DNA of 64,000 nucleotides, taken from assembly GCA_007132995.1 (NCBI GenBank), contig SLNP01000023.1:618-64617 (forward strand), in the 5' to 3' direction. Positions 1-64,000 of the stretch are shown here, one piece after another; position 1 is the first letter of the stretch, and the number at the start of each line of letters is the position of its first letter. The notes beneath the pieces were generated by a model. That model did not search any database, was not told the origin of the DNA, and saw nothing but the letters and a program-made list of their open reading frames with translations. A program made the position numbers and the translations under genes. This stretch comes from Bacteroidales bacterium. Its GTDB lineage: Bacteria > Bacteroidota > Bacteroidia > Bacteroidales > VadinHA17.

Positions 1-20
1 AGCTGCGACAGCAGCGAGCC

Positions 21-75
21 CATGCCCCATGCCCCATGCCCTTTGCCCTATGCCCTATGCCCTATGCCCTATGCC
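21..75. repeat. Heptamer tandem array, 8 units NATGCCC (3x CATGCCC, 1x TTTGCCC, 4x TATGCC[C])
   Basis: Read directly: units at 21-27, 28-34, 35-41, 42-48, 49-55, 56-62, 63-69, 70-75. Flanked by related motifs TGCGACAGCAGCGAGCC (4-20) and TGCGAATGCAGTGAGCAC (76-93). Confidence 0.9.
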
Positions 76-95
76 TGCGAATGCAGTGAGCACTT

Positions 96-116
96 CTCTC
101 CGCTCTCCGCTCTCCG
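96..116. repeat. (CTCTCCG)x3 tandem heptamer array
   Basis: Units at 96-102, 103-109, 110-116. Followed by the third copy of the separator motif, TGCGAGCGTCAGTGAGCAC (118-136). Confidence 0.9.
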
Positions 117-140
117 CTGCGAGCGTCAGTGAGCACTCTA

Positions 141-192
141 AACTCCTCAACTTCTCAACTATTAAACTATAATCAAATAACCGTATAACCGA
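141..192. repeat. Two further short tandem duplications: (AACTYCTC)x2.5 at 141-160 and (ATAACCGN)x2 at 177-192
   Basis: Read directly: aactcctc aacttctc aact; ataaccgt ataaccga. Confidence 0.7.
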
Positions 193-547
193 ATATCCAT
201 CAACAAGATATTTACATGCAATCACGGAGACGCCCACATTGGGCGTCTCTACAATCGTTGTTTATGATGGTGCATTTCAATACGAATCCCATCAACCTGG
301 TACCTATACCGAACACCGGCCGGAGGCGACAGCCGACGGCACCGATCACCGCGGCAGCGCAGCTGCCGACAGGGGTAGGGTAGAGTTAACCTTCAAAAAA
401 GGACACTCTATTGAAGAGTATTGATATACGGCCGAAAATAGCCCCGTTTTTTACCGGATAAGAAAAACTGAGGAAAAAACGAGACCAAATTCACAAATGT
501 CAACACGCTGAGACAACAACAATCACCGACAAGAGAGAATAAGTACA

Positions 548-559
548 TTACATATGTAA
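548..559. promoter_or_regulatory. TTACA-N2-TGTAA palindrome (TTACATATGTAA), distal candidate operator
   Basis: Perfect 12-bp palindrome. Same half-sites as the three sites clustered at 821-879. Confidence 0.3.
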
Positions 560-820
560 ACTTTAACGGAATGAAATTGAGTATACTACTTAATAGTCAT
601 ACAATCAGTAATTTGTAGTTTATATATAAAGCAACAGATTATCTATTTTCTCTACAATACGCCCATATATGGGTAATATTGGTTAGATATTCAATATATA
701 ATACTCTAAACCAGTATATACAGACACCTAATATGAACCAATACTATATATTTCGACCTCTCTCATATCCCCATATAATGGAATACCTGGAAAAAGAGAT
801 ATTATCGACTATTTGACTAA

Positions 821-832
821 TTACAGATGTAA
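821..832. promoter_or_regulatory. TTACA-N2-TGTAA palindrome (TTACAGATGTAA), candidate operator 1
   Basis: Inverted 5-bp arms TTACA/TGTAA. First of three sites with centres 23-24 bp apart, upstream of the HTH gene. Confidence 0.4.
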
Positions 833-843
833 ATTCAATTACA

Positions 844-855
844 TTACAAGTGTAA
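844..855. promoter_or_regulatory. TTACA-N2-TGTAA palindrome (TTACAAGTGTAA), candidate operator 2
   Basis: Same arms, 23 bp from site 1. Confidence 0.4.
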
Positions 856-867
856 ATAAAAATTGAA

Positions 868-879
868 TTACATTTGTAA
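868..879 (+). promoter_or_regulatory. TTACA-N2-TGTAA palindrome (TTACATTTGTAA), candidate operator 3, overlapping a TAnnTTTG -7 box (TACATTTG, 869-876)
   Basis: Same arms, 24 bp from site 2. The embedded TACATTTG matches the Bacteroidetes primary-sigma -7 consensus TAnnTTTG and lies 31 nt upstream of the ATG at 907. Confidence 0.4.
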
Positions 880-906
880 TGTTACTGTTTTAATGCACTA
901 CACTGT

Positions 907-1362
907 ATGAAAGATCGAATTTTAATGTTTCTGAGCAATGAAAACCGTTCCTCTGCGCGGTTTGCAGCTGATATAGGCGTTCAGCCATCGAGTGTTTCGC
1001 ACATTCTCTCCGGTCGTAATAATCCGAGTCTCGATTTTGTTATGAAGATGTTGAAGAGGTATCCCTATCTGAGCACCGAATGGCTACTCTTTGGTACAGG
1101 CAAAATGTATAATCAGCAGGCCGAGCCTACACTGTTCGATCAGGAAGAGCCATATGACACTTTTGATAATGAGATAACTCCTCAAAATGAAGAGATTATA
1201 ACAACTACTCAGTCAGATGTTTCGGGAAAAAGAGGCTCTCTTCCTGATGATTCTGCCGACAGTCATAAACCGGACAGTAAAAGAAAAAGTGCTGTTAAGA
1301 TTGTGATATTCTACAATGACAACACTTTCGAACAGTTTCAACCGGTAGAGGGTGGGTGTTAG
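907..1362 (+). CDS. Small helix-turn-helix (XRE/Cro-like) DNA-binding protein, 151 aa
   Basis: ATG start. N-terminal HTH signature FAADIGVQPSSVSHILSGRNNPSLDFVMKML...STEWLLFG. Low-complexity acidic linker and short C-terminal domain (KIVIFYNDNTFEQF). Confidence 0.75.
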   Translation: MKDRILMFLSNENRSSARFAADIGVQPSSVSHILSGRNNPSLDFVMKMLKRYPYLSTEWLLFGTGKMYNQQAEPTLFDQEEPYDTFDNEITPQNEEIITTTQSDVSGKRGSLPDDSADSHKPDSKRKSAVKIVIFYNDNTFEQFQPVEGGC

Positions 1363-1440
1363 ATGTTAATAGAAAATTTGTGCAGACTCTGTGGCTCTAT
1401 TCGCTATTACTCTATATTTGCAGGAAAACATGGTGATTAT

Positions 1441-2232
1441 ATGGGAAAATATGTGCGTGATCTTACAATTAAGGAGAGCCGTAAAGCCGGTAGTGACCTC
1501 CAGTTGATAACCCTCTTTACCGGCCAGCCCTTTCCGGGCTTCCTGCCGGGCCAGTTTCTTCAGATACGGGTAGATGGAAGCAGCGATACTTTTCTGCGCA
1601 GACCTTTCTCCGTGCATGACTACGATAGCAGTAGCGGCGAGCTCAAAATACTTGTTCATATTGTGGGAAACGGTAGCAGAACTCTTGCGGCTATGCCTCC
1701 GGGAGAGTCCGTTAATGCAATCTTTCCACTTGGAAACTCCTTTACCATGCCGGAGAAGGGGCAGAAGGTGCTATTGGTTGGTGGAGGATGCGGAATCGCA
1801 CCTCTTCTTTATCTTGGAAGAAAAATCGTGGAAAACGGTATTAAACCTCAGTTTCTGCTCGGATTCCGTAACAGCTCGGTTATGCCTGAGACCAGGCCAT
1901 ATAGTGAGCTGGGTGAGCTGCTGATAGTTACCGAAGATGGCTCTGAAGGAGAGGCTGGCTTCGTTACTGACCACCATGTTCTGAAAGAGGGAGAGTATGA
2001 CAGAATATACTGTTGCGGGCCAGATGAGATGATGAAGGCTGTCGTTAATGCCCCTGCGGCCCTTAATGCGGGTTGTGAAGTATCTCTTGAGAACCTAATG
2101 GCTTGCGGCTTTGGTGTATGCCTTTGCTGTATTGCAGAGACGGTAAGGGGCAACCTCTGTACCTGCACCGATGGTCCGGTTTTTAACTCTGCCGACCTTA
2201 AGTGGGGACAGCCAGGTATTTCGTGCGGGTAG
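1441..2232 (+). CDS. pyrK: Dihydroorotate dehydrogenase (class 1B) electron-transfer subunit PyrK
   Basis: Ferredoxin-reductase-type motifs RRPFSV and GGGCGIAPL. C-terminal 2Fe-2S cysteine cluster CGFGVCLCC...CTCTDGP. Lies directly upstream of pyrD. The ORF-track start at 1363 adds 26 residues that do not look homologous, so ATG 1441 (MGKYVRDL) is preferred. Confidence 0.85.
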   Translation: MGKYVRDLTIKESRKAGSDLQLITLFTGQPFPGFLPGQFLQIRVDGSSDTFLRRPFSVHDYDSSSGELKILVHIVGNGSRTLAAMPPGESVNAIFPLGNSFTMPEKGQKVLLVGGGCGIAPLLYLGRKIVENGIKPQFLLGFRNSSVMPETRPYSELGELLIVTEDGSEGEAGFVTDHHVLKEGEYDRIYCCGPDEMMKAVVNAPAALNAGCEVSLENLMACGFGVCLCCIAETVRGNLCTCTDGPVFNSADLKWGQPGISCG

Positions 2233-2296
2233 CTGATAGGCATGTTACCGATACCCAATGATACAGTAAAACAGAACCGATAAAGAGATAGCAACT

Positions 2297-3217
2297 ATGA
2301 TTGATATGACCGTTGATCTGAATGGATTAAAGCTCAAGAATCCGGTTATGACTGCCTCGGGTACTTCCGGGTATGGAACTGAACTTGAAGATTTCTTTGA
2401 TCCTTCACTTCTTGGAGCCCTTATTGTTAAGGGAACAACACCTGAACCGAGGGAGGGAAACAGATACCCACGAATGGCAGAGACTGCCTCCGGAATGCTT
2501 AACTCTGTAGGACTTCAGAACAAGGGTATCGGCCACTTCAAGGAGGTTATATACCCCGATATTTCTCGCTATGACACCGAGGTTATTGTAAACATCAACG
2601 GTAACACTATCGATGACTATCTCAACATAACTGGCCAGCTGGTCTCTATGGATAAGATAAGGGCTATTGAACTTAATATTTCCTGTCCTAATGTCAAGAT
2701 GGGAGGAATGGCCTTTGGTACTCACTCTGCGAGTGCCAGGGAGGTGATAAGAGAGGTGCGGAAAGCATGGCCCCGCCATCTTATGGTTAAACTCTCTCCC
2801 AATGTGACCTCGGTAACAGAGTTTGCATCTATAGCCGAAGAGGAGGGAGCAGATTCACTTTCACTTATCAACACCCTTCTCGGTATTGCTATAGATGCTG
2901 AGAAGAGGAGACCCAAGCTTGCAAACATTACCGGAGGGCTTTCAGGTCCGGCTATTAAGCCTGTGGCGCTCAGAATGGTATGGCAGGTTTCGAAGGCAGT
3001 TGAAATACCTGTGGTTGGCATTGGGGGTATTGTTAGCAGCGATGATGCACTGGAGTTTATTATTGCCGGAGCCTCAGCGATACAGGTTGGTACCGGAATA
3101 TTTCTCGATCCTGAAGCTCCGGTTAAAATAGTAAAAGGTATTGAGGATTACTGTAAAAGGCATGGATTCAGTAATACAGAAGAGTTCAGGGGATCTTTCG
3201 AAGATGTGGCTCCATAG
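2297..3217 (+). CDS. pyrD: Dihydroorotate dehydrogenase catalytic subunit (class 1B) PyrD
   Basis: Motifs NPVMTASGTSGYG, catalytic-Cys loop ELNISCPNV, GGLSGPAIKP, GIGGI. Paired with pyrK. Confidence 0.92.
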   Translation: MIDMTVDLNGLKLKNPVMTASGTSGYGTELEDFFDPSLLGALIVKGTTPEPREGNRYPRMAETASGMLNSVGLQNKGIGHFKEVIYPDISRYDTEVIVNINGNTIDDYLNITGQLVSMDKIRAIELNISCPNVKMGGMAFGTHSASAREVIREVRKAWPRHLMVKLSPNVTSVTEFASIAEEEGADSLSLINTLLGIAIDAEKRRPKLANITGGLSGPAIKPVALRMVWQVSKAVEIPVVGIGGIVSSDDALEFIIAGASAIQVGTGIFLDPEAPVKIVKGIEDYCKRHGFSNTEEFRGSFEDVAP

Positions 3218-3247
3218 CCTCTTAAAAAAAAGACCAGATATTTTCCT

Positions 3248-3268
3248 GTTATAATTAAAAATTATAAC
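3248..3268. promoter_or_regulatory. 21-bp perfect palindrome GTTATAATT-AAA-AATTATAAC
   Basis: Arms at 3248-3256 and 3260-3268. Lies between the pyrD stop (3217) and the Lrp/AsnC start (3315). AT-only stem, so more likely a protein-binding site than a terminator. Confidence 0.35.
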
Positions 3269-3314
3269 TTAAGCCCACTATTTTTATCCGAAGTACTAAC
3301 TAAATTATAGAATA

Positions 3315-3782
3315 ATGGCCGAAAAGATGCAAATTGATAATCTGGACAGGAAAATACTGAGTATCATCACCAGAGATGCCCGTGTGCCCTATGTGGAGGT
3401 TGGAAAGGCCTGCGGTGTTTCGGGTGCTGCCATACACCAGAGAGTGCAGCGTCTGAAGAAGAGGGGTATAATAAAGGGGTCGAAATTTGTTGTTGACCCT
3501 GCAAGGATATCCCTTAGCACCTGCGCCTTTATAGGTGTTTTTCTCGACCATCCACGGCTATATGCCGATGTTGTAAAGCGACTTGATGAGGTAGCTGAGA
3601 TAACCGAATGCCACTACACAACTGGTAACTACTCACTCTTTATTAAGGTGTACGCCAAAGATAATGATCACCTGAGAACTCTTCTTAAGGATAAGATTCA
3701 GACCATTGAGGGGGTGATAAGAACCGAGACCCTTATCTCTCTTGAGGAGTCCATAAACAGAGAGATACCTATATTACCCTGA
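3315..3782 (+). CDS. Lrp/AsnC family transcriptional regulator
   Basis: N-terminal HTH LDRKILSIITRDARVPYVEVGKACGVSGAAIHQRVQRLKKRGIIKG. C-terminal RAM/AsnC_trans_reg-like domain. 155 aa, typical length. Confidence 0.9.
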   Translation: MAEKMQIDNLDRKILSIITRDARVPYVEVGKACGVSGAAIHQRVQRLKKRGIIKGSKFVVDPARISLSTCAFIGVFLDHPRLYADVVKRLDEVAEITECHYTTGNYSLFIKVYAKDNDHLRTLLKDKIQTIEGVIRTETLISLEESINREIPILP

Positions 3783-3957
3783 CAGACCTCTTTTTCTGTC
3801 TCTGATACAGCTCTTACATTGTACGGCTGATCCGGAGGTAGCATAAGATTAGTGTCGGTGCTTTTCTGTTGAACAAATACCATGTGCCCCTGTTGTATCG
3901 TTGTAGTTGCCGGTATAGACAGGTGTACTGGTAATACTACTGACAAGAAGTCGACAA

Positions 3958-4380
3958 ATGAGAAAGGGTCTATTTATAATTGGTTCATCTATAAGAAAAA
4001 GCCTCGCCTTACTCCTCACTGTTACCCTTTTACTGCTTCTCTATAACAATACCGTCAACAGACATTTTCATATGCTACCCGGCGGCCTTCTTATAGAGCA
4101 CGCTCACCCTTTCGGGTCACCGGCCTCAATCTTTGACGGGATCGATGACCACTCTCATAGCGACAAAGAGATACTTCTTCTCGGACAGCTATTTGCCATC
4201 TTTACTGTTGTTTTACTCCTTGCTGCCCTCCTGATACTGCTTTATATTTCAGCAATTTGCGAAAAAGGAGATACTCCATCAGGTAACTGCCATCCGCTAA
4301 AACCATTCTCTATACCCCTTATGCGGGCGCCCCCTCTCCGGGCACTGCTATCGGAGAACCCCCATATTTTGCATAAATAG
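3958..4380 (+). CDS. Hypothetical small membrane protein with His-rich loop
   Basis: Two hydrophobic segments (LALLLTVTLLLLLY; LFAIFTVVLLLAALLILLYI) flank NRHFHMLPGGLLIEHAHPFG...DDHSHSDKE. Lies 82 nt upstream of the TonB-dependent receptor, same strand. Confidence 0.5.
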   Translation: MRKGLFIIGSSIRKSLALLLTVTLLLLLYNNTVNRHFHMLPGGLLIEHAHPFGSPASIFDGIDDHSHSDKEILLLGQLFAIFTVVLLLAALLILLYISAICEKGDTPSGNCHPLKPFSIPLMRAPPLRALLSENPHILHK

Positions 4381-4462
4381 CTCTCTTAATATGGTATCCG
4401 GATAGTGTGATTATAAAATAGTGACTTTATTAGCAACAAATTCATATATAAGAATATAAGAG

Positions 4463-6700
4463 ATGAAAACTAAAGATATTATTGCAATAACAGCTATGCT
4501 GCTGATTGCTGCCGCACCACTTTTGCACGGACAGGAGGGGGAGACCGACTCAAATGTATTCGGACATGTTATAGATGCCTCTACGGATGAGCATGTACCC
4601 TTTATAAATGTTGTGATAGAGGGAACAAGAATCGGCACAATTACAGATGGCTCAGGCCACTACATACTTACAAATCTTCCGGTAGGGAAACATACCCTTG
4701 TGGTACTGGGTATGGGTTATGAGACCCAAAGGATAGAGATAGAGATAGATCTCGGACAGACGCTTGAGGTGGATTTCGAGGTTAACTATGTAGGTATTAA
4801 TCTCGATGATATAGTTGTTACAGCCTCTCCAACGGCCAGTGGATTCAGGTACCAGCCTGATATTGCCTACCTTGGTGAACAGCTTCAGAGGCGTAATGAG
4901 GTCTCTTTCGGTGAAATACTCAATTTCTCTCCCGGCATTTCCATGCGATCTTTCGGCTCTGCCCCGGCTCGCCCTGTTATAAGGGGGCTTGATGGTGACA
5001 GGATACTGGTACTGGAGAACGGTGAACGGATGGGCGATGTTTCAGAAACATCGGCAGACCATGCCATTGCAATGGATCCGATGGTGGCCTCAAGAATAGA
5101 GGTGGTAAGGGGTCCTGCAAGTCTTCTCTACGGCCCAAGTGCCCTTGGCGGGGTCATAAATCTGATGACAACCGATATTCCCGACAGATGGGATTTCGGA
5201 TCGTCCGGACTTCTCTCGTCCCAGTACAGTTCAATGAACAGAATGGGTGCCGGTTTTGCGCGCTATACTCACGGATGGGACAGCTATGCGATAAGCGGCA
5301 GGTTTGCATATCGTGAAGGCGGAGACATTAGGACACCCGCCGGAAGGGTGCCAGGCACATCTATGCGCAACACTGATGGCGCATTAGGATTTGGCTTCAG
5401 CGGCGACCGGGCAACAGGTGGAATCTCTTTTTCGGCTTCAGATCAGGAGTATGAGGTTCCGGAAAGCAGCCTTATTGATGATGAGGGTGTCTACATAACA
5501 ATGCAGAGAGTGGCGTTGCAGGGAAGGGTCGCTATGCAAAACAGCAGCAGCTTCTTCGACAGAACACAGTTCAGGTTTAATGCGAGCAGGATGTTTCAGC
5601 AGGAGATTGAGTATGAATATGATGACGGACTTAGAGATGAAGATGTTGAATTAGAGTACCTCAAGCACACATTTAGTTCAACAGCCACTTTGCAGCATAA
5701 GCCGTTCTCATTTTTTGACAGGGGTGCGGTAGGCCTTAACCTTTATGGCCACAATCTTGATGTGTCGGGCGATGAAGCCTACACGCCAGGCGAAAGAAGG
5801 TTTAACATGGGGCTTTTTACATTTCAGGAGATACCTATAACCAATACAATGCGCTTTCAGGCAGGGGTTAGATTCGACCTGATGCATATAGGGGCCATGG
5901 AGAATGAACTTTTTCCCGGAATAAGGGACAATAGGTTTGCCATAAACTACTCGGGTTCATTTGGTTTTAATCATAGACCTATTGAGGGGCTTGAGATAGG
6001 AGGACAGTTTGCCCGTTCACACAGAAATCCCTCTGTTGAGGAGCTTTTTGCCAACGGAGTGCATATAGGAGCCGGTGTTTATGAGCTGGGCAATAGTAAT
6101 CTGCGTGATGAGATAGGTCAGGGTACAGATTTTTTTATAAACTGGAATCGCAACCCCCTTGTGATGGAGGCCGCTTTTTTTGTAAACCATTTCAGAAACT
6201 ACATTATATTTGAGTCTACCGGCACAACAGATGATGATTCGGGCTACCCCGTATTCAGATACAGGGGCGAGGAGGCAAGGCTGGCAGGAGCTGAGCTATC
6301 TGCCTTCTGGACCCCGCACAGGAGAGTTGAGATCGGTATGGCAGCCGACTTTGTGACCGGTAAGGTGATAGCAGACGAAGAGAGCTACCTGCCATTTATA
6401 CCCCCTTTCAGGATTCGTGGTGAGGTAGAGTATGACTATGACAGGGGATGGGTAGGCGCAAGGGTGACCCATGCAGCCAGGCAGGATAGGGTGGCCACAG
6501 AGGAGGATCCAACCGATGGTTATACTCTACTGGCCCTGTCGGCAGGCTATCGTATCAGGACATCTGTCATGCAGCTTATTATTTTAAGAGTTGACAACCT
6601 GCTTGATCAGGAGTATCGTGACCATCTCTCGAGGATAGAAGATCGTAACTATCCCATGCCTGGCAGGAATATTTCTCTCACCTACCGGCTGATGTTTTAG
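4463..6700 (+). CDS. TonB-dependent receptor with CarboxypepD_reg-like N-terminal domain
   Basis: Signal peptide. Carboxypeptidase-regulatory-like domain (VFGHVIDASTDEHVPFINVVIEGTRIGTITDGSGHYILTNLPVGKHTLVV). Plug motifs (DDIVVTASP, IEVVRGPASLLYGPSALGGVINL). Barrel ends ...LTYRLMF. No SusD-like partner follows. Confidence 0.9.
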   Translation: MKTKDIIAITAMLLIAAAPLLHGQEGETDSNVFGHVIDASTDEHVPFINVVIEGTRIGTITDGSGHYILTNLPVGKHTLVVLGMGYETQRIEIEIDLGQTLEVDFEVNYVGINLDDIVVTASPTASGFRYQPDIAYLGEQLQRRNEVSFGEILNFSPGISMRSFGSAPARPVIRGLDGDRILVLENGERMGDVSETSADHAIAMDPMVASRIEVVRGPASLLYGPSALGGVINLMTTDIPDRWDFGSSGLLSSQYSSMNRMGAGFARYTHGWDSYAISGRFAYREGGDIRTPAGRVPGTSMRNTDGALGFGFSGDRATGGISFSASDQEYEVPESSLIDDEGVYITMQRVALQGRVAMQNSSSFFDRTQFRFNASRMFQQEIEYEYDDGLRDEDVELEYLKHTFSSTATLQHKPFSFFDRGAVGLNLYGHNLDVSGDEAYTPGERRFNMGLFTFQEIPITNTMRFQAGVRFDLMHIGAMENELFPGIRDNRFAINYSGSFGFNHRPIEGLEIGGQFARSHRNPSVEELFANGVHIGAGVYELGNSNLRDEIGQGTDFFINWNRNPLVMEAAFFVNHFRNYIIFESTGTTDDDSGYPVFRYRGEEARLAGAELSAFWTPHRRVEIGMAADFVTGKVIADEESYLPFIPPFRIRGEVEYDYDRGWVGARVTHAARQDRVATEEDPTDGYTLLALSAGYRIRTSVMQLIILRVDNLLDQEYRDHLSRIEDRNYPMPGRNISLTYRLMF

Positions 6701-6790
6701 ACCTGATTTAGAGAACTGACAACAGCAGTGAGTCGGTCACTACTCATTTAGATATTCACACCTCCGGCAACCGGTTTTGGAAAAGCGAAA

Positions 6791-6811
6791 GAGAGGAGCG
6801 CCGCTCCTCTC
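6791..6811. terminator. Bidirectional rho-independent terminator between the TonB receptor and tRNA-Lys
   Basis: GAGAGGAGCG-C-CGCTCCTCTC inverted repeat. T-rich run follows on the + strand (ttttctcttttttcttttt). A-rich run precedes it (aaaagcgaaa), giving a U-tract on the - strand. Confidence 0.6.
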
Positions 6812-6832
6812 TTTTCTCTTTTTTCTTTTTCG

Positions 6833-6905
6833 TGATTCAGCTGGGGCTCGAACCCAGGACCCCATCCTTAAAAGGGATGTGCTCTACCAGCTGAGCTACT
6901 GAATC
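6833..6905 (-). tRNA. tRNA-Lys (anticodon TTT)
   Basis: Hand-folded cloverleaf. Acceptor GATTCAG/CTGAATC; D-arm GCTC-AGCTGGTA-GAGC; anticodon stem CATCC/GGATG with loop CTTTTAA; T-arm CTGGG-TTCGAGC-CCCAG; discriminator A. CCA not encoded. Confidence 0.9.
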
Positions 6906-6924
6906 AGTCCCTCTTTTGCGAGTG

Positions 6925-6932
6925 CAAATGTA
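6925..6932 (-). promoter_or_regulatory. Candidate -7 promoter box TACATTTG for tRNA-Lys
   Basis: The minus strand reads TACATTTG (TAnnTTTG consensus), about 20 nt upstream of the tRNA 5' end. Confidence 0.35.
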
Positions 6933-7041
6933 TTAAAAAAAAAAAGAACACCAAGTTGGATAGTGGTTTTTTCTATTCTGCGATTTCTTTTATTTTGCAG
7001 CTGTTTTCAGATGAAGGTCATCCTTGGTTTTCTCAAAATAT

Positions 7042-7866
7042 ATGTTGATGAGAGATAGATTCATAGGGAAGGTTGTAGTTATTACAGGAGCCTCGTCAGG
7101 CATTGGAATGGCGACAGCGTATCAGTTTGCGGATCTTGGCTCCAGAGTAGTTCTTGCAGCAAGGTCAGCGGATAAGCTGCAGGCGATATGTGATGATATA
7201 TCGGCCAAAGGAGGGGAGGCTATATCCGTTGTAACTGATGTATCAAAAGAGGGTGATTGTAAAAGGCTTATCGATACTGCCATTGAGCATTTCGGATCCC
7301 TCGATATACTTGTAAATAATGCGGGTATATCAATGAGGGCATCTTTTTCAGAGGTCGATATCTCCGTTCTGCACAGGCTTATGGATGTCAATTTCTGGGG
7401 AACCGTATACTGTACAAAATATTCACTTCCCCATCTATTAGAGAGTAGAGGCTCTCTGGTAGGCGTATCGTCAGTTGCCGGGTTTCACGGACTGCCCGGC
7501 AGAACCGGTTACTCAGCATCGAAGTTTGCAATGCATGGCTTCCTGGAGACTATCAGGATAGAGAATCTGCGTACAGGTCTGCATGTTATGATAATAGCAC
7601 CCGGCTTCACAGCGACAAATGTTCGCTGCAATGCCCTTACCGCAGACGGCTCCGTTCAGGGTGAATCTCCCCGGAATGAGAACCGTATGGATACTCCCGG
7701 GCATGTTGCAAGGTGGATAGTGAAGGGGATAGTCAAGAGGAAGCGAAACAAGCTTCTAACCTGGGATGGCAGACTAACTGCGCTCTTGCAGAGGATTATC
7801 CCGGGGGTAGTCGACTGGGCCTACTATCGTGAAATGGCGAAAGAGAAAGACTCGCCTTTAAAGTAG
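7042..7866 (+). CDS. SDR family oxidoreductase (short-chain dehydrogenase/reductase)
   Basis: Cofactor motif TGASSGIG, NNAG, catalytic YSASK. The ORF-track start 7024 is TTG; first in-frame ATG is 7042. Confidence 0.88.
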   Translation: MLMRDRFIGKVVVITGASSGIGMATAYQFADLGSRVVLAARSADKLQAICDDISAKGGEAISVVTDVSKEGDCKRLIDTAIEHFGSLDILVNNAGISMRASFSEVDISVLHRLMDVNFWGTVYCTKYSLPHLLESRGSLVGVSSVAGFHGLPGRTGYSASKFAMHGFLETIRIENLRTGLHVMIIAPGFTATNVRCNALTADGSVQGESPRNENRMDTPGHVARWIVKGIVKRKRNKLLTWDGRLTALLQRIIPGVVDWAYYREMAKEKDSPLK

Positions 7867-7962
7867 CCCCCATGCTGTTTAGCGAAAAAAAACTGCATGA
7901 TATGCCATTTTTAGTATAGATTATAGCTATTTTTACATTAGGAAATCATTAACCGTTTTATC

Positions 7963-9039
7963 ATGAAACGACTGTACAGAAAAGCAAAAAGGGCACTGCT
8001 CGTAGCGGTTGCTGTGATATCTCTATTGCCACAGGGCCTTAACGGGCAGATAGATGGCGAATTTTTCAGGGGTGGTATCAATGATGGAGTAAAAATAATA
8101 GAGGCATACATGGCGCCGTGGGCCAGGGCGTTTGGAGCCGGCCTTAATTCCGGCTGGTACAATACCGCCAAGCCTCACAGTTTTGGCGGATTTGATATTA
8201 CTCTTACCGTTAGTGCAGGTCTGGTTCCTGAGAGTCACCAGAGCTATGATCTTGCAGAGCTGGATTTTCAAAACATCTCGCTGGAGAATCCGATGGCGCC
8301 TACCATTGCCCCGACTATCTCCGGATCGACCAATATGGGGCCCGCTATGGAGAGTATCGATCCGAATAGTGGTTTACAGCTTGCAAATTTTTATGCCCCT
8401 GCCGGCACAGGATTAAATTTTGTTCCGGTTCCCATGATCCAGGGTGGGTTGGGGCTTCCGCTTGGAACTGAGATAAAGGGAAGGTTTATACCCAAAATAG
8501 CGATGGATGATAGCTATATATCGATGTGGGGTTTTGGTCTTAAGCATAGCATTGCACAGTATATACCGGGATATGAGTTTCTTCCCTATGACATCTCCCT
8601 GTTTGGTGCATACTCCAAAATAGAGGGCAAGGTCCCTTTCGACGCCAAACCAGGGTCGTATGATAACTACACTGTCTACACAGCCGACAGTTTTAGCGAT
8701 CAGCACATGCTGGGGGTAATAGACGGCTGGAATGCCAGCGTAATTGGTTCACTTAACCTGCCGGTGGTGACACTGTACGGTGCTCTTGGTTATGCCGGAA
8801 GCAGTACGGTTCTTGACATTGTCGGTAACATCCCTATTCCTTCGGTATCGGGGTCGACTGTGGTCTATGTAGATGATGAAGTAGTTACAGATATCGATAA
8901 GGTGGAGATTCAGGATTTCTCGGGTCTGCGAGCCAATGTGGGAGTTAGGCTCAAGTTTGCAATATTCACCATCCATGCAGACTATACACGCTCGCAATAC
9001 AATGTTATTTCAGGAGGCTTTGGTATCAGCTTCAGGTAG
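7963..9039 (+). CDS. Hypothetical outer-membrane beta-barrel protein
   Basis: Signal peptide (LLVAVAVISLLPQGLNGQ). Amphipathic beta-strand pattern. C-terminal ...GGFGISFR typical of outer-membrane barrels. No catalytic motif recognised. Confidence 0.5.
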   Translation: MKRLYRKAKRALLVAVAVISLLPQGLNGQIDGEFFRGGINDGVKIIEAYMAPWARAFGAGLNSGWYNTAKPHSFGGFDITLTVSAGLVPESHQSYDLAELDFQNISLENPMAPTIAPTISGSTNMGPAMESIDPNSGLQLANFYAPAGTGLNFVPVPMIQGGLGLPLGTEIKGRFIPKIAMDDSYISMWGFGLKHSIAQYIPGYEFLPYDISLFGAYSKIEGKVPFDAKPGSYDNYTVYTADSFSDQHMLGVIDGWNASVIGSLNLPVVTLYGALGYAGSSTVLDIVGNIPIPSVSGSTVVYVDDEVVTDIDKVEIQDFSGLRANVGVRLKFAIFTIHADYTRSQYNVISGGFGISFR

Positions 9040-9071
9040 CCGGAGTGTAGTCTGGCCGTTGCAGTTATGGG

Positions 9072-10712
9072 TCAGAAGCCACTAAGCTCCATGGTAACAG
9101 TTGGTATAAGAAGTAGTGCCCCCAGCAGGGCCAGCAGAAGAACAAGCGGCCCCACCCACTTAACCCATTTCTGAAATGGAATGCGGGCCACGCCCAAAAC
9201 TCCAATCAATACACCCGATGTAGGTGTTATTATGTTTGTGAATCCATCACCAAACTGAAAAGCCATTACCGTAGCCTGTCGTGAAACTCCGATAAGGTCG
9301 CTGAAGGGTGCCATTATTGGCATTGTCAGAGCAGCCTTGGCCGACCCCGATGGTATAACCACATTTATAGCAGTCTGTATCAGGTACATGATCTGTACAG
9401 ATGCGATATCACCTACATCGCTCATTGCCGAAGAGGCTCCGTGCAGAATGGTTGCGACTATCTGACCATCTTCCAGTATCACTATGATTCCACCTGCCAG
9501 CCCTACAACGAGGGCGGCAGGCAGGATATCTGCCGATCCCTCTATAAAGAGTCTGGTAATTCTGTTTGGCGAGTAGCCCATTGCCAGTCCGGCCATTATA
9601 CCCATGGCAAAGAAGAGGGTTGCAATCTCCATGATATACCATCCGTAACCCATAACACCAATTATCAGAATCACTATTGTGTAGAGAAGTATATTGAGCA
9701 CAAACATCTGGGCAGATCTCTTCATAGAGATTAATCCGGTAACAAGAAAGAGTAGTGAGATGATTGGCAGCATTGGTAGTGTCACTGATGAACCGGAGCC
9801 GGAGACAGGATCTCCAAACTGTAATGTTGAGACAGGATTAAGGATAGAGAAGAGCACCAGCGAGGCAAGTATCAGGGCAAATGCGGTTACCGAACCCTTT
9901 CCTGACAGGCTTGTTACGGAGCTGCCACTATCGGCCGATCGACCCCTCCAGTATTCATCTTCAACATAGACAGGCGAGAGTGAGGGGTTTTTTCTTATTC
10001 TGGATGCATAGCGAAGAATATAGGATATTCCGACAATATTGATAATGATCCAACAGAAGAACCTGTATTCAAGTCCGCTAAAGAGCGGAATTCCGGCAAT
10101 TCCCTGGGCAATTCCGATGGTAAAGGGGTTTAGCATTGCCCCGGCGAAGCCGAGAGCTGCAGCAACAAAGCAGAGCGCCACTCCGGTTATTGAGTCGTAG
10201 CCCATTGAAATGGCCAGGGGTACCAAAATAATAATGAATGCGATTGTCTCCTCGCTCATACCGAATACGGCCCCGAATACACTGAATAGCAGCATAATGA
10301 GTGTGAGAATAATATTCTGTACACCAATAAACCGCATAATCCTTATCTTTTCGAGGGTTCTGGAGAAGCCCAGGAAAGAGAGAATGCCATTATCAATTGC
10401 CTTACTGCTGTTGAGTATCCAGAACGCACCCCCAATCATAAGGATAAATACGATAATACCCGACTGCCTTACGAATCCGTTGAAGATTGCGGAGAATACC
10501 TGCCAGGTCTGCGGATTGCTCTCGGTCCGCCTGTAGACCGGAACAATGCTCTTTTCGACATCCTCCTGTATAACTTCAGTCAAACCCTTATAACTATCTA
10601 TATCTTCGGGCGTTATGTATTCACCTCCTGGAATAAACCATGTCAGTATGGCTGAGATTATAATTATGCCGAAGATAATTACATAGGTGTGGGGAAATCT
10701 CTCTCTTTTCAT
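9072..10712 (-). CDS. YfcC/DcuC-superfamily anaerobic carrier-type permease
   Basis: Polytopic membrane protein. N-terminus MKRERFPHTYVIIFGIIIISAILTWFIPGGEY and overall layout resemble YfcC-family transporters. ATG at 10712 is preferred over the ORF-track start, which is 37 codons longer. Confidence 0.6.
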   Translation of the reverse strand: MKRERFPHTYVIIFGIIIISAILTWFIPGGEYITPEDIDSYKGLTEVIQEDVEKSIVPVYRRTESNPQTWQVFSAIFNGFVRQSGIIVFILMIGGAFWILNSSKAIDNGILSFLGFSRTLEKIRIMRFIGVQNIILTLIMLLFSVFGAVFGMSEETIAFIIILVPLAISMGYDSITGVALCFVAAALGFAGAMLNPFTIGIAQGIAGIPLFSGLEYRFFCWIIINIVGISYILRYASRIRKNPSLSPVYVEDEYWRGRSADSGSSVTSLSGKGSVTAFALILASLVLFSILNPVSTLQFGDPVSGSGSSVTLPMLPIISLLFLVTGLISMKRSAQMFVLNILLYTIVILIIGVMGYGWYIMEIATLFFAMGIMAGLAMGYSPNRITRLFIEGSADILPAALVVGLAGGIIVILEDGQIVATILHGASSAMSDVGDIASVQIMYLIQTAINVVIPSGSAKAALTMPIMAPFSDLIGVSRQATVMAFQFGDGFTNIITPTSGVLIGVLGVARIPFQKWVKWVGPLVLLLALLGALLLIPTVTMELSGF

Positions 10713-10785
10713 ATACCGGCAGGGTTTAAATATCAGTTTATAAAAATAGGAAAAGCGTTTGATAATTATCTCTATTTTTGAGTTG

Positions 10786-12999
10786 ATGAAGAGAGAAGAT
10801 TCTACCGATACCAGAAGTGCCATAAACAGGAGCTACAGATCTCTTCTCCGTGCCTCGGCCCGATTTCTTTCCAGGGGTGACAGCAGGGAGATCAGAAGGG
10901 CATTGAATATGGCTATTGATGCCTGTGCAGGTGGTGTAACAGTTACAGGCACCAACTGCATACTTCATTCGCTCTCTGTGGCCAGGATAGTGGCAGCCGA
11001 CATGGGCCTTGGCAGAACCTCAGTGATATCAGCGATACTGCACTATGGGGTTGAGAACAACCGGATACCCATATCTGCCATAGAGACGGAGTTTGGTCAG
11101 GGTGTTTCAAGAATTCTAAGTGGCTTCAGCAGGGTAAGTGCTGTTGAGACAATAGATTCGGTTAATCAGGCAGCCACTTTCAGGAAACTTATACTATCTC
11201 TTGCAGACGATGTGAGGGTGGTGGTTATCAAGTTGGCAGAGAGGCTTGTATATATGCGGGATCTTGAGGGGGCAGACGAGGAGAACAGGTTGCGTCTTGC
11301 ATCAGAAACCTATTTTGTATACGCCCCCCTTGCCTACAGGCTGGGCTTCTACCTGATGAAGTCAGAGATGGAAGATCTCTCGATGAGGTACCTTGAACCG
11401 GAGCAGTATAGCTATATTGTTGAGAAGCTGAGACAGACAACCTCATCCAGAAATCGGCTTATAAGAGAGTTTATAGCCCCTCTGCGCGAGAAACTGGATG
11501 CAGCAGGGTTGAGCTACTCGGTAAAGGGCAGAACGAAGTCCGTGCACTCCATATGGCAGAAAATGAAGAAACAGGGGGTGGAATTTGAAGAGGTTTATGA
11601 TCTCTTTGCCATTCGTATTATAGTTGATACCCTTCCGGAGAGGGAGAAGTATGACTGCTGGCAGGTCTACTCTCTGGTTACCGATCTGTATCAGCCCAAT
11701 CCAAGCCGTCTTCGTGACTGGATATCTGTTCCGAAATCTAATGGATATGAGTCGCTTCATACTACAGTGGTTGGTCCCCGGGGAAAATGGGTCGAGGTTC
11801 AGATAAGGACTGAGAGAATGGATGAACTTGCAGAGAGGGGGGTTGCAGCCCATTTCCGTTATAAAGGACTTAAGGGAGAAAAGAGGGGGCTTGAGGTGTG
11901 GCTTTCCCGCATGAGGGAGCTGCTGGAAAAGCCGGACAGGGAGGAGGAGGCGTTTGTAGATCAGGTTAAGTCAGGGCTCTATTCGGACGAGGTGTTTGTT
12001 TTTACCCCCAGGGGTGATATCAAGCAGCTTCCTGCCGGCTCTACGGTTCTCGACTTTGCATATGAGATTCATACAGAGGTGGGTAGTGGCTGTGTGGGCG
12101 CCAGGGTGAATGGCAAGAATGTTACCATAAAGCAGATACTGAAAAACGGAGACCATGTCTCTGTTATAAGATCAAAAAACCAGAAACCCAAAAGTGACTG
12201 GCTCTCTTTTGTGAAGACCGGTAAGGCCCGGGCTGCTATCAAGAGTGCACTTAACGAAGCGAAGATGGCTGAGGCTGTTGAAGGCAAGGAGATGCTTATG
12301 AGACGGCTGAAAAACTGGAAAATAGGCTACTCTGACAAGGTTGTAATGCGCCTGCTTGGGCACTATGGGTTAAAAAAGGCACAGGATCTATACTGTAAGA
12401 TAGCCTCTTCAGACATAGAGATGCTCGATATAAAGGAGTTCTTAAAAACTGAGCCATCTCATGATGCATCTGTGGCAGGAGAGGAGACGGCAGAGATACA
12501 GATTCAGGAGACAGAGAGCGGGAAGAGGGCCACTCAGGGTGATTACCTTGTGATAGAGAATAAGATAGAGGGGGTCGATTACAGACTGTCCGGTTGCTGC
12601 AACCCGGTTTACGGTGACAAGGTATTTGGGTTTGTAACCATATCAGAAGGTATCAAGATACACAGAACAGTCTGTCCCAATGCAGAAAATATGATTACAA
12701 GGTATCCTTACAGGGTTGTGCCTGCCCGGTGGACACAGTCCGGCAGCGCACCTTCATTCAGCGCCACACTTAAGTTTACATCTGTTGAGGATATGGCTGT
12801 TATTTCGAAAATATCCTCGGTTCTTGCCGATACTTTAGTTAATGTAAGGGGTATAAGCCATAGTGCCGGTGACGGACTCTATGAGGGGACTATATATTTT
12901 ACCGTACCCAATGTTGATATACTGCAGGAGTTGATACGCAAGATATCTGCTGTCAGGGGGGTTTTAAGGGTTGTAAGGGCAGGGGACAGTAGTGGCTAG
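10786..12999 (+). CDS. relA: RelA/SpoT-homolog (p)ppGpp synthetase with degenerate hydrolase (HD) domain
   Basis: Synthetase core RTKSVHSIWQKM...YDLFAIRIIV...SNGYESLHTTV...EVQIRTERMDELAERGVAAHFRYK. TGS domain (VFVFTPRGDIKQLPAGSTVLDFAY). C-terminal ACT-like domain. The HD motifs are replaced (HS, HYGVENN, ERLVYM). Confidence 0.88.
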   Translation: MKREDSTDTRSAINRSYRSLLRASARFLSRGDSREIRRALNMAIDACAGGVTVTGTNCILHSLSVARIVAADMGLGRTSVISAILHYGVENNRIPISAIETEFGQGVSRILSGFSRVSAVETIDSVNQAATFRKLILSLADDVRVVVIKLAERLVYMRDLEGADEENRLRLASETYFVYAPLAYRLGFYLMKSEMEDLSMRYLEPEQYSYIVEKLRQTTSSRNRLIREFIAPLREKLDAAGLSYSVKGRTKSVHSIWQKMKKQGVEFEEVYDLFAIRIIVDTLPEREKYDCWQVYSLVTDLYQPNPSRLRDWISVPKSNGYESLHTTVVGPRGKWVEVQIRTERMDELAERGVAAHFRYKGLKGEKRGLEVWLSRMRELLEKPDREEEAFVDQVKSGLYSDEVFVFTPRGDIKQLPAGSTVLDFAYEIHTEVGSGCVGARVNGKNVTIKQILKNGDHVSVIRSKNQKPKSDWLSFVKTGKARAAIKSALNEAKMAEAVEGKEMLMRRLKNWKIGYSDKVVMRLLGHYGLKKAQDLYCKIASSDIEMLDIKEFLKTEPSHDASVAGEETAEIQIQETESGKRATQGDYLVIENKIEGVDYRLSGCCNPVYGDKVFGFVTISEGIKIHRTVCPNAENMITRYPYRVVPARWTQSGSAPSFSATLKFTSVEDMAVISKISSVLADTLVNVRGISHSAGDGLYEGTIYFTVPNVDILQELIRKISAVRGVLRVVRAGDSSG

Positions 13000-15944
13000 C
13001 TAACTGCAGGTCGCTTTTTGAGAGGCAGCCTTACAGCTTTTTCCACTACCATTGAAAGGTGCCCGAACTCTCTTCTTGTTGTGCCGGATAGGCTATATAC
13101 ACCTCCGGCACCGACAGGATATTTTTTTAGTGAGGAAGAGAAATGGAGGGTGTCGAAATAGCCTCCGCTGCTATTTATAAAACACCCGAAGCAGAGCGGC
13201 TCTCCCCGTACATTTCTTATCCTTTTCACTGATATCAGAAGGCCTGTTGCGGTTACCCTGTTGTTGTTATGCCCTGCCGGTACGGTGCCATACCAATCTT
13301 CGTGGTCAGTACGCTCAGTAAGGTCAAACCAGCTGGCCGACACAGGAAACCCCAGTAGCTCTATCTCATCATAGGCATCTTCAATTCTGCTTCCCCTGAG
13401 CGTAGGGATAGCATCGTGCACACCTGCATCTTCCCTGAATAGCATGGGTGAGAGGCCTCCGGTCCGCCTCCCTTTTTTTATGACTCTTGCCGCTATATGA
13501 GCCTCCCACAGCAGATTTGCCTTGCTCTTACCCGTGAAGCGGAATGCTCCCGATCGTATAAGGATTATAGCCTGATCAAGCCCGGCGTCGCATCTCTCCA
13601 TAAAATCTGTAAGATTGCCGAACCAGCCACCTCTCTCTCTCTCTCTCTCTATTTCAGAGACCATTTTTTTCTCTATGCCTGATATATGAATAAACCCAAT
13701 GTATATATCGCTCTTGTTCAGGAGCACTGTATTGAGACAACTTTTGTTTATGCATGGCAGATGGATAGTGCCCCCCTGGCGCCTGGCTTCGTGGAAGTAG
13801 ACCCACGCAGGGTAGAAACCTCCGGAGTTGTTTATAACAGCAACCATGAACTCAAGGGGGTAGTGCGATTTGAGGTAAAGCCCCTGAAGGCTTTCTACTG
13901 CATATGATGCCGAATGCGCTTTTGAGAACGAGTATCCCGCAAACGACTCTATCTGTCTCCACACCTCTTTTGCAAGGCGGTTACTGTATCCTCTCTCCCT
14001 GCAGCCGGAGAAGAATCTCTCTGATATTCCTGCTATCTCCTCTTTAGAGTGTTTTTTACCGCTCATAGCCCTTCTGAGAGTGTCTCCGTCTGCCATGCCG
14101 AGTCCTGCAAAATAGTGACATACCCTTAACACATCTTCCTGGTAAACCATTATACCGAAGGTGTCTTTAAGCTGCTCTTTTATTACCGGATGTGGATATG
14201 AGACCTTGTCAGGGTTGTTGTGTCGTCTTATATATTCACGCATCATACCGGACCGCGAAACACCGGGACGGATTATTGAGCTTGCCGCTACAAGGGTGTG
14301 GTAGTCTGAGCATTTCAGTTTTGAGAGCAGTGACCTCATGGCGGGACTCTCAATGTAGAAGCAGCCTATTGTCTCTCCTCTGCTTAGCCGCTCCATCACC
14401 AGGCTGTTTTCCCTTATCATGGTGTCACTCTCTATGGCGGGTCTCACTCCATATCTTTCCCCAATAGATGACAGGGCGTCATTTATGTCTGCTATACCCC
14501 TCTGGCTTAATACATCAAGCTTATCGTAACCAAGCTTTTCAGCGGTATACATATCCCATTGTGTAACTCCAAATCCACCGGATGAGACATCCAGGGCCGT
14601 GTAGTATGTAAGCGGCCTTTCAGAGATAACTACTCCCCCGGCATGAATGCTTCTTATGTTTGGGAAAGCATCTATTTTCGAGCTTGCCAGTAGTATTTCA
14701 CGGGTTATGCTGCATGGAGATTCCGACTCACGGGCAAGAGCTGTCACCTCCTGCCCGGGAAGCCCGTGTGTCCTGCTCAACTCCCTTATTGCAGAGCCGG
14801 CTCTAAACCGGTTTATGGTGCCAAGAAGGGCGGTTTTATCATCACCATATTTGCTGAACAGATATTTTATGACCTCCTCTCTATCTCTCCACGAGTAATC
14901 GATGTCAAAGTCAGGAGGCGAACTTCTGGAGGGGTTGATAAATCTTTCGAAGTAAAGGTTGAGGTTTATAGGGTCAACATTAGTGATTCCCAGACAGTAG
15001 GCAACTATGGAGTTTGCGCCGCTACCCCTTCCGACATGGTGGAACCCTTTCGAAGTGGAGAATCTTATCATATCCCATGTTATCAGGAAGTATGATGAGA
15101 ATCCCAGCTTGTCTATTATTTGAAGCTCTGACCTTACCCTTGAAGCGGCCCTTTCGTCTTTTCCGTAGCGATGTAAAAGTCCTTCCCATGCCAGCTTCTC
15201 CAGAAGTAGCCTGTCTTCGTATTTTCCACCTGAGTAGCTCTCCCTGTTTTTGGGTTTACCGGCTTCAAGGTCTGCAGTGCAGTCGTCAATCAGACGCCGT
15301 GTGTTATCTGCTATTTCAGGGAAGTCTGAAAAGCGTCTGGCCAGCTCTCTCTCTGGTATAAAGATATGACTCTTTCCGGCACATGACTCGATGGAAATCC
15401 TGTCGGACAGGCAGTTGTTGTCTATTGCCCTCAGTTGTTTATGAACAGGAAGATCGTTTGGTTCTGCCAGGGTTACGGTATGTAATATTACCATTCGTCT
15501 GTAAATATTGTCTGACTTAAGGCGGTGTATCTTCCATGTTTCATGGCAGCTTACCCCTATGAACTCATTGTCAAAAAGTCTCCGTTCCGGTATGCGGTCC
15601 ATGCGATATATGATGTAGCATTCTGAAAGAGGGGGGGCAGGGAAGGGGAGTGGAACATTTCCCCTGTTGTGTCTGGTAAGCAGTTCGTTTAACTCCCTGA
15701 AACCCTCACTGTTTCGTGCTATTCCAATATAGAGGGGCGCGTTGTTGTTGCGAAAATCTACTCCGGCAACCGGCCTGATGCCCGCTCTTCTGCATTCAGA
15801 AATAAAATCGGCTGTCGCTGTCGTGTTGTTTATATCTGTAAGAGCCAACGATGCGGCTCCGGACTCTCTGGCCATGGCAACAAGTCTCTCTACGGATATT
15901 GTTCCGTATCGCAGGCTGTAGTATGAGTGACAGTTAAGGAACAT
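12996..15944 (-). CDS. dnaE2: Error-prone DNA polymerase III alpha-like, DnaE2/ImuC type
   Basis: N-terminal degenerate PHP MFLNCHSYYSLRYG (a single His instead of HxH, as in DnaE2). Polymerase catalytic PDFDIDY. GRGSGANSIV, FSKAHSASYA. 982 aa, 5-nt gap after the upstream Y-family polymerase gene. Confidence 0.85.
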   Translation of the reverse strand: MFLNCHSYYSLRYGTISVERLVAMARESGAASLALTDINNTTATADFISECRRAGIRPVAGVDFRNNNAPLYIGIARNSEGFRELNELLTRHNRGNVPLPFPAPPLSECYIIYRMDRIPERRLFDNEFIGVSCHETWKIHRLKSDNIYRRMVILHTVTLAEPNDLPVHKQLRAIDNNCLSDRISIESCAGKSHIFIPERELARRFSDFPEIADNTRRLIDDCTADLEAGKPKNRESYSGGKYEDRLLLEKLAWEGLLHRYGKDERAASRVRSELQIIDKLGFSSYFLITWDMIRFSTSKGFHHVGRGSGANSIVAYCLGITNVDPINLNLYFERFINPSRSSPPDFDIDYSWRDREEVIKYLFSKYGDDKTALLGTINRFRAGSAIRELSRTHGLPGQEVTALARESESPCSITREILLASSKIDAFPNIRSIHAGGVVISERPLTYYTALDVSSGGFGVTQWDMYTAEKLGYDKLDVLSQRGIADINDALSSIGERYGVRPAIESDTMIRENSLVMERLSRGETIGCFYIESPAMRSLLSKLKCSDYHTLVAASSIIRPGVSRSGMMREYIRRHNNPDKVSYPHPVIKEQLKDTFGIMVYQEDVLRVCHYFAGLGMADGDTLRRAMSGKKHSKEEIAGISERFFSGCRERGYSNRLAKEVWRQIESFAGYSFSKAHSASYAVESLQGLYLKSHYPLEFMVAVINNSGGFYPAWVYFHEARRQGGTIHLPCINKSCLNTVLLNKSDIYIGFIHISGIEKKMVSEIERERERGGWFGNLTDFMERCDAGLDQAIILIRSGAFRFTGKSKANLLWEAHIAARVIKKGRRTGGLSPMLFREDAGVHDAIPTLRGSRIEDAYDEIELLGFPVSASWFDLTERTDHEDWYGTVPAGHNNNRVTATGLLISVKRIRNVRGEPLCFGCFINSSGGYFDTLHFSSSLKKYPVGAGGVYSLSGTTRREFGHLSMVVEKAVRLPLKKRPAVS
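13631..13650. repeat. (CT)10 dinucleotide microsatellite inside dnaE2
   Basis: Perfect ctctctctctctctctctct. On the coding strand (AG)10 encodes EIERERERGG. Confidence 0.95.
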
Positions 15945-15949
15945 CTCTC

Positions 15950-17182
15950 TTATCTGGACGCAGGGTGCTCTCCTTTTCTACAGCTTAATGTATCTGCCCT
16001 GCCGATTATCTCTTCCCCGAATCGTTTTTTGATATTGTCGATAGAGAGGTAGAGCCTCTCCATTCCGGTCTCGTTGTTGAAAAGATCGGGTTGCAACGGT
16101 TCCCGGCTTAGACCGCTGAGTTTTACACCGGCAAGCCGTATCAGCACCCTTCGCTTGTATAGCTTGTTAAAGAGCTCTTTTACAACTGTTAGTATCTTGT
16201 GATCTAAAGCAGTAGGTTTGATTTTCTTCTGTATGGTGTGGGTCTCGTAGTCTGAATACCTTATCTTTACTGTTATACAGGATGTATTTCTGCCCTCTGC
16301 TCTTAGCTGATGGGATAGTCTCTCTGTCATATCTGACAGAAGGGCGGTAATTGCGGTAATGTCAGAGCTGTCTCTCTGCAGGGTCCTTTCGCTGCTGACA
16401 GATTTTTTCGATGAGCAGCCGGTAACGGGAGAGTCATCAATCCCGTTTGCCCTTCTCCATATCTCTATGCCGTTTTTGCCAATAAGTCCTGTCAGAACCG
16501 AAGGCGGAATCTGCCTAAGGGTTGCTATTATTGAGACCCCCATCGATGAGAGGATTCTGCCGGTCTTGCTGCCTACCATCGGTATTCTGGTAACCGCAAG
16601 CGGATCGAGGAAGGGTGTTACCATCTTATTGTCGATACTTCTTATACCGTCCGGCTTTGCCTCTCCTGCTGCGATTTTTGAGACAGTTTTGTTTATTGAA
16701 AGCCCTGCAGAGAGGGGTAGCCCCGTTTCAGATGATATATAACGCCTCAGCTCTTCAGACCATTTTCTGCAGCCATAGAACCTCTCCATGCCGGTCAGGT
16801 CTATATAGTACTCATCTATCGATCTCTTTTCATATACCGGTGCTCTTTCAGCAATAATATCGGTAACAACAGATGAGTACCTGTTATACAGGTCTATATC
16901 ACCTCTTATTAATGTGGCCTCGGGGCATAGCCGGAGAGCCATTTTAACAGGCATTGCCGAGTGAACTCCGTACATCCTGGCCTCATAGCTGCAGCTGGAT
17001 ACCACCCCCCGGTCAGATGTACCGCCTATTATTACCGGCTTGCCCTTAAGGCGGCTGTCAGCAACTCTTTCGACAGAGACAAAAAAGGTGTCCATATCAA
17101 GGTGTAGCACGGCCCTTTTATCACCCTTGTGCGGCAGCGGATAATATTTGTTGTAGCTGTTTTTGAGTTCAGAGTTTGACAT
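15950..17182 (-). CDS. dinB: Y-family DNA polymerase (DinB/Pol IV-like) in the ImuB position
   Basis: LHLDMDTFFVSVE (catalytic Asp plus FF steric gate). SIDEYYIDLT (catalytic Asp-Glu). SAGLSINKTVSKIAAGEAKPDG. C-terminal QPDLF clamp-binding-like motif. Confidence 0.85.
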   Translation of the reverse strand: MSNSELKNSYNKYYPLPHKGDKRAVLHLDMDTFFVSVERVADSRLKGKPVIIGGTSDRGVVSSCSYEARMYGVHSAMPVKMALRLCPEATLIRGDIDLYNRYSSVVTDIIAERAPVYEKRSIDEYYIDLTGMERFYGCRKWSEELRRYISSETGLPLSAGLSINKTVSKIAAGEAKPDGIRSIDNKMVTPFLDPLAVTRIPMVGSKTGRILSSMGVSIIATLRQIPPSVLTGLIGKNGIEIWRRANGIDDSPVTGCSSKKSVSSERTLQRDSSDITAITALLSDMTERLSHQLRAEGRNTSCITVKIRYSDYETHTIQKKIKPTALDHKILTVVKELFNKLYKRRVLIRLAGVKLSGLSREPLQPDLFNNETGMERLYLSIDNIKKRFGEEIIGRADTLSCRKGEHPASR

Positions 17183-17202
17183 ATACTCTTTTAATACTAT
17201 CT

Positions 17203-17221
17203 TTGACTAGAAATTAATCAA
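17203..17221. promoter_or_regulatory. Imperfect palindrome TTGACTAG-AAA-TTAATCAA in the divergent promoter region (candidate repressor operator)
   Basis: Half-sites TTGAYTA match at 6 of 8 positions. A third half-site (TTGATTA on the minus strand) lies at 17238-17244. The whole 69-bp region separates dinB-dnaE2 from the XRE-S24 gene. Confidence 0.25.
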
Positions 17222-17251
17222 TCTTGCGACAGCAATATAATCAAAAACGAG

Positions 17252-18079
17252 ATGTATCTTTCATGTAACATTAAATTTTTACGAAAGCGAAGGGGGCGTA
17301 CACAGGATGATGTGGCAGTGGCTCTGAAGCTCAAGAGGTCAACCCTGAGCGGCTATGAGAATGGTATAGCCGAGCCTTCTCTGGAGACGCTGATAGCTCT
17401 CTCATCCTATTTCACCGTATCTGTCGATACCTTGTTGAGGGTCGATATGGCAACACTCTCTGAGAGCCAGTTGGGAGAGATTGAGAGGGGATATGATGCC
17501 TATGTAAGGGGAGGCAAACTCAGGGTTCTTGCCACTACTGTAAACAGCGATAACAATGAGAATATTGAGCTGGTTCCGGAGGCCGCAAAAGCCGGATATT
17601 CAACCGGATACGCAGATCCTGAGTTTATCGCAGCGCTTCCCGTATTCCGCCTTCCGTTCCTGTCCGATAACAGGAAGTATCGTACCTTTCAGCTAAAGGG
17701 TGACTCTATGCTGCCAATACCCGATGGTGCATGGGTTACCGGTGAGTTTCTTCAGGACTGGAACCATATAGTTGACGGAAGGGCATACATAATATTTACA
17801 CTCAATGAAGGTATTGTGTTTAAGATGGCAGAGAACAGAATAGCCTCTGACGGCAAGCTTATTCTCTACTCTCTGAACCCTGTATATGAGCCCTATGAGG
17901 TCCATGTATCTGAAATTAAAGAGGTTTGGCAGTTCGTAAACTATATAAGCTCTGAACTGCCCGACCCGGTTGTTCCGGAGAGGCATATATATAGTACAGT
18001 TGCCGGACTAAAGCGTGATATTCAGCGTATAAAAAGAAGATTGGGGGCCGATATAGAAGATATATCTCCCGAGAGGTAG
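17252..18079 (+). CDS. LexA/CI-like repressor: XRE-type HTH fused to S24 autopeptidase
   Basis: HTH LRKRRGRTQDDVAVALKLKRSTLSGYENGIAEPSLETLIALSSYF. S24 Ser motif LKGDSMLP and Lys in IVFKMAE. Possible Ala-Gly cleavage site KAGYS. Confidence 0.85.
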   Translation: MYLSCNIKFLRKRRGRTQDDVAVALKLKRSTLSGYENGIAEPSLETLIALSSYFTVSVDTLLRVDMATLSESQLGEIERGYDAYVRGGKLRVLATTVNSDNNENIELVPEAAKAGYSTGYADPEFIAALPVFRLPFLSDNRKYRTFQLKGDSMLPIPDGAWVTGEFLQDWNHIVDGRAYIIFTLNEGIVFKMAENRIASDGKLILYSLNPVYEPYEVHVSEIKEVWQFVNYISSELPDPVVPERHIYSTVAGLKRDIQRIKRRLGADIEDISPER

Positions 18080-18104
18080 GGTAGGGGCGGAATAGGATAT
18101 TTCA

Positions 18105-18644
18105 CTATCTGGCAATATGGAAGAGCCCCTTATTATACGCCAGAGGTATAACCTCTCCCGACTCCACCCTGTCGGAAGATATGTCGTATCTGTTTTCGGT
18201 CAGGGGAAGGGTAAGCCTCTTTTCCCCGCCCGAAACATTGTTAAGACGGCTTACTACAATTAGTGCGCCCGGTATCACACTTGTGGCAAGGGAAGGCGAC
18301 TCACAAACAACGGGTGATTTTCCCGGAATGAGCGACATAACCTTTTTAAAGGGAGCGAGGGGCCCTCCACTCACTACCTGTATATAGAACGATTTTATGG
18401 CGCCTGCGGCAAGAAGTCTTGATGAATCCTTTTCACGCCTGGCTGAGAGCTCTTCGCTTACAACAAAATCCTCTTCACGGAATAGCACCTCTAAGCCATC
18501 CTGTAGCGGATGGTTGTGAGAGCTTATCTTAACGCTATAAACACCGTGGTTGCTGAATCTTCTTATTATATCAGCGGCGACTGTAGTTTTACCGACCTTG
18601 CGTCCTGTGCCGGCAACTATGACAACTTGTGGCATGTGTGTCAT
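18105..18644 (-). CDS. P-loop NTPase, MobB-like
   Basis: Walker A AGTGRKVGKTT. KISSHNHPL and DSSRLLAAGA resemble the MobB motifs IKHxHH and DSxRxxxAGA. No other molybdenum-cofactor genes nearby. Confidence 0.4.
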   Translation of the reverse strand: MTHMPQVVIVAGTGRKVGKTTVAADIIRRFSNHGVYSVKISSHNHPLQDGLEVLFREEDFVVSEELSARREKDSSRLLAAGAIKSFYIQVVSGGPLAPFKKVMSLIPGKSPVVCESPSLATSVIPGALIVVSRLNNVSGGEKRLTLPLTENRYDISSDRVESGEVIPLAYNKGLFHIAR

Positions 18645-18664
18645 GCTATAAATCTGATTATGTG

Positions 18665-19246
18665 CTACTTACGCAGCAAGTAAGGATAGGAGGGGCGGGG
18701 AGGAGCGCCCTCGGTAAGCTCTATTATCAGTTTTACAATATTGTCCCACTCACTTCTGGGTATTTCACCTCTGAATATTGCACGACACACCCGCTCTCTG
18801 TCAACTATTATTGTTGTGTAGCTGTTTTTGGGCATTCCCCAGATATCTTGCAGCAGCCCCTCATAGTCAAACAGTATTGTTGCATCATATCTTCTCGCTT
18901 TGCGTCGGGCAACAATCCGTATGGCACTGTTTGGCATCCAGGTAGACCTTGAATCTACTATGCCAAAGCCGTCAAACTTATCGGGATCTATGCGTCTATC
19001 TCTCTCTACAACATTTTTAATAAAGTCATTAAAGTCATCGTTCAGGTCTGACTGCCCCGGATCTACATAGTTTATAATTAACACCTTGTTTTCCCATGAT
19101 TCAAGGGTGAACATCTTATTGCCGGCGTCCGGCAGTCTCCAGTCAGGAACCCTTTGCCCGACCTTAATGCCTCTCTCTTGCGCGGTGAGCAAAAGGGGTA
19201 TTGCCATAACAATACCAAGCAGAATTGGTTTTATCGAAGCTTTCAT
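18665..19246 (-). CDS. Secreted YtfJ-like / thioredoxin-fold protein without CxxC
   Basis: Signal peptide. GQRVPDW near the N-terminus and overall pattern recall the E. coli YtfJ family. No redox cysteine pair. Confidence 0.4.
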   Translation of the reverse strand: MKASIKPILLGIVMAIPLLLTAQERGIKVGQRVPDWRLPDAGNKMFTLESWENKVLIINYVDPGQSDLNDDFNDFIKNVVERDRRIDPDKFDGFGIVDSRSTWMPNSAIRIVARRKARRYDATILFDYEGLLQDIWGMPKNSYTTIIVDRERVCRAIFRGEIPRSEWDNIVKLIIELTEGAPPRPSYPYLLRK

Positions 19247-19530
19247 AACAACTCAAAAGTAATGAAAATTGGAGAATACCGGTAAATAGACTGCATTTGC
19301 CTATAATTAATATTATGTTAAGTAGGTCGGAGTTTATCAGATGGAAGCTAATAAATCTCATTCTTTAGCCTCCCCTCTTTCAGCAGATATATTTGTCGGC
19401 TGCAATAGGTGGCGTGAATCGAAGGCTGTTAGAGCGCGGAGTGTGCTATATTCAAAAATGAGAGCGCATTATTTACTCTGGTAAAACTTGACATGGTGGC
19501 TCGCCCCTGCCTCTATATAAGATAAAAAAA

Positions 19531-19553
19531 ATGCACCGCATATGGCGGTGCAT
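19531..19553. terminator. Bidirectional rho-independent terminator
   Basis: ATGCACCGC-atatg-GCGGTGCAT 9-bp stem, preceded by A8 (19523-19530) and followed by TTTT. Lies 25 nt after the stop of the minus-strand TPR gene. Confidence 0.7.
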
Positions 19554-19577
19554 TTTATATAGCCGGCTAACTACTCT

Positions 19578-20753
19578 TTATAGTCCGCCTTCAATCTTTT
19601 TTGTCAGCTCAATATAGCGCTCATCTTTATCTCCATAGAGCAGGCCGTAAATAGAGCGAAGTGTTCTCATAACATCCATATCGGCCGGATTTATCTCATG
19701 TGCCCTCTCAAGAGGTTCCTTGGAGCGAACTCTGAATTCCTGGGCCTCTCTGAGGTGCACATCGGCTTCATCAAAATCATCTGCCGCAGCGGCCCTTTGG
19801 GTAGCCTCGATAGCAAGATTGTAATAGGCTATTCCCAGATTGTAATGTGCGGCCCAGTTGCTGTCATCGAGCTCTATTGATCTCTGAAGGTCAGGAATGG
19901 CGTCGTCATATTCATCAACTCCCATAAATATTGTACCCCTTGCAAGATAGAGCGCAGCATTATTGGGGTCGCTCGGGAGTGCGATATCGATATACTCATG
20001 GGCACTTTCAGGCTGCCCTGTATCTATATAGAACTGTATCAGGGCCAGAAGCAGGTCGAGTGTTCCCTCATCATCCGGAAATGCATCTATACCCCTTTTC
20101 AATGTCTTCTCGGCCATCTCAAGATCCTCAAGACCGAGATATGCCTGATAGATATTTGCAAAGGTGGTAACGCCCTCGTAACCAAGCTCTGCACAGTACT
20201 CAAAGTACTCTATAGCTGTCTCATAAAGCCCAGCGTAAAGTGCCGCCAGACCGGCATTAAAGTAGAATACAGTATCGGGCTCGGCGTGGGTAAAGGTTTC
20301 GCTTGTACCTATCTTTATATATTTCTGAAAACCTTCAAGTGCCCCCTCGAAATCCTGCGCTTCCCACCTGGCAAGGGCATGATTTATAAACTGGTTACCC
20401 AGAATGGCGTAGGTCTCGTTGACAATAAGACTATTTCTGATAGTATTCCTGTCATCGAGTTCCATAGCCTTCTCGTAGGCTTCATATGCCTGAACAAGAG
20501 GGTTACTGCCAAGAAGATTCCTGTATCTGCGGTCTTCTGAATCGGCAACAGCCTGCGCAAGCCTGCCCAGGGCATAGTAGGTACGAGGCCAATCTTCTGT
20601 CCTGCGGTGCTCCAATGCATCGTCAAGAGCCTCTTTTGCACGGTCCAGTTCACCCCTCTCAATAAAGCTGAGAGCACTGGAGACCCTACCCCTCTGCGCA
20701 CTCAGGCCTATGGTTATCACTAACGCTGTTATTAACAGAACTGCTTTTTTCAT
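19578..20753 (-). CDS. Secreted TPR-repeat protein
   Basis: Signal peptide (MKKAVLLITALVITIGLSAQ). Multiple TPR-like units (e.g. AALYLARGTIFMGVDEYDDAIPDLQRSIELD, AAHYNLGIAYYNLA). Confidence 0.75.
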   Translation of the reverse strand: MKKAVLLITALVITIGLSAQRGRVSSALSFIERGELDRAKEALDDALEHRRTEDWPRTYYALGRLAQAVADSEDRRYRNLLGSNPLVQAYEAYEKAMELDDRNTIRNSLIVNETYAILGNQFINHALARWEAQDFEGALEGFQKYIKIGTSETFTHAEPDTVFYFNAGLAALYAGLYETAIEYFEYCAELGYEGVTTFANIYQAYLGLEDLEMAEKTLKRGIDAFPDDEGTLDLLLALIQFYIDTGQPESAHEYIDIALPSDPNNAALYLARGTIFMGVDEYDDAIPDLQRSIELDDSNWAAHYNLGIAYYNLAIEATQRAAAADDFDEADVHLREAQEFRVRSKEPLERAHEINPADMDVMRTLRSIYGLLYGDKDERYIELTKKIEGGL

Positions 20754-20875
20754 AATTGTATTTGTTTGTGTTTTAATCAGGTTCCAAAAATATAGTTTAT
20801 CAATAACATTTCAAATATCCTGCCATATTTTTACGGCACCTCATGGGTCCTTGTATCTCTCTTTTTAATAACAAG

Positions 20876-23350
20876 TTACTCAACAGCATCGAGGTCTTTC
20901 TCCTCCTCCTCGCTGCTTTCAACACAGGCAACCCCCGCAATAGAATCCTTTTCCCTTATATTTATAAGCCTTACACCCTGGGTCGCACGGCCCACAACAC
21001 GAAGCGCTGATACAGGAATTCTCAGTATGGTTCCACTCTCGGTAATAATCATAAGATCATTGTGATCGGAAACATTTCTGAGCGCGATAAGGTCTCCTGT
21101 CTTTTCGGTTATGTTTATTGTCTTTACCCCCTTGCCTCCTCTGTTGGTTGTCCGGTACTGGTCTATGGCAGAGCGTTTGCCATACCCGTTTTCAGATACA
21201 ACAAGTATGTTCTCATCATCTGACGGGACGGCAACCATGCCAACCACTTCATCACTATCGCTGGCAAGGGTGATACCCCTTACTCCGGAGGCAGTCCTGC
21301 CCATGGGGCGAACGGCACTCTCATGAAACCTTACAGCACGCCCCGACCTGTTTGCAAGCATTATCTGGTGATCGCCTCCTGTGAGCCTTGCGGCAAGAAG
21401 TTCATCACCATCCCTTATAGTTACCGCATTAACACCGGTTGACCGCGGGCGTGAGTACGCTTCAAGAGAGGTCTTCTTGATTACACCCTTCTTGGTGCAG
21501 AGTACAATAAAGTTGCTGTTTACATAGTCAGCATCGTTGAGGTTTTTGAGGTTTATGACGGTCTTAACCGAATCGCCCTGCCCAAGACCTACAAGGTTCT
21601 GAATAGCCCTTCCCTTCGAGGTTCTTGTCCCCTCGGGTATCTGATACACCTTGATCCAGTAACACTTGCCTGAAGCTGTAAAGAGAAGCATGGTGTTATG
21701 CATGGTGGCGATGTAGATGTGCTCTATAAAATCGTCATCCCTTGTGGTGCTGCCCCTTGCTCCTGTGCCTCCCCTGTTTTGGCGACGAAATTCTGTAAGA
21801 GGGGTCCTTTTGATATAACCCATCCTCGATATGGTAATGACCATCTCCTCATCGGCATAGAAATCTTCAGGGCTAAATTCCCCCTCATCAGGAACTATCT
21901 CAGTTCTCCTCTCATCACCGTAGCTCTCTTTTACCTGCAGCAGCTCCTTCTTTATTATATTCATCTGGAGATCATAGCTCTCAAGAATGCTCTTAAGGTG
22001 CTCTATGGTCTTCATAAGCTCATCATACTCTGCCCTGAGCCTGTTCTGTTCAAGGCCAGTGAGCTGCCTTAGCCGCATCTCGACAATGGCCCTTGCCTGT
22101 ATAAGGGTGAGCCCGAATCGCTCCGTAAGCTTCTCTCTGGCAATATCGGGTGTCTCCGATGACCGTATAAGGGCAATAACCTCATCAATATTGTCACTTG
22201 CAATTATCAGCCCTTCAAGTATGTGAGCCCTCTTCTCGGCCTCCCGCAGCTCGTAACGGGTTCTCCTGACAACGATCTCATGCCTGTGGTTAACGAAATT
22301 CTCTATCAAATCAAGAAGGGTTAGGGTCCTGGGCCTTCCCTTAACCAGTGCTATACTGTTAACATTGAAAGAGGTCTGAAGCTGAGACTGCCTGTAAAGG
22401 TTGTTAAGTACTATGCTGGCTGCCGCCTCTTTTTTCAGAATGATAACTATACGCATTCCGTTGCGGTCAGACTCATCATTAATATATGATATACCCTCAA
22501 GCTTCTTCTCATTGATGAGATCTGCAATCTTCTTTATCATTTCGGCCTTGTTGACCATATAGGGTATCTCAGTAATCACTATGCATTCACGACCACTGGG
22601 AGTGTGCTCTATCTCTGTCTTCGACCTTATTACTATCCTGCCCTTTCCGGTCTCGTAGGCATCTTTTATTCCCTGCTCACCATAGATTATACCCCCTGTC
22701 GGAAAGTCGGGCCCCCTCATATGCTCCATGAGCCCGGCGGTGGTGATGTCTCTCTCATCTATCCATGCAATGATTGCACCTGCTACCTCACTTAAATTGT
22801 GAGGCGGCATATTTGTAGCCATACCAACTGCTATACCTGAAGCTCCGTTAATAAGCAGGTTTGGCAGCCTGGCAGGCAGAACCACCGGCTCTTCAATCGA
22901 GTCATCAAAGTTAAGCTGGGTATCAACGGTCTCTTTGTCAAGGTCGGCAAGCATCTCTTCAGCTATCTTTTTCAGCCTCGCCTCGGTATAACGCATTGCG
23001 GCAGGACTGTCTCCGTCTATAGAGCCAAAGTTTCCCTGTCCGTCAATAAGAGGATACCTTAATGACCAGTGTTGTGCCATCCTGACCATGGCCTCATAAA
23101 CAGATGAGTCGCCATGGGGATGATACTTGCCAAGCACCTCTCCCACTATTCTTGCCGACTTCTTGTATGGCTTGCCTGACACTATTCCGAGTTCTGACAT
23201 TCCGAACAGAACACGCCGGTGAACGGGCTTAAGGCCGTCACGGACATCCGGAAGTGCCCTTGCAACAATGACCGACATTGAATAGTCAATATATGCCGAC
23301 TTCATCTCCTCCTCAATATTAACCCTGAGGATTTTCTCTTTTTCTGACAT
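20876..23350 (-). CDS. gyrA: DNA gyrase subunit A
   Basis: N-terminus [38 protein letters not shown]. Active-site Tyr region [14 protein letters not shown]-like [14 protein letters not shown]-terminal beta-pinwheel repeats and acidic tail. Confidence 0.97.
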
Positions 23351-23516
23351 AAGAGATTTGTGTTTAGTTTATTACGAATTGCAGCAACCCTGCTTTTTAA
23401 GATTACGAAGATAGCAGATTTTGACCTTAAATCACCTGATTAACGGCCAAATATTATCAACATTCACTGTTTATAAGAGGGCACGATTATTGAACTGCTA
23501 TAATCTGCTAAAATTG

Positions 23517-23524
23517 TAACTTTG
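23517..23524 (+). promoter_or_regulatory. Candidate -7 promoter box TAACTTTG for clpC
   Basis: Matches TAnnTTTG, 74 nt upstream of ATG 23598. The leader contains the inverted repeat CGCTGCA (23536-23542) / TGCAGCG (23574-23580). Confidence 0.3.
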
Positions 23525-23597
23525 TAATCAATAATCGCTGCAGTTATGTCATGCATACCGGATATTCTGGCGTTGCAGCGCAAAACGATAAATAGTA

Positions 23598-26189
23598 ATG
23601 GATTCACAGTTCTCACAACAGGTAAAGGATATACTTACATACAGTAAGGAAGAGGCTATAAGGCTTGGAAACAGCCATATAAGCCCTGAGCACCTCTTTC
23701 TGGGAATACTCAGGGAGGGTGAGGGAAAAGCTATAGATATTCTTATGAATCAGGGTGCAGACCTTATGGGGCTCAAGGGTTCCATAGAGAAGAGTATTAG
23801 GGTTGATAACCCCATTCCCCTGTCAGACAGAGATGTTGTACCTCTGTTAAGGAGCACAGAGCGTGTATTGAAGCTTGTCTATCTGGAAGCCAAGGCTATG
23901 AAGAGCGGGACAATAGATACAGAACACCTCCTGTTATCTATACTTAAGGACAAGAACTTACTTATAACCAGATTTCTGACAGAAATGGATATAGACTACG
24001 CTACCGTGAGGGGCAACATTGAGAGTGACCTGCCTATATCAAGGGCAGATTTTCCCGGAGAGGAAGATGACGAGGGGCAGGGTTTCCCGGGAGGCGGAAG
24101 AGGCGTTCCACCCTCCTCCCCCTCTACCGGTAAGCCTACAACAGACACACCTGTACTTGATAATTTTGGTATTGACCTGACAAAGGCGGCCGAGGAGGAC
24201 AGACTTGACCCCATAGTTGGCAGGGAGAGAGAGATTGAGAGACTTGCCCAGATTTTGTCACGGCGCAAAAAAAATAACCCGGTTCTTATAGGTGATCCTG
24301 GTGTTGGCAAGTCTGCTATCGCCGAGGGGCTGGCTATGAGAATTGTAAAAAAGAGTGTTTCAAGGGTGCTCTTTAATAAAAGGGTGGTGACGCTCGACCT
24401 GGCCTCTATTGTAGCAGGAACAAAATATCGCGGCCAGTTTGAAGAGCGGATGAAGGCTATACTTAATGAGCTGAACAAAAACGATAACATAATTCTATTT
24501 ATAGACGAGATTCATACCATTGTAGGGGCAGGAGGCGCTACCGGGTCGCTGGATGCCGCCAATATGCTAAAGCCCGCCCTCTCGCGCGGTGAAATTCAGT
24601 GTATCGGCGCTACCACCCTGGATGAGTACAGGCAGCACATTGAGAAGGATGGAGCTCTGGAGAGACGGTTCCAGAAGGTGCTTGTTGAACCCACCTCCAT
24701 AGAGGAGACCGTTACCATATTGCACAATATAAAGGAGAGGTATGAAGATCATCACAATGTTATCTATACCGATACTGCAATAGATGCTTGTGTAAAGCTT
24801 ACCAACAGGTATATAAGCGACAGGCATCTTCCCGATAAAGCTATTGATGCTCTCGATGAGACCGGCTCCAGGGTGCATATATCCAATATTGTGGTGCCGG
24901 AAAGAATAGTTGAACTTGAGGAGAGCCTGGAAGAGATAAAGAGAGAGAAGATGGAGGCTGTCAGGAATCAGAATTTTGAGAAGGCTGCCAGCTTCCGTGA
25001 CAGGGAGAGAGATATTCACGACTCAATTGAACAGGAGAAAAAGAAGTGGGAGAAAGAGCTTGCCCGTAACAGAGAGATTGTTGATGAGGGGAAAGTTGCT
25101 GAGGTGGTTGCCATGATGACGGGAGTGCCGGTGCAGCGTATAGCCCAGACTGAGGGTAACAGATTGCTGAACATGGCTGGTGAACTGCGGGGGGCTGTTA
25201 TAGGACAGGATGAGGCCATAAGTAAAGTGGTAAAGGCCATACAACGAAACAGGGCGGGACTGAAAGACCCCAACAAGCCTATCGGAACCCTGATATTTCT
25301 CGGCCCCACCGGTGTTGGAAAGACACAGCTGGCAAAGGTACTTGCCAGATATCTCTTCGATTCGGCCGACAACCTTATACGGATCGACATGAGCGAATAT
25401 ATGGAGAAGTTTACTGTATCAAGGCTTGTCGGTGCACCTCCCGGATATGTTGGCTATGAGGAGGGTGGCCAGCTTACCGAGAAAGTTCGCAGAAGACCCT
25501 ACTCTGTAGTACTTCTGGATGAAATAGAGAAGGCTCATCCCGATGTATTCCATATATTACTGCAGCTACTTGATGAAGGGCAAGTAACAGATAGCCTTGG
25601 GAGAAGAGTCGATTTTAAGAATACAATAATTATTATGACCTCAAATATCGGAACCAGACAGATAACTGATTTCGGACATGGGGTTGGCTTTGAGACATCT
25701 GCCAAAAAGGCACTCAGAAATGAACAGAACAAGAGCATAATACAGAAAGCACTACATAAAACATTTGCCCCGGAATTTCTCAACAGGATAGATGACATAG
25801 TGATGTTTAACTCCCTCAGCAGGGATGATATATCCAAAATAATCAATATTGAACTGAAAGGACTCTTTGACAGGGTTGAATCGCTGGGTTACCACTTGAA
25901 AATCAGCAGTACCGCGCGAGATCATATTGCCGAGAAAGGTTTTGACAGCAAGTATGGGGCACGCCCGCTTAAGAGAGCAATACAGAAGTATATTGAAGAT
26001 CCTATGGCAGAACTGCTAATTAAATCGTCGATAAGTGAAGGTGATACAATCAACATAGGGTTTAGCAGTAAGCGCGGTGAGATATCTCTGAGGGTAAAGA
26101 GAGGTGTCAGGAAGGAGAGCAAAAGCTCTGATACGGGCAGTGGGAAATCAGATGGCAGGGCCGGCAGTAATGGCGGTGAAGCGAGATAG
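23598..26189 (+). CDS. clpC: ATP-dependent Clp protease ATP-binding subunit ClpC-type (class I AAA+)
   Basis: Two Clp_N repeats. Walker A GDPGVGKS and GPTGVGKT. UVR-like linker FEKAASFRDRE. RPLKRAIQ C-terminal D2-small domain. Confidence 0.93.
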   Translation: MDSQFSQQVKDILTYSKEEAIRLGNSHISPEHLFLGILREGEGKAIDILMNQGADLMGLKGSIEKSIRVDNPIPLSDRDVVPLLRSTERVLKLVYLEAKAMKSGTIDTEHLLLSILKDKNLLITRFLTEMDIDYATVRGNIESDLPISRADFPGEEDDEGQGFPGGGRGVPPSSPSTGKPTTDTPVLDNFGIDLTKAAEEDRLDPIVGREREIERLAQILSRRKKNNPVLIGDPGVGKSAIAEGLAMRIVKKSVSRVLFNKRVVTLDLASIVAGTKYRGQFEERMKAILNELNKNDNIILFIDEIHTIVGAGGATGSLDAANMLKPALSRGEIQCIGATTLDEYRQHIEKDGALERRFQKVLVEPTSIEETVTILHNIKERYEDHHNVIYTDTAIDACVKLTNRYISDRHLPDKAIDALDETGSRVHISNIVVPERIVELEESLEEIKREKMEAVRNQNFEKAASFRDRERDIHDSIEQEKKKWEKELARNREIVDEGKVAEVVAMMTGVPVQRIAQTEGNRLLNMAGELRGAVIGQDEAISKVVKAIQRNRAGLKDPNKPIGTLIFLGPTGVGKTQLAKVLARYLFDSADNLIRIDMSEYMEKFTVSRLVGAPPGYVGYEEGGQLTEKVRRRPYSVVLLDEIEKAHPDVFHILLQLLDEGQVTDSLGRRVDFKNTIIIMTSNIGTRQITDFGHGVGFETSAKKALRNEQNKSIIQKALHKTFAPEFLNRIDDIVMFNSLSRDDISKIINIELKGLFDRVESLGYHLKISSTARDHIAEKGFDSKYGARPLKRAIQKYIEDPMAELLIKSSISEGDTINIGFSSKRGEISLRVKRGVRKESKSSDTGSGKSDGRAGSNGGEAR

Positions 26190-26207
26190 ACCTCAGATAC
26201 CGTACCA

Positions 26208-27506
26208 CTATTGTCCGGATGTGAGGTCGCCGAAAAGCTCAAAGGGCCCATGGCCGGTTATCCGGACCTCTCTTAGAGAGCCGGGCTCAAGATGCTCATC
26301 TGTTTCTATGAACACCTCCTGATCTATTCCGGGTGAATCATATTCTGTCCTTCCGGTGTAGAGATCGCCCTCTTTACCATCTATAATAACAGTTAGCAGC
26401 GAGCCCTCAAGACGGCTGTTGTTCTCTTCCGATATATCCTGCTGCATCTCCATAAGTTCCGATACTCTCGCCTCTTTAATTTCCCGGGGAATATCGTCAC
26501 TGTACCTTCTCCAGGAAGGGGTACCCTCTTCGTGTGAGTAACTGAAGAGGCCCATCCGTTCAAACCGGAATTCCGATATAAAGCTCCGAAGCTTCCTGTA
26601 ATCATCATCTGTTTCGCCGGGATGACCCGCTATGAAGGTTGTCCTGATGGCGGCATCGGGAAGAACTGTTCTGATCCTGTCGAGCAACCTTCTGGTCTCA
26701 ATCTCTCCGGTACCCCTGTTCATTATCTTGAGCATTCTGTCTGAGATATGCTGCAGCGGAATATCTATATAGTTGCAGATGGAGGGATTATCTCTGATAA
26801 CATCCAGAATGGCAACAGGAAATGTTGAGGGGAACATATAGTGAAGCCTTATCATTGAAAAGAGATCCATTCCGGCGATTGACGAGGCAAGCGAGACGAT
26901 CGATTCTCCTTCACCAATATCACTGCCATAAGAGGTGAGGTCCTGTGCTACAAGTATAAGCTCAGATACACCGCTCCCGGCCAGCATGAGAGCCTCTCTC
27001 TTTAATTCATCAGGAGCGACGGAGATCTGCCTGCCTCTTATCATGGGTATGGCACAAAATGAGCATCCATGACTACACCCTTCGCTCACTTTGAGGTATG
27101 CGTAGTGGCCCGGTCCGGTTATAAAACGGCTGCCGGTATAGTTCCGGTATGCCTCTTTGCCGTTGATTGCTGCAATCAGATGCCCTGTTTCGTTTAACCT
27201 GAAGATCTGATCGGCCTCAGGTATTTCTACCTCCAACTCCTTTTTGTATCGCTCAGATAAGCAACCTGTTATGTATAGCCTCTCAATGTCTCCCCGCTCC
27301 TTGGCTGCTATAAAGTCCATAATGGTATCGATGCTCTCCTCTTTCGCATCGGCGATGAAACCGCAGGTGTTTATTATTACAACAGGTGCAGAACTGACTT
27401 TTCCGTCATGTATAACGGTGTTTCCGCACTCTCGTAGTGCCCCCATTATCTTCTCAGAGTCGACAAGGTTTTTAGAGCAGCCCAGTGTAACTATGTTGAT
27501 AACCAT
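26208..27506 (-). CDS. rimO: Ribosomal protein S12 methylthiotransferase RimO
   Basis: N-terminal UPF0004 VINIVTLGCSKNLVDSE. Radical-SAM CSHGCSFCAIP. C-terminal TRAM domain. The ORF-track first codon (27509) is TTG; ATG at 27506. Confidence 0.9.
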   Translation of the reverse strand: MVINIVTLGCSKNLVDSEKIMGALRECGNTVIHDGKVSSAPVVIINTCGFIADAKEESIDTIMDFIAAKERGDIERLYITGCLSERYKKELEVEIPEADQIFRLNETGHLIAAINGKEAYRNYTGSRFITGPGHYAYLKVSEGCSHGCSFCAIPMIRGRQISVAPDELKREALMLAGSGVSELILVAQDLTSYGSDIGEGESIVSLASSIAGMDLFSMIRLHYMFPSTFPVAILDVIRDNPSICNYIDIPLQHISDRMLKIMNRGTGEIETRRLLDRIRTVLPDAAIRTTFIAGHPGETDDDYRKLRSFISEFRFERMGLFSYSHEEGTPSWRRYSDDIPREIKEARVSELMEMQQDISEENNSRLEGSLLTVIIDGKEGDLYTGRTEYDSPGIDQEVFIETDEHLEPGSLREVRITGHGPFELFGDLTSGQ

Positions 27507-27511
27507 CAAAG

Positions 27512-28468
27512 CTATGTTGTGAAAAGAGATTCAACATAATCTCTCGGGTTGAATAGCAGGAGATCATCAGGTTTTTCTCCGGTACCAATATACTTTACAG
27601 GTATTTTGAACTGGTCGGAGATGCCTATCACCACTCCACCCTTTGCGGTGCCATCAAGTTTGGTAACGGCAAGTGCTGTAACTTCGGTCACCGCTGTGAA
27701 TTGGCGTGCCTGCTCGAAGGCATTCTGGCCGGTTGAGCCGTCAAGTATCAGAAGTACCTCATGGGGAGCACCATCTATAACCTTTCCTGCGGCTCTCTTT
27801 ATTTTTGAAAGCTCATTCATAAGGTTGCTCTTGTTATGGAGCCTACCGGCAGTGTCAATAATAACGATATCAGCATTTGAGGCAATAGCTGAGCTGACTG
27901 TGTCGTAAGCTACAGAGGCAGGGTCAGATCCCATTTTCTGCTTTATAAGTTCGACTCCTGCCCTGTCTGCCCATATCTGAAGCTGATCAATGGCTGCTGC
28001 CCTGAATGTGTCGGCTGCGCCCAGAATAACCTTTTTTCCTCCTTTGGTAAAGTGGTGGGCCATTTTCGCTATGGTGGTTGTCTTCCCAACCCCATTGACC
28101 CCTACCACCATTATCACATAAGGCACCGGCGGTTCATAATTGAGATTGAAACCTGTGATATCGCTGCCTCCTGCGGCGAGCAAAGCTTCGGTCTCTTCTC
28201 TCAGTATGGTGTTTAACTCGTTTGTATTAAGGTACCTGTCTCTTTTTACCCGATCCTCTATCCTCTCAATTATCTTAAGGGTTGTCTCTACACCAACATC
28301 AGATGCGATTAGCATCTCCTCGAGGTTGTCTAGAACGGTATCATCGACTTTCGATCTGCCGGCCACTGCCCTGCCGATCCTGGTAAAAAGGGTCTGTCTT
28401 GTCTTGTCCAGGCCCTCTTTAAGATTCTCTTTTTTATTCTCACCACGGAAAATGTCGAATAGTCCCAT
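27512..28468 (-). CDS. ftsY: Signal recognition particle receptor FtsY
   Basis: NG domain with GVNGVGKTTT, DTAGR, TKLDGTAKGG. ATG at 28468 (MGLFDIF) is preferred over TTG at 28477. Confidence 0.95.
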   Translation of the reverse strand: MGLFDIFRGENKKENLKEGLDKTRQTLFTRIGRAVAGRSKVDDTVLDNLEEMLIASDVGVETTLKIIERIEDRVKRDRYLNTNELNTILREETEALLAAGGSDITGFNLNYEPPVPYVIMVVGVNGVGKTTTIAKMAHHFTKGGKKVILGAADTFRAAAIDQLQIWADRAGVELIKQKMGSDPASVAYDTVSSAIASNADIVIIDTAGRLHNKSNLMNELSKIKRAAGKVIDGAPHEVLLILDGSTGQNAFEQARQFTAVTEVTALAVTKLDGTAKGGVVIGISDQFKIPVKYIGTGEKPDDLLLFNPRDYVESLFTT

Positions 28469-28579
28469 ATCGAACAAATTGAAGTATACACCTTTGTATA
28501 TCAGGCTCTCAAAGATAGAAAAAAAGCCCCCATCCTGTCGAAGAGAGCTTCCTGGTAATAAAAGATATATACCGTTGGT

Positions 28580-28735
28580 TTACTTCTTGTTAAAAAAGTC
28601 CTTAATGTGGTCGTTGTGAACTACCTCTTCCCTGAAGGTGTAGGCGCCTGTCTTCTCAGACTTAACCATCTTTATGCACTTGGTAAAGGCCTTGCCTTTA
28701 CCCGACTTTAGTGTTGCTACTACTTTCTTTGCCAT
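28580..28735 (-). CDS. DUF4295-family small protein (51 aa), absent from the ORF track
   Basis: Hand translation: MAKKVVATLKSGKGKAFTKCIKMVKSEKTGAYTFREEVVHNDHIKDFFNKK*. ATG at 28735, TAA at 28580-28582. Occupies the conserved Bacteroidota slot between rpmG and ftsY. Confidence 0.8.
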   Translation of the reverse strand: MAKKVVATLKSGKGKAFTKCIKMVKSEKTGAYTFREEVVHNDHIKDFFNKK

Positions 28736-28748
28736 ATATCAGAGTGGT

Positions 28749-28937
28749 TTATTTTATTTCCCTGTGTATTGTCATCCTCTTAAGTATAGGATTGTATTTT
28801 TTCAGCTCCAATCTGTCAGGTGTGTTCTTTCTGTTTTTGGTACTTATATATCTTGAGGTACCGGGCATACCCGACTCCTTATGTTCTTTACATTCAAGAA
28901 TTACCTGTAATCTGTTGCCTTTCGCTTTCTTTGCCAT
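28749..28937 (-). CDS. rpmG: 50S ribosomal protein L33
   Basis: [62 protein letters not shown], a typical L33. Confidence 0.95.
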
Positions 28938-28950
28938 CTCAATTCAGGTT

Positions 28951-29193
28951 TTAATATTTTGTTATATACCCCTTCTCCTTTGCCTTTTTCAGGGCACTGG
29001 TGAGTCCTATCTTGTTTATATTCCTCATTCCGGCGGCAGATACTTTAAGGGATATCCACCTCTCTTCATCTTCAAGGAAATATCTCTTTATGAAAAGATT
29101 GGGGTAGAACTTTCTTTTTGATTTCCTGTTTGAGTGAGACACCTTGTGACCACTCATTACCCTTTTACCTGTTACCTGACAAACTTTTGACAT
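28951..29193 (-). CDS. rpmB: 50S ribosomal protein L28
   Basis: MSKVCQVTGKRVMSGHKVSHSNRKSKRKFYPNL..., a typical L28. Confidence 0.95.
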   Translation of the reverse strand: MSKVCQVTGKRVMSGHKVSHSNRKSKRKFYPNLFIKRYFLEDEERWISLKVSAAGMRNINKIGLTSALKKAKEKGYITKY

Positions 29194-29315
29194 CTTGCTC
29201 TGAGTTTTTTACCGTCTTTTACTCCGGCCAGCTAAACTCCGCTTTAACAGGCCTTGAAAATCGAGTCGCAAAGGTCGTAATTTTATTTCAAACAAACAAA
29301 CATGGGGCGCTTTTT

Positions 29316-30551
29316 TTACTCCACATCCCTCTCCAGCTCCAATCTCAGAAGGTTAAGGGCGGCTATTGAAGATCTGGTAATGTTCACCTCTCTGTCCCAT
29401 GCGAAGCTATGTTCCTCTGTTATAGTGTTTTTCGGGGTAGATACCGCTATCCATACTGTGCCAGCCGGTTTGCTCTCTGTTCCTCCGTCAGGTCCGGCAA
29501 TACCGGTAGTTGCAATGGAATAGTCACTGCCTGTTACCTTTTTAACCCCTTCTGCCATTACCATGACACACTCCTCGCTTACCGCTCCCCGGATCTCTAT
29601 GGTACTCTCGGGTACTCCCAGAATGTCGGTTTTTAAACTATTGGAATAGGCCACAACAGACCCCTTGAAATAGTTGCTGCATCCAGGTATTGATACCAGA
29701 AGGGAGCTGATGGCTCCTCCGGTACAGCTTTCGGCAACAGATAGTGTCATCTGCCTCTCTGATAATAGCTCTGCAACCCTTTTCTCTATAGTCAGGTCAC
29801 CTTCGCCAACAATAATATCAGGTATTATCCGGTACAACTCCCTGATTTTTTCATCGGCCAACGCCTCTGCCCCTCTCCTGCCTGTGAATCTCAGGCGTAT
29901 TGTTCCATATGAGGGTAAATAGGCTATAGACAACTCTTCAGGAAGGGTCTGGCAAAATGGGTTCAGCCTCTCTGCAAGCTGCGCCTCCGGCAATCCATAT
30001 GTGATTACATAACGGTGAAAAATACCACCTGATGGGAGTAATGGTTTAAGCCCCGGAATCACATGCTCTTTCACAATATGCCTCATCTCATAGGGAACTC
30101 CAGGAAGAGATATGACTATTGAGCCTCTCTCCCTGAACCACATACCCGGTGCGGTTCCCATTCTGTTCATAAGTACCTTGCAGTTATCCGGCACCTTAGC
30201 CTGATCGCGATTATTCGCCGTTAACCCCACCCCCCTTTTGGCAAGAAGGTTTCTGATGTTTTCAAGAACCTCGCTGTTGGTTACCATAGTGGCACCAAAG
30301 TAGTCGGCCAGGCTCTTCTTGGTAATATCATCGCGGGTGGGGCCCAGCCCGCCGGTAATTATGACCAGATCAAGCCTGCCAACGGTGTCATCAAGTGCCT
30401 CTGTTATCGCTGCGGCACTGTCTGAAATAACATGAATTCCGGTAACATCTACCCCAAGGGTGTTAAGCTCAGAGGCTATAAATGCTGAATTGGAGTCGGT
30501 TGTCTGTCCTGTCAATATTTCATCTCCGACGGCAACTATCTCTGCTTTCAT
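29316..30551 (-). CDS. cinA: Competence/damage-inducible protein CinA (MoCF-binding domain plus PncC-type NMN amidohydrolase domain)
   Basis: MKAEIVAVGDEILTGQTTDSNSAFI N-terminus, VIITGGLGPTRDDITK, C-terminal SVAESCTGG. Confidence 0.9.
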   Translation of the reverse strand: MKAEIVAVGDEILTGQTTDSNSAFIASELNTLGVDVTGIHVISDSAAAITEALDDTVGRLDLVIITGGLGPTRDDITKKSLADYFGATMVTNSEVLENIRNLLAKRGVGLTANNRDQAKVPDNCKVLMNRMGTAPGMWFRERGSIVISLPGVPYEMRHIVKEHVIPGLKPLLPSGGIFHRYVITYGLPEAQLAERLNPFCQTLPEELSIAYLPSYGTIRLRFTGRRGAEALADEKIRELYRIIPDIIVGEGDLTIEKRVAELLSERQMTLSVAESCTGGAISSLLVSIPGCSNYFKGSVVAYSNSLKTDILGVPESTIEIRGAVSEECVMVMAEGVKKVTGSDYSIATTGIAGPDGGTESKPAGTVWIAVSTPKNTITEEHSFAWDREVNITRSSIAALNLLRLELERDVE

Positions 30552-30625
30552 CTCATTTAGCCATTTGCATGTATCTCATCCACATAACGATACAGAGCAC
30601 AATCTATATCTGCCGATGAGACCAT

Positions 30626-31372
30626 TCAGGTTAGCATGCCTCCACAAACATTGATAACCTGGCCCGTAATATATCCTGACATATCGGAAGCGAGGAAGAG
30701 GGTAGCAGCAGCAACATCATCGGGAGTACCGCCTCTTTTAAGGGGAATCTTCTCCGCCCACTCCTTTTTGACATCCTCAGGAAGGCTATCTGTCATGTCG
30801 GTAAGAATAAATCCCGGTGCAATTGCATTGCATCTTATGCTACGAGAGCCGAGCTCCTTTGCAACACTCTTGGTGAAGCCTATTATTCCGGCTTTTGAGG
30901 CGGAGTAGTTTGACTGCCCGGCGTTTCCCGATACTCCAACTACAGAACTCATATTAATAATTGATCCGGAGCGCTGTTTCATCATCGGACGAAGAACCGC
31001 CTTTGTGAGGTTGAAAACAGATTTGAGGTTAACCTCAAGAACCTGATCCCATTGCTCCTCTGTCATCCTCATCAGTAGCGTGTCACGGGTTATTCCCGCG
31101 TTGTTTACAAGAATATCTATAGACCCGAACTCTTCAAGTACCTCTTCTGCGAGCTTCTGTGACTCTTCGAAGTTGGCCGCATTTGAAACATAGCATCGTG
31201 CTTTAACTCCGAGCTCCTCGCACTCCTTTGCTACCGCACAAAAGTCATCTTCCTGTACAATGTTGGTTATTGCAATATTGGCACCCTCGGCTGCAAGCCT
31301 TATGGCAATTGTTTTACCAATACCTCTTGAGGCCCCTGTTATAAGAGCCGTTTTACCCTCTAGCAGTTTCAT
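30626..31372 (-). CDS. fabG: 3-oxoacyl-[acyl-carrier-protein] reductase FabG
   Basis: TGASRGIG, NNAGIT, catalytic YSASKAG, C-terminal GQVINVCGGM. 248 aa. Confidence 0.88.
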   Translation of the reverse strand: MKLLEGKTALITGASRGIGKTIAIRLAAEGANIAITNIVQEDDFCAVAKECEELGVKARCYVSNAANFEESQKLAEEVLEEFGSIDILVNNAGITRDTLLMRMTEEQWDQVLEVNLKSVFNLTKAVLRPMMKQRSGSIINMSSVVGVSGNAGQSNYSASKAGIIGFTKSVAKELGSRSIRCNAIAPGFILTDMTDSLPEDVKKEWAEKIPLKRGGTPDDVAAATLFLASDMSGYITGQVINVCGGMLT

Positions 31373-31437
31373 TGAAAAATGTTTATTGGTTAATACTATG
31401 ATATTAAAGGTGATGATGGTGCTATTGATACACCTGG

Positions 31438-32310
31438 TTACCGGCCTGTAAGGCGGGCAACTGTTTTCCCTATCTCAGCGGGAGACTCTATCACCTCTAT
31501 TCCACACTCTCTCATTATTGCGATCTTGGCATCAGCGGTATCTTCCTTCCCTCCTATAATGGCACCGGCATGCCCCATCTTCCTGCCCTTTGGCGCTGTC
31601 TTTCCGGCAATAAATGCGGCTACGGGCTTGGTTCCATTATCTTTAATCCACTTTGCCGCATCTGTCTCCATAGATCCGCCAATCTCTCCTATCACCACTA
31701 TGATTTCCGTATCCTGATCATCCATCATTAGCTTTACAGCATCGAGCGTAGTGGTACCGATTATCGGGTCTCCGCCGATGCCTATACAGGTTGACTGACC
31801 CATGCCAAGTTTGGTTATCTGGTCTACCGCTTCATAGGTAAGGGTTCCTGAGCGTGATACTACTCCTACCCCACCCTTCTGATGTATGAAACCCGGCATA
31901 ATGCCGACCTTGGCCTCTTCAGGGGTAATTATACCCGGACAGTTGGGGCCTATGAGGCGACAGTCATATCCCTTGAGATACTCTCTGACCCTTACCATAT
32001 CACTAACAGGTATACCCTCGGTAATGGCAACAATAACCTTGATGCCGGCCTCTGCCGCCTCCATGATGGCATCTGCCCCAAATCGGGGAGGCACAAAAAT
32101 TACAGAGACATCAGCATCTGTTTCAGAAACAGCATCAGAGACTGTATTAAATACGGGTAGGCCCAGGTGTTTCATACCTCCCTTGCCGGGGGTTACACCA
32201 CCGCTAACAGTGGTTCCATAACTTATCATCTGCTCAGCATGGAAGGTTCCTTCACTACCGGTGAAACCCTGTACAATTACTCTTGAATCTTTGTTGACCA
32301 GTACACTCAT
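31438..32310 (-). CDS. sucD: Succinyl-CoA synthetase (ADP/GDP-forming) alpha subunit
   Basis: [23 protein letters not shown], phospho-His loop MGHAGAII. No sucC adjacent in this window. Confidence 0.93.
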
Positions 32311-32526
32311 GTTGATCTCATTTAATTAGAAACATCGATGCCGGAACCGGAACCGGAGCTTCAAATATAAATCAAAATAGCATGATTGACTATATTTTCC
32401 TGCTCTAATTGACCTGCTGTCATGTGACCATGCTGAAATAACGGCACCCGGCAGCTGCCCTGAAGCATTTGAGGGTGAGAGTGGTGTAGCTCTTGTGAAT
32501 AGTGAACTCATTTGGTTAATCTTTAC

Positions 32527-32534
32527 TACTTTTG
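32527..32534 (+). promoter_or_regulatory. Candidate -7 promoter box TACTTTTG for mnmE
   Basis: Matches TAnnTTTG, 22 nt upstream of ATG 32556. It overlaps the alternative TTG start at 32532, which argues against that start. Confidence 0.35.
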
Positions 32535-32555
32535 CATATCACCAAAGAGTATGTT

Positions 32556-33956
32556 ATGCTTAGGTATGAAGAGACCATATGCTCACCGGTGCATAAGCCG
32601 GGAACCGCCATATCGATAATACGACTGTCGGGCAGTGATGCCATATCGATAGTCGGAAGGGTTTTTACCCCTAAAGACAGAAGATCAATCGATGGTCTTC
32701 AGGGCTATACGCTGCTTTTGGGAGATATTACCGATGGCGACAGATACATTGACCAGGTTATGGTCTCTCTATTCAAATCACCCCGCTCCTATACCGGCGA
32801 GGATATGGCTGAGATCTCCTGTCACGGCTCGTGGTATATTCAGAGCAAGATAATGGAGCTGTTGATAAGAGAGGGTGCGATGGCTGCCCGTCCCGGTGAA
32901 TTTACCCGACGCGCCTTTATAAATGGTAAGATGGATCTGGTGCAGGCAGAGGCTGTTGCCGACCTTATAGCTGCAGAGGCTGAGGCGGCTCACCGTATAG
33001 CAGTAAATCAGCTCAGGGGTGGATACTCAGAGAAGTTTGGTGAACTGAGAAAAGACCTGCTTGAGCTGACGACCCTGCTGGAGTTGGAACTCGATTTTGC
33101 AGAGGAGGATCTGGAGTTTGCAGACCGGCGAAAGCTGCTTGAGCTTACCGAGAGGGTAAAGAGCTATTCGGACAGCCTTGCGGTAACCTTTTCGGCAGGT
33201 AATGCTATCAGGAAAGGGGTTCCCGTAGCAATTGCCGGCAGACCCAATGTGGGCAAATCGACACTGCTTAACGGAATACTGAATGAGGAGCGTGCAATCG
33301 TTTCTGAGATACCTGGAACCACCCGCGATTCCATCGAAGACACATATGTTATTGATGGCATTCTGTACAGGTTTATAGATACTGCCGGTATAAGAGCTAC
33401 CGATGACCGTATAGAGAGCATAGGCGTGAGAAAGGCTATAGAGAAGATATCCGGTGCAGCTCTGGTTATTTTTGTTACAGAGGGCTTTCTCGGACCTGAT
33501 GTGATAAAGGGAGAGGTTGGAGACTTCATTAATGATATGCTTGGCAGGGAGGCGCACCTGCTTGTGGTCGTAAACAAGTCTGATCTTGCCACCGATGGAC
33601 ATGCAGGTAAGATTGCAGGGTCGCTTTCCCTGCTTGGTGACTTTCCTGTTGTGTTTATGTCGGCCAGAGAGAGCTCTGACTATGACTCACTGCGTAGCGC
33701 CCTTGGCACATTGTCGGAGAAGCTGATGCAGTCGGGAGAAGATACCATTGTAACGAATGTCCGTCACTATGAGGCCCTTATCAAGGTGTCTGAAGCCGCC
33801 GGCAGAGCCGGTGATGCCCTTAAGGGCGGCCTCTCTTCCGATCTTGTTGCTGTTGAGGTCAGACATGCCATTCACTACCTTGGTGAAATTACCGGACAGG
33901 TGACAACCGACGAGGTGCTCGCCAATATCTTCAGCAACTTCTGCATCGGCAAGTAG
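32556..33956 (+). CDS. mnmE: tRNA uridine-5-carboxymethylaminomethyl modification GTPase MnmE
   Basis: G1 GRPNVGKSTLLN, DTAG, NKSD, C-terminal FCIGK motif. Confidence 0.93.
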   Translation: MLRYEETICSPVHKPGTAISIIRLSGSDAISIVGRVFTPKDRRSIDGLQGYTLLLGDITDGDRYIDQVMVSLFKSPRSYTGEDMAEISCHGSWYIQSKIMELLIREGAMAARPGEFTRRAFINGKMDLVQAEAVADLIAAEAEAAHRIAVNQLRGGYSEKFGELRKDLLELTTLLELELDFAEEDLEFADRRKLLELTERVKSYSDSLAVTFSAGNAIRKGVPVAIAGRPNVGKSTLLNGILNEERAIVSEIPGTTRDSIEDTYVIDGILYRFIDTAGIRATDDRIESIGVRKAIEKISGAALVIFVTEGFLGPDVIKGEVGDFINDMLGREAHLLVVVNKSDLATDGHAGKIAGSLSLLGDFPVVFMSARESSDYDSLRSALGTLSEKLMQSGEDTIVTNVRHYEALIKVSEAAGRAGDALKGGLSSDLVAVEVRHAIHYLGEITGQVTTDEVLANIFSNFCIGK

Positions 33957-34011
33957 TTGCCCTCTTATCCTTTATTCTTCAGAATTGTCTCTGTGCCTTG
34001 CCGGGTCTGGA

Positions 34012-35436
34012 TTAGCCGGTCAGCCATGTCCATATCATAACAGATATAAATGCAGCCATAGGACCTATCACTATAAGAAATAGGCCTCCGGGACGAAAAT
34101 CTTTCGCTTCTAGCAGACCCGTTGCGTAGGCTATAGCGTTGGGTGGGGTCGATACCGGAAGCAGAAGTGCACAACTGCAGCTGAGTGCGACAATAAGGGG
34201 CAGGGCTATGTTGAAGGGGGCAGGTAATGTTATTGCCAGAGGAATAAGTATCGCAGCCGCTGCGGTGTTACTCATAACATTCGATAGCACTACAGCTACA
34301 AGGCTGAATATGACGGCAACAATCAGTGTCGGTACCGGAAGGGTTTTGATGCCACTCATCACTATATCTGCCAGCCCAACATCTACCAGTGCAAGTCCCA
34401 GCGCGAGCCCGCCTGCAACCAGCATAAGTGTTTCCCATGGAAGCGATCTCACCTGGTCTGCTGTTATTACCTGGGTGAGAGTAAGAAGTACAATAGGTAC
34501 AGCTGCAGTTGCAGCTACGGGTATGCCGTGAAGTGGCTCTGTCAGCCATAGGGTAATGGTGATAAAGAAGGTGACGACTACTGCCCTTCTCTTGTATGGC
34601 TCAATATTGCCTGACTCTCTCTTTTCAACAAGGTCTGATACATCAATTTTTACCTCATCCAGATTCAATCTTCTGATAAGGTATTTGTAAAACAGCCAGA
34701 CAAGCAGAATGCCTGTCGGGAATCCAACTATCATCCACTCGACAAAAGAGATGGAAACACCTCTCTCCTGGAGAGCCCCAACAGCTATGGCGTTTGGGGT
34801 GCTGCCTATAATGGTGCCCATACCCCCTACAGTAGCTGCCGCGGGTATACCAATAAGAAGTGCCCTTGAGTAATTTGATTTCCGCCCAAGTGAGTGGACT
34901 ACAGGCAGTATAGATGATATCATCATGGCAGAGGTAGCGGTATTTGACATTATCATACTTACCAGGGCAGTTGTCATCATAAGTCCGAAAAGGAGCCTTT
35001 CCGGCGACTTCCCGAAACGCGTAACTGTTTGGCGGAAAATGTAGTGATCCAGTTCAACCTCCCGCATACCCAGGGCAAGGAAAAAACCTCCCATCAGAAG
35101 CCATACAACATTACTTGTCCATGTGCCCACATAGAGTTCTACCGGAGCACTCTCATCAATCAGAAAGTCGGTCCCGAAACCAAATAGCAGCATTGCAATA
35201 ATAAATATTCCAACGGCAAACGGAGGGATAGCCTCAGTTACCCAGAGGCCTACGGCCAATATGGTAAGAAGGAATACATAGTCTACAGCATCGCCGTAAC
35301 CTATTTGTCTGAAGAAGTAGGTGATGATGAGCGCAATGGCAAGATTACCTATAAAGGTAGAGGTGTTAAAAACCCATGCTAGCCCTGTTCTTCCGTAGTA
35401 CTTGAGCGCTGCCCGTCTGCTGTCGTTAGATGACAT
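34012..35436 (-). CDS. DASS/SLC13 family anion:sodium symporter
   Basis: Duplicated hairpin motifs SNTATSAMM and SNTAAAAIL. About 12-14 TM segments. 474 aa. Confidence 0.8.
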   Translation of the reverse strand: MSSNDSRRAALKYYGRTGLAWVFNTSTFIGNLAIALIITYFFRQIGYGDAVDYVFLLTILAVGLWVTEAIPPFAVGIFIIAMLLFGFGTDFLIDESAPVELYVGTWTSNVVWLLMGGFFLALGMREVELDHYIFRQTVTRFGKSPERLLFGLMMTTALVSMIMSNTATSAMMISSILPVVHSLGRKSNYSRALLIGIPAAATVGGMGTIIGSTPNAIAVGALQERGVSISFVEWMIVGFPTGILLVWLFYKYLIRRLNLDEVKIDVSDLVEKRESGNIEPYKRRAVVVTFFITITLWLTEPLHGIPVAATAAVPIVLLTLTQVITADQVRSLPWETLMLVAGGLALGLALVDVGLADIVMSGIKTLPVPTLIVAVIFSLVAVVLSNVMSNTAAAAILIPLAITLPAPFNIALPLIVALSCSCALLLPVSTPPNAIAYATGLLEAKDFRPGGLFLIVIGPMAAFISVMIWTWLTG

Positions 35437-35444
35437 ATCTCTGA

Positions 35445-35864
35445 TTAATGGCGGTTAGTCCAAAACAGTATAGATCGCCTTACCCTCAGGGGGTAGCCAG
35501 ACTCTTTCCATCCGGTAATCCCGTCGGTTATGAAATAGATGGTGCCCCGGTACTCCATCTCCTTAAGTGCCTCAATAAACCTGCCTGATCTGTTATTTGT
35601 AGTGCAATAGATAACTATCTCTCTCTTGTCAAGATACCTTCTGATGCGTCTCTGGCTATTCTCCTGATTGATATCGATATTGACCGCGCCCCGGATATGG
35701 CCCGACCGGTACATTTCGGACGATCGGGCGTCAATAATCACCGAGTGTCTGCGCTTCAGGGTATCCGATATCTCAGGGAAATCTGACGCCTCAATGCTGA
35801 TAACAGATTGTGCGTCAGCCGATATTGCAATAAATGCGAAAATAGCAGCTACAAAAAGTCGCAT
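35445..35864 (-). CDS. Secreted rhodanese-domain protein
   Basis: Signal peptide MRLFVAAIFAFIAISADA. IIDARSSEMYRSGHIRGAVNI. Active-site-like loop IYCTTNNRSG. Confidence 0.8.
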   Translation of the reverse strand: MRLFVAAIFAFIAISADAQSVISIEASDFPEISDTLKRRHSVIIDARSSEMYRSGHIRGAVNIDINQENSQRRIRRYLDKREIVIYCTTNNRSGRFIEALKEMEYRGTIYFITDGITGWKESGYPLRVRRSILFWTNRH

Positions 35865-35906
35865 GATAGCTATACGAAAACTCCGTAATAAAAGATGATC
35901 TTAAGA

Positions 35907-36359
35907 CTATGCAAGCTTAACCCTGCAGGCATTCATCCCCTTTGGACCCTTTTCAATGTCATAGACAACCCTGTCGTTCTCATCAATAACATCGATGGTG
36001 TCATTCACATGAAAGAATACTCTCTCATTGGAGATCTTGTCAATGATAAAACCGAAACCCTTGGAACTGTTGAAAAAGGAGACCTTGCCCTCTCTTCTGC
36101 CGGTCATCTCCTCCTCTTCCTCCTTTTTGGATACGCTGACTTCGATATCCTCCGCCTTAACTACACTCTTTTCATCCGGATCGGGTGGCGTATCGGTTAT
36201 ATTTCCGAATTCGTCAACATAGGCTATCATATCGTCGAACGATTTGCCCTGCTCACTGTTTTGTTTTCGCCCCTCCCGTTTCGCCAGCTTCTCTTTTTTC
36301 TTTTTCTCTCTCTTTTTTTCTCTCTCTTTTTTGCTGAATGATTCCTGCGATCTGCCCAT
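35907..36359 (-). CDS. Cold-shock-domain protein with Lys/Glu-rich N-terminal extension
   Basis: C-terminal CSD GKVSFFNSSKGFGFIIDK...VFFHVND. N-terminal KKEREKKREKKKKEKLAKREGRK encoded by a polypurine tract. Confidence 0.85.
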   Translation of the reverse strand: MGRSQESFSKKEREKKREKKKKEKLAKREGRKQNSEQGKSFDDMIAYVDEFGNITDTPPDPDEKSVVKAEDIEVSVSKKEEEEEMTGRREGKVSFFNSSKGFGFIIDKISNERVFFHVNDTIDVIDENDRVVYDIEKGPKGMNACRVKLA

Positions 36360-36470
36360 ATAACATTTTTGATTCTTAATAGGATTTTGGCAAAGGTACT
36401 TATAAATTCATTAATAGAGAACAGCGACCTGGCTCTCATGACCAATTCAGAGGGAAGGGAGAAAAAAAAA

Positions 36471-36494
36471 TGGGAAGCCTCCGGGGGCTTCCCA
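36471..36494 (-). terminator. Rho-independent terminator after the V-ATPase operon
   Basis: TGGGAAGCC-tccggg-GGCTTCCCA 9-bp stem. A9 run at 36462-36470 gives a U-tract on the minus strand. Lies 32 nt after the subunit K stop. Confidence 0.7.
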
Positions 36495-36525
36495 TTCTGT
36501 AATCACCTTATATTCTGTCTTATAC

Positions 36526-37029
<504 letters not shown>

Positions 37030-37032
37030 TTA

Positions 37033-39114
37033 CTATTTGTTTACTCTAAAGGGTTTATATGCTTTTCCACCTCCCCTGAAACCGGCGTTTTTATAAAACT
37101 CAACGAAGGTAAGCCTCATCGGGTGAATGAATCCGCCCAGTGATGCCATAAATATGTTTATGGAGTGGCCAATAAGAAGCAGAAGCACGAAAAATAGCCA
37201 TCCGATATATGGTATTGAGAGAAACTGGGATGCAATATCATTAAAGACAAATCCCAGAATCGCAGATGATATCCCAAGTGCGAAAAGCCTGATATAGGAG
37301 AGAAGATCTCCAAATACACCTGTAAGCACATTATAGGTATCCCACACACCACTTCCTATTCTGAAGAAAATATTAAGTGCAGGGTTGTTTAGCAGGAATA
37401 TCAGCACCAACGATATAACGGCAAAAATATTGAACAGGGTGGTACCTCCGCCCTCTCTGATAATACCTACAGCTTCACCTCCCTTGAAGATGATGAGGTT
37501 TATTATCAAGAGCACCCATCCAACTGTTGCCAGGCTGTACCTGAAACCCTTCTGTATGGTTATATTGATAATCTTAACAACCATTCCGAAGATTATCTGC
37601 AGGGCCCCTATCAATATGGCCAGATAGAACATATTGATAGGTTCCTGCATGAGATGCCTGAAGCTTTTAAGCAGTGAGAAGTCGGGCTCTGCACTTCTGA
37701 GAAGAGCAGTACGATGAGGATTCACCTCGCTCTCCATAACTGACTCCATAAGGGTTTCTCTCTCCGGCCTGGGAAGTTGATCCAGATCGCCGGCAATGGC
37801 AGTTGCTCTTGTGGCTGTTATCTCTTCCAGGTAGTCGGATCGCCCCTCTATGCGAACACCCTCCATTGACGAGAGAGCTTCAATTACCGGCGTCGGAACA
37901 CCATCTTCCCGGGCCTCTGCAATGCTCTCCGCGGTGACTCTGTAGCCAGAGTCAATAAGGTTCATTCCAAAAAATGTACCTGATATAAGGCCGAACAACA
38001 CAGTGGCAATACCAAGGTATTTTGCAAGTGACATAATCGGTCTTAATGAGGGCTTTACTCTGTTATACAGAAGGAAACCCGCCCCGATAAATATTAGTCC
38101 GTACCCTGCATCTCCAAGACAGAAGCCAAAAAACATCATAAAGAAAGGTGCGAAGAATGGGGTAAGATCGAGCTCCCTGTAATCGGGCAGATCGAACAGT
38201 TTTGAGATGGGCTCAAACAGCTTTGCAAAGCTGTTGTTCCTGAGCAGCACAGGTATCTTTTCCCCTGGTTCGGGTTCAGATTCCATATAGTAGCAGCCGG
38301 TTTTATCCAGCCTACCTGTAAGCTCTCCGGCACTCTCTTCCGGTATCCATCCCTGTAGCACTATAAGCTTCCCGTCAGCCTCCTCAGCACCCTGCTTCTC
38401 TGCATTGCTGTACTCGATGCTGTTTATCAGCTCCCGCTTGCCATCTTCAAGTGAGTCAAGCCACTGCCGGGCGTTACCGGTAAGCTCTTCCACTATCTCC
38501 CTGTCACGGGCCTCCATCTGCTCTATTTCACTGTAAAGCTGTGGTGCAGACTTCTCTCCGGGCTTTTCCGGATCGGCATCTATATCTATGACCTCATCAG
38601 GTTTGTGAAGAACCACAAAGTAAATTTTCCCTCTTACCTGATTTATCACAGCTATATTGTAGCGCTTCTCCCACTCCTCATCAAACCTTTTTGAGGGGGA
38701 TGAGAAGAATGAGAACTGCCAGCCTTTTTCGGGAAGCTTTTCAATAGCCTTGAGGTCATAATCGCCCCACCCCTCGATCTTGACAGCGTCGCTTCTCATA
38801 AGCTGTATGGCAGAGCTTATCTCTTCGCGCTCTTCCAGCAGCCTTTCAACATCTCTCAAAACCTCATCGGGATTGCCCTTTTCTGCTTCACCCGGTTTGT
38901 CAGCTTCGCTCTCCGAAGAGAGCCTGTTCAATACCCTTATTGCCTTGTCATATCTTTTCAGCATCAGGGTTCTCTCATCTGCCGACTCTTCATCTTCATC
39001 ACTCCTGCCCATTTCCGCAATATGAACAACACCCTCTTCTCTTAATGTGTCAAGAAGATCATGATACTCCCTGTGGTATATAAGAAAGGTGAATTTTTTA
39101 AGTTTTGCTATCAT
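37033..39114 (-). CDS. ntpI: V-type ATP synthase subunit I (a-subunit homolog)
   Basis: Soluble N-terminal coiled-coil half plus a multi-TM C-terminal half ending ...GFIHPMRLTFVEFYKN (contains the conserved Arg). Operon context. Confidence 0.88.
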   Translation of the reverse strand: MIAKLKKFTFLIYHREYHDLLDTLREEGVVHIAEMGRSDEDEESADERTLMLKRYDKAIRVLNRLSSESEADKPGEAEKGNPDEVLRDVERLLEEREEISSAIQLMRSDAVKIEGWGDYDLKAIEKLPEKGWQFSFFSSPSKRFDEEWEKRYNIAVINQVRGKIYFVVLHKPDEVIDIDADPEKPGEKSAPQLYSEIEQMEARDREIVEELTGNARQWLDSLEDGKRELINSIEYSNAEKQGAEEADGKLIVLQGWIPEESAGELTGRLDKTGCYYMESEPEPGEKIPVLLRNNSFAKLFEPISKLFDLPDYRELDLTPFFAPFFMMFFGFCLGDAGYGLIFIGAGFLLYNRVKPSLRPIMSLAKYLGIATVLFGLISGTFFGMNLIDSGYRVTAESIAEAREDGVPTPVIEALSSMEGVRIEGRSDYLEEITATRATAIAGDLDQLPRPERETLMESVMESEVNPHRTALLRSAEPDFSLLKSFRHLMQEPINMFYLAILIGALQIIFGMVVKIINITIQKGFRYSLATVGWVLLIINLIIFKGGEAVGIIREGGGTTLFNIFAVISLVLIFLLNNPALNIFFRIGSGVWDTYNVLTGVFGDLLSYIRLFALGISSAILGFVFNDIASQFLSIPYIGWLFFVLLLLIGHSINIFMASLGGFIHPMRLTFVEFYKNAGFRGGGKAYKPFRVNK

Positions 39115-39728
39115 GCAGTACCCTCCTCCGTTAAGGCGGCAGCTGCTGCCTGCCTGTTCTTAACTATCTTCTGAGCCGACTTATTGAGGTTCTCTTCATC
39201 TTCAAGAAACCTCTTTATCTTTCTTATCGCCTCTTCGTATGCCGGAATCTGTACCTTTTCGTATAGATTAACCTTCTGGGTAGTCTTCTTCCTTGCATGA
39301 TCGAGCAGCTCCATCTTCTCGATATAGATGTCGCGCTTTACCCGCATCTCAGTAAGCTCCTTAAGTATCCTTATGCCGTCTGCAAACCACTTGGGATTAT
39401 TGAACAGAACAAAAGGCTCTGTCTTAAACAGAACATCATTATACTCAGGTATCTTTATCCCGGCAATTTTACGCTTATCGACCTTTATCTCATCAACTCT
39501 CAGCAGCGTATCATCGAACTCGCCCCAGAGCCTGACTCCCTCACTGTACTTCTTGTACAGCTTATCGAGCTCCCTGTCAAGCTTTTCCGCGATGTCCTTC
39601 GCACGCTTCACTTCAGCACGCAGCGCAGACTCCTTGTTTTTCAGGATGGGCAGGGCCCTTACCCTGACATTAAGCTGCTTGTTGAGTAGTTGCAGTGAGG
39701 TCTTGTTATATTGAAACTTTATCGCCAT
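39111..39728 (-). CDS. ntpD: V-type ATP synthase subunit D
   Basis: Coiled-coil 205 aa: NKTSLQLLNKQLNVRVRALPILKNKESALRAEV. 4-nt overlap (ATGA) with subunit I. Confidence 0.9.
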   Translation of the reverse strand: MAIKFQYNKTSLQLLNKQLNVRVRALPILKNKESALRAEVKRAKDIAEKLDRELDKLYKKYSEGVRLWGEFDDTLLRVDEIKVDKRKIAGIKIPEYNDVLFKTEPFVLFNNPKWFADGIRILKELTEMRVKRDIYIEKMELLDHARKKTTQKVNLYEKVQIPAYEEAIRKIKRFLEDEENLNKSAQKIVKNRQAAAAALTEEGTA

Positions 39729-39737
39729 AGTTCACTT

Positions 39738-41069
39738 TTACTCTTTTGTTTCCGGCCAGTACTTCTTCACAAGCTCTTCTTTCATTCCTACCTCCTCTTT
39801 GGCGAAGTTGTCGCTCAACAACTTCCACGCTGTATTGAGCATGGTGTCGGTATCGACATTCACATCTATGGCAAGTAGTTTATCGGAATACCCTTTGGCA
39901 AATGCGAGAGTCCTTTCATCATAGTCGGTAAGGTCAAAACCGTTTTCAAGCTTGGTTTTTGCATTTGCGGCATCTGCATATAGCCGTACAGAGGCATTCA
40001 TGACCTGTGAGTGATCCTCTCTTGTTTTCTTGCCGATTACAAGCTGCTTAAGCCTTGAAAGCGAACGGAACGGGTCAATAATTACTTTACCTATGTCGGT
40101 GTCACGACGCAAGAAGAGCTGCCCCTCGGTAATATATCCGGTGTTGTCGGGTATAGCGTGGGTAATGTCACCACCAGATATTGTGGTAACAGCAATAATA
40201 GTGATGGAACCGCCATCGGGGAACTGTACCGCCTTCTCGTATATCTTCGCAAGGTCACTGTAAAGTGAACCGGGCATACTGTCTTTTGATGGTATCTGAT
40301 CCATTCTGTTCGATACTATCGACAGGGCATCCGAGTAGAGGGTCATATCCGTAAGCAGCACCAATACCTTCTGCTTTTTCTCCACGGCGAAGTACTCGGC
40401 CGCTGAAAGAGCCATATCGGGTACCAGCAGTCTCTCTACGGGCGGATTCTCTGTGGTGTTGATGAAAGCGACAATTCGCTCCAGGGCGCCTGCGTTTTCG
40501 AAAACACTTTTAAAATAGAGATAGTCATCATTTGTAAGACCCATCCCCCCGAGAATGATCTTGTCTGCCTGTGCCCTCAGGGCAACCATCGCCATTATCT
40601 GGTTATAAGGCTGATCAGGGTCTGCAAAGAAAGGAATCTTCTGACCTGTAACAAGAGTGTTGTTAAGGTCTATACCGGCAATACCTGTTGCTATAAGCTC
40701 CGAAGGCTGTTTACGCCTTACAGGGTTTACAGACGGGCCACCGATCTCCCTCTCCTGCCCCATCAGTTCGGGACCTCCGTCAATCGGACGGCCGTAGGCG
40801 TTGAGGAACCTGCCACCAAGGTCGTCACCCACCTTAAGTGCAGGTGGCTTACCCATAAAAATAACCTCTGCGTCTGTAGGTATGCCCTCGGTTCCCGAGA
40901 ATATCTGCAGGGTAACCTCATTGCCTATTATTTTTACCACCTGTGCCAGTTTACCATTCACAATAGCCAGCTCTTCGTTGCCTATGCCATCAGCATTAAG
41001 AGAGCAGGTAGCCTTGGTAATCTTGGTAATTTTGGTAAATATTTTTTGAAAAGCTCTGGTCTCAGTCAT
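39738..41069 (-). CDS. ntpB: V-type ATP synthase subunit B
   Basis: Non-catalytic nucleotide-binding subunit. Motifs ...GQKIPFFADPDQPYN..., SMPGSLYSDLAKIYEKA, ITEGQLFL. Confidence 0.93.
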   Translation of the reverse strand: MTETRAFQKIFTKITKITKATCSLNADGIGNEELAIVNGKLAQVVKIIGNEVTLQIFSGTEGIPTDAEVIFMGKPPALKVGDDLGGRFLNAYGRPIDGGPELMGQEREIGGPSVNPVRRKQPSELIATGIAGIDLNNTLVTGQKIPFFADPDQPYNQIMAMVALRAQADKIILGGMGLTNDDYLYFKSVFENAGALERIVAFINTTENPPVERLLVPDMALSAAEYFAVEKKQKVLVLLTDMTLYSDALSIVSNRMDQIPSKDSMPGSLYSDLAKIYEKAVQFPDGGSITIIAVTTISGGDITHAIPDNTGYITEGQLFLRRDTDIGKVIIDPFRSLSRLKQLVIGKKTREDHSQVMNASVRLYADAANAKTKLENGFDLTDYDERTLAFAKGYSDKLLAIDVNVDTDTMLNTAWKLLSDNFAKEEVGMKEELVKKYWPETKE

Positions 41070-41071
41070 CT

Positions 41072-42820
41072 CTATTTCTCTTTAAGTATCTCAATAAGCT
41101 CATTATGATATTTCTCGAAGTCGTCAGTCTCAAAGTCTGAGAAGTTCATCTGACGCATCACATTTATTACCTTCTTAAACCAGAAGGCCACCTCATCAAA
41201 GTTCTCAAACTCAAACTCCCTGTCGGTTATCTCCAGAACCTTGTAGAGCATAAACTTCTGTTTCTTCATCGGACAGAAACGGTCGGTTTCGTCAAGGGCG
41301 TCCTGCTGGCTTATGATGAAATCGACCAGCTCACCCTTCCAGAACACAATATGATAATCGATCGGAACACCGTCATCTCCCAGAATATTGATCTGCTCCT
41401 GCGCCTCTTTACTTCTGAGCAGGTAGTTCTTTGCCTCTACAACCTTATCGTGCCAGTCGGGAGCGATATTCTGTTTCATATACTCCCTTACCTCTTCGTA
41501 ATCTATATATTTTGAATAGCTGTCTGTAGGGTCTATTGCCGGATATCTCTTTGAATCGGATCTTTGCTGGGAGAGAGCATAGAAGCACCTTGCGGCCTTC
41601 TTTGTAGACTCTGTAACAGGTTCTTTAAGGTTACCACCAGCAGGTGATACAGTACCCAGAAATGTTATAGACCCGGTTTTGCCGTTTGGCAGTTCAACAT
41701 ATCCTGCCCTGGCGTAGAAGTTTGAGATAATTGCCGGAAGGTCCATCGGGAAGGCGTCGGGACCGGGAAGCTCCTCCATACGATTCGACATCTCTCTCAG
41801 GGCCTGTGCCCATCTGGATGTAGAGTCGGCAAGAAGAAGAATTTTGAGTCCCATTGACCTGTAATACTCTGCTATTGTCATTGCGGTGTAGACCGAAGCC
41901 TCCCTTGCCGCAACAGGCATGTTTGAGGTGTTTGCAATGATTGTTGTTCTCTCAATGAGCTTACGACCGGTTCTTGTATCTTCCAATTCGGGGAACTCCG
42001 AGAAGATCTCAACGACCTCGTTGGCCCTCTCTCCGCATGCGGCTATTACAACCATATCTGCTTCAGCCTGCTTTGATATCGCATGCTGAAGTACTGTCTT
42101 TCCGCATCCGAATGGTCCGGGAATAAAACCTGTACCTCCTTCAGCAAGGGGATTAAGGGTATCAAACATTCTCAGTCCGGTCTCGAGTATCTTGAAGGGC
42201 CTTGGCTTGTTGACATAAGCCTTTATAGGTATTTTAACCGGCCACTTCTGTATCATGGTTATATCATGGTCTCTTCCCTTATCGCATGTTACAACGGCTA
42301 TCTTGTCAGATGCAAGGTACTCACCCTCGTCAGCAAGCCATTTAACCTTGTAAGACTCTTCCATCTTGAACGGAACCATAATCTTGTGGGGCATCCAGTT
42401 CTCTGTTACCTCTCCAAGCCACGATCCGGCGGTTACTGTATCGTCAACCGCTGCAAGAGGCTTAAAGCTCCATTTTTTATCTTCTTCAAGGGGGTAGGTA
42501 TAATCGCCCTTACGAAGGAAGACACCCTCCATCTTATCGAGGTCATTCTGAAGACCGTCATAGTTGCGTGATAAAATACCGGGTCCGAGTGTTACCTCAA
42601 GCATACCTCCGGTAAATTCAACATCAGTACCAACCTTAATACCCCTGGTGCTCTCAAACACCTGTACAAAAGCTTGATTGCCCGATACCTTTATGATCTC
42701 TGCCATCAGGGGGGTGCCCTCATGGTTTATCATACAGATCTCATTCTGTGCAACCACTCCTTCGGTATTGACTATCACAAGGTTGGATATAATACCGTAA
42801 ACTTTTCCTTTTGTCTGCAT
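41072..42820 (-). CDS. ntpA: V-type ATP synthase catalytic subunit A
   Basis: Walker A GPFGCGKTV, RTTIIANTSNMPVAAREASVY, LLADSTSRWAQALRE. Confidence 0.95.
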   Translation of the reverse strand: MQTKGKVYGIISNLVIVNTEGVVAQNEICMINHEGTPLMAEIIKVSGNQAFVQVFESTRGIKVGTDVEFTGGMLEVTLGPGILSRNYDGLQNDLDKMEGVFLRKGDYTYPLEEDKKWSFKPLAAVDDTVTAGSWLGEVTENWMPHKIMVPFKMEESYKVKWLADEGEYLASDKIAVVTCDKGRDHDITMIQKWPVKIPIKAYVNKPRPFKILETGLRMFDTLNPLAEGGTGFIPGPFGCGKTVLQHAISKQAEADMVVIAACGERANEVVEIFSEFPELEDTRTGRKLIERTTIIANTSNMPVAAREASVYTAMTIAEYYRSMGLKILLLADSTSRWAQALREMSNRMEELPGPDAFPMDLPAIISNFYARAGYVELPNGKTGSITFLGTVSPAGGNLKEPVTESTKKAARCFYALSQQRSDSKRYPAIDPTDSYSKYIDYEEVREYMKQNIAPDWHDKVVEAKNYLLRSKEAQEQINILGDDGVPIDYHIVFWKGELVDFIISQQDALDETDRFCPMKKQKFMLYKVLEITDREFEFENFDEVAFWFKKVINVMRQMNFSDFETDDFEKYHNELIEILKEK

Positions 42821-42860
42821 ATTATCTGTTATTATCTATACTTACTCTTTCTTAAATTTA

Positions 42861-43706
42861 TTAGGCCTCCTCTTCAACCTTTACCTCTTTCAGCTCTGAT
42901 ACAAGTTTAAGAAGGACCTTTTCGCCCGTTTCACGATCCAGTTTACGCCACCTGTCAGCTATCAGAAGCTTGGTAGTATATCCCAGTATGTAGTCTATGG
43001 TGAAATACTCGAAAAAGATCAGATCATTAATGTACTCCCACCTGGTCATATCGCTTTTGAGCTCCCTCTCAATGAATGATGTTTCGGTAGCTATGGTGAA
43101 GAGTTCTGTTGCATAATCTGGTTCCGGAGGAACCCTGGTCTCCCCTTTCCTTCGTGATACGGCTCTTAGCTCATGGGCAAGGTCATTGCTGCCAACTATT
43201 TGGTCTGCAGCATCTACACCAAGCTCTTGTGAGTTTCTGAGGGCAAATATGTTATTGAAATTAAGCTGGTACTCATACCATCTTCTCAGGAACCTGTTTT
43301 TTGAGTTAATCACCATCTCATAATACCCTTCGGTAAGCATCTTCTCGGCAACTACAGGATCTATCTCCTTTTCATCATCAAGCCACTTTACAATGACTTT
43401 GACCATATATTCAGGCAGATTATCCTTGACAGGCACTATCGAGTTTAATCGCGACACCTGCTCATCGAAATCTTCAACAGAGTAGTTACCAAGGCTTTCG
43501 TACTCATTCTCTTCTCCCGTCAGATAAGCTATAAGGTTGTTGTTGTCATAGGGAAGAAAGAGCATCTCTGCCAGTTTGTGATCTTTGGGGTGCAGAGCTG
43601 TTTTCAGCTCTTCCCTGAACTGTTCGGGTGAGACAAGGTTTTTCTTCTCATCGAAAGTAAGATCATACAGCCCGGCGACAAAGCAGTGGTAGTATCTTTT
43701 AAACAT
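42861..43706 (-). CDS. DUF2764 protein (Bacteroidota V-ATPase operon member, presumed C/d-like subunit)
   Basis: MFKRYYHCFVAGLYDL N-terminus typical of DUF2764. Position between the E and A genes. ATG at 43706 is preferred over TTG at 43724. Confidence 0.7.
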   Translation of the reverse strand: MFKRYYHCFVAGLYDLTFDEKKNLVSPEQFREELKTALHPKDHKLAEMLFLPYDNNNLIAYLTGEENEYESLGNYSVEDFDEQVSRLNSIVPVKDNLPEYMVKVIVKWLDDEKEIDPVVAEKMLTEGYYEMVINSKNRFLRRWYEYQLNFNNIFALRNSQELGVDAADQIVGSNDLAHELRAVSRRKGETRVPPEPDYATELFTIATETSFIERELKSDMTRWEYINDLIFFEYFTIDYILGYTTKLLIADRWRKLDRETGEKVLLKLVSELKEVKVEEEA

Positions 43707-43710
43707 ATTA

Positions 43711-44328
43711 TCAGCCCTCTTCAAATAGTATTTCTATCAGCTTGGGTCTTATGAACTCCCTGAGGTATGACTCTATATCGCCTCCTGTAACACTTATCTT
43801 GAATCCTCCCTCTGGCGATACCAATTCGAATCCGGTATCTATTCTGGAAACGGGCTTTATAATCAGTGATGAGCCAAGTTCCTTCTGAAGCGACTTCTTC
43901 AGTTTTTTCTCAATATCATCGCTCTTCCCGTCGGGAAGAAGCACCTCCATAGGGGCACCGGCGGTAGTATCCGGCTTCCAGTTACTGTAAAGAGTCTCTA
44001 TCAGACCGGCAACAAAGTCGCTGTTATTGAGGGCATCATTTACCGGTTCGGAAATTATTGCAGAAGAGAGTCTCTTCTCAAGCTCCTGCTTAAATGTGTT
44101 GGCGGCATGTCTGAATGATATCTTCAGCTCAGACCTGCCATTATTAATAAGTTCATCGGCCTTTCTGTTTGCCTCCTCAACAATTTCACCGGCCCTCTCT
44201 TCTGCCTCCTTTAATATCTTCTCAGATTCCTTTCTGGCCTCTGAAATGATCGCTTCGGCCTCTTTGTTAGCCTTCGAGATGCCTTCCTGATATATCTTAT
44301 CAGTAAGCTCCTGTAGTCTGTTCTCCAT
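43711..44328 (-). CDS. ntpE: V-type ATP synthase subunit E
   Basis: Long N-terminal helix LQELTDKIYQEGISKANKEAEAIISEARKESEKILKEAEERA. Operon position. ATG at 44328 is preferred over TTG at 44334. Confidence 0.85.
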   Translation of the reverse strand: MENRLQELTDKIYQEGISKANKEAEAIISEARKESEKILKEAEERAGEIVEEANRKADELINNGRSELKISFRHAANTFKQELEKRLSSAIISEPVNDALNNSDFVAGLIETLYSNWKPDTTAGAPMEVLLPDGKSDDIEKKLKKSLQKELGSSLIIKPVSRIDTGFELVSPEGGFKISVTGGDIESYLREFIRPKLIEILFEEG

Positions 44329-44372
44329 TGTCAAAATAGATTTTGTTATATTATTACTATGTTACTTTTTTA

Positions 44373-44380
44373 CAAATTTA
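44373..44380 (-). promoter_or_regulatory. Candidate -7 promoter box TAAATTTG for the V-ATPase operon
   Basis: The minus strand reads TAAATTTG (TAnnTTTG), about 45 nt upstream of the subunit E ATG. Confidence 0.35.
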
Positions 44381-44405
44381 TAGTACACTACCCTCTTCCC
44401 TGATC

Positions 44406-45281
44406 TTAAACATCAAAGAGGCTGCCCACTCTTGGCACAACATTAATTACCGGTGTAACCGAGTGGTGTATTATATCCTTGGCAAAGGGGCCTATATATT
44501 CACCAAACATCATCATCTTCTCTCCTGTCATTATCATTATCATATCAGGGTTAATCTGAGCAGCGCTCTTCAGGAATATATCCGCCTGTTTGCCTTTGGT
44601 CTCCGTTATCAGCAGGACCTCGCAGCTGACACCCTCGTTCTTGAGCTGCTCTTCCATGGCAATAGCCTTCCTGTAGGCGAGGCTTCTCCTCTTGTCGATA
44701 TTGATGTCGAGAACCGATATTATGGTTATTTTGGCCTTAAATGCTTTGGCTATAAATATGGCCCACCTCATTTTTGTATCGGTCTTCTTTGAGATGTCAA
44801 CAGGTATTACGATGTTGTTGACATTCTCTGCGGTTGAGTCATTATTTATGGTAAGTATCGGGCAGAAGGCACGACCTATCAGTTTTTCGGCGTTGTGTCT
44901 TCTGAAAGCTGCAAACTTTCCGATAAGCCTTTTGCTTTTCTTAATTATAATAAGCTGCGAGGCAAACTCCTTTGAGGCCTCTATAATGTTATTGATGAGT
45001 CCGCCACACCTTACATCGGTCGAAATATAGTCTGGTATCTCGCCATCAAAGATATTGAGCAAAAACTCTTCCAGTCTCCCTTTTGCTCTTGCTATGGCAG
45101 ATTCGGTTGCATCACTTCCTCTGAGTAACCGTGCAAATCTGCTCCTGCCGGGTATTATAGTCATAACAATAATACGCGAGCCAAAAACAGAGTGGAACTT
45201 CACTGCCTGATCAACGGCAATCTCACCCTCTCTGGTAAGGGCGACCGGAACCAATATTTTTTCAATCCTCTTTAATTTCAT
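44406..45281 (-). CDS. Universal stress protein, tandem Usp domains
   Basis: Two UspA-like halves (KILVPVALTREGEIAVDQAVKF...; NIVIPVDISKKTDTKMRWAIFIAKAF...). 291 aa. Confidence 0.8.
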   Translation of the reverse strand: MKLKRIEKILVPVALTREGEIAVDQAVKFHSVFGSRIIVMTIIPGRSRFARLLRGSDATESAIARAKGRLEEFLLNIFDGEIPDYISTDVRCGGLINNIIEASKEFASQLIIIKKSKRLIGKFAAFRRHNAEKLIGRAFCPILTINNDSTAENVNNIVIPVDISKKTDTKMRWAIFIAKAFKAKITIISVLDINIDKRRSLAYRKAIAMEEQLKNEGVSCEVLLITETKGKQADIFLKSAAQINPDMIMIMTGEKMMMFGEYIGPFAKDIIHHSVTPVINVVPRVGSLFDV

Positions 45282-45408
45282 AGGTCTGGCTGTTAAAGTT
45301 GCAATAGACAGACAATATCAGAATTAATAACTCTACAGTCAATACCGAACCAAACTTTACAGAACGATATCTCTTTCTGATTGGGTAACCGATTACCAAT
45401 TGTGGTTA

Positions 45409-46845
45409 TCAGGCAATAACTCTTCGGTCAGGTTTAAAGCGCACCCATCCGTTGGCCCACGAGAGAAGGAAGAACAGAATCATTATCCCTCCCGCAGAAA
45501 ATATTGAGCCCCACGCTCCAAGGCTAACTATAATAAAGGGAGCCGTGGCGGTAAGAAACCCTCCGCCGAAAAAGGGCTCATAAAGCATCTGCTTGAAGCC
45601 AAACGCCTGCGCGGTATCTGTTTTATACTCCGGATCAACAAGCCGTAAAAGAAGCAGTCCAACGGCCGTCACACCTGTCTGCATGCCATATTCTGTTATA
45701 CCCTTTTCGAACCAGTTCACAGGCAGCATTCTTGGTGCAAGAAAGACAAGACAGATATATATCCATGCCACACCGAACACCATAAGTATCAGGAATGGCC
45801 AGAGATTTTCAAAAAAGAGATCGAGCCTCAGTGTTGATATGGCAGCTACTACGAGAAAGTCGAGTGATACACCCAGTATTCTGTCAAAGCTTTTTTTGTC
45901 ATAGTATTGGTCTACCTTAATAACCTTCGATATAAGCTGTACCACCATTCCACCCATCATAGCGAGTGGGAAGAGAGGAAAGCCCTCAAGGGCAGGGTGC
46001 AGGTTTTTAACACCGGCAAATGGGAACATAAGCACCTTTACTATACCGGGTTTGCCCTCGAAAAAGGAGTGCATTGGCCCTATACCGTTAAGAAAGAGCC
46101 ATCCTACAAGCACAGATATACCAACAATTGCAAAATGGAAGGCAAGTGGTTCAATCGACTCTCCTGCCACCGTTGAGGTAGATATGGTCTGTCTGTCTGA
46201 CTCATTCTTTATAAGGCCGCTCTTTTTAAACTCAGGTATCCCCTTTGAGGCATCAATATTTCTTGAGTAGCCCTTCCTTATGGCTACATTAATATATATA
46301 ATGCCACCGACAACCGCCACAATTATTCCGACAGTTGCTGACATGTACGCCAGCGCAGCCCCCTCGGGGAAGCCTATACCTGCAAAAACTTCCTCCATAC
46401 CGGCTGCAGTACCGTGCCCTCCTGCAAATCCGATTTCCAGAATAGTACCGAAAGCCGGGTGTACATTAAAGAGTGGAATAAGAAGCAGGGCCGTTACCAG
46501 CATGGCTATGAAATATTGCCCTGACCCTATAATCATTCCGTAGCATAGTTGGCTGCCTCCGGTACGCCACAATGTTCTGACACCCGGAATAAACACACCC
46601 AGAAACAGCGTGGCAAAGACGATATTGATAAGTATGCCCGGCAACTGACGCCATGAGATAAGAAGTGTTTCGGGAATAATGTCAAAAACAAAGGGTCCGG
46701 CCGTCAGGCCAATAAATCCTCCGATTATGGAGGCTGGCAGAAATATTGTCTGAAACAATTTGAGTTTCGCCCTCAGTATCTTTCCGGCTATCAGAAAGAG
46801 GCAGAGTATGCAGATGCTGAAGAATACAGAGATAAGACCTTCCAT
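45409..46845 (-). CDS. Sodium/glutamate symporter family (GltS/ESS-like) transporter
   Basis: N-terminus and FAGGHGTAAG motif resemble E. coli GltS. Polytopic. 478 aa, longer than GltS. Confidence 0.6.
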   Translation of the reverse strand: MEGLISVFFSICILCLFLIAGKILRAKLKLFQTIFLPASIIGGFIGLTAGPFVFDIIPETLLISWRQLPGILINIVFATLFLGVFIPGVRTLWRTGGSQLCYGMIIGSGQYFIAMLVTALLLIPLFNVHPAFGTILEIGFAGGHGTAAGMEEVFAGIGFPEGAALAYMSATVGIIVAVVGGIIYINVAIRKGYSRNIDASKGIPEFKKSGLIKNESDRQTISTSTVAGESIEPLAFHFAIVGISVLVGWLFLNGIGPMHSFFEGKPGIVKVLMFPFAGVKNLHPALEGFPLFPLAMMGGMVVQLISKVIKVDQYYDKKSFDRILGVSLDFLVVAAISTLRLDLFFENLWPFLILMVFGVAWIYICLVFLAPRMLPVNWFEKGITEYGMQTGVTAVGLLLLRLVDPEYKTDTAQAFGFKQMLYEPFFGGGFLTATAPFIIVSLGAWGSIFSAGGIMILFFLLSWANGWVRFKPDRRVIA

Positions 46846-47084
46846 TTGCCCCGTTTATCCTTAAATTTCAAAAGGTCGCAATATAGTCAAAGCCCGCCAA
46901 TTTTTTTTATAGCAAAAGTCATGAAATCTCGACGATTAACAATTTTTATTCCAGAAACTACTCCTTCTCTACTGCTGCTCTTTAATTTGGCGTACTCTGT
47001 TTTGAGGTATTTGAGTACCTTTGGCACTTTTTGTTACCATAGCCCACCAGCGGGCCTGGTATTGATAATATTATCTGTTGGGAG

Positions 47085-47987
47085 ATGGATTTTCTGCATA
47101 GCTATACCGGTGAAATAGCAGCCCTGATGACAGCCGTTTTCTGGACGGTAACAGCCTTTGCCTTTGAGTCTGCAAGCATAAAGGTTGGCTCCATGTATGT
47201 CAATGTTATAAGGCTCTTTATTGGTCTTTCACTACTTACACTCTTTAACCTGTTAACAAGAGGATCGCTCTTCCCTTTTGTAATAGAGGGCAATAACTGG
47301 CTTTGGCTGGTTCTGTCAGGTTTTATCGGATTTATTTTTGGCGACTTCTTCCTTTTTCAGTCATACAGACTTATAGGCTCACGCTTTGCTATGCTGATAA
47401 TGACTCTGGTTCCACCGATAACAGCCCTTACCGGTTGGTTTATTCTCGGAGAGCGGCTTACATTGCTTAACTATACCGGTATGTCCCTCACATTCACAGG
47501 CATTGCTATTGCTATTTTTAACCGGCGCAACGGGGTTGACAAGCTGATGCTTAAACTCTCTCCAAAAGGTATTATGTTCGCCTTTTTCGGTGCCGCCGGA
47601 CAGGCAGTAGGTCTGGTTCTCAGCAAGCTGGGCATGGGCGAGTCAGACCCCTTCGCCGCTACACAGTTGCGGCTGGTGGCAGGATTTTCCGGTTCATTGA
47701 TTATAGTGCTGCTGCTGAGGCAGTGGAACGGCGTCAGGGCAGCAATGAGAAACAGAGATGGTATCAGGGCTATTTTTGTCGGCTCATTTTTCGGTCCCTT
47801 CCTTGGTGTCTCCTTCTCTCTGGTGGCTGTCAGGTACACCGCGACAGGCATTGCCTCGACATTGATGGCACTGGTTCCCATACTGATAATACCTCCTGCC
47901 ATAATACTCTACAGGCAGAGGGTTACGGCCATGGAGGTTGCCGGCGCAGTAATAAGTGTTGCGGGGGCAGCTCTCTTCTTTATATAG
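47085..47987 (+). CDS. DMT superfamily (EamA-like) transporter
   Basis: Two EamA-like 5-TM halves. 300 aa. Confidence 0.8.
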   Translation: MDFLHSYTGEIAALMTAVFWTVTAFAFESASIKVGSMYVNVIRLFIGLSLLTLFNLLTRGSLFPFVIEGNNWLWLVLSGFIGFIFGDFFLFQSYRLIGSRFAMLIMTLVPPITALTGWFILGERLTLLNYTGMSLTFTGIAIAIFNRRNGVDKLMLKLSPKGIMFAFFGAAGQAVGLVLSKLGMGESDPFAATQLRLVAGFSGSLIIVLLLRQWNGVRAAMRNRDGIRAIFVGSFFGPFLGVSFSLVAVRYTATGIASTLMALVPILIIPPAIILYRQRVTAMEVAGAVISVAGAALFFI

Positions 47988-48154
47988 GAATATTTAACCG
48001 GTTCACCTGCCAGTTTAATTGGCTTGCATGGCGAGCCATCTGTTAAAGCCAGACTCAGGGGGCCCGCCGGACAAGCCGTTAAAGGTTAAGAGCCCATTAA
48101 AGAGTGAGGGAACAATGAAACATATCTCCGGGTCATCCCATACAGGAGGTCTTT

Positions 48155-49645
48155 CTATCTGTCGTCCTCCTCTCCTCTCAGCCATTGGGGCAGTACCTCT
48201 TCCAGAAAGACCTTCTTCTCAGCCTCCTTCCTCTCCATATCGAGACCTATGTAGCTTTGAGCCTTCGCCTTGGTTGAGATATCGGGCAGGGGCACCTCTC
48301 CGATATATCCGTACGATGCCAGAACCCTGGCAAGTTTAATCCTTGCCTCCTGTGCTATACCTATACCAAGCGAAATAATTCTTCCTGTCTCTACAGGAGA
48401 GTGAAATGAATTACCATGTCCGGCTGCTGCGAAATCCCATCTCCACTGTGCGCTCCTGATATCATAGAGTATCTCCTCCATCTCCTCTTCGGTGGCACCA
48501 AGTTCCCACGCCTTTTGGGCCTCAATATGTGCACGCACCAGATTATCCTCAAGCACCTTTCTGCTTTCATGTATCTTGTCCTGGCGGGAATAGACATCCT
48601 TCAGAAGTCTTTCGGTATCCTCCCTGTGGCAAACCTGGCATGAGTTAGTGATGTTGTTAAGGGGGCTCTGCATATGGTGATCGGTAAACTTCAACCCCCC
48701 CTCGCTTATAAACGGCATGTGGCAATCTGCACAGGACACCCCTCTTGCGGCATGTGTTCCTGTCAGGTATATTTCGTAATCAGGGTGTTGCGCCTTCAGC
48801 AGGGGGGCACGGGAAAGGCCGTGGGTCCAGTCTGAAAACTCCATGCTGTCAAAGTAGTATTCAATATCTTCAACAGAGAGGCCATCTCTCCACGGTAATA
48901 CAAGATATTGAACACCCTCTTCAATCTGATCATTAAAATAGTATTCAACATGGCACTGGGCACACACCAGACTTCTCATCTCCTGATGGGTTGCCCTTGT
49001 AATATCTTTGCCCATCGATTCAAATGCCTCTACAAGGGCCGGCCTGGTTATTGTAAGGTTCATTGTTCTTGAGTCATGGCAGTCAACACACCCCATCGGG
49101 TTAACCACCCTGGAGCCTTTAGTGTCCCATGTGCCCCTGTAGAATTCCGCTATTCCTATCTCATTCATCAGTCCTGGCACATCTGAACTTTTGCATGTCC
49201 AGCAGGTGTTAGGCAGGGGGCTTGGTTTACCGGGTCCGGGGGAACCGGGCCTGAGCGAATTATAGAGATCTTCCATGGCGTAGTAGTGTCCTCTGCCCTG
49301 CCGGTAATCAATTGAAAAAGGGTATCCTGCCCACAGAATAACGAAAGCCGGATACTCCTCAAGCATATCTACCAGGACGCTGCCTCCATGTCTGCTTCTG
49401 AAGTCTGTCTGTGATGTTCTCAGATACGATTCGTACTGCCGGGGGAAATATTCGCCCCATACCGCGTTATCCGGTTCAAACTGGGGGAAAGTGAGTTGCG
49501 GAGTGTAGGCAAATATCGCTTCTGCCCTTCTCTCAACAACAGAAGAGGCAAGAAGCCCCAGCATGAACACGATAACCGCCGTGCCAATAAAGAGCACCCA
49601 GCCAAGCCAGGGTCTCTCTTTGATAATTTCGTGTATGGGTCTCAT
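48155..49645 (-). CDS. nrfA: Ammonia-forming pentaheme cytochrome c nitrite reductase NrfA
   Basis: Lys-ligated heme motif CWTCK plus four CxxCH motifs (CVDCH, CAQCH, CADCH, CQVCH). N-terminal membrane anchor. Confidence 0.93.
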   Translation of the reverse strand: MRPIHEIIKERPWLGWVLFIGTAVIVFMLGLLASSVVERRAEAIFAYTPQLTFPQFEPDNAVWGEYFPRQYESYLRTSQTDFRSRHGGSVLVDMLEEYPAFVILWAGYPFSIDYRQGRGHYYAMEDLYNSLRPGSPGPGKPSPLPNTCWTCKSSDVPGLMNEIGIAEFYRGTWDTKGSRVVNPMGCVDCHDSRTMNLTITRPALVEAFESMGKDITRATHQEMRSLVCAQCHVEYYFNDQIEEGVQYLVLPWRDGLSVEDIEYYFDSMEFSDWTHGLSRAPLLKAQHPDYEIYLTGTHAARGVSCADCHMPFISEGGLKFTDHHMQSPLNNITNSCQVCHREDTERLLKDVYSRQDKIHESRKVLEDNLVRAHIEAQKAWELGATEEEMEEILYDIRSAQWRWDFAAAGHGNSFHSPVETGRIISLGIGIAQEARIKLARVLASYGYIGEVPLPDISTKAKAQSYIGLDMERKEAEKKVFLEEVLPQWLRGEEDDR

Positions 49646-49722
49646 AAAACAGTTTTTTAAACAAGAAAAGGGGCTCTATATCAGTTCTATACATTACATT
49701 AATAATCAGGCACATGGCGAAG

Positions 49723-50319
49723 TTACCTCTGCTCACCACCTTGCCCACCCATCAGCTCCCTCAGCCAGTCGGGAGTTACGGGGCCCGGCACCGGAACCCT
49801 CGCCCAGGGAACGCTTGAGAGACTGTTAACGCTTCCGTGGGGAGTCTCCCTGTGGCACTCCCAGCATTTGCGATCCATTCTGAATGCGTGTGTTTCGGTG
49901 TTATATCCTTTCAGCCTGCTGTCTGTCATAATTTCACTGTGACACCTTATGCAGTTCTGGTGTACCACCCTGCTGCCGGCATCTTTAATGAATATCACCT
50001 GAGGCTCAAGTCTCAGGGTAAACATTACAGAGTGTCGCAGCCCGTCCATTGCTTTGAAATAATATTTCCTGATAAAATTGTCCTGCGGAATGTGGCAATC
50101 ATTGCAGGTTGCAACCTCTCTGTGTGAGCTATGGTACCAGGTGGCATACTGTGGTGCCATAATGTGGCAGTTAACACATGTTTCGGGTCTGTCACCAAGA
50201 TATGAGGTAGCTTTTGAAACATGAAAAAGGTAGAGTGCCAAACCTGTAAACACGGCCAACAGAGCCATTACCGGAAATTTCCACCTGTCGGGTGGTATCA
50301 ACAACTTAATCAGTCGCAT
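49723..50319 (-). CDS. nrfH: Tetraheme NapC/NirT-family quinol dehydrogenase NrfH
   Basis: N-terminal TM helix plus four CxxCH motifs (CVNCH, CNDCH, CIRCH, CWECH). Directly upstream of nrfA. Confidence 0.9.
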   Translation of the reverse strand: MRLIKLLIPPDRWKFPVMALLAVFTGLALYLFHVSKATSYLGDRPETCVNCHIMAPQYATWYHSSHREVATCNDCHIPQDNFIRKYYFKAMDGLRHSVMFTLRLEPQVIFIKDAGSRVVHQNCIRCHSEIMTDSRLKGYNTETHAFRMDRKCWECHRETPHGSVNSLSSVPWARVPVPGPVTPDWLRELMGGQGGEQR

Positions 50320-50356
50320 TCGGTATAGAGATTAATCATATGCAATATATGACCAT

Positions 50357-50372
50357 TTGACGGAAACATCAA
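50357..50372. promoter_or_regulatory. Imperfect palindrome TTGAC-N6-ATCAA upstream of nrfH (candidate CRP/FNR-family site)
   Basis: ttgacggaaacatcaa, 38-53 nt upstream of the nrfH ATG. Half-sites TTGAC/TTGAT. The spacing is N6, not the canonical FNR N4. Confidence 0.25.
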
Positions 50373-50514
50373 CCCTGTTGTGATTATTATTATCTCGCGG
50401 GTTAGATAGTGTTTAGCCAATAAAATCTACCGCCATTAGATGTCAAAATAGTGATTTTGTTTGTACAAATTGTCTATATGTGCTACTTTTACTATCTCAA
50501 GAGTTGTGTAGCCC

Positions 50515-50889
50515 ATGGAAGAGAGAACTATCCTTATTGCCGAAGATGACAACTTCAACTACCTCCTTATTAAATACATACTCGAGAAGAGAGGTTTTAA
50601 AACCGTTCATGCTGAGAACGGAATGGAGGCTCTGGAGATATACAGATCGCCGGAGAGACCCGATCTGATTGTGATGGATATTAAGATGCCTGTTATGTCA
50701 GGACTGGAAGCCACCACAGAGGTAAGGAAGAGTGATAGCGATATACCAATTATTGCCCTTACTGCTTATGCCCTTCCCGGCGACAGGGAGATGTGCCTCG
50801 ATGCAGGATGCTCCGACTATATCGCCAAGCCTATCGACAAAGATGACTTTTTAAACAGGGTTGAACGGCTCCTCTCTGACAGGTCATGA
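50515..50889 (+). CDS. Stand-alone response-regulator receiver domain (CheY-like)
   Basis: ILIAEDDNFN acidic pocket, phospho-acceptor in LIVMDIKMP, ALTA, AKP. 124 aa, no output domain. Confidence 0.9.
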   Translation: MEERTILIAEDDNFNYLLIKYILEKRGFKTVHAENGMEALEIYRSPERPDLIVMDIKMPVMSGLEATTEVRKSDSDIPIIALTAYALPGDREMCLDAGCSDYIAKPIDKDDFLNRVERLLSDRS

Positions 50890-51554
50890 GCGATGTTACG
50901 ATAGAGAGTAGCTGGAGAGAGCCACTTGCAGACCTTTTTCGCGATCCCTTTTTCGCCGATCTCACACAGTTTATTCGTTCCGAATACTCACACCACAGGA
51001 TATATCCGCCCGGTAGTCTCATATTCAATGCCTTCAACCTTTGCCCCTTCCCCTCTGTCAGGGTTGTCATAATCGGACAGGACCCCTACCATAACCCCGG
51101 TCAGGCTCACGGGCTCTCCTTTTCTGTTCCGGAGGGTGTTCCATTTCCGCCAAGCCTCAGGAACATATTTCGCGAGATAGAGAGTGATACCGGGAATACA
51201 CCATATCGATCAGGCGATCTTAGCCGGTGGGCTCAACAGGGAGTTTTACTCCTTAATGCCATATTGACTGTGAGGGAGAACAGTCCCGGGTCTCACCAGA
51301 ACCGGGGTTGGGAGAGGTTTACCGATTCAGTCATAGAGGTGATATCTGAGAGACACAACAATGTTGTATTTATGTTATGGGGGCGCTATGCCATAGATAA
51401 GGGCAAGAGTATTGACAGTTCCAGGCATCTGATTCTCACGGCACCACACCCATCTCCCCTCTCGGCATCAAGAGGCTTTTTTGGTAGCCGCCACTTCTCA
51501 TCATGCAACAGTTACCTGACATCCAAAGGGCGTAAACCTGTTGACTGGCGGTAA
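50886..51554 (+). CDS. ung: Uracil-DNA glycosylase (family 1)
   Basis: Water-activating loop GQDPYH, Leu-intercalation loop HPSPLSA, LLLNA. ATGA overlap with the receiver gene. Confidence 0.93.
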   Translation: MSDVTIESSWREPLADLFRDPFFADLTQFIRSEYSHHRIYPPGSLIFNAFNLCPFPSVRVVIIGQDPYHNPGQAHGLSFSVPEGVPFPPSLRNIFREIESDTGNTPYRSGDLSRWAQQGVLLLNAILTVRENSPGSHQNRGWERFTDSVIEVISERHNNVVFMLWGRYAIDKGKSIDSSRHLILTAPHPSPLSASRGFFGSRHFSSCNSYLTSKGRKPVDWR

Positions 51555-51572
51555 AGTAGCGTTGACATGACA

Positions 51573-52748
51573 CTAGTGTAGGGCAGTCAGCCCCCTCTCA
51601 ACGCACCCCTTGAGATGGTTCCACGATTCGAATCCCACTGACACCCTGATCATTCCGTGATCCGGATATTTATGTCCCCACACCGGCTCAACAGGCATCA
51701 TTATGGTATGGGGATCACCCAGTGTTGGTACAAGCTTTATGGTATCACTTACAGCTTCAAGAAAGATATCTCTCCTCTTTTTTTTATCATTTTCATCTTT
51801 CCCTGTAAGAGAGAAAGTTACCATTGCGCCGAATCCCCTCCCCTCAAAAGTTTTGGTGGCGGTTTGGTGTGTTACATGCCCTCTCAGTCCCGGATACCAT
51901 ACTGCCTCAGTGTGGGGCGACTTATCGAGAAGAGCCGCCAGCCCTGAGGCATTACTGCACTGGACCGGAAAGCGAAGGGGGAATGTCTGTAACTGTGTGT
52001 GAAACCTGTAGGCGTCATCTGCCGATATCATATGGCCAGTGTGTTTCCGGTATTCGATAGCCTCAGCCATTAACTCCCTGTTGTTTCCGCAAATAACCCC
52101 TGCTGTCAGATTACCATGCCCTGAGAGATATTTCGTCGCGCTGTGTACAACAATATCGGCTCCCATTTCAAGAGGCTTACAGAGATATGGAGTGGCAAAG
52201 GTGTTATCAACTATTACAGGAATATCTCTCTCTTTACAGAGCTCTATCAACTGTTGGGCATCTGCTACAATAAGTAGCGGATTGCTTATGGTTTCAAAAA
52301 AGAAGAGGTCGGGCTTAACCCTATCCAGCTCAGCTTTCAGTATCTCAGCGCTGATCCTCCCATCAACAGGCTCTATCATCGGAGTATCGATACCTCTTCG
52401 TGCCCTGAGCACTGACTCTATGTAATATATGGTACCTCCGTATATCTCACTTGAGAATAGCCATCTGTTGCTCTTGCCGCCTCTCTGGAAAATCGAGAGG
52501 GCTACATCTATGGCAGCCATTCCTGATTGTGTCAGAAGAGCCCACTCTGAGCCTTCTGTTTTCATAACCTCCTCTTCGGCAGCTACCACCGTTGGGTTCC
52601 TGTAACGGCTATATATATAATGATGTGGCGTTCTGCTGTTCTCATTCTCCATTCTGAATGCGTCGGACATCTCCGAGGGGCTGTCAAGAATAAAACCGGT
52701 GTCTCTGTATACCGGTATCCTGCTACTCTTTGGACCTGATTTTTTCAC
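51573..52748 (-). CDS. PLP-dependent Cys/Met-metabolism enzyme (cystathionine gamma-synthase / methionine gamma-lyase / O-acylhomoserine sulfhydrylase family)
   Basis: PLP-Lys motif HSATKYLSGHG, YSRYRNPT. GTG start at 52748 (no earlier in-frame ATG). Exact activity cannot be assigned from sequence alone. Confidence 0.8.
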   Translation of the reverse strand: MKKSGPKSSRIPVYRDTGFILDSPSEMSDAFRMENENSRTPHHYIYSRYRNPTVVAAEEEVMKTEGSEWALLTQSGMAAIDVALSIFQRGGKSNRWLFSSEIYGGTIYYIESVLRARRGIDTPMIEPVDGRISAEILKAELDRVKPDLFFFETISNPLLIVADAQQLIELCKERDIPVIVDNTFATPYLCKPLEMGADIVVHSATKYLSGHGNLTAGVICGNNRELMAEAIEYRKHTGHMISADDAYRFHTQLQTFPLRFPVQCSNASGLAALLDKSPHTEAVWYPGLRGHVTHQTATKTFEGRGFGAMVTFSLTGKDENDKKKRRDIFLEAVSDTIKLVPTLGDPHTIMMPVEPVWGHKYPDHGMIRVSVGFESWNHLKGCVERGLTALH

Positions 52749-52851
52749 CTTGATTATCTCTTTATAAGTTGGTTATGTAGTCTCTAAGCTCTTTACGGCC
52801 TGTTAAATGATCTCTGCCATCACGATACCTAACCGGTGCTTAGTGGCCATA

Positions 52852-52886
52852 GCAGAAAAATAAAAGAGACCCCCTGAAGGGGTCCC
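52852..52886 (-). terminator. Rho-independent terminator after the lipoprotein gene
   Basis: The minus strand reads GGGACCCC-ttcag-GGGGTCTC (8 bp, one G-U) followed by TTTTATTTTTCT. Confidence 0.6.
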
Positions 52887-52995
52887 TTTCAACAACCTAA
52901 CCTAACCAATCGAATCATAACCACTCTGTGAGTGAAATTAATCACAATTGTACAGGTATAACAGACGGCTGCCAAAAAGGTTCACTGCAGGGACA

Positions 52996-53406
52996 CTATT
53001 CGTCTATGAGGGGCTCTTCGGGTATAACCCGCGCAATAGCCAGCTTCCTGTGGTCAAACACCTCAATAAAGACCTCATAGGTAAATCTCCCCTTGCCCAG
53101 AACAACTTCGTAGTTATAGTTTACCGGACCAGTGGAAAAGGTCTCCCCGTCAATAACGGCACTTATTTCAGCTACTCTGTAAGCCTTTTCAAAACGCCTG
53201 TATTCAGAAAGTTCTGCCGATTCGAGATTGCCGTACTCTTCAACTCCTCCTGAAGTATCTACGGTCAACTCTTCAAATGTCATATCACTCAGGTTTTTAA
53301 CCCTTACATCTGCAGGCCCTTCCGGCGAGTCCTCCTCCTTCTTGCAGCCTGCAAGGGCGAGAGCGATAACTATTACTGTGAGGATTGTAGTTCTCATAAT
53401 GAGCAT
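52996..53406 (-). CDS. Hypothetical lipoprotein
   Basis: Lipobox LALAGC after a hydrophobic signal (MLIMRTTILTVIVIALALAGCKKEE). Start at ATG 53406 or 53397 rather than 53460. Confidence 0.55.
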   Translation of the reverse strand: MLIMRTTILTVIVIALALAGCKKEEDSPEGPADVRVKNLSDMTFEELTVDTSGGVEEYGNLESAELSEYRRFEKAYRVAEISAVIDGETFSTGPVNYNYEVVLGKGRFTYEVFIEVFDHRKLAIARVIPEEPLIDE

Positions 53407-53589
53407 TTTTGCCAACAACACCCAAATATAGCTATTATTTCTCTCCGGCTCACCTGTCATGCAATTTTTACCCTCTGAGCATATTTCAGAACCCCATTGA
53501 TACGGCTACCTTGACGCTATTGCAGGGCGGTACAGATGGAAGTGATATCAGTTTAGCCATATCTGTTGCTGACTTTCAGAGATGGCCTC

Positions 53590-54369
53590 CTACAGTGACT
53601 CCATACTGTCCCGGGGCACCCAGCCCCTGTTGCCGTCCGGGAGTATAATTTCGGTCCATTCTCCCAGAGTCTCTTCCCTCTTCACCTTGATACCCTCGTG
53701 CAGAATGAACAGCTCACGCCCCGTCTCCGATGGGCTGCTCCTTCCGGTAACCAGAGTCTCTGTAACAACAGCATATCGGCTGTTGTATACCAGATTCCTG
53801 TTGTGCCGTGACAGAAGCAGAGTTATTGACGAAGCAGCTATCATAAACAGTGCGGCCGGGAAAAGGACCATTCTCCAACCCCTCTTCTTCAGAAAGAGGG
53901 CCACCATTGCTGATGTGAGAGCCAGTAGAAAAAGGGCGAGTGATATCAGGGCCCAGTTGTCAGAGCTTAAAATCAGTGCTGAGGTATCGGTCCATCTCCG
54001 GAAAAAGGGGGGAGGAACCTCTGTGAAGCGTACCCTGATATGGCTGCCTGCAATTTCGAGATTCTCTCTGGCCTCATCACTGAATGGCCTGCGCAGCAGA
54101 GCCCTCTCGTAGAATAGTATCGCCATAGCGATATTATCCATCTGAAACCACGCGTTGCCGATATTGTACAGTAGATCATGATTGTCATATCCGGCATCAT
54201 ATAGCTCCATCCAGTTTACCAGAGCCTCTCTGTAGTCCTCATTACGGTAGTTCTCAACACCTGTGGCAAACAGCTCAGCAGGGCCTCCCCTCTCATGGAC
54301 AGATGAAGAAACGGCTGCATCAGACAGTATCAGTGTAATGACAGTTGTTATGATAGCTCTGTATTTCAT
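53590..54369 (-). CDS. batE: BatE-like protein (TPR, TM, C-terminal SH3-like domain)
   Basis: Signal peptide, TPR units (YREALVNWMELYDAG, LLYNIGNAWFQ), two TM helices, SH3b-like tail GEWTEIILPDGNRGWVPRD. Last gene of the Bat operon. Confidence 0.7.
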   Translation of the reverse strand: MKYRAIITTVITLILSDAAVSSSVHERGGPAELFATGVENYRNEDYREALVNWMELYDAGYDNHDLLYNIGNAWFQMDNIAMAILFYERALLRRPFSDEARENLEIAGSHIRVRFTEVPPPFFRRWTDTSALILSSDNWALISLALFLLALTSAMVALFLKKRGWRMVLFPAALFMIAASSITLLLSRHNRNLVYNSRYAVVTETLVTGRSSPSETGRELFILHEGIKVKREETLGEWTEIILPDGNRGWVPRDSMESL

Positions 54370-54376
54370 TGCTTAA

Positions 54377-56218
54377 TCAGTTTAATCTTTTCTCCAGATC
54401 CCGTATTATTTCGGCCGTTTCTGAGTAGAGGCTCTTTGCCTCTGCTACCGGTTCAACCGATGCATATCTGGCCATTTCACATCTATCAACCACTCGTCTG
54501 AGACGATCTGTTAAATCAACCTCCACATTGGCCGATACCAGTACGCTATTAATCTTTTCGCCTGTCAGTTCTGACACCGGAATATTAAACTTATCGCCTA
54601 TATAGCCCCAAAGAGCCTTTAATATCTCCTCATAAAACCTGTCTGTTTCGTCATTCTGAAGTGCATTAAAGGCGCTTTTCAATCTCGATCTTGCAACTCC
54701 ACCGGCCTTTCTGTTAATAAGCCGTACCCTGTCGGAGTCCCGTTTAATCTTCTCTCTTCTTACAACTACCACTATAATAAAGGCAAGCGCAGCCACTCCG
54801 TAGAGAGAGTAGAAGCCCCTTTTTGAGACGAGCAGATCCCTTTGCACTGAGAGAGAGCCGGTTGAGGTTCTGATATATCTTATGTCCCTGCCCAGGTAGC
54901 GCATATCCTCTGCCCTGGTGAAGTCAGAATGGGAGGGTCTCTCTTCATCGCCTGTACCCCGCCTCACATGTATGTTGATGGGCGCTTGCGTTACAGTCCT
55001 GTAGGTTCCCGATTCGGGTTCAAAAAAATGGTAGTTGATAGCGGGTATCTGAAAGTCTCCGCTCTGTCGCGGAATCAACAGATATTCAAAGCTCTTCACA
55101 CCCCTGGTTAATCCGGTGGCGGCTTCTGCCCTGTCTATGTTAACCTGCGGATCGTAAGCCTCAATAGTTTCAGGAAATGCGATATCCGGAGCCTCTGCCA
55201 TACGGAGGTTTCCCCTGCCCGATAATCTTACGCGCAGGGTAACAGCCTCATTAACCGAGAGGGTGTCCCGGTCTGCTCTTGCCTCTATCGTAAAATCACC
55301 AACACTGCCCCGGAACCGGTCAGGGCTGCCCCCGGGCAGCGGAAGCACCGTTATTGTCACCCCCTCCCCCTTAACAGCTCTGGGTACCGATGAGAAAGAT
55401 CTGAATATATCGCCGAAAAAGGGGTCGGAAACAGGAGCCCTCTCCCTTACCTGGACGGTAAGGCGTACAGGTTCAATCTCTATTTCACCGCTCATCTGCG
55501 GGTAGAGCATAAATCTCTGCAGGGTGCCCCTGCCGTATATTGTACCATCGATATTGACTCTCTCAAGCGATCTTAAAGCCGGAGTCTCTAAATCCTCTCT
55601 CATGAATCCGGTAAATGAGGGGTATTGTATTTCTGATATTCCGGATATATCTATGCGTGAGTATATATTAACCTCTACAACAAAAGGTTCACCTACCCAT
55701 ACCCGGCTTTTTTGGGGTTCCACCCTGATAAATATATCACCATCGCGGGCTCCGGTGGCATCCCTTCTCCCCTCTTCGCCCCTAATATCAGTTCTGCCCT
55801 CCTGATCGGGTACAACCTCAATAGAGAGCTCTTCAGACCTGTAAACCTTATCATTTCTCTCAAAAGTTGCAGCAGCAATGGTATACTTACCCTCTTCCAT
55901 CGCCTGCAGCCTGTAGGTATAGCTATATGAGATTTCACTGCTTCTTCTTCCGTCAACAATTCGGGTACTTTGACTATATGAGATATGGGGCCCGCTTATA
56001 CGATAGAAATTGTCAAAAGAGGGGGCCGAGAAGTCGCCACCACTCCGGTTAACTGTGTAGACAACCTGAAAGGTCTCTCCCACTGCAACAACTCGCGGAT
56101 AGTTGACCGTGAAAGAGATCTCCTGTCCGGACGCCAATGCATATGGTATAAATGCTGCAAAGAGCAGAACTCCTCTCAGCAGCCTTCTTATTGCTATATA
56201 TGTGCTATAGTGCTGCAT
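54377..56218 (-). CDS. batD: BatD-like oxygen-tolerance protein
   Basis: Signal peptide, repeated beta-rich modules, single TM near residue 480, C-terminal helical domain. Operon position after BatC. Confidence 0.7.
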   Translation of the reverse strand: MQHYSTYIAIRRLLRGVLLFAAFIPYALASGQEISFTVNYPRVVAVGETFQVVYTVNRSGGDFSAPSFDNFYRISGPHISYSQSTRIVDGRRSSEISYSYTYRLQAMEEGKYTIAAATFERNDKVYRSEELSIEVVPDQEGRTDIRGEEGRRDATGARDGDIFIRVEPQKSRVWVGEPFVVEVNIYSRIDISGISEIQYPSFTGFMREDLETPALRSLERVNIDGTIYGRGTLQRFMLYPQMSGEIEIEPVRLTVQVRERAPVSDPFFGDIFRSFSSVPRAVKGEGVTITVLPLPGGSPDRFRGSVGDFTIEARADRDTLSVNEAVTLRVRLSGRGNLRMAEAPDIAFPETIEAYDPQVNIDRAEAATGLTRGVKSFEYLLIPRQSGDFQIPAINYHFFEPESGTYRTVTQAPINIHVRRGTGDEERPSHSDFTRAEDMRYLGRDIRYIRTSTGSLSVQRDLLVSKRGFYSLYGVAALAFIIVVVVRREKIKRDSDRVRLINRKAGGVARSRLKSAFNALQNDETDRFYEEILKALWGYIGDKFNIPVSELTGEKINSVLVSANVEVDLTDRLRRVVDRCEMARYASVEPVAEAKSLYSETAEIIRDLEKRLN

Positions 56219-56225
56219 CTTTATG

Positions 56226-57002
56226 CTACCAGTTAATTAAAGATCTGACCCTGTCGGCTGTCGCCCTCCTCTTCAATACCTCTTCCTGTATCCGCTGCTC
56301 ATTGGCAGTAAGAGCTTCAAGCAGTCTTCTGGCATCTTCATCTGACATTACGCGCTCCTCTCCGTCTCTCTCCCTCTCTCTCTCTCCTGGGTTATCACTG
56401 CTATCTCCCTGTTGTTCCTGTCCCTCCTCCGGTTGGTCGCCGGCCTGATCCTTATCATCCTCTCCACGGTCCTGGTCTTCGTCGCCGCTCTCATCACCTT
56501 CATCCTGCTGCTGCTGCTGCTCTTGCTGTTGCTTCTGTTCCTCAAGCAGGTCTTGTGCAAAGGCAAGGTTAAATTTGGCCTCTCTATTTGACGGATTTAT
56601 TCTCAGGGCGTTCTTGTAGGCTTCGATACTTTCAATCAGGTTGCCGCTACTCAGGTGTGCATTTCCCATATTGAAGTACCCTTTCTCTCTTTTAGCAGCA
56701 TCATCTGAAGCAGATATGCTTCTTTCCCACGCCGATACGGCATCATCAAATCTTTGCTGGCGGTAAATGGCACTACCAAGATTGAAGAGTGTCACCGGCA
56801 GATTACCACCCGCTTCAGCTGCCCTTCTGTAGGCTATTTCAGATTCTACAAAGTTATCTGCCCGGTACAGCCTGTTTCCCTCCCTTAGATGCCTCCTTTC
56901 CGGTTGCGAATAGAGGAGGTTGGGAATCATTGCGAAGGCTATCATAAATAGTATACTCCAGCCTCCGTATCTGCGCCAACACCTGAATAGCAACTGCTTC
57001 AT
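56226..57002 (-). CDS. batC: BatC-like TPR protein with Gln/Asp/Glu-rich tail
   Basis: N-terminal TM, TPR units (LFNLGSAIYRQQRFDDAVSAWERS, GYFNMGNAHLSSGNLIESIEAYKNALRINP), then QEQQQQQDEGDESGDEDQDRGEDDKD... Confidence 0.7.
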   Translation of the reverse strand: MKQLLFRCWRRYGGWSILFMIAFAMIPNLLYSQPERRHLREGNRLYRADNFVESEIAYRRAAEAGGNLPVTLFNLGSAIYRQQRFDDAVSAWERSISASDDAAKREKGYFNMGNAHLSSGNLIESIEAYKNALRINPSNREAKFNLAFAQDLLEEQKQQQEQQQQQDEGDESGDEDQDRGEDDKDQAGDQPEEGQEQQGDSSDNPGERERERDGEERVMSDEDARRLLEALTANEQRIQEEVLKRRATADRVRSLINW

Positions 57003-58042
57003 TACACCTTTAGTTTAAAGAGTTTTATGCGGTTTATTCTGTTGTTTTTTCGGTTCATGGTGACACTATCTGCCAGAATAAGAAGAAGCGCAAAAGCTGC
57101 GAGATAGTGATAATGATCGTAGTATTCGGTAAATACTCTTCTATCATCGCTCTCTGCCTCTCCCCTCTCTACCTCGGAGTAGATCTCTCTGAGGCGGAGC
57201 CCGCTGTTAGAGGCCCTCACATACCTGCCTCCTGCTGTGGAGGCAATCTCTCTCAACATCTCCTCATCCAGGCGTGTCACAACAGTATTACCCTCATGAT
57301 CTTTCAGGAAGCTTCTATCTGCACCTGTACCGATGGGTATGGGCACCCCTTCAGGCGACCCTATTCCGACTGTGTGTATTACTATTCCACGATCTGCAGC
57401 CTCTTTAGCAGATGCAATCGGGTCATCATCATGGGTCTCCCCATCTGAAATGATTATTACCACCTTACTGCTCATCTCTGTCGGTGAGAATGATCTTGCA
57501 GCAAGATCTATAGCTCTCCCTATAGCGGTTCCGGGTACCGGCATTATATCTGTGCTTATTGCTGAAAGAAACATTCTGGCCGATACATGGTCAGCCGTAA
57601 CCGGCAGCTGAACAAAGGCGTCACCTGCAAAGAGTATAAGACCAACCCTGTCGTCACCAAGCTGATCAATCAGCCTTCTGATAGCCTGCTTTGACGCCTC
57701 AAGACGATTGGGTCTGATATCTTCGGCAAGCATCGACTTACTTACATCGAGCACTATTATTACCTCCGAGGCAGGCAGGGCTCTCTCTTCGAGTTTAGAT
57801 CCGTACTGTGGTCTGGCAGCGGCTATCACAACAGATATGTATGCTGCTGTTACAAGCAGGAATTTGACAGCGTTGCGCCCCGGTGAGCGGTCAGGTATCA
57901 GCCTCTTTATTATGTCACCCCTTCCAAATTTCGCCAGTGATCTGGTGGTTCTGTATCTGCTGATAATCCACAGAACCACGATCGGCGGTAGTGCCAGTAG
58001 ATAGTAGAGGTATTCCGGATTTGCAAACCTGAAAAGTTCCAT
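57002..58042 (-). CDS. batB: BatB-like vWA-domain membrane protein
   Basis: N-terminal TM pair, MIDAS VLDVSKSM, ...IIISDGETHDD. ATG at 58042 (MELFRF) is preferred over TTG at 58048. Confidence 0.8.
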   Translation of the reverse strand: MELFRFANPEYLYYLLALPPIVVLWIISRYRTTRSLAKFGRGDIIKRLIPDRSPGRNAVKFLLVTAAYISVVIAAARPQYGSKLEERALPASEVIIVLDVSKSMLAEDIRPNRLEASKQAIRRLIDQLGDDRVGLILFAGDAFVQLPVTADHVSARMFLSAISTDIMPVPGTAIGRAIDLAARSFSPTEMSSKVVIIISDGETHDDDPIASAKEAADRGIVIHTVGIGSPEGVPIPIGTGADRSFLKDHEGNTVVTRLDEEMLREIASTAGGRYVRASNSGLRLREIYSEVERGEAESDDRRVFTEYYDHYHYLAAFALLLILADSVTMNRKNNRINRIKLFKLKV

Positions 58043-58055
58043 AGTCAATTTACTC

Positions 58056-59048
58056 TTAAGCTACTCTTTTCATTACCCCGTATCGTATCAAAAACCAGGC
58101 TAGTAGTGCTGCAATAGCAGCAGCAGCAAGGGGAAGGTACTCATCTTCCCTTCTGGAATACTCCCTCATTTCGATAACAGATCTCTCAAGCCTGTCTATC
58201 TCCTCATAGACATTTCTGAGAGCCTCGTTATCTGTCGCCCTGAAATAACTGCCTCCTGTTTTTTCGGCTATATACTTCAGTATCTCCTCATCGATGTCTG
58301 CCGGAATGTCCCTGTATTGTGTACCGAAAGGTGTCTGTATCGGATAGGGGGCCACACCCTCCGACCCCACCCCGATAGTGTAGATACGGATATCGAATAC
58401 CCTGGCCAGTTCGGCACCCATCTCAGGCGATATTTCACCCATGTTGTTCACTCCGTCGGTCAGAAGAATAATCACTTTGCTCGCGGCATCAGACTCTTTC
58501 AGTCTGTTTACTGCGGTGGCAATACCCATGCCTATTGCAGTTCCGTCGCGTATCATGCCGGGCCCCGCCTCCCTTAGCAGGTTAATCACTGTTGCATGAT
58601 CTGTTGTCAGAGGCACCTGGGTAAAACTCTCTCCACTGAATATCACTACTCCTATCCTGTCGTTACCACGACCCGATATAAATTCAACAGAGATATCCTT
58701 TGCCGCTTCTATCCTGTCAGGCTTGAGATCCTGTGCCAGCATACTTCCCGACACATCGAGAGCAATCATTATATCTATACCTTCGCTCTCAGACTCATGC
58801 CATCTGTCTGAAGAGTATGGTCTCGCTATTATCAATATCAGCAGGAGGGCTGTAACCGTTTTTAAGCCAAACAGTACATGCATGAGGTACTCTCTCCATG
58901 TTCGCTTCAGGTTTGAGAATTGCACCTCGGCCGGAAAAGTTACAGGGGGCTCTCCCCTCTTATGATTAACTATGTATATGATAACCATAAGAGGTATCAG
59001 CAACAGCAACACAAGAACCCATGGATATGTAAACTGAATATCTGTCAT
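58056..59048 (-). CDS. batA: BatA-like vWA-domain membrane protein
   Basis: N-terminal TM pair, MIDAS ALDVSGSM, ILLTDGVNN, C-terminal TM. Confidence 0.8.
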   Translation of the reverse strand: MTDIQFTYPWVLVLLLLIPLMVIIYIVNHKRGEPPVTFPAEVQFSNLKRTWREYLMHVLFGLKTVTALLLILIIARPYSSDRWHESESEGIDIMIALDVSGSMLAQDLKPDRIEAAKDISVEFISGRGNDRIGVVIFSGESFTQVPLTTDHATVINLLREAGPGMIRDGTAIGMGIATAVNRLKESDAASKVIILLTDGVNNMGEISPEMGAELARVFDIRIYTIGVGSEGVAPYPIQTPFGTQYRDIPADIDEEILKYIAEKTGGSYFRATDNEALRNVYEEIDRLERSVIEMREYSRREDEYLPLAAAAIAALLAWFLIRYGVMKRVA

Positions 59049-60052
59049 ACTCCTGGTCTGCTTCTCTCTTTCACCTGTTCACTCTTCCCACTCTCGTCCG
59101 CTCTTTCGGACAGGCGCTCCTTTCTGGTCTTTGAAACAAAGTTCCATGCATGCTCCATACATATTTCGCAGTCGGTATCCTCCGGCGTATGTTTTGCAAA
59201 CTTCACAAGGTCAGATAATGTAAGAATATCCTTCAGGCACTCTCCTACATCATCGAAGTTCATCTCCGACGATCCAAGCATAGCTAGAGTCTCTTCGCTG
59301 GTCGATTCCAGAGAGTTCAGACCATATCTGTTGTCAATATACTCCCGCACTATGAATGATATTCTTATAAAGTACTCCTTATACCGACCCTGCTGCCACA
59401 GCTTTTCGCTTCTCAGTTTTTCCAGGCTCCGGTATGCCAGAATATGAGCCGCCTCCGGAGGAACTATTTCTGCCTCAAGGCCCTCTGCTCTTCTCCCTCT
59501 TATATATTTCATTACAAGCCACAGGATAAAAAGGATGGCTGCAGTGAGAAGCATCCATGGCATAACCTCTCCGGGAGTCAATGGAGCCCGGTATGGTTCA
59601 ATAATATCATAGAATCCGGTTTCGGTATCAGGCGGAGCAATATCGGGTCTCTCAACCTTAATGTAGGCGTAGTCGGAATGGAAGCGCCTTATTGCACTTT
59701 CGGTATGCATCTCGGCATAGATCGGCCTCACCTCGTATCTGCCTGTATCAAAAGATGTTACCAGGTATCGGTGATATATTGCAAGCCTCTCTTCATCAAG
59801 ATACAGGGTGTCCTTATCAGGCCCTCTCAGAATCTCAATTCCATTTGTGAGGGTATCTTTCAGAGTGACCACTTCAAGAGATATACCGGCCGGTTGTTCT
59901 ATCCTGACACTGTATCCGACATGGTCTCCTATCGTTATATGTGTTGTATCGAAGAGAGAGGTTACCCTGATATCTTTGCCGATGGCAGATGATAACATCA
60001 CCAATTGCAGAATCATGATAATGTATGCCCCCTTTCTCATCAATCCTGTCAT
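59045..60052 (-). CDS. Bat-operon membrane protein (DUF4381-like)
   Basis: Signal/anchor, beta-rich periplasmic part, single TM (MPWMLLTAAILFILWLVM), helical cytoplasmic tail. 4-nt overlaps with both neighbours. Confidence 0.5.
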   Translation of the reverse strand: MTGLMRKGAYIIMILQLVMLSSAIGKDIRVTSLFDTTHITIGDHVGYSVRIEQPAGISLEVVTLKDTLTNGIEILRGPDKDTLYLDEERLAIYHRYLVTSFDTGRYEVRPIYAEMHTESAIRRFHSDYAYIKVERPDIAPPDTETGFYDIIEPYRAPLTPGEVMPWMLLTAAILFILWLVMKYIRGRRAEGLEAEIVPPEAAHILAYRSLEKLRSEKLWQQGRYKEYFIRISFIVREYIDNRYGLNSLESTSEETLAMLGSSEMNFDDVGECLKDILTLSDLVKFAKHTPEDTDCEICMEHAWNFVSKTRKERLSERADESGKSEQVKERSRPGV

Positions 60053-60921
60053 CTTCTTTTAAAGAGATTCATTAATGGTTTTACATAGTCTTCATCTGTA
60101 CATATTTCGGCGTAGTCGACACCGCACTGACCGAGACGGGCGGCAGCGGTTCTGGTATGTTTTTGCCACCATTCGGCATATGCTTTCCTGTTGTAGCCGG
60201 AAGATGTATCAATAAACCTTTCGGCACCGGTTTCAGGATCTTTCATCTTTACAAGGCCGATATCTTTAAGTTCGGTCTCACCCCTGTCGTATACCCTTAC
60301 TGCAATAGCATCATGTTTTTCAGATGCAATTTGGAGTGGCCTGGTAAAATCCGGCAGAATAAAGTCAGATATAATAAATAGTACAGCCCTCTTTTTTATT
60401 GCATTTTTTACAAACCGGAGAGGTTCATCAAGAGATGAACCGTCCCTTTGAGGTTTAAAGCCAAGTATCTCCCTTATGATGCGCAATATGTGAGTTTTCC
60501 CCTTTTTTGGGGGGATAAATTTTTCGACCCTGTCGCTAAACAGTACAACTCCTATCTTATCATTATTTGATATGGCAGAGAAGGAGAGCAGAGCGGCTAT
60601 TTCGGTTATCATATCCCTCTTAAGTCTGCTATCTGTTCCGAACCCTCCCGACCCGCTCACATCAACCATAATTATTACGGTTAGCTCTCTCTCCTCTTCA
60701 TATACCTTTACGAAAGGGCTGTTCAGCCGTGCGGTCACATTCCAGTCAATTGTCCGTATATCATCCCCGTAAACATACTCCCTTACCTCACTGAAGGCTA
60801 TGCCGCGACCTTTGAAAGCGCTGAGGTACTGACCGGCAAATACCTGCCTGCTAAGACCCCTCGTCTTTATCTCTATCTTGCGTAGCTTTTTTATCAGATC
60901 GGTTGTTTCCACTCTCAACAC
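60049..60921 (-). CDS. DUF58 domain protein (MoxR-associated, vWA-like)
   Basis: KIEIKTRGLSRQVFAGQYLSAFKGRGIAFSEVREYVYGDDIRTIDWNVTAR, typical of DUF58. GTG start at 60921. Confidence 0.85.
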   Translation of the reverse strand: MLRVETTDLIKKLRKIEIKTRGLSRQVFAGQYLSAFKGRGIAFSEVREYVYGDDIRTIDWNVTARLNSPFVKVYEEERELTVIIMVDVSGSGGFGTDSRLKRDMITEIAALLSFSAISNNDKIGVVLFSDRVEKFIPPKKGKTHILRIIREILGFKPQRDGSSLDEPLRFVKNAIKKRAVLFIISDFILPDFTRPLQIASEKHDAIAVRVYDRGETELKDIGLVKMKDPETGAERFIDTSSGYNRKAYAEWWQKHTRTAAARLGQCGVDYAEICTDEDYVKPLMNLFKRR

Positions 60922-60928
60922 TCTCTCT

Positions 60929-61366
60929 TTAAATCTTCTTCTGCTCTGTCCCCTTCACCTCTCCCCTTCTGAAACGAATGGTATAGTAGAACTGATCGTC
61001 GCTTAAAGTGATACTGTATCTCTCTTCTCCTCTCGTTTCCGCCCACTCGTTTTCTCCGATTCTTCTATAGAGCGAATCCAGCCTGCTAACCTTCTCTCTG
61101 TAAAATGCCCTGTCGAATATTAGTCGTACCTCCAGACACCTCTCTTTATCATCAAAGAAGAAGAGTATGGTTTGTCTCTCCCCTCTGTCAACATATCTCA
61201 GAAGCGACAGCTCTTCGCTTCCCCTGTATCTTTGCAGGGAAAAATCATACATCTTCTCGCTCATATAACTCGCAACCTCATCTCGCGACCGACCCACAAG
61301 ATTTTGTGACTCGGCATAAGTGAGGTTAAGAGATATTGCCATAGCAATTACAGTCAACACTTTCAT
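60929..61366 (-). CDS. Hypothetical secreted protein (145 aa) between the MoxR and DUF58 genes
   Basis: Signal peptide MKVLTVIAMAISLNLTYA. No recognisable motif. Tightly packed (15-nt and 7-nt gaps). Confidence 0.5.
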   Translation of the reverse strand: MKVLTVIAMAISLNLTYAESQNLVGRSRDEVASYMSEKMYDFSLQRYRGSEELSLLRYVDRGERQTILFFFDDKERCLEVRLIFDRAFYREKVSRLDSLYRRIGENEWAETRGEERYSITLSDDQFYYTIRFRRGEVKGTEQKKI

Positions 61367-61381
61367 AAATTCATATATAGA

Positions 61382-62377
61382 TTAAGGCACCTCAACCTTG
61401 TTGAGTATCTCTGATATTATTTCGTCAGTAGTTACATTTTCAGCCTCCGCTTCATAGGTGAGACCTATCCTGTGACGCATCACATCGTGACAGACAGCCC
61501 TGACATCTTCCGGAATAACATACCCACGGTGTCTGATAAATGCATACGCTTTAGATGCCAGTGATATATTAACCGATGCCCTGGGCGAACTGCCATACTC
61601 TATCATCGGAGTTAGTTTCTCCAGCCCCTCTCTCTCCGGGAACCTGGTAGCGAAGACTATATTGAGAATATAGTCCTCTATCTTCTCATCCATATAGACC
61701 TCCCTTACAACATCTCTGGCTGCAATTATATCCGCAACCGAAAGAACCCTTGAAGCTGTTGGGAACTCCCTGGCCAGATTCTCCCTGATTATAAGCCTCT
61801 CCTCTTCGACAGAGGGGTAGGTTATCAGCACCTTCATCATAAATCTGTCTGTCTGGGCTTCGGGCAGCGGGTAGGTACCTTCCTGCTCAATCGGGTTCTG
61901 TGTTGCAAGAACCATAAAGGGGTCATCAAGTTTATAGCTGATATCCCCTATCGTCACCTGACGCTCCTGCATACACTCAAGAAGGGCGCTCTGAACTTTG
62001 GCCGGAGACCTGTTAATCTCATCAGCCAGAATAAAGTTGGCAAAGAGCGGCCCTTTTCTCACAACAAACTCTTCTTTCTTCTGGCTGTATATCATGGTTC
62101 CTGTAAGGTCGGCCGGAAGAAGGTCGGGTGTGAACTGTATCCGGTTAAAACTGGCGTCAATGATTGATGCCAGCGTTCTCACTGCCAATGTCTTGGCAAG
62201 TCCCGGCACCCCTTCAAGGAGAATATGCCCGTTGGTAAGTAGTCCTGTAAGAAGCGAGTCAGTAAGATTCTTCTGCCCGAATATAACCTTACCCATCTCG
62301 TCTCTGATGGTCTTGATAAAGGCGCTCTCCTTCTCAATCTTCTCATTCAGCAGCTTAATGTCCACTCTCTGTTCCAT
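61382..62377 (-). CDS. MoxR-family AAA+ ATPase
   Basis: Walker A LLEGVPGLAKT, Walker B ILADEINR, GTYPLPEAQTDRF. 331 aa. Confidence 0.93.
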   Translation of the reverse strand: MEQRVDIKLLNEKIEKESAFIKTIRDEMGKVIFGQKNLTDSLLTGLLTNGHILLEGVPGLAKTLAVRTLASIIDASFNRIQFTPDLLPADLTGTMIYSQKKEEFVVRKGPLFANFILADEINRSPAKVQSALLECMQERQVTIGDISYKLDDPFMVLATQNPIEQEGTYPLPEAQTDRFMMKVLITYPSVEEERLIIRENLAREFPTASRVLSVADIIAARDVVREVYMDEKIEDYILNIVFATRFPEREGLEKLTPMIEYGSSPRASVNISLASKAYAFIRHRGYVIPEDVRAVCHDVMRHRIGLTYEAEAENVTTDEIISEILNKVEVP

Positions 62378-62530
62378 ATCAAATAGTGATTACTCATCAA
62401 TGAAAAATGTAAGCGCCGATTACTCCATAAACCGGAGCAAGCCGGCGACTTATATTACTACCCTCAGCGGGTGTCACGCAAAAGAAATTTTTTATCTCAA
62501 AATAGCTTCTTAATGACTGTTAAAGTTATG

Positions 62531-63727
62531 TTAAACAGCGAGGCTTCTCCGCCTCTTCAGCCAGATGCCGGTTTCGCCCAGAAACCAGAGCCTGACAAGA
62601 AGAATTAGAACAAGCGGCAGCATTGAAGGATTAAAAGCCTGGGGAAGAAAAGGCGCAGCTACCAGGAATATGGTAATAACAGAGAGGTTTATCCGGTGTA
62701 TAGCCGGAGAGCTCTTCCGGATAAAAAGGGCGATAAAAGAGAGTATTATAAGAGGATTTGCCCATATAGTATTTAAATTGTGGCCCGTAGCATCGTGATC
62801 GGTAAAAAAAGTAACAAACCATATCAGGAGTGCAAGCAGGGAGAAGAGCCCGGTTATGGTAAGGTCAAAAGGTGCTCTGACCCCTTTCAGACGCTTGCTA
62901 ACCGATATTAAGAGTGTAAGAACCAACAGAGCAGACAATATTATGCCCGGCGACAGCAGCAGGGGTGTGCGTGTTGCAGATGACTCGAATCTCAGTACAG
63001 TTGTCGGCTTTGAAAGCAGTGGCATCTCTACCCCCTCTCTCAATATAGTCGCTGAGGTCAGGTTGTACATAAGGTAGTCGGGAAGAAACATCTGGTCAGA
63101 CTCATCGGCCCTCTTATCGGCAGGCATACCGAGAAGCATGTCTATTCCCAGATCGAGCCATCTCATATTACTCTGGTATATGCTCAGCAGATCCCTGAAG
63201 GTTGGAAGAGTCTCCTCTTCTGCCCTCTCAAGCGATATCCTGCCTGCTGTTGCATCAACCAGTATATCTCTTATACGCGTTGCACAGTTATCGTAAAAAA
63301 AGTCATACCTGTATTTTACATTCTCCGGCTTAAGGTTCTCTTCAACCAGTTCAATAAGTTTTTCCAATTCGTCAGCTGTAAGGAATATCTCCTGCGAATG
63401 AACATCTCTCTCTTCGAAGGTGTATTCAGCGAGAAACCTGTTGTAAGAGTAAGCGATAAGCATATAGTCAAGCCTCCCCTTAATAAATCTGTATGCAAAG
63501 TTGGGAGTTGAGAAGTCGAAGACACCCCAGTTAAAGACCTGATCATAATTCTGTGACTCATTAACAAGTCGCAGCGCGCTGTGTCCGTAAATAGAGTAGA
63601 TCTCTACCCCGGGATCCACTGTGAGAAGATATAGCCTGTAATCGTTCTCCTCGTCAGCCGACAATGGCAGCGAGAGGGGCGGTAGCAGGGTAAGCATAAG
63701 TAGTGCAAGCGCTCTTTTTATGGTCAT
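62531..63727 (-). CDS. DUF4105 / Lnb-type protein (periplasmic N-domain plus polytopic C-terminal domain)
   Basis: Signal peptide. DUF4105-like motifs YSIYGHSALRL and FNWGVFDF. C-terminal half has about 6 TM helices. ATG at 63727 (MTIKRALALL) is preferred over the ORF-track start at 63832. Confidence 0.65.
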   Translation of the reverse strand: MTIKRALALLMLTLLPPLSLPLSADEENDYRLYLLTVDPGVEIYSIYGHSALRLVNESQNYDQVFNWGVFDFSTPNFAYRFIKGRLDYMLIAYSYNRFLAEYTFEERDVHSQEIFLTADELEKLIELVEENLKPENVKYRYDFFYDNCATRIRDILVDATAGRISLERAEEETLPTFRDLLSIYQSNMRWLDLGIDMLLGMPADKRADESDQMFLPDYLMYNLTSATILREGVEMPLLSKPTTVLRFESSATRTPLLLSPGIILSALLVLTLLISVSKRLKGVRAPFDLTITGLFSLLALLIWFVTFFTDHDATGHNLNTIWANPLIILSFIALFIRKSSPAIHRINLSVITIFLVAAPFLPQAFNPSMLPLVLILLVRLWFLGETGIWLKRRRSLAV

Positions 63728-63843
63728 ATCTTTGTGGCTTTGAAAGGTTATTGCAAACCTAACTCTTTTTGTCAAAAGTCTCGCATCATAGTTGCCGGTC
63801 TGCCACTGCCGAACAAACTTTATATTCGACATCTCATAAAAAA

Positions 63844-63869
63844 AGCAGGATCGATTATGTGCGATCCTG
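63844..63869 (-). terminator. Rho-independent terminator after tRNA-Arg
   Basis: GCAGGATCG-attatgtg-CGATCCTGC 9-bp stem. A-run at 63838-63843 gives a U-tract on the minus strand. Confidence 0.65.
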
Positions 63870-63878
63870 CCAGTGGTG

Positions 63879-63955
63879 ATGGTGATTCCGGAGGGATTCG
63901 AACCCCCGACCCACAGCTTAGAAGGCTGTTGCTCTATCCAGCTGAGCTACGGAAC
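63879..63955 (-). tRNA. tRNA-Arg (anticodon TCT), CCA encoded
   Basis: Hand-folded. Acceptor GGTTCCG/CGGAATC (one G-U); D-arm GCTC-AGCTGGATA-GAGC; anticodon stem ACAGC/GCTGT with loop CTTCTAA; T-arm GGGGG-TTCGAAT-CCCTC; discriminator A followed by CCA. Confidence 0.88.
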
Positions 63956-64000
63956 CTCAATCCGGCTGCAAAATTAAACCTTTTTCCCGTTTGTGCAACT

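Follow-up and report, generated by a model that had tools for sequence, protein, structure and literature searches.

In the window, by which the whole analysed stretch of 64,000 nucleotides (64 kb) is meant, a repressor gene lies divergently to two polymerase genes, dinB and dnaE2B. The two polymerase genes are separated by a gap of 5 nt (15945-15949), and dinB is separated from the repressor gene by a spacer of 69 bp (17183-17251). An SOS-like mutagenesis module had been proposed for this region in the original prediction, and all three open reading frames, the 69-bp spacer, the 5-nt gap and every motif quoted there were confirmed to the base. The following features were assigned:

12996..15944, minus strand: DnaE2B-type accessory C-family DNA polymerase, 982 aa (Pfam, NCBIfam, identity, tree)
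15950..17182, minus strand: active Y-family polymerase of the Bacteroid-PolY2 / DinB type, 410 aa, as judged from domains, identity and conserved residues
15995..16060, minus strand: RecA-N-terminus-like helix of DinB, residues 375-396, MERLYLSIDNIKKRFGEEIIGR (hhalign, BLAST)
16076..16090, minus strand: beta-clamp-binding motif QPDLF, DinB residues 365-369 (alignment of 67 orthologs)
17175..17178, plus strand: TTTG, candidate -33 element in the promoter of the repressor gene, 19 nt ahead of the -7 box
17198..17205, plus strand: -7 box TATCTTTG (TAnnTTTG) of the repressor promoter, at the same position in 73/73 loci
17205..17219, no strand assigned: operator O1, GACTA-GAAAT-TAATC (PWM score of 21.7 bits and family conservation)
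17228..17242, no strand assigned: remnant of operator O2, GACAG-CAATA-TAATC (PWM score of -1.1 bits, register conserved)
17252..18079, plus strand: non-canonical (CI-like) LexA-family repressor, 275 aa (domain and alignment evidence)
17591..17596, plus strand: codons of Ala114-Gly115, the predicted autocleavage site (invariant in 23 homologs; alignments)

The repressor is composed of an XRE HTH domain, a linker with Ala114-Gly115, an S24 domain with Ser152 and Lys191, and a C-terminal helical tail. The HTH_3 domain (PF01381) was recognised at residues 7-60 with 59 bits. Peptidase_S24 (PF00717) scored 21.1 bits (E = 2.5e-4) in the window's repressor, which is below the gathering score of 23.3 bits, and was found in 23 of 23 repressor homologs with a best E value of 2.4e-8. 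Ala114-Gly115, Ser152 in GDSM and Lys191 in VFK are invariant in these 23 homologs, and Ala114-Gly115 aligns both with VQAGM of lambda CI and with AGY of the published regulators. The repressor profile is co-linear with lambda CI over the whole length (E = 9e-4), with the Ala-Gly, Ser and Lys residues paired and Ser152/Lys191 matching Ser149/Lys192 of lambda CI. The domains and this co-linear alignment bear out the description as a CI-like repressor with XRE HTH and S24 domains. An identity as canonical LexA (COG1974) was rejected, since the winged-helix LexA DNA-binding domain (PF01726) gave no match in the 275-aa protein and the comparison of the repressor profile with E. coli LexA by hhalign yielded only a spurious match of 18 columns (E = 0.18). 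In the AF2 model, the helices of residues 3-63 reached a pLDDT above 90, and the C-terminal half was modelled poorly (pLDDT 52.7), with a helix at residues 243-264 predicted at low confidence. In alignments, the conserved tail at about residues 237-270 matches those of the published regulators.

Bacteroidota modules with a self-cleaving repressor beside two error-prone polymerases were described between 2019 and 2026 (PMC6511836, PMC8565304, PMC12926913). Among them, operons of dinB and COG0587 (PolIIIalpha) in Bacteroidetes are controlled by a CI-like non-canonical LexA, which was partly validated experimentally, in the case of the P. actiniarum-type regulators by EMSA and RT-qPCR (PMC8565304). 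The C-terminal region of the window's repressor shares 45-47% identity (E about 1e-53) with the P. actiniarum-type and 31-40% with the S. agarivorans-type regulators. Its family forms its own sub-branch as sister to the P. actiniarum-type cluster with a bootstrap support of 92%. The P. actiniarum protein WP_025606010.1, which belongs to the CTAA-N5-TTAG cluster, has the same XRE HTH, Ala-Gly linker, S24 Ser/Lys pair and terminal helix, and both types combine error-prone polymerase genes with an arm-N5-arm palindrome in the repressor's own promoter. However, the arms are GATTA/TAATC in the clade studied here as opposed to CTAA/TTAG in the P. actiniarum type. Judged by its sequence, the 275-aa protein is a member of the published Bacteroidetes "non-canonical LexA" family. 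It is placed in neither of the published motif groups because both of their operator motifs occur at chance level in the 72 spacers of the relatives, where CTAA-N5-TTAG was counted three times and GGA-N5-TCC four times, compared to 0.7 and 1.3 expected.

The operator palindrome was first spotted by inspection and then counted and scored with a PWM across the relatives, the operator and synteny searches covering +/-7 kb around each related locus and one 64-kb window. In its exact form, GATTA-N5-TAATC, which is also the family consensus, it is present in 118 copies in 69 of 72 intergenic regions as opposed to 0.11 expected. The O1 19-mer TTGACTAGAAATTAATCAA of the window spans 17203-17221 and, with 21.7 bits, is the sole PWM match in the 64 kb that reaches 8 bits; a PWM scan of 985 kb gave 147 matches at operators and 7 elsewhere. 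Within the window alone, the O1 pattern is not significant (one match compared to 0.46 expected), so that its weight rests on the comparative data. In the relatives, a second operator O2, GATTA-CAATA-TAATC, is near-invariant. O1 and O2 are spaced by 23 bp in 71 of 73 loci, and all ten arm positions are retained in 63/73 loci for O1 and in 57/73 for O2. In the window, O2 keeps the 23-bp register relative to O1, its spacer and its right arm, and its left arm is degenerate, which results in a score of -1.1 bits compared to a training minimum of 15. The Elizabethkingia anophelis regulator WP_078407279.1 belongs to the repressor's family with a divergent motif, TTAC-N5-GTAA, in the promoter region that it shares with a divergent error-prone polymerase gene, and mitomycin C induces the regulator gene as well as the polymerase gene (PMC8565304, Fig. 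8). There, a single site with different arms was published, in contrast to the conserved twin operator of this clade. An extra twin operator was observed in one related locus (L080), adjoining DUF2461 and Zn_ribbon_2 genes.

With the -33/-7 promoter consensus taken from PMC7366714, a repressor promoter was recognised whose -7 box abuts O1 in all 73 loci, the last G of TATCTTTG being the first base of O1 in the window. The candidate -33 element falls inside codons 2-3 of dinB, and 72 of 73 related loci have a TTG that precedes the -7 box by 19-20 nt. The operator GATTA-N5-TAATC, in twin form and fused to the -7 box, is the one new detail of this lineage. A dinB promoter was not located in the 73 loci; on the dinB strand a single -7-like element recurs, between O1 and O2, and is a weak candidate, with a perfect form in 14/73 and a partial form (TAnnnTTG) in 39/73. 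In the window, O1 is 22 nt away from the dinB start codon, so that any dinB promoter would overlap or read through the operators. About 11 loci, the window among them, have 62-111 bp between dinB and the repressor gene. Most relatives carry 100-800 bp of variable repeats between the operators and dinB, and no second operator was found near dinB in these long-spacer loci. Some relatives contain an inserted 23S_rRNA_IVP gene at this position.

The 410-aa protein contains IMS and IMS_C domains and scored 282 bits with the NCBIfam Pol IV equivalog PRK02406 (cutoff 256 bits), as opposed to only 75 bits with UmuC. It is 49-51% identical to the Bacteroid-PolY2 proteins of Draconibacterium, Chitinophaga and Sphingobacterium. 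D29/D31 (LDMD), the steric gate F33-F34, D123-E124 (SIDE) and the clamp motif at residues 365-369 are conserved in 67 orthologs, in which the consensus of the clamp motif is QQLDMF (published consensus QxxLF; PMC12926913). The apparently active DinB-type polymerase of the original prediction is consistent with this score and these residues. An identity as ImuB was rejected, as the catalytic residues are intact, an ImuB-C domain is missing and ImuB queries do not match. Behind the clamp motif, the profile of the DinB tail aligned by hhalign with residues 8-29 of E. coli RecA (E = 0.01) and residues 16-35 of Draconibacterium RecA (E = 0.002, 40% identity), and the BLAST alignment with Bacteroid-PolY2 proteins extends through this helix. 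The RecA-NT-like assignment is tentative because the motif is short and a PDB profile search with the short DinB tail did not recover RecA; the helix may represent a RecA docking site. PolY proteins of this clade usually carry an extra conserved C-terminal tail, which is missing from the surveyed PolY proteins; the window's own DinB has lost it and ends 14 residues past the helix.

The 982-aa protein contains PHP, DNA_pol3_alpha, finger and HHH_6 domains. Its D345/D347/D477 align with D401/D403/D555 of the E. coli polymerase, and its PHP metal-ligand positions are occupied by N4, Y13 and I38; both sets are invariant in 57 orthologs. The predicted degenerate PHP domain with intact catalytic acids is thereby supported, and the PHP domain is regarded as inactive and the polymerase triad as intact. 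With its N-terminal 400 aa, the protein is 44-47% identical (337-380 bits) to the Bacteroidetes DnaE2B proteins of the 2026 survey, compared to 142-154 bits to DnaE1 and imuAB-linked DnaE2. Together with the dinB-linked dnaE of an Adhaeribacter plasmid it forms one clade with a bootstrap support of 100%, in a tree whose DnaE1 references are gammaproteobacterial only and whose root cannot be placed. Of the earlier designation DnaE2/ImuC, the DnaE2 type holds, but not "ImuC", since the protein belongs to DnaE2B and not to the ImuA/ImuB-associated DnaE2A.

The gene order, with relA and the repressor gene in forward and dnaE and dinB in reverse orientation (relA> <dnaE <dinB | rep>), is found again in every related locus whose flanking sequence is long enough, which shows that the arrangement is not due to chance. 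The divergent adjacency of dinB-dnaE and the repressor gene is kept in 73 of 73 informative loci. The original prediction had named a non-conserved neighbourhood of dinB and dnaE2 as evidence against itself, and this adjacency proved to be conserved across the relatives. The neighbours are housekeeping genes including relA, gyrA and clpB, in a chromosomal synteny conserved in 80 species-level genomes. ImuA, ImuB, RecA, canonical LexA and a second DnaE were undetectable in the 64-kb window and within +/-7 kb of the 80 related loci. The absence of imuA noted earlier was confirmed by a tblastn search with Rhizobium ImuA, which gave no match in the window or the 80 loci.

Taken together, the locus is probably an SOS-type translesion-synthesis module that resides on the chromosome, is inherited vertically and is of a kind known from earlier work on Bacteroidota. 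The PolY-DnaE2B-RecA system of Bacteroidetes, present among others in the Marinilabiliales genus Draconibacterium, had been presented as a pair of active polymerases that lacks both ImuA and ImuB (PMC6511836, PMC12926913). It shares with the window an active Bacteroid-PolY2 with clamp motif and RecA-NT helix beside a DnaE2B with inactive PHP, the lack of ImuA, ImuB and ImuB-C, and identities of 44-51%. The novelty implied earlier is therefore not given: two active polymerases without ImuA were already reported in 2019 (PMC6511836) and 2026 (PMC12926913), and the control of dinB-PolIIIalpha by a CI-like repressor in 2021 (PMC8565304). The canonical imuA-imuB-dnaE2 cassette likewise pairs an SOS-linked Y-family protein with a second Pol III alpha without proofreading, but it has ImuA and a catalytically dead ImuB with ImuB-C, neither of which the window has, and the C-family partner in the window is DnaE2B and not DnaE2A (142-148 bits to imuAB-linked DnaE2).

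In the proposed mechanism, a dimer of the 275-aa repressor would bind the palindrome GATTA-N5-TAATC, and in most relatives two dimers would occupy the twin operators 23 bp apart. Cooperative binding is suggested because this spacing equals that of lambda OR3-OR2 (adjacent lambda OR operators are spaced by 23-24 bp). In contrast to lambda OR, the clade operators are 15-19 bp long with a 5-bp spacer. As the first base of O1 is also the last of the -7 box, occupancy of O1 would block RNA polymerase at the repressor's own promoter, and the predicted autoregulation is well supported by this arrangement. From the geometry, we infer that the repressor also controls dinB-dnaE2B, because a dinB promoter in the window is unable to avoid the operators, so that the same bound repressor should silence this operon. 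Co-repression is less secure in relatives than in the 69-bp spacer of the window, owing to the variable 100-800 bp of DNA with no operator near dinB. Upon DNA damage, RecA-ssDNA filaments would stimulate self-cleavage of the repressor at Ala114-Gly115 via the Ser152/Lys191 dyad, and both transcription units would be derepressed. The products would be an active Y-family polymerase with beta-clamp motif and RecA-NT-like helix and a proofreading-deficient DnaE2B, and the two are predicted to join RecA in a PolY-DnaE2B-RecA mutasome that lacks both ImuA and ImuB. The analysis establishes the family memberships, the catalytic residues, the conservation of synteny and the architecture of operators and promoter; binding to DNA, cleavage, induction by damage, complex formation and the co-repression of dinB-dnaE2B are predictions of this mechanism. 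Lambda CI shares the co-linear HTH-to-S24 alignment, the cleavage and catalytic residues and the divergent promoters; unlike lambda CI, the window's repressor is chromosomal, has an extra C-terminal helix and has polymerase genes, not lysogeny, as its predicted target.

Alternatively, the repressor could be autoregulated while dinB-dnaE2B is transcribed from an independent promoter, in which case the divergent adjacency would reflect nothing more than inherited synteny. Such an arrangement would agree with the long-spacer loci without an operator near dinB, with the highly variable DNA between operators and dinB, including repeats and inserted genes, and with the weak -7 candidate on the dinB strand. 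It is nevertheless unlikely, considering that the adjacency is kept in 73/73 informative loci, that in the approximately 11 loci with 62-111 bp spacers the dinB promoter cannot avoid the operators, that both genes of the same divergent layout in Elizabethkingia are damage-induced, and that the conserved core of SOS regulons consists of error-prone polymerases (PMC8565304). There is next to no probability that the 275-aa protein is a CI repressor of a prophage or mobile element or an XRE-type antitoxin unrelated to the host DNA-damage response: no relative was found among 2.9 million viral contigs and no phage, integrase or toxin genes near the locus, the flanks with relA, gyrA and clpB show conserved chromosomal synteny in 80 species-level genomes, and the repressor has homologs for which control of SOS genes has been demonstrated. 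These observations stand against the similarity of its HTH domain, which is highest to phage/ICE repressors and HipB- and PezA-type antitoxins, and against the phage repressors from which the non-canonical LexA family is thought to be derived.

It is also very improbable that the 982-aa protein is the replicative Pol III alpha and the Y-family gene an ordinary dinB, so that the locus would not encode a mutasome. The DnaE1 model PRK05673 (534 bits) does score slightly above the error-prone model PRK05672 (463 bits), neither reaching its cutoff, and the identity to E. coli DnaE1 (28%) is slightly higher than to canonical DnaE2 (23-25%); the tree, with its gammaproteobacterial DnaE1 references, has no placeable root. 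However, Bacteroidetes DnaE1 has about 1,480 aa with an N-terminal DnaQ-like domain, which is absent from the 982-aa protein, and the 337-380 bits to the survey's DnaE2B proteins, a plasmid-borne close homolog, the inactive PHP and the lack of a proofreader nearby all argue for an accessory polymerase. Moreover, the surveyed DnaE2B genomes, e.g. Alkalitalea, Draconibacterium and Adhaeribacter radiodurans, also hold one DnaE1 each (PMC12926913).

For the very large, almost entirely uncultured Bacteroidales-labelled clade, a third operator specificity of non-canonical LexA, with twin sites at lambda-like spacing, combined with an SOS response contracted to a "mutagenesis-only" switch is conceivable but doubtful; if true, the repressor would control little beyond itself and the two-polymerase PolY-DnaE2B mutasome. 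The clade adds one more case to those documented of LexA-type repressors switching their motif while keeping control of error-prone polymerases. The value is incremental; no new mechanism or new class of system is revealed. A precise predicted operator, TTGATTA-N5-TAATCAA (twice), and the promoter architecture are now available for the clade, and with the operator known, the reconstruction of the regulon in these MAGs becomes a straightforward computation. Both published non-canonical LexA ortholog groups were reported absent from the order Bacteroidales (PMC8565304), whereas relatives of the repressor studied here are encoded by at least 570 species-level genomes, almost all of them Bacteroidales-labelled MAGs. 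The published Bacteroidota SOS system is thereby extended to genomes unsampled by complete-genome surveys, this MAG clade having been missed because the 2026 survey took complete genomes only. The labels on these nearly all uncultured genomes are Bacteroidales or Rikenellaceae.

The three open reading frames, the 69-bp divergent spacer between the repressor gene and dinB and the 5-nt gap between dinB and dnaE, all part of the original prediction, were reproduced exactly by the ORF listing, and every motif quoted there was found and is conserved in the homolog alignments. The locus contains the following genes:

12996-15944, minus strand: dnaE2B-type C-family polymerase, 982 aa (Pfam PHP, DNA_pol3_alpha, finger and HHH_6)
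15950-17182, minus strand: Y-family polymerase (DinB), 410 aa (Pfam IMS and IMS_C)
17252-18079, plus strand: repressor, 275 aa (Pfam HTH_3 and a sub-threshold Peptidase_S24)

In the repressor, the Peptidase_S24 match is slightly below the Pfam cutoff (21.1 bits vs. 23.3 bits), PF00717 is matched by 23/23 aligned homologs, and A114-G115, S152 and K191 are present and conserved in the homolog alignment. The family profile aligned co-linearly with lambda CI in hhalign (E=9e-4), pairing AKAGY with VQAGM, GDSM with GNSM, VFK with TFK and LNPVYEP with LNPQYPM, and with E. coli LexA it gave a spurious match without a real alignment. The lambda CI alignment and the PF00717 matches bear out the proposed CI-like XRE-S24 repressor. 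A search of PDB sequences with the repressor profile returned HTH matches alone and no S24 chain, and the AF2 model computed from the 23-sequence alignment is confident for the HTH domain alone, with a mean pLDDT of no more than 52.7 for the model. Validated regulators for comparison came from the alignment in the supplement to Sanchez-Osuna et al. (2021). The C-terminal region is 45-47% identical to the P. actiniarum type, which recognises CTAA-N5-TTAG (E about 1e-53), and its identity to the S. agarivorans type, which recognises GGA-N5-TCC, is 31-40%; in the tree, the family is the sister of the P. actiniarum cluster, their union having a bootstrap support of 92%. The terminal helix is likewise present in the published non-canonical LexA proteins. 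The public gene call of the repressor (253 aa) begins at an internal GTG (Val23, 17318) and thereby cuts the HTH short; the 275-aa frame starting at 17252 agrees with all relatives in length and sequence.

The Y-family protein is classified as Pol IV by NCBIfam (PRK02406, 282 bits vs. a cutoff of 256 bits), UmuC reaching just 75 bits, and D29/D31, F33-F34, D123-E124 and QPDLF are present and conserved in the ortholog alignment, which upholds the suggested, apparently active Y-family polymerase and places it with the DinB type. It is 49-51% identical to Bacteroid-PolY2 proteins, which, like the named DnaE2B references, were taken from the supplement of a 2026 survey (PMC12926913). In the 982-aa polymerase, D345/D347/D477 are the equivalents of E. 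coli D401/D403/D555 and are invariant in 57 orthologs, as are N4, Y13 and I38 at the PHP metal-ligand positions. Compared with Bacteroidetes DnaE2B proteins, its N-terminal 400 aa reach 337-380 bits (44-47% identity); with E. coli DnaE1, with a plasmid DnaE1 and with two DnaE2 proteins linked to imuAB, they reach 142-154 bits. The DnaE2-type assignment was thus correct, the match being to DnaE2B and not to imuAB-linked DnaE2. A neighbour-joining tree of DnaE homologs contained only gammaproteobacterial DnaE1 references and gave no decision between DnaE1 and DnaE2, and it was replaced by direct comparison with the survey-named DnaE2B sequences and with the domain layout of DnaE1 from Bacteroidetes. 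This DnaE1 has approximately 1,480 aa and a DnaQ-like domain at its N-terminus and is quite unlike the 982-aa protein. A plasmid of the cultured Adhaeribacter swui carries the same dinB-dnaE pair (47% identity) after an SOS-response-associated peptidase gene, with a CTAA-N5-TTAG box 38 nt upstream of dinB. A housekeeping polymerase was rejected on the basis of the DnaE2B match, the DnaE1 architecture of the phylum and this plasmid-borne homolog.

The profile of the DinB tail matches residues 8-29 of E. coli RecA (E=0.01), within the N-terminal oligomerisation helix, and, in an independent second comparison, residues 16-35 of Draconibacterium RecA (E=0.002). A PDB profile search with the 34-residue tail did not recover RecA and gave chance-level matches, the best being RecX (E=0.19). 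Judged by profile similarity, the tail helix is the RecA-NT motif, the defining feature of these putative mutasomes. Beyond this helix, the DinB proteins of the relatives have a conserved C-terminal tail of approximately 25-30 aa (…EREEKALKQLENALKEQNMMEERLKGY…), and their dinB and dnaE genes lie approximately 80-600 nt apart (dinB 3' ends of the related loci L003-L082). The DinB of the window is without this tail and ends 5 nt before the dnaE ATG (15945-15995). The tails of the surveyed Bacteroid-PolY2 proteins are unlike that of the clade, which may be a clade-specific partner-binding segment lost in the lineage of the window.

More than 5,600 relatives of the repressor are present in the database; the best 120 of these are 71-76% identical, and those among them with a source name are mostly annotated as regulators of the LexA or XRE family and come from Bacteroidales MAGs. 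At least 570 species-representative genomes encode a relative, and 80 related loci were retrieved from such genomes. dinB is divergent to the repressor wherever the upstream sequence is long enough, and dnaE follows dinB in all sufficiently flanked loci except L012, which looks mis-assembled, so that the adjacency of dinB and dnaE2, whose lack of conservation had been named as a refutation, proved to be conserved. In the usual layout, relA lies past the polymerase operon, and the repressor is followed by two small ORFs. With genuine ImuA, ImuB, RecA, LexA and DnaE1 as queries, tblastn found no imuA, recA, canonical lexA or second dnaE in the window or within 7 kb on either side of the 80 related loci, in agreement with the reported lack of imuA. 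Contigs of two NCBI MAG assemblies, GCA_007118335.1 and GCA_003557255.1, correspond to the window. The neighbours in the window are the housekeeping genes relA, gyrA and clpB; phage and mobile-element genes are absent among them, and no relatives of the repressor family were found in a scan of 2.9 million viral contigs. A prophage or antitoxin repressor was discarded on account of this housekeeping synteny and the missing viral relatives.

In the DNA alignment of the related loci, a near-invariant element lies upstream of the repressor ATG, consisting of a -7 box, TAnnTTTG, directly followed by two copies of GATTA-N5-TAATC, the operators O1 and O2. In the window, its parts and the TTTG ahead of it are as follows:

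17175-17178: candidate -33 TTTG of the repressor promoter, within dinB codons 2-3
17198-17205: -7 box of the repressor promoter
17205-17219: O1, GACTAGAAATTAATC, 21.7 bits with the operator matrix (PWM)
17228-17242: O2, register, spacer and right arm kept, left arm degenerate, -1.1 bits

O1 is the sole PWM match of at least 8 bits in the 64-kb window, where its pattern alone is not significant (1 match vs. 0.46 expected); its weight comes from the comparative data. All ten arm positions are matched by O1 in 63/73 loci and by O2 in 57/73, the two are 23 bp apart in 71/73, and the distance from the start of O2 to the ATG is 24-26 nt in 71/73. Exact copies of the palindrome number 118 in 69/72 spacers vs. 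0.11 expected, and the PWM, which was built from the O1/O2 sites of the related loci themselves, gave 147 matches at operators and 7 elsewhere over 985 kb. The last G of TAnnTTTG is the first base of O1 in 73/73 loci, with a TTG 19-20 nt upstream in 72/73, and the sigma-A promoter consensus of the phylum is of this -33 TTG/-7 TAnnTTTG type (PMC7366714). Autoregulation of the repressor is well supported, because a repressor bound to O1 would block the -7 box and the transcription start site. The start-to-start distance of O1 and O2 (17203-17244 in the window) equals the 23 bp between lambda OR3 and OR2 in the annotation of NC_001416 and is close to the 24 bp between OR2 and OR1; this lambda-like spacing is suggestive of two dimers binding cooperatively.

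Control of the polymerase genes can only be inferred, because no dinB promoter was located and variable DNA separates the operators from dinB in most relatives. The main argument for shared control is the compact geometry of the window, where O1 lies 22 nt from the dinB start codon and any dinB promoter therefore overlaps the operators or sits beyond them. The most serious rival, to which we give a small chance, is that the operators govern the repressor gene only and dinB-dnaE2B is outside their control. The intervals of 100-800 bp of variable repeats between operators and dinB in most relatives favour this reading, as does the scan of the related loci with the PWM, which found no additional operator near dinB; no independent dinB-proximal promoter or operator recurs in the long-spacer relatives. 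On the dinB strand, a single -7-like element recurs, between O1 and O2 (perfect in 14/73 loci, TAnnnTTG in 39/73). The case for co-repression of the dinB-dnaE operon is firmest for the approximately 11 compact loci, including the window.

In about a dozen relatives, a 23S_rRNA_IVP gene (PF05635, four-helix-bundle) lies between operators and dinB (L081, 6504-6863, minus strand; L070, 6317-6700, minus strand), and alongside it are units of 8-12 nt, of the CTCTAGGCA / CTCTAGTCA type, repeated in tandem. Spacers with this gene or such repeats are also present in L010, L020, L023, L029, L034, L040, L047, L063, L064, L072, L078 and L082; in other relatives, GC-rich hairpins or GTCATTGCGAG-type repeats take this position.

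The observation and its interpretation are correct, but the novelty implied for them does not stand, since the system is already published and all three ideas are in the literature. CI-like non-canonical LexA proteins of Bacteroidetes were described, and their binding and mitomycin-C induction validated, by Sanchez-Osuna et al. (2021; PMC8565304), who also report an operon of dinB and a COG0587 Pol III alpha gene under such control and, in Elizabethkingia, a regulator with a diverged palindrome that is encoded divergently from a gene for an error-prone polymerase. The pairing of two active polymerases in Bacteroidetes, with neither ImuA nor ImuB, was described by Timinskas & Venclovas (2019; PMC6511836). 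The system was named DnaE2B-PolY-RecA and modelled, including Draconibacterium of the Marinilabiliales, in the 2026 survey (PMC12926913). The operator arms GATTA/TAATC are unlike every motif of Sanchez-Osuna et al. (2021; PMC8565304), and the published CTAA-N5-TTAG and GGA-N5-TCC motifs occur at chance level in the spacers of the clade. This operator variant is previously unreported, and the added knowledge is modest. The order Bacteroidales was reported to lack both regulator groups (PMC8565304), and the present clade consists of Bacteroidales-labelled MAGs; the supplement of that study lists L2-type regulators in Marinilabiliales genera and Dysgonomonas. We regard this as an extension of the published picture without contradiction, because MAG labels often follow a broader taxonomy.

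On the far side of the polymerases, relA/spoT (10759-12999, plus strand) converges on dnaE2B with a 4-nt overlap at the stop codons (12996-12999), an adjacency kept in nearly all relatives. Downstream of the repressor (18105-19246) are two small minus-strand ORFs without a Pfam family, of which the 193-aa one keeps its syntenic position in most relatives, at 42-59% identity, and the 179-aa one does so in approximately two thirds (28-42%). L012 contains, at 899-940 and 1238-1952, an inverted partial duplicate of the twin operator and of dinB fragments, with frameshifts; its second operator was judged to be an inverted partial duplication or assembly error, and the duplicate probably arose in the assembly of a long-read MAG. 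In the clade, CAATA is an essentially invariant spacer of O2 (17233-17237 in the window), the O1 spacer varies, and the CTAA box of the Adhaeribacter swui plasmid (L084, 3791-3803) has the identical spacer, CTAA-CAATA-TTAG, which suggests an extra constraint on the O2 spacer, either from a promoter element that serves the divergent transcript or from some feature in the 5' UTR of the repressor. In the related locus L080, a second twin operator (9376-9418; 19.7 and 23.5 bits) sits between a DUF2461 gene (8603-9268, minus strand) and a Zn_ribbon_2 gene (9433-9702, plus strand), which hints that, in at least one species, the regulon reaches past the polymerase locus.
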